IMG/VR virus record: IMGVR_UViG_2609459830_000011
Coordinates: 1 to 4,337 of that record
From: a virus
Lineage: Duplodnaviria > Heunggongvirae > Uroviricota > Caudoviricetes
Length of the DNA: 4,337 nucleotides
Strand: one strand, 5' to 3'
Shown here: positions 1 to 4,337 of the stretch, piece after piece
Layout of the letters: the number at the start of each line of letters is the position of its first letter
Position numbering within the stretch: position 1 is the first letter of the stretch
Program-made: the position numbers and the translations under genes
The notes under the pieces: generated by a model
The model's input: only the letters and a program-made list of their open reading frames with translations
What the model was told of the DNA's origin: nothing
Databases searched by the model: none

Positions 1-309
1 CCCCGGGGGCCCGGTTCCCCCTCCCGGCCCAGCCACACCTGTTTCTCCTTTCGGTCCCTGTGGGCCTGCCGGGCCTGCTGCCCCGGTGTCTCCCTTTGGA
101 CCCTGTGGACCTGTACTTCCTGTCAGCCCGGTCTCTCCCCGCTCTCCCCTGTCGCCTTTCGGCCCCTGCGGACCTGCCGGACCAGCATCACCTGCCGGTC
201 CCCGTTCGCCGGTTGCCCCGACAGGGCCGGTGTCACCGCGCTCTCCCTTATCACCCTTCGGCCCCTGAGGACCCGCGGGCCCCTGTTCCCCCTTTGGCCC
301 GGGAGGTCC
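1..309 (-). repeat. Collagen-like Gly-X-Y coding tract, at least 34 uninterrupted triplets (Stf aa 251-353+), with imperfect ~100-bp-period direct repeats
   Basis: Seen in sequence: translation reads [103 protein letters not shown] with Gly at every third residue. The DNA shows recurring near-identical blocks (plus ~48-77, ~155-183, ~255-285; e.g. cctttcggtccctg / cctttcggcccctg / ccttcggcccctg) encoding repeated GPQGPKG units. The tract continues past the window edge. Confidence 0.85.
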
Positions 310-1059
310 CACCACGGTGGGGATTCGGTTTACGGCCTCTTCCGCCGCTATCCTGCTTTGTTCCGCTGACTGTGCGCTTTCTGCTGACTCCCGGGCTTTT
401 TCTGCTGCGGTCGTTGCATCCCTGGCTGCATTACCGGCTGCACTTTCTGCCGTCTTTTTTGACAACTCAGCATCTGTTGCACTTTGTAATGACTCACTGG
501 CTTTTTGAGCGGCCGCAGAGGCCGAGGACGAGGACGCCTCCTCTGACTGCTTTGCAGCGGCTGCACTTTCTGCCGCCTGCCGGGCTGACTCCGATGCATC
601 CCCTGCTGAAGTGTCAGCATTTGCAGCGCTCTCTTCTGCCTGACTGGCTGATATGCCGGCATTCCTCGCTGACGTCTCCGCCTCTCCGGCATTCTTCTTC
701 GCCTCCTCAGCGTGACGCGCCGCTTCTTCCACCATCAGTTCAAAACGACGCAGTGCCTCCGGCCGGACGTCATCCTCCGACATGGCACCGAGAAAATCAT
801 TCAGCGTCCCCGGTTGAGAATCTTCATACACGGTGATGGTCCCGGCATGTGACGGAGGAAATCCCTCCACCAACAGAATGACGCTGTACTGACCGTACTC
901 AACATCCATGCTGTAACGTCCGGCTTCATCCGGATTTTCAGAGGCCACCGTGTTCACCACCACCGTGCTGCTGGTTCGTCTGGCCTTCAGCACAATGGTG
1001 CAGTTCTGTACTGGTTTTCCTGTGCCATCTTTAAGCACGCCAGAAATTTTTACTGTCAT
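1..1059 (-). CDS. stf: Side tail fibre protein Stf, N-terminal 353 codons (partial; 3' end runs beyond window position 1)
   Basis: Seen in sequence: reverse-complement translation from ATG (plus 1057..1059) is stop-free for 353 codons to position 1, starting [93 protein letters not shown]. This closely matches my recollection of the N-terminus of lambda Stf (orf-401), not verified by alignment. It is followed by an Ala/Ser/Glu-rich segment and then a Gly-X-Y tract. Position directly downstream of lom on the same strand matches lambda gene order. Absent from the ORF track because there is no in-window stop. Confidence 0.85.
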
Positions 1060-1064
1060 ACTTT

Positions 1065-1070
1065 TCCACC
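1065..1070 (-). promoter_or_regulatory. Candidate Shine-Dalgarno for stf (GGTGGA, 5 nt upstream of the ATG)
   Basis: Seen in sequence: minus-strand reads GGTGGA-AAAGT-ATG. Purine-rich but imperfect match to the GGAGG core. Confidence 0.35.
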
Positions 1071-1071
1071 A

Positions 1072-1106
1072 ATAAAAAAAGCCCGCAGCAGTGACGCCAC
1101 GGGCTT
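1072..1106 (-). terminator. Rho-independent terminator downstream of lom (minus-strand orientation)
   Basis: Seen in sequence: minus-strand RNA would read GCCCGUGGCG-UCAC-UGCUGCGGGC, roughly a 10-bp stem including three G-U wobbles, extendable by flanking A/U pairs, followed directly by UUUUUUUAUU (plus 1071..1080 is aataaaaaaa). On the plus strand the A-run precedes the hairpin, so it terminates minus-strand transcription only. Lies ~105 bp downstream of the lom stop and ~15 bp upstream of the stf ATG. Confidence 0.6.
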
Positions 1107-1135
1107 CAGGACAGTGTAACTTTACGTTTCCTCAA

Positions 1136-1170
1136 ACGCAGTTCACCCCATAAGGTGGATGAACCTGCGT
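1136..1170. repeat. Imperfect inverted repeat / potential stem-loop in the lom-stf intergenic region
   Basis: Seen in sequence: plus acgcagttcacc-ccataa-ggtggatgaacctgcgt. Arms acgcag/ctgcgt, ttca/tgaa and cacc/ggtg pair, with small bulges and a 6-nt loop. No function can be assigned from sequence alone. Confidence 0.3.
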
Positions 1171-1210
1171 ATCATAACAATATTTACAGAAGATAAATCG
1201 GCGTCTGTTG

Positions 1211-1810
1211 TCAGAAACGGTATCCGATACCAACAATAAATGCATCCGATCGCCAGTCGCCACTACCGGAACCTTCATAAGCAAGGTCAATGGTCACGGA
1301 TTCGGTCGGGTTAAACTGCACGCCAGCCCCCCACGCCAGAGACGTGTTGCTGTGGCGACCGTCATCACTTCCGGTCAGCACATCGTGCGTTTTCCCCTTG
1401 TTGTCAGTTACGCGGAGATAATCCCCGGAGAAAGTCGACACACGGCTGTAAGCCACACCCGCCATCGCATACGCGCTGAACCATTCATTCACGCGTACAG
1501 ACGGCCCCGCCATCACGCTGAACCAGCGGTTACGCACGGAATCTTCATGCCAGCGGGTATCGCTGTAGCGCGTTTTTTGCTCATCCTCAGCATTGGCATA
1601 ACTGAAGGACGTAATCAGCCCCAGCGCGTCCATAAACTCATAACGGTATTTCACGTTAATCCCGTTCAGATCATCACTACCGGGAACGTTCGTCGAGGCA
1701 TGGAGATACCCCGCGCTCAGCGTGGACTGATGTTCTGCTGCACTCGCTGGCGTAGCAGCGGCGACCTGCCAGACTACTGCGGACAAAATAACAGCACATA
1801 ATTTACGCAT
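1211..1810 (-). CDS. lom: Outer membrane protein Lom (Ail/Lom/PagC family 8-stranded beta-barrel), complete, 199 aa
   Basis: Seen in sequence: complete ORF from ATG (plus 1808..1810) to TGA (1211..1213). N-terminal signal-peptide-like segment MRKLCAVILSAVVWQVAAATPASA followed by AEHQSTLSAGYLHA. Internal motifs NGINVKYRYEF, SVMAGPSVRVNEWFSAYAMAGVAYSRV, AWGAGVQFNP, AYEGSGSGDWRSDAFIVGIGYRF and a C-terminal aromatic residue (F) typical of OMP beta-barrels. Closely matches my recollection of lambda Lom (not verified by alignment). Located between J and stf as in lambda. Confidence 0.92.
   Translation of the reverse strand: MRKLCAVILSAVVWQVAAATPASAAEHQSTLSAGYLHASTNVPGSDDLNGINVKYRYEFMDALGLITSFSYANAEDEQKTRYSDTRWHEDSVRNRWFSVMAGPSVRVNEWFSAYAMAGVAYSRVSTFSGDYLRVTDNKGKTHDVLTGSDDGRHSNTSLAWGAGVQFNPTESVTIDLAYEGSGSGDWRSDAFIVGIGYRF
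1739..1810 (-). other. Predicted Sec signal peptide of Lom (aa 1-24, cleavage likely after ASA)
   Basis: Seen in sequence: basic N-terminus (MRK), hydrophobic core (LCAVILSAVVWQVAAA), then ASA|AE consistent with an AxA signal peptidase I site. The exact cleavage position is an inference. Confidence 0.55.
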
Positions 1811-1815
1811 AATTA

Positions 1816-1821
1816 CCTCTC
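1816..1821 (-). promoter_or_regulatory. Shine-Dalgarno for lom (GAGAGG, ~5 nt upstream of the ATG)
   Basis: Seen in sequence: minus-strand reads AAGCGAGAGGTAATT-ATG. Confidence 0.5.
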
Positions 1822-1834
1822 GCTTTTCTGCAAT

Positions 1835-1858
1835 AAAAAAGGCGCCATTTCTGGCGCC
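1835..1858 (-). terminator. Rho-independent terminator between J and lom (minus-strand orientation)
   Basis: Seen in sequence: minus-strand RNA would read GGCGCCA-GAAA-UGGCGCC, a perfect 7-bp GC-rich stem with a GNRA-type tetraloop, followed by UUUUUUAUUG. Lies ~20 bp downstream of the J stop. On the plus strand the A-run is upstream of the hairpin, so it is not a plus-strand terminator. Confidence 0.65.
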
Positions 1859-1877
1859 CGTATCTGGGTTATAAAAT

Positions 1878-4337
1878 TCAGCTGATACTGATACCTGCTG
1901 TGGATTTTTTCATCACCACAACCAGCAGATCGCTGATACTGGTTGTTGGTGTCCAGTTATTCGCTCCTGATGAAGATACGGTGAATGTCAGTGTCAGCGT
2001 CCCCTGTCCGGCAGGCATATCTATAACTGAAGAAAATACGCCCTGAGCATCCGTCGTGGACTGATTAAAAATCTCCTGACCATTGCGGGTCACTCTTAAC
2101 CGGCAGGTTGAATACCAGTATGACTGTTGGTTATTACTGTTGAAATTCTCATGCTTACCACCGCGGAATAACACTGGCGGTATCATGACCTGCCGGTCAA
2201 ACTTCTGATCATCACTGATTCTTACCGTGATGGTGCCACTGGCATAAGTGCTCGTGCGGGGGAAAGACTTGCTGACCGTTTTGACAATATCGCCTTCAAT
2301 CTGGTTGGCTGACAGTTTCCCCTTAATCTGACAGTTCTCATTAATCGTGACGTTGTTGAGCGTCCCTGAGTTCGCATTCACACTGCCACTGATATCCGCA
2401 TTTTTCGCCGTCAGTCGCCCGTCCGGCGTCAGGGAAAACGTCGGGGGGTTGCCGGATGACGTGATACTCACCGCAAACAGTCGTTTCAGGAACACGTCGT
2501 TCATGAACAGCTGATTCCCCTGCGCCACAAATAACGGCGTGCTGTTGCCGCTCTCCGGATTTATCATCGCGATACGGTCAGCCAGCAGCAGTATGTTGCT
2601 CAGTGGCTGGCCATCAGTATCCTCAATCCCTGCACCAATCCCGGCCACATAGGGAATGCCGTCTTTCGTTTTTTGAACCTTCAGCATGTACAGCGCAGCC
2701 AGGTCATCATTTGTGTCCTTCTGCACGCGCTGTATCTGCTGTATGGTGGCGCTCTGGTTCTCCAGTGTTTTGTTGACCGTCTGTGTGATTTCATTGCGGG
2801 TTTCCGTGATGCTGGTCTTCATCTCCGCCATCTCATCTGCAAGCTGGCTGTTATCTATCAGTTCCCACAACCCCTGAGCCAGATGCAGTTTTCCTATTTT
2901 TTCCCGGAAAAATTCCAGATACCCTTCACCATCATTGCTGGGCTGCCCGCTGACTTCCACAAACGCAGATTTCCCCACCAGGTTGACGCTGCGCACGTAA
3001 AACCAGAAATCCTTCCCGGGCTTAATGTGCGGGCCGGATACACTCCACTGACTGCCGGTCCCCAGATAACGGGCAGAGGTTTCCACCTGAGATGTGTCTG
3101 CGATTTTTGCCTCCGAAAACCAGAATTCAAACTGTACCGTCGGGTCATATACAGCCAGTTTCGGGACCGCCGTTATCTGAAAATAGCCCGGTGTCAGCTC
3201 AATCTGTGACGGCGCTGCCGGTGCGGCAATCCGGAACGATACCGACGCCGGATCGCCCTGCTGCCCCCACGCATTTACCGCCCGGACTGTCAGCCTGTAG
3301 CTCCCCGGCGCCAGTTGCGTGAAGCGGTATGTGGTTTCCGTCGTCCGGGCCGTGCTGACCAGCCGCTCACTGCCGTCATCCGCGGCCACGGTCAGGCGAA
3401 GCATAAAGCTCACGCCCTTCACCACCTTCGGCGTGTCCCATTTCGCCTGTGCCAGATACTGACCGTCAGCTGCGCTCACCTCCACCGTCAGGTGCTGCAC
3501 TGCCGGAGGGATGACGCTGTTCAGGGTGCCTGACTGCGGCTCAAAGCTGGCCCCGTTATCCACGATGGCTTCCTTTTCCGGTACGTGCTGCACCGCCGTG
3601 ATGGCAAAGGTACCGTCCGTGTTTTCCCGGATGGAAACACAGCGGAACAGGCGACGACGCAGTGACGGCAGGGAGAGTCCCCATACACCGTATGTCTCCA
3701 CACCATCAGGCAGGGTGCTGACCTGTATCCGGTCCGGCGCGGGGTGTGCAGTGATGGCCACGCTCACCGGCTTACCGCTGCCGTTAATCAGGTTCACCGT
3801 GGCGGCACCGGTCTCCGGCAGGGTCACCTCACGGTCCAGCGTCAGGGTGCGGCTGGCGGCATCGATGGACAGGACACGTCCGCCGGTCATGGTCCCGGCA
3901 TAGTCGTTATCACAGATTTCAATAATGTCACCGGGTGTGTGACGCAGCCCCTGTGACCCGAGCGTGAAATCCACCGTCTGCGTTTCCAGCAGTCCGGTCT
4001 TTATCACCCACAGCCCGGCACGGTGGGCCTGACCGCGACTGGTGCAACCGAACGCATCCATCTTCAGCAGGTTGCGCCCGTAGCGCAGTATGGCTTCCGG
4101 GTCTTCCACCAGTTCCGTGGAGGTCTGCCAGCCGTTCTGCGGGTCGGTGTAATTCACCTCCACCGCCGTGTGGCGGTCCTTCAGGGCGCTGAAGCTGTAG
4201 CGAAACCCCACGCCGTTATCATCCACCACCACATCGCTGTTGGTGTACGGCCACACCACATCCGACTGGCGGTCCTGAACGAACGTCAGCGTCTGGCCGT
4301 TCCATACCGGCATACAGCGCATCGCCGAGCAGAAATC
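1878..4337 (-). CDS. J: Tail tip / host-specificity protein J (central tail fibre), C-terminal ~819 codons (partial; 5' end lies beyond window position 4337)
   Basis: Seen in sequence: the minus-strand frame is open from the window edge (4337) to TGA at 1878..1880. The first in-frame codons read [23 protein letters not shown], so the Met at 4322 is internal. Landmarks matching my recollection of lambda J (not verified by alignment): [51 protein letters not shown], fibronectin-III-like segment [86 protein letters not shown]. Ends GISIS. Confidence 0.93.

Follow-up and report, generated by a model that had tools for sequence, protein, structure and literature searches.

The left end of the window, by which we mean the whole 4,337-nt stretch of DNA analyzed, lies within an open reading frame (ORF) encoding a long collagen-like sequence. 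The locus raises the questions of which protein carries this sequence, how far it extends, and whether its length is set by repeated DNA units. All three genes of the window were found on the minus strand: J, the tail tip attachment protein gene, of which the C-terminal 819 codons are present (positions 1878 to 4337; Pfam Ig_J, Phage_Tail_Tip, and Ig_GpJ_C); lom, encoding an Ail/Lom outer-membrane beta-barrel (1211 to 1810; PF06316, Ail_Lom, E = 2.5e-123); and an stf-like ORF (1 to 1059) that starts at an ATG (1059 to 1057), stays open for 353 codons, and runs off the left edge. The J-lom-stf order is common to lambda and to E. coli lambdoid prophages, Stx phages, and EHEC prophages, and the whole window gave hundreds of matches to E. 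coli lambdoid prophages and Stx phages at 90 to 97% identity. Plus-strand ORFs covering the collagen tract (e.g., 60 to 836, 258 aa) were also considered and judged to arise as antisense by-products, the sequence being GC-rich, periodic, and poor in stops.

An intrinsic-terminator-like hairpin with a T run (1078 to 1107, minus strand) is located downstream of lom and ends 19 nt before the stf ATG, and a Shine-Dalgarno-like GGTGGA lies between this hairpin and the ATG. Because the hairpin separates lom from stf, expression of stf would require read-through from the late operon. A second terminator-like hairpin with a T run follows J (window positions 1840 to 1859, minus strand). With such hairpins after both J and lom, lom looks like a self-contained inserted cassette. 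The three parts of the window also differ in their closest relatives. Its J is 96.9% identical to that of an O111:H8 prophage (L001), in which the lom-stf spacer measures 64 nt, while lom, the 151-nt spacer, and stf together are 97.4% identical to L012. The best relative over the collagen tract is L003 (NZ_CP148374), which is identical to the window over bases 29 to 309 and has a J that is only 82% identical. By these identities the window is, to all appearances, a mosaic when positions 1060 to 1220 are set against 1221 to 4337, with J, lom-stf, and the collagen tract each closest to different prophages. A look-up with the exact Lom protein returned relatives at 87% (L004 to L011 and L013) and 97% (L012) identity.

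We consider it highly probable that positions 1 to 1059 (minus strand) hold the opening 353 codons of a side tail fibre gene of the EPclA type, an stf homologue carried by an EHEC-type, lambda-like prophage of E. coli. EPclA proteins are composed of PfN, PCoil (116 aa), Col (typically 111 aa), and PfC, for a total of 437 aa, and seven to nine copies are present per O157:H7 genome (Ghosh et al. 2012, PMC3368898). The first three of these modules were recognized in the window. The prophage tail fibre N-terminal domain PfN occupies aa 1 to 133 (661 to 1059, minus strand) and matched PF08400 with E = 7.4e-69 and 230 bits against a cutoff of 26.6. Within it, aa 1 to 93 (781 to 1059, minus strand) aligned to residues 1 to 93 of the collar domain of Ur-lambda Stf (PDB 9E7M chain Ta) with E = 9.4e-53 and about 90% identity. 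Together with the collagen family match described below (PF01391) and the J-lom-stf order, PF08400 bears out an earlier proposal, made in a preliminary description of this DNA, that the collagen-type shaft belongs to a lambdoid side tail fibre.

The second module, PCoil, is a segment of 117 aa rich in Ala, Ser, and Glu (aa 134 to 250; 310 to 660, minus strand), which we delimited by composition, Ala periodicity, and an AF2 helix. Ala accounts for 32% of its residues, Ser for 19%, and Glu for 13% (64% together), and only 8 of its 117 residues are LIVMFWY. The autocorrelation of Ala peaks at lag 7 (0.37) and lag 14 (0.30). In an AF2 monomer model, computed from an alignment of 30 sequences whose first entry was the 350-aa relative P0071, PCoil forms one long helix with pLDDT values of 78 to 90. 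This helix is the only confident part of the model, whose mean pLDDT is 54, with PfN, Col, and PfC all below 50. PCoil is predicted to be an alpha-helical coiled coil that is trimeric, and it agrees with the PCoil of EPclA (PMC3368898).

The third module is the collagen (Col) domain, which spans aa 251 to 353 (1 to 309, minus strand), matched PF01391 with E = 6.8e-15, and runs off the window edge. Glycine occurs at every third residue 35 times running, from aa 251 (window position 309) to aa 353 (window position 1), which amounts to 34 Gly-X-Y triplets plus one Gly, and no stop interrupts the 353 codons. Such a run lies far outside what chance would give, and the initial count of at least 34 consecutive triplets over aa 251 to 353 is correct. 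The X position is occupied by Pro in 50% and by Asp/Glu in 32% of the triplets, and the Y position by Lys/Arg in 29%, Thr in 24%, Ala in 21%, Gln in 15%, and Pro in 6%. These preferences match the EPclP values in Table 4 of PMC3368898. When the full-length nearest homologue was compared with collagen chains in the PDB, vertebrate chains were matched with E values down to 1e-69 and BclA only weakly. The DNA of the tract has a GC content of 72%, and the tract is multicopy, with a median of 9 places per genome carrying it.

The outermost bases of the tract do not share this close agreement with relatives. Positions 1 to 28 (minus strand) form an anomalous terminal stretch with six private substitutions, which change GPV GAT GPQ into GPG GGT GPP and keep the Gly register. 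Among 13 aligned loci, private sites numbered six in bases 1 to 28 versus none in the 281 nt of bases 29 to 309 (Fisher p = 3e-7). When the left-end sequence was compared with 5455 homologous places in complete E. coli genomes, the best match was 42/48, and no exact match to the left-end 36 to 48 nt was found in viral, genome, or metagenome contig collections. The substitutions are therefore absent from all 5455 complete-genome places and from three exact-match scans. The leading explanation, to which we give about an even chance, is that bases 1 to 28, and perhaps the window edge itself, reflect an assembly or sequencing artefact where a short contig broke off inside a multicopy GC-rich repeat, the tract as a whole being real. 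The copy number and GC content of the tract, and the finding that the identical Lom protein resides mostly on 2- to 10-kb contigs, are in line with such a break. Against it stands the fact that all six changes preserve an open Gly-X-Y frame, and the stretch may instead be a genuine private or rare variant. A useful by-product of this comparison is that the window's last 28 bases look unreliable; GC-rich multicopy tracts of this kind probably break short-read assemblies.

Since the C-terminal end of the gene lies outside the window, we inferred its intactness and the type of its C-terminal domain from relatives. L003 encodes a 437-aa protein that ends in PfC (PF06820, E = 1.7e-34) followed by a stop. 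The GST and GVA variant triplets of the window are common to four of the fetched loci (L003, L020, L033, and L041), and in these four the tract ends 8 residues past the window edge and is followed by a 64-aa PfC, a stop, and an 89-aa ORF consisting of PfC only. By homology, the part beyond the edge would comprise just 8 residues of collagen plus about 76 others, and no large receptor-binding domain is expected. Furthermore, no intact tfa was found downstream in the homologous loci, which hold at most a 93-nt tail-assembly pseudogene. The expectation that a large receptor-binding domain and an adjoining tfa would be found leftward is accordingly at odds with the homologues, which end with a 64-aa PfC and are without an intact tfa.

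The place of tfa in lambda is taken by the 89-aa PfC-only ORF (PF06820, E = 9e-35; positions 4475 to 4744 of L003 and 5474 to 5743 of L001), which is separated from stf by a single nucleotide in nearly all relatives. Its product may be a spare tip, a capping subunit, or a chaperone. In the proteins P0024 and P0025 (494 aa), a frameshift has fused stf to this ORF. Directly downstream of the fibre genes, the homologues carry type III secretion effector genes (nleL, espN, nleG, nleF, and an ospG-like kinase gene), which were located at 1 to 5258 in L001, at 1738 to 3234 in L003, and beyond 6400 in L004 to L013. The position downstream of the fibre genes is a known effector-cargo site of EHEC lambdoid prophages.

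Frame loss in relatives raises the possibility that the window gene, too, is a defective remnant, either a cryptic-prophage pseudogene or a gene truncated or frameshifted just past the edge, in which case the tract would no longer belong to a fibre. Defective copies are common: EDL933 and Sakai have entries labeled EPclA* that have lost their frame (PMC3368898), a frameshift divides the phi330 copy in two, and P0080 and P0024/25 have been either frameshifted or fused. The window's divergent last 28 nt could likewise be the sign of a disrupted end. On the other hand, the ORF runs for 353 codons without a stop and the scores of its domains are undiminished, none of the six private changes breaks the Gly register, and relatives of the same haplotype are mostly intact 437-aa genes. 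We therefore regard a defective gene as improbable.

We also asked which repeats the tract contains. The element that recurs is a 24-nt block encoding GPQGPKG(D/E). On the minus strand, GPQGPKGD is encoded at positions 250 to 273 (copy 1, aa 263 to 270), 151 to 174 (copy 2, aa 296 to 303), and 88 to 111 (copy 3, aa 317 to 324), and GPQGPKGE at 43 to 66 (copy 4, aa 332 to 339); copy 1 is a recurrent indel junction in homologues. The blocks are spaced by 99, 63, and 45 nt and share 18 to 21 of 24 nt in pairwise comparisons, with exact identity over only 5 to 17 nt. In addition, DNA alignment revealed two adjoining 9-nt units, GCAGCAGGC and CCGGCAGGC, at positions 63 to 81 (minus strand), which encode ..AAG PAG... 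No Chi site (GCTGGTGG), which could act as a recombination stimulator, was found within the window.

We then compared the length of the tract among relatives. The number of Gly in register ranged from 8 to 38 among the best 120 cluster representatives and from 27 to 39 among the full-length tracts of the fetched loci, in which 37 dominates. Fibre length therefore varies among related prophages, as had been anticipated, the overall range being 8 to 39 Gly in register. This agrees with Ghosh et al. 2012 (PMC3368898), who tabulated Col lengths of 27 to 144 aa that differ by multiples of three. Written as triplets, the variants resemble cassettes bounded by the GPQ-GPK block. With at most 3 aa mismatches, the 28 shorter PfC-class variants could each be derived from the 37-triplet form by one in-register deletion, and 14 distinct deletions sufficed for all of them; variant P0044 needed 5 mismatches for a single-deletion fit. 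In this sample of 90%-identity cluster representatives, which are non-independent events and for which the direction (deletion or insertion) is assumed, the deletion junctions were ambiguous over a mean of 2.57 equivalent triplet positions versus 1.45 expected for random in-register deletions of the same size. Only 1 of 20000 random sets reached 2.57. This difference indicates that breakpoints are enriched in repeated triplets, including GER, and such quantitative evidence that length variants break at repeated triplet blocks is a modestly useful by-product of the analysis.

Unit-wise slippage was seen only for the 9-nt GPA unit at positions 63 to 81, which is present in 0, 1, 2, or 3 copies in homologues with 36, 37, 38, or 39 Gly in register, respectively. 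This copy variation has the sequence signature of classical small-unit slippage. The exact identity of 5 to 17 nt between motif copies is too short for efficient RecA-dependent intragenic recombination, so that exchange between full-length paralogues or replication slippage would have to be invoked. With a median of 9 tract places per genome, slippage within the gene is no more plausible than exchange among the paralogous copies in different prophages.

The coiled-coil segment, too, seems to change its length at short repeats, in steps that are not in every case multiples of seven residues. A 21-nt direct repeat encoding ..AESAA.. is present in the PCoil DNA at positions 435 to 455 and 558 to 578, the two copies being 95% identical and 123 nt apart. 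Variants of 396 aa (P0019 type) carry a 41-aa (123-nt) deletion whose size and flanks match this repeat exactly.

These results led us to consider a bolder reading, in which the GPQGPKG(D/E) codon blocks and the 9-nt GPA unit serve, beyond any structural preference, as built-in recombination joints for resizing the shaft (in steps from about 7 to 41 nm) and for swapping C-terminal knobs among the paralogous prophage copies of one EHEC genome. The junction bias is compatible with it, but we hold this reading to be speculative and rather unlikely. If it were true, selection might match shaft length to the thickness of the host surface layer.

The preliminary description had attributed length change to the repeats, and this stood in substance: length does vary between prophages and the junctions favor repeated triplets, but the substrates are short blocks rather than units of about 100 bp. 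The existence of near-identical units of that size was not borne out. The best-aligned pair of 99-nt units is identical at 64 of 99 nt (65%) and at 23 of 33 aa, including 11 obligatory Gly, and the longest exact direct repeat in the 309-nt tract is 11 nt. A repeat finder gave a maximum of 80% identity over 56 nt at a spacing of 99 nt. Tandem Repeats Finder detected no array with a period near 100 in the tract, only weak 9-nt arrays, and both this result and self-comparison of the tract speak against such units. A weak 99-nt periodicity is nevertheless present: identity at a shift of 99 was 58.5% versus 48.4% in triplet-shuffled controls, and 58.5% was reached by 6 of 5000 shuffles. Such a periodicity resembles what an old duplication would leave behind more than it does a set of near-identical units.

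A VNTR-like array, in which near-identical ~100-bp units are gained or lost as wholes via slipped-strand mispairing, is thus a very improbable account of the tract. The 99-nt periodicity and the 56-nt stretch of 80% identity at 99-nt spacing would fit such an array, as would P0001, P0024, and P0105, three variant types for which the difference to the 37-triplet form is exactly 11 triplets (99 nt). However, no period near 100 was detected, the motif spacing is irregular (99, 63, and 45 nt), and indel sizes vary widely (1, 5, 11, 12, 16, 17, 18, 21, 22, 23, and 29 triplets). Together with the 65% identity of the best unit pair and the exact repeat of only 11 nt, this largely refutes the array.

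Based on an EPclA-type fibre, we propose the following working model. The protein would be a homotrimer of four modules: a collar, a coiled coil, a collagen helix, and a PfC knob. As judged from the roughly 90% identity, the N-terminal collar would clamp the fibre to the junction of tail tube and tip as in Ur-lambda. Next would come the 117-aa Ala/Ser/Glu-rich three-stranded coiled coil and then a hinge leading into an uninterrupted collagen triple helix, so that coiled coil and helix may together form a hinged two-segment rod. By analogy with the EPclA protein ECs2717, whose collagen melts at 42°C, the tract in the window probably does form a triple helix. At a rise of 0.288 nm per residue (PMC3368898), the collagen segment would measure about 30 nm in the window and about 32 nm if it ends like its closest relatives (37 Gly in register, 111 aa), compared with about 7 nm for 8-triplet variants. 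The C-terminal PfC knob, outside the window, would trimerize, nucleate the triple helix from the C terminus, and probably contact the cell surface. PfC at the tip is thereby a candidate surface-binding element, and the collagen segment would act as a rigid spacer that sets the reach of the knob. We infer the attachment geometry, the receptor binding by PfC, and the recombination mechanism, the first two from homology and from the discussion of Ghosh et al. In that mechanism, the short dispersed repeats of the tract DNA (five 24-nt GPQGPKG(D/E) blocks, GPV-GAT, GER, and the 9-nt GPA unit) would favor deletions, duplications, and exchanges between the prophage copies of one genome, which would give rise to discrete fibre lengths.

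Fibres of the EPclA type probably have a part in determining the range of bacteria open to adsorption by the lambda-like prophages of EHEC, among them those that convert to Shiga toxin production. By probably shaping the adsorption range, they would also bear on the spread of virulence genes. For the window gene itself, we see little significance beyond correct annotation.

Comparison with known systems places the protein more precisely. In the Ur-lambda virion, 12 Stf collar domains form a ring where the tail tube meets the tip, and this ring bears four trimeric side fibres (PMC12617516). The window protein resembles Ur-lambda Stf (P03764; PDB 9E7M/9MGH, PMC12617516) in its collar, which is about 90% identical over aa 1 to 93, in the place of its gene after lom, and in its expected form, a trimeric side fibre with a hinged shaft. 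The shaft of lambda Stf, however, is a long coiled-coil and gp37-like fibre in a protein of 774 aa, with Pf2 repeats, an OmpC-binding tip, and the chaperone Tfa, whereas the window protein combines an Ala-rich coiled coil with a collagen helix and, in its relatives, a 64-aa PfC knob without an intact tfa. Neither the window protein nor the full-length relative matched the Pf2 repeat family (PF03406). The window protein thus appears to have the attachment module and the role in common with Stf, without being orthologous to Stf over its full length.

A second group of relatives, of the EPclD type or ending in Peptidase_S74 (e.g., SbBS512_E1096, P0002, and P0087; from Shigella and E. coli), shares PfN, PCoil, and the first triplets, including GPQGPKGD, with the window at 85 to 94% identity. 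Unlike the PfC class, with which the window haplotype groups, these proteins end in an intramolecular chaperone (PF13884) instead of PfC, and their collagen contains duplications of the seven triplets GAP-GPK-GDK-GDP-GVA-GPA-GPA. Proteins with window-type PfN, PCoil, and first triplets joined to a Peptidase_S74 end (P0002 to P0016 and P0082 to P0096) were found in Shigella and some E. coli, and in P0068 window-type N-terminal modules are joined to an unrelated C terminus. Since the switch to the S74 or other C terminus takes place inside the collagen tract, the tract is also a joint for tip swapping.

Similarly to the window protein, Scl1 and Scl2 of Streptococcus and BclA of Bacillus anthracis have hydroxyproline-free Gly-X-Y triple helices, a globular trimerization domain that nucleates them, and a length that varies between strains. 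A comparison of Scl2 with EPcl proteins was drawn in PMC3368898. Unlike the window protein, Scl1/Scl2 and BclA are anchored in the cell wall or exosporium, have different flanking domains, and are not parts of a virion; their Y positions are Thr- and Gln-rich and their X positions contain less Pro (Table 4, PMC3368898). That the window gene encodes a bacterial surface adhesin or virulence factor of the Scl or BclA type which is merely located in a prophage is barely credible: collagen-like surface proteins do exist in bacteria, one database record labels relative P0015 "SclE," and BclA is a weak PDB match, but the protein has no signal peptide or anchor, its N terminus is the Stf collar domain resolved on Ur-lambda virions, and its gene lies in the tail block after J and lom.

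The closest known system is EPclA. Recombinant ECs2717 (437 aa, from E. coli O157:H7 Sakai) is a trimer, its CD spectrum is that of collagen with melting at 42°C, its PfC is a trimerization domain that renucleates the triple helix, and by electron microscopy it appears as a hinged dumbbell (PMC3368898). A GP(Q/P)-GPK-G(D/E) triplet pattern has been reported as recurring in EPclP collagen (PMC3368898). The window protein is like EPclA in its PfN-PCoil-Col order, its X and Y preferences, this triplet pattern, and its location in the tail region of a lambdoid prophage. It differs only in that the window stops, by homology, 8 residues short of the end of Col, leaving PfC unseen, and in that its last 9 residues differ from those of all relatives. 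The judgment that the tract is not novel in kind thus holds, EPclA having been described before (PMC3368898); the protein type, the triple helix, the recurring motif, and the length variation were all already published in 2012.

Follow-up and report, generated by a model that had tools for sequence, protein, structure and literature searches.

The analyzed window is a stretch of 4,337 nucleotides from the tail gene cluster of a lambdoid (Stx-phage-like) Escherichia prophage. It covers the J-lom-stf junction on the minus strand, and contains the 3' part of J, a complete lom gene and the 5' part of a stf-like gene. The features of the window, in the order in which they would be transcribed, are:

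1878..4337, minus strand: J (tail tip/host specificity), 3' part, 819 codons, running off the window
1811..1877, minus strand: J-lom spacer, 67 nt
1832..1859, minus strand: hairpin 1 with T tract, of the intrinsic-terminator type, GGGCGCCA-GAAA-TGGCGCCT, then TTTTTATT
1816..1821, minus strand: Shine-Dalgarno-like GAGAGG, 5 nt 5' of the lom ATG, as read from the sequence
1211..1810, minus strand: lom, ATG start, 199 aa, complete
1810..1739, minus strand: predicted signal peptide of Lom, approximately residues 1-24, ...TPASA then AEHQ
1060..1210, minus strand: lom-stf spacer, 151 nt
1171..1179, minus strand: putative extended -10-like motif TGTTATGAT, as read from the sequence
1137..1169, minus strand: inner hairpin, CGCAGGTTCATCC...GGGTGAACTGCG, then UUUGAGG
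1068..1107, minus strand: hairpin 2 with T tract, of the strong intrinsic-terminator type, GAAGCCCGTGGC-GTCACT-GCTGCGGGCTTT, then TTTTATTGGT
1..1059, minus strand: stf/orf-401 homologue (side tail fibre), 5' part, running off the window

The coordinates that a first-pass annotation of this DNA had assigned to the lom open reading frame, the 67-bp spacer and the two hairpins are all right to within 1 nt.

The J part ends with a stop codon at 1878-1880 and matches the Pfam families Phage-tail_3, Ig_J, Ig_J_second, Phage_Tail_Tip and Ig_GpJ_C; the phages that match best carry this gene under the name J or tail fibre. Translation of the stf-like gene begins at 1059, and its product has a prophage tail fibre N-terminal domain (phage_tail_N, E 7.4e-69), an Ala/Glu/Ser-rich segment and collagen-like G-X-Y repeats (Collagen, E 6.8e-15). 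At the DNA level, the window is 96% identical to phi330 and to Stx2a phages (e.g., Stx2a_WGPS8), in which the corresponding genes are annotated J, Lom and tail fibre. An 860-nt stretch of prophage PP6 of E. coli E2348/69, where lom is E2348C_1438, shows 97% identity to the window; both hairpins and the 151-bp lom-stf spacer are unchanged in PP6, and its J-lom spacer has a single base difference. Among 5426 complete E. coli genomes, no match to the whole window exceeded 96.6%, indicating that the window is a mosaic. The arrangement itself, with lom between J and stf and with terminator-flanked cargo in a lambdoid late operon, is ordinary, already described and textbook knowledge since 2000.

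The lom product matches the Ail_Lom family of Pfam (PF06316) over its full length, with residues 1-199 on profile positions 1-199 (E 2.5e-123; 409.7 bits at a curated cut-off of 23), and also matches the OMP_b-brl domain. Inspection of the translation identified an N-terminus with MRK, a hydrophobic core and an ASA/AE cleavage point, and a C-terminus (...GYRF) with the aromatic last residue typical of outer membrane barrels. Sequence similarity to PDB entries spans residues 26-199, with lambda Lom (9wso) at E 7e-46, OmpX at E 1e-18 and Ail (3qra) at E 9e-18. The confidence of a single-sequence AlphaFold2 model (pLDDT 36.7) was too low for the model to be of use. By homology, lom encodes an outer membrane protein of the Ail/Lom family, in agreement with the first-pass annotation, which had also proposed aligning the product with lambda Lom and with Ail/PagC/OmpX. 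Ail of Yersinia, OmpX, PagC and Rck are small eight-stranded outer membrane barrels, and Lom is homologous to the solved OmpX and Ail structures across the mature protein; its loops are longer than in these four proteins (199 aa vs approximately 150-170). As a member of the Ail/Lom/OmpX family, the protein would be secreted and form an eight-stranded barrel in the outer membrane. It is 41% identical to lambda Lom (NP_040601, E 5e-55), 99% identical to a protein of Escherichia albertii and 100% identical to one in an IMG/VR contig. Judged by these comparisons, the window carries the Stx-type and EPEC/EHEC prophage allele of lom and not that of lambda, a point that matters for its annotation. 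A putative role in adhesion, serum resistance and macrophage survival derives from the lambda Lom literature (Vica Pacheco, 1997, as cited in PMC3594210).

Terminators were searched for with a strict scan (stem of at least 8 pairs, at least 6 of them G-C, and at least 6 T in 8 nt). This returned exactly two sites on the coding strand, hairpins 1 and 2, and none on the opposite strand; the same scan on 300 dinucleotide-shuffled sequences gave no site in 299 and one site in the remaining one. A lax consensus scan was not enriched as a whole (6 sites found vs 3.8 +/- 1.9 expected), and its two top terminator-like sites were again hairpins 1 and 2, both on the coding strand.

Hairpin 1 lies 18 nt past the J stop codon, directly before the ribosome-binding site of lom, and its T tract ends approximately 20 nt before the lom ATG. 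In the consensus scan its stem (1859..1840) has 8 pairs, 6 of them G-C, with a loop of 4 nt and is followed by TTTTTTATT; the predicted RNA fold is -15.7 kcal/mol (z -3.45). Across 22 distinct J-lom spacers, compensatory changes were found at 3 of the 8 pairs. Paired cells amounted to 92.6%, compared to 37-60% in slid controls, and the covariation score was reached by none of 500 shuffles. The double changes exchange GC and AU in seven sequences, CG and UA in six and AU and UA in two, in addition to one UG. These compensatory substitutions point to selection on the pairing and not merely on the sequence. In the same spacers the Shine-Dalgarno core AGAGG and the T that follows it are invariant (22/22), with the first G of the motif replaced by A in three.

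Hairpin 2 begins 103 nt past the lom stop codon, and the element ends 8 nt before the start codon of stf. Its stem (1107..1078) comprises 13 pairs, 7 of them G-C, followed by TTTTATT in the consensus scan; the tail includes seven consecutive T (1080..1074), of which three are paired within the stem. The predicted fold is -20.5 kcal/mol (z -3.35). Hairpin 2 is conserved with changes in the loop only, and is therefore uninformative on compensatory pairing. A 221-nt query consisting of the lom-stf spacer and its flanks (window positions 1040-1260) has matches in 1563 E. coli genome records at an identity of 99% or more, with 100% identity among the matches listed.

Both hairpins are non-random and conserved, and hairpin 1 is in addition covarying. 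At both sites the layout is that of an intrinsic terminator, with a G+C-rich stem-loop followed by a U tract, located 3' of a stop codon. Hairpins 1 and 2 are thus predicted to be terminators of the Rho-independent type, whose termination activity we infer from this layout. The strict scan, the folds and the conservation corroborate the earlier proposal that lom is bracketed by two hairpin and U-tract elements of the terminator type. In the GenBank records of lambda (J02459, NC_001416) and HK630, no terminators or promoters are annotated around lom. Some further candidates at hairpin 1 were rejected. A sigma-54-like TGGCGC...TTGC, read from the sequence across hairpin 1 and the T tract that follows, is wrongly spaced. 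Two loci considered as cases of hairpin 1 travelling with lom into new contexts both represent prophage decay: in one (L150) an IS4-like transposase has inserted into hairpin 1, and in the other (L020) a deletion (Nu1-lom) joins a Nu1-like gene to hairpin 1. The lom open reading frame is intact in both.

Comparison with other phages supports the J-stf junction as a variable cargo slot. In HK97, J is followed by stf and lom is absent, and PY54 carries a different membrane protein gene in the slot. The slot of Gifsy-1 (STM2589.1n) is built like that of the window: J is followed by a hairpin whose tail is rich in T (TCTTTCGTTT), a small gene, a second hairpin with T6, and stf, the N-terminus of which is 85% identical to that of the window stf; the cargo differs, however, as it is an unrelated 80-aa open reading frame with a signal peptide and not lom. 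Phage lambda (18904-19649) shares the J-lom-stf order, the protein family, a similar ribosome-binding site (GAGAGGT) and two hairpins with T tracts, one within the J-lom spacer and one just before stf. Yet both lambda hairpins differ in sequence from those of the window while occupying the same positions, and at the position of hairpin 2 a different hairpin is present in phi330 as well. The lom-stf spacer is 64 nt in lambda and 151 nt, with the extra inner hairpin, in the window, and a weak TCGTCC-N17-TATAAA that overlaps the T tract in lambda is absent from the window.

The first-pass annotation had called lom a textbook and archetypal moron. It is a commonly cited example and not the archetype; the term was first used for HK97 gene 15 (PMC3594210). 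Following the moron criteria of Juhala et al. (2000) and Cumby et al. (2012; PMC3594210), lom is an extra gene, lacking in HK97 and replaced by other slot genes in Gifsy-1 and PY54, and at the sequence level it has its own downstream factor-independent terminator in hairpin 2, preceded by the weaker hairpin at 1169..1137. Its GC content of 54.7% is not anomalous beside the J part (56.6%) and the stf part (60.9%), and no promoter is visible. HK97 gene 15 and lambda bor are like lom in that each is an extra gene in or next to the late operon, with a downstream terminator and a patchy presence; their defining features, however, are an own promoter and a deviant GC content, neither of which is seen for lom of the window. 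Caution is warranted, as the moron status is carried over from lambda and the promoter that defines a moron is not seen.

In the 67-nt J-lom spacer, neither a standard scan nor a relaxed scan found a recognisable promoter, as had been noted before. No sigma-70-like site with at least 8 of 12 matches lies within 400 bp 5' of lom in the window, where a weak or activator-dependent promoter is possible, and a relaxed scan that included extended -10 elements in 96 distinct upstream sequences found nothing positionally conserved 5' of lom. The suggestion that the promoter probably lies inside the 3' end of J found no backing in the sequence: the scans gave no promoter-like site there, and conservation of this region follows codon positions, not promoter hexamers. 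Moreover, a promoter inside J would be located 5' of hairpin 1, so that transcription from it would run into the very terminator proposed as the insulator of lom. Of the proposed insulation, the two conserved hairpins that flank lom stand, but a promoter in J would contradict it. Because the T tract of hairpin 1 ends so close to the ATG, there is no room for a promoter after it, and any lom promoter must overlap or precede hairpin 1; with the upstream terminator abutting the ribosome-binding site, this geometry constrains future mapping of a lom promoter. Nothing here shows that lom has its own promoter. Little is known about the lom promoter according to Osterhout et al. (PMC2147009), and it is still unmapped even in lambda.

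Reports on lom expression differ. Lambda lom is reported to be expressed in lysogens (PMC1151598; PMC7067206), but was undetected in a lysogen by Osterhout et al. (PMC2147009), and phi24B lom is equally expressed in lysogenic and induced cultures (PMC3342100). In RNA-seq of EPEC E2348/69 under two culture conditions, baseMean values were 2.0 and 0.34 for lom, 15 and 6.7 for J, and 7.0 and 5.3 for stf (PMC8550237, Table S2). Lom is thus at background level and no higher than silent tail genes, with the provision that multi-mapping prophage reads were possibly lost. The independent expression in the lysogen put forward earlier was assumed from lambda and finds no support in this near-identical lom; lysogenic expression of this allele may, by analogy with E2348/69, be very low or condition-dependent. 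A caution follows from these data: they are the only public expression data for a locus that is essentially the same, and lom shows no expression in them.

We consider it probable that lom occupies a variable slot bounded by two Rho-independent-type terminators, which would be read through late in the presence of Q and would stop transcription in its absence. Based on lambda biology, Q-modified RNA polymerase from pR' would ignore both terminators during lytic growth, and J, lom and stf would belong to the late operon. Without Q, hairpin 1 would halt stray transcription leaving J, and hairpin 2 would keep transcription that traverses lom out of stf. Termination activity, Q read-through and any expression in the prophage are what we infer by analogy.

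Alternatively, lom might be a plain late gene without independent expression, with the hairpins acting mainly as Q-sensitive insulators that silence the tail fibre genes in the prophage, or as mRNA-stabilising 3'/5' structures after processing. The background-level reads in E2348/69 are consistent with this, as are the failure of the scans to find a promoter and the location of hairpin 1 directly before the ribosome-binding site. We regard it as possible but unlikely, since lambda and phi24B lom RNA is present in lysogens, the intact lom open reading frame in the two decayed prophages hints at selection at the level of the host, and the RNA-seq data comprise two culture conditions with the multi-mapping caveats.

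The similarity of the spacers bears on a further reading. Compared with P-EibA, the window has 97-100% identity in spacer 1 and 87-100% in the core of spacer 2, far above the values for the 3' third of lom (53-80%) and for stf (37-77%). The short spacer type is near-identical between lambda and phi330, though their Lom proteins are only approximately 41-46% identical, and the C-terminal allele of lom and the spacer type are perfectly linked (45/45). The spacers might thus mainly be recombination linkers, short stretches common to mosaic modules that allow lom and tail fibre alleles to be swapped by homologous recombination, with hairpins that are incidental or secondary. The compensatory substitutions in hairpin 1, and the fact that lambda, the window type and Gifsy-1 have unrelated hairpin sequences at equivalent sites, make this rather improbable as the main explanation, and a linker role is compatible with terminator function.

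Even less probable is a constitutive promoter in the 3' end of J that yields monocistronic lom RNA in the repressed prophage between the two terminators: the lambda and phi24B lysogen data, the downstream terminator and the variation of the slot between phages would fit, but transcripts from J would stop before lom, the scans gave no candidate promoter, conserved or otherwise, the near-identical EPEC locus is silent under two conditions and lom shows no GC anomaly.

Apart from its place in the terminator-bounded slot, the 151-bp lom-stf spacer has a core whose conservation exceeds that of the coding sequence on either side. This core (approximately 1179..1071, minus strand) stays 87-100% identical where the lom 3' ends and the stf genes around it have diverged, and an invariant stretch of 41 nt (1136..1096) extends from the single-stranded linker into the 5' arm of hairpin 2. 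The inner hairpin (-18.2 kcal/mol, z -3.0) keeps the base of its stem across variants, with changes that are one-sided or wobble only, and may act as a weak terminator ahead of hairpin 2 or be a structure of the 3'UTR. The putative extended -10-like motif at 1171..1179 was not detected by the two-hexamer promoter scan; of four diverged lineages of the long lom-stf spacer type, three retain TGnTATAAT or TGnTATGAT. Given the conservation of the core, the kept -10-like motif and the invariant 41 nt, the spacer could encode an sRNA of approximately 90 nt, made either as a primary transcript or from the 3'UTR of lom, and its layout could be that typical of Hfq-binding sRNAs. We consider such an sRNA a very doubtful candidate. 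In the RIL-seq tables of E2348/69, no element is named after E2348C_1438 or E2348C_1439 (in the complete Table S5 and the entries listed of Table S3), so these data do not support an RNA from the spacer that is bound by Hfq. A search of Rfam at a permissive threshold gave three chance matches only (E 2-6), driven by the terminator hairpins. Several described prophage sRNAs were rejected as candidates for the lom locus: PasB is encoded between I and J in E2348/69 PP6, HnrS/EcOnc10-12 are located downstream of the Rz-like endopeptidase gene in Sakai Sp10, and the 24B_1 region of phi24B, which is located 3' of lom, has no meaningful similarity. If the candidate were true, it would represent a new prophage sRNA in about 30% of complete E. 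coli genomes.

The sequence observation behind the first-pass annotation, a lom gene bracketed by two terminator-type hairpins within the tail genes, is confirmed, with all coordinates right to within one base. Its interpretation holds in part: there is support for the assignment to the protein family, for both terminator-type hairpins and for a variable slot between J and stf, whereas a promoter belonging to lom, its place in J and expression of this allele in the lysogen found no support. The terminator-flanked lom arrangement itself was already known. The minus strand carries every gene of the window, and the features are as follows.

4337..1878, minus: J (tail tip/host specificity gene), 3' part, last 819 codons; Pfam Phage-tail_3, Ig_J, Ig_J_second, Phage_Tail_Tip and Ig_GpJ_C
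1877..1811, minus: J-lom spacer, 67 nt
1859..1840, minus: stem of hairpin 1, 8 pairs (6 G-C), loop of 4, then TTTTTTATT
1810..1211, minus: lom, complete, 199 codons (translation, Pfam)
1210..1060, minus: lom-stf spacer of the long, window type, 151 nt
1179..1171, minus: TGTTATGAT, extended -10-like motif upstream of the inner hairpin and the 41-nt stretch
1169..1137, minus: inner hairpin, the second in the long spacer, -18 kcal/mol, then UUUGAGG
1136..1096, minus: invariant 41-nt stretch, a linker into the 5' arm of hairpin 2, unchanged in all variants examined
1107..1078, minus: stem of hairpin 2, 13 pairs, then TTTTATT
1059..1, minus: stf (side tail fibre gene), 5' part, first 353 codons; prophage tail fibre N-terminal domain (PF08400, E 7.4e-69) and collagen-like repeats

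The collagen-like G-X-Y repeats of stf lie at 1-310 (minus; Pfam Collagen, E 6.8e-15) in a stretch of 71% G+C, and are preceded by an Ala/Glu/Ser-rich segment that is probably a coiled coil. A 197-aa ORF antisense to lom (1208-1801, plus) covers nearly the same span; nothing supports it, and a mirror-frame artefact is most likely. On sequence comparison the window is a lambdoid prophage mosaic and not phage lambda, since Escherichia phage phi330 and Stx2a-converting phages with the annotation J/Lom/tail fibre share 96% DNA identity with it, no whole-window match above 96.6% was present among complete E. coli genomes (n = 5426), and the Lom protein recurs at 99% identity in Escherichia albertii and at 100% in one IMG/VR contig.

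The predicted lom product is a member of the Ail/Lom family, as had been proposed. PF06316 matches it end to end (Pfam, E 2.5e-123), and the alignments suggested as a check gave significant similarity: 41% identity to lambda Lom (BLASTP, E 5e-55), with the recently deposited lambda Lom structure 9wso as best PDB sequence match (E 7e-46), followed by OmpX (1e-18) and Yersinia Ail (9e-18). Entry 9wso holds two chains, of which Lom is chain C. Its N-terminus reads as a typical signal peptide (MRK, hydrophobic core, ASA|AE), and the last residue is aromatic; the AlphaFold model built from the single sequence was of too low quality for use.

In a consensus scan of the window, the two top-ranked terminator-like sites were both on the coding strand. 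Their folds have energies of -15.7 (hairpin 1) and -20.5 kcal/mol (hairpin 2), both with z-scores of about -3.4. Because a lax scan was not enriched overall (6 sites against 3.8 expected), a strict scan was run, requiring a stem of at least 8 pairs, at least 6 G-C pairs and at least 6 T among the 8 bases that follow. On the coding strand this returned the two hairpins and nothing else, and on the opposite strand 0 sites; 299 of 300 dinucleotide shuffles had no site at all.

We compared hairpin 1 in lambda and in about 165 lom loci taken from GTDB genomes and IMG/VR. Essentially every locus has it, each time with T4-6 ATT behind it and a ribosome-binding site and ATG about 20 nt beyond the T tract. 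The stem arms vary by compensatory change (GGGCGCC/GGCGCC, GGGCGTC/GACGCC, GGGCACC/GGTGCC and GGCACCTC/GAGGTGCC; CGTCCG/CGGGCG in lambda). When 22 distinct spacers are aligned, pairing holds in 92.6% of cells, falling to 37-60% when the partner is slid by 1-3 columns; double substitutions occur at 3 of the 8 pairs, and the observed covariation score was reached by 0 of 500 shuffles. In one J-lom spacer (locus L155) the loop is inverted (AGAAAT to ATTTCT) over an unchanged stem, as expected from inversion or template switching across a palindrome. Two decayed prophages retain an intact lom: in L150 (1372-1500) an IS4-like transposase is inserted in the 5' arm of hairpin 1, and in L020 (270-884) a deletion joins a Nu1-like terminase gene to the hairpin base, giving a read-through ORF into lom.

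The J-stf slot is variable between phages. HK97 has J followed by stf without lom, and Yersinia phage PY54 carries a different membrane protein gene there. Gifsy-1 resembles the window in its order of J, hairpin with T-rich tail, cargo ORF, hairpin with T6 and stf, the stf N-terminus sharing 85% identity with the window's, but carries as cargo an 80-aa ORF (STM2589.1n; locus L182, 2205-2447), an uncharacterised secreted product with a clear signal peptide. Because the slot varies in this way and has hairpins, lom qualifies, judged from these comparisons, as extra DNA with its own putative terminator. The moron definition quoted in PMC3594210 also names GC deviation and an own promoter. The GC content of lom does not deviate (lom 54.7%, J 56.6%, stf 60.9%), and no promoter of its own was visible in the scans. 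To call lom the archetypal moron is an overstatement, as HK97 gene 15 was the first gene to be given that name (PMC3594210).

Consensus and relaxed scans bore out that the 67-nt J-lom spacer lacks a recognisable promoter. The proposal that a promoter lies inside the 3' end of J was not sustained. A relaxed scan including extended -10 motifs, applied to the 400 nt ahead of lom in 96 distinct sequences, gave no site conserved in position. Over its last ~25 codons J is conserved, with variation at wobble positions, which reflects protein-coding constraint and not conservation of promoter hexamers. Moreover, the hairpin 1 T tract ends about 20 nt before the lom ATG, so transcripts from a promoter in J would run into this terminator; a J-internal promoter is thus inconsistent with the insulation model. 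In lambda a weak TCGTCC-N17-TATAAA overlaps the hairpin and T tract; the window type lacks a counterpart. The lom promoter is unmapped according to the literature.

Lambda lom is listed among expressed genes (Chen et al., PMC1151598), and the lom RNA of phi24B does not differ between lysogenic and induced cultures (PMC3342100). For the window allele, lysogenic expression finds no such backing. Prophage PP6 of EPEC E2348/69 has a locus 97% identical over 860 nt, with identical hairpin 1 and 151-nt spacer. Its lom (E2348C_1438; L185, NC_011601 1470037-1470636) has DESeq2 baseMean values of 2.0 and 0.34 under activating and non-activating conditions, compared with 15 and 6.7 for J and 7.0 and 5.3 for stf (Pearl Mizrahi et al., PMC8550237, Table S2), a data set that may have lost reads shared by similar prophages. 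When gene length is taken into account, lom does not exceed the silent tail genes; ompW and hns reach 432 and 610 in the non-activating sheet (PMC8550237). The window-type allele may be unexpressed from the prophage under laboratory conditions.

Hairpin 2 occurs in two unrelated versions at one position among the lom loci compared. The short, lambda-type lom-stf spacer (64 nt) has AGCCCGCC-loop-GGCGGGCT followed by T6; in the window about 85 extra nt separate the lom stop codon from the hairpin. A 221-nt stretch across the long spacer is present in 1640 of 5426 E. coli genomes, with at least 99% identity to 1563 E. coli genome records. The extended -10-like motif has the form TGnTATGAT in the window; two further lineages have TGGTATAAT or TGTTATAAT instead, and a fourth has a degraded version. 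Against P-EibA the spacer core (1071-1190, minus) is 87-100% identical and more conserved than the flanking coding sequence (lom 3' third 53-80%, stf 37-77%). This conservation could reflect tandem terminators plus a recombination linker. That the long spacer encodes a small RNA, about 90 nt long, is improbable by comparison: no Rfam family matches it, and it is not among the elements listed for E2348/69 RIL-seq. PasB, HnrS and 24B_1 were rejected as identities for such an RNA, as none corresponds. The long spacer is perfectly linked to the lom C-terminal allele ...AFIVGIGYRF (45 of 45 loci), and the alternative 3'-third allele, ...GFIVGVGYKF, accompanies the 64-nt spacer. The two alleles thus track spacer type (window 1211-1460 and 1060-1210; loci L003-L177), which places a recombination boundary inside lom.

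Follow-up and report, generated by a model that had tools for sequence, protein, structure and literature searches.

A lambda-type J gene 3' end with a receptor-binding tip of the A8/phi330 type, very probably directed to OmpC

Receptor use by lambda-type J tips

Among the classical lambdoid phages, the J tip of HK97 recognizes LamB, the J tips of HK022, N15, and phi80 recognize FhuA, and phage 434 is the classical OmpC user. Adsorption of lambda itself, whose gpJ receptor is LamB, has been described by cryo-EM. Four distal loops of the trimeric Ig-like receptor-binding domain (RBD) enter the receptor trimer. The bases of the RBDs move apart, the beta-prism undergoes a twist, the alpha-helical shaft (assigned to lambda residues 809-861) flips, the FNIII strings dissociate, and the tail tip opens (PMC11101478).

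Receptor data on J tips directed to OmpC come from lambda-based chimeras, in which natural E. coli gpJ C-termini replaced that of lambda gpJ downstream of residue 964, with an LPS-binding P2 chimera in place of the side fibre (Brodel et al., 2024; PMC11338833). The A8 C-terminus alone retargeted the lambda particles from LamB to OmpC, and it accepted both the K-12 and the EDL933 OmpC variants. In MG1655 delta-lamB delta-ompC supplied with plasmid OmpC-MG1655, delivery was 95% with A8, 1.9% with wild-type lambda, and 2% with 1A2 (source data of PMC11338833). The latter is another natural E. coli gpJ C-terminus sending lambda to OmpC, active with the EDL933 variant and not with that of K-12 (PMC11338833). 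In the source data of Extended Data Fig. 2 of the same paper, the values for 1A2 and A8 are identical in panels B (OmpC-MG1655) and C (OmpC-EDL933), which conflicts with the text, where 1A2 is active on EDL933 OmpC; the duplication probably arose from miscopying within the deposited spreadsheet or its stored text.

OmpC dependence has also been reported for a complete phage, the Stx2a siphophage vB_EcoS_phi330 (PV189401; phi330 below), which lysed all tested Keio outer-membrane mutants (n = 54) except delta-ompC and formed plaques on delta-ompC again when Plac-ompC was supplied (PMC12502783). In its GenBank record (PV189401, 4779-8194), J is annotated as a 1042-aa product overlapping an upstream "hypothetical protein"; the gene was probably split by a frameshift or an assembly error in this Sanger-assembled record. 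Moreover, the A8 tip is represented in the PDB entries 9WCA and 9WCB, each with three chains named "A8 gpJ 713"; in 9WCB these are accompanied by three "Outer membrane porin C" chains. Judging by the chain names and counts alone, 9WCB would be a solved gpJ-OmpC complex. A literature search for a publication on the two entries found none.

Gene layout and domain series of the J fragment

The DNA analysed here (the window) is the whole stretch of 4,337 nt, with phi330 as its best DNA match (96.1% identity). It carries parts or all of three genes, J, lom, and stf, all on the minus strand and in the same order as in lambda (NC_001416), and the J-lom-stf neighbourhood characteristic of a lambda-type J was thus found from both ORFs and Pfam matches. 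The C-terminal part of J, the central tail fibre or tip attachment protein, occupies positions 1878-4337 (minus strand; 819 codons and a stop). Its start is off the window, and the N-terminal third of the protein, corresponding to lambda residues 1-340, lies beyond position 4337. The stop codon is at 1878-1880, and the minus-strand translation of 1881-2500 gives the final 206 residues of J. The C-terminal peptide quoted in the first-pass annotation, which named no strand, is found letter for letter at the end of this 819-codon frame.

Downstream of J, the lom gene (1211-1810, minus strand) encodes an Ail/Lom outer-membrane beta-barrel protein of 199 aa (Pfam Ail_Lom, E 2.5e-123). It is a full-length match to the family, yet the allele differs from that of lambda, to which it is 41% identical. 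Next comes the 5' part of an stf-like side tail fibre gene (1-1059, minus strand; Pfam phage_tail_N, E 7e-69, and Collagen, E 7e-15), which runs off the window. Its product begins with an N-terminal collar domain, followed by an Ala/Glu-rich helical stretch and then by collagen-like Gly-X-Y repeats, and it shares 74% identity with lambda Stf over its first 120 aa. The GC content of the collagen-like repeat zone reaches up to 0.67-0.72, and the composition of these repeats also gives rise to long antisense ORFs over them (e.g., 60-836, plus strand). On the minus strand, lom is flanked by two GC hairpins with T-runs, terminator-like by consensus match only: the first (1840-1859) follows the J stop codon and precedes the start of lom, and the second (1078-1107) lies between the end of lom and the beginning of stf. 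This arrangement would fit a moron-like insertion of lom. Apart from these two hairpins, tandem-repeat and promoter scans around the end of J gave nothing.

The J fragment is colinear with residues 341-1132 of lambda J (NC_001416), with 63% identity over 819 aa (BLASTP). Five Pfam families matched it above the cut-off (Phage-tail_3, Ig_J, Ig_J_second, Phage_Tail_Tip, and Ig_GpJ_C), and by this domain series the fragment is assigned to the lambda-type central tail fibre J. The similarity is distributed unevenly along the protein. The hub (lambda 341-600) is 72% identical and the FNIII/Ig domains (lambda 601-810) are 78% identical, with a maximum of 90-97% around lambda 641-730, the most conserved stretch of all; in the window, the Ig/FNIII-like domain pair lies at 2907-3533 (minus strand; fragment aa 269-477; Pfam Ig_J, E 3e-40, and Ig_J_second, E 1e-38). 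For its alpha-helical shaft (2637-2930, minus strand; fragment aa 470-567), the window J has an allele unlike that of lambda, only 30% identical to lambda 811-880 and 28 aa longer because of an insertion. This shaft is followed by the beta-prism "central straight fibre" at 2307-2636 (minus strand; fragment aa 568-677; Pfam Phage_Tail_Tip), which contains the graft-point stretch and is 70% identical over lambda 881-964, 77% over lambda 965-990, and 93% around lambda 943-972. Near lambda residue 990, corresponding to window positions of about 2306 and below, the identity falls sharply. The Ig-like RBD of the A8/phi330 type occupies 1881-2306 (minus strand; fragment aa 678-819) and shares 41% identity with lambda 991-1132, from which three loop-sized indels (4, 5, and 1 residues) also set it apart.

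The first-pass annotation had described the C-terminus as unlike that of lambda J and the upstream regions as close to it, and had taken more than 90% identity over the last 250 aa as the mark of an ordinary LamB-specific type. The divergence of the C-terminus was borne out, the identity being 54-55% for the final 250 aa, 44% for the final 160 aa, and 41%, as given above, for the 142 residues of the RBD. The upstream closeness holds for most segments (70-78%) but not for the shaft, which is even more divergent than the tip and had gone unmentioned. The interval 1878-2500, singled out as divergent, is so from about 2306 down, but it also includes about 65 residues of the conserved fibre shaft.

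The receptor of the tip

Fragment residues 696-819 matched the Pfam family Ig_GpJ_C ([quoted passage not shown]) with an E value of 3e-36. Together with the colinear alignment to the lambda RBD, this match supports a shared fold and mechanism, and by sequence the tip is classed within lambda's own RBD fold family, though diverged, and not as an unrelated tip type.

The tip was compared with a reference panel of the J proteins of lambda, HK97, HK022, N15, phi80, and Gifsy-1. In BLASTP, the RBD had no significant similarity to the tips of HK97, HK022, N15, phi80, and Gifsy-1, the FhuA-type tips giving E values above 1, and for HK97 and Gifsy-1 J nothing significant was found past the shared shaft region. 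The panel alignment proposed in the first-pass annotation thus returned a tip homologous to that of lambda only. Since lambda alone has a homologous tip in the classical panel, similarity to the panel cannot assign the receptor. The following tip types were rejected: the FhuA type of phi80, N15, and HK022 (no tip homology, and lom instead of cor after J), the LamB type of HK97 and the OmpC type of Gifsy-1 (terminal domain not homologous), and the LamB-specific RBD of lambda (41% over the RBD against the mark of more than 90%). Outside the panel, the RBDs of the PhiR/ECOR temperate phages are 47-81% identical to that of the window; the paper naming these phages gives no receptor data for them (PMC13190303). 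A preprint on receptor prediction (10.64898/2026.04.02.716166) deals with GpJ of the Drexlerviridae type and calls the lambda tip not comparable.

Much closer relatives were found in the OmpC-directed J proteins. The J fragment and phi330 J are identical in 812 of 819 residues, including all of the last 187 aa. From the graft point to the C-terminus, 166 of the 168 residues are shared with A8 gpJ, the two differing residues being adjacent (PRT-ST-YASG in the window, PRT-NS-YASG in A8) and located in an RBD loop that is 4 aa shorter than that of lambda. The PDB chain "A8 gpJ 713" matched the last 250 aa of J with an E value of 3e-145, and the exact residue differences were read from this chain, not from the supplement of PMC11338833, the text of which is OCR-damaged (dropped letters, C/G swaps, and one apparent stop codon). 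The A8 DNA in that supplement differs from window positions 1878-2402 by 9 substitutions in 525 nt, several of which are OCR artefacts.

By its near-identity downstream of lambda residue 964, the tip is placed in the A8/phi330 type, and OmpC is assigned as the putative receptor on account of the 100% identity to the phi330 tip and the two-residue difference from the OmpC-retargeting A8. This assignment is supported by three independent lines that converge, namely the phi330 J, the A8 graft, and the PDB entry 9WCB. The expectation of the first-pass annotation that the receptor would differ from that of lambda thereby gains a named receptor. Positions 1878-2500 hold the 3' end of J in a lambdoid prophage of E. 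coli that resembles Stx phages, and the tip encoded there very probably binds OmpC, not LamB. For the exact copy in the window, the near-identical modules predict OmpC-dependent and LamB-independent adsorption and delivery, and we infer that this copy of J is functional.

A side tail fibre could in principle account for the OmpC dependence of phi330 when this is taken alone, with the J tip binding another receptor. Ur-lambda Stf does bind OmpC (PMC12617516), an stf gene is present just downstream within the window, and the phi330 knockout data by themselves do not separate J from Stf. The graft experiment, in which only J after residue 964 was altered and the side fibre was an LPS-binding P2 chimera, does separate them: delivery with A8 was OmpC-dependent and LamB-independent, so OmpC recognition belongs to the J tip and not to the side fibres. 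In addition, 9WCB combines a gpJ fragment with OmpC chains, and lambda forms plaques without side fibres (PMC12617516), but phi330 forms none without OmpC. Such a role of the side fibre is thus highly improbable. The same A8 result bears on the reading of the tip as an ordinary LamB-specific lambda-type tip, in which the differences from lambda would be neutral drift. This reading draws on the common Pfam RBD family and on lambda being the sole classical reference phage with a homologous tip, but it has to accommodate an RBD just 41% identical to that of lambda with three indels, a near-identical A8 tip that works without lamB and depends on the OmpC allele supplied (PMC11338833), and the plating of phi330 on all tested Keio outer-membrane-protein mutants but ompC (PMC12502783); it is almost certainly wrong.

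Binding of OmpC together with further outer-membrane proteins deserves somewhat more credit, although it is still unlikely. Gifsy-1 J binds OmpC, OmpX, and BtuB (PMC12312913), and additional low-affinity partners of the tip would be compatible with the evidence examined here. However, the Gifsy-1 tip is not homologous to that of the window, and among the 54 Keio outer-membrane mutants the plating of phi330 was lost on ompC alone (PMC12502783).

With OmpC as the receptor, adsorption can be pictured on the model of lambda and LamB. J would form a trimeric central tail fibre, the last ~140 residues of which are predicted to fold as a lambda-like Ig-like RBD, diverged and with three loop-sized indels that probably sit in receptor-facing loops. 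By analogy with lambda-LamB, the distal loops of all three RBDs would dock on the OmpC trimer, and binding would be relayed up the beta-prism and the alpha-helical shaft until the tail tip opens and the DNA is ejected. From the shared fold family and the upstream architecture, we infer the same relay with OmpC replacing LamB, so that triggering would proceed as in lambda.

There is a small chance that the ST/NS dipeptide and the native shaft, 28 residues longer, make the window copy functionally distinct from A8. They might, for instance, allow other OmpC alleles to be accepted or alter reach and triggering through O-antigen or capsule. An altered function is unlikely since phi330 has exactly the tip of the window and uses K-12 OmpC.

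Occurrence of the tip and comparison with described J proteins

The tip is widespread. In 44 phage records, mostly of Stx1a- and Stx2a-converting phages, its 161-residue sequence recurs with an identity of 95% or more, and related alleles occur at identities of about 82%, 78%, 63%, and 47%. At the DNA level, 1,507 complete E. coli genome records contain the tip with at least 95% identity, and a tip match of any kind was present in 2,943 of 5,426 E. coli genomes. Among the J tip alleles of E. coli prophages and Stx phages, this is one of the most common. The best matches to the window as a whole were chromosomes of O111:H8 and related STEC (96.6%). The long alpha-helical shaft allele, with its 28 additional residues, is common in Stx and lambdoid phages as well and assorts independently of the tip allele; the shaft thus appears as a separate mosaic block, typical of lambdoid mosaicism.

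As a discovery, the tip matters little, being a common and already studied variant: genetic work has shown OmpC to be its receptor, lambda-based delivery vectors have been engineered with it, and there is a deposited structure. Only the ST/NS dipeptide and the long native shaft go beyond what has been characterised. The value of the tip lies in annotation, where J genes ending in the A8/phi330-type module can be labelled OmpC-targeting, not LamB-targeting, and this label is relevant to host-range prediction for Stx-converting phages and to the spread of stx genes.

Compared with known systems, the window J shares with lambda gpJ (PDB 8XCJ/8XCK/8IYK) the hub, two FNIII/Ig domains, the helical shaft, the beta-prism, and the Ig-like RBD, as well as lom and stf as neighbours. 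It differs from it in the RBD (41% identical), in the shaft (30% identical, with 28 aa fewer in lambda), and in the receptor, which is LamB for lambda and OmpC for tips of the window type. In Gifsy-1 J, the upstream body is homologous to that of the window (69%), but the terminal domain has no detectable similarity. The FhuA-type phages phi80, N15, and HK022 are more distant, with an upstream body about 28% identical, unrelated tips, and cor downstream of J, where the window has lom and no cor. Of the two OmpC-directed graft modules, 1A2 differs in sequence from the window, ending in ...VVVMKKATAGITIS, and the window module is of the A8 type; A8 was examined as a chimera on the lambda shaft, in contrast to the window module, which sits on its native J with the longer alpha-helical shaft allele. 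The closest described system is phi330, which has the same J-lom-stf order as the window and a J protein differing by seven substitutions, all of them upstream of the RBD.
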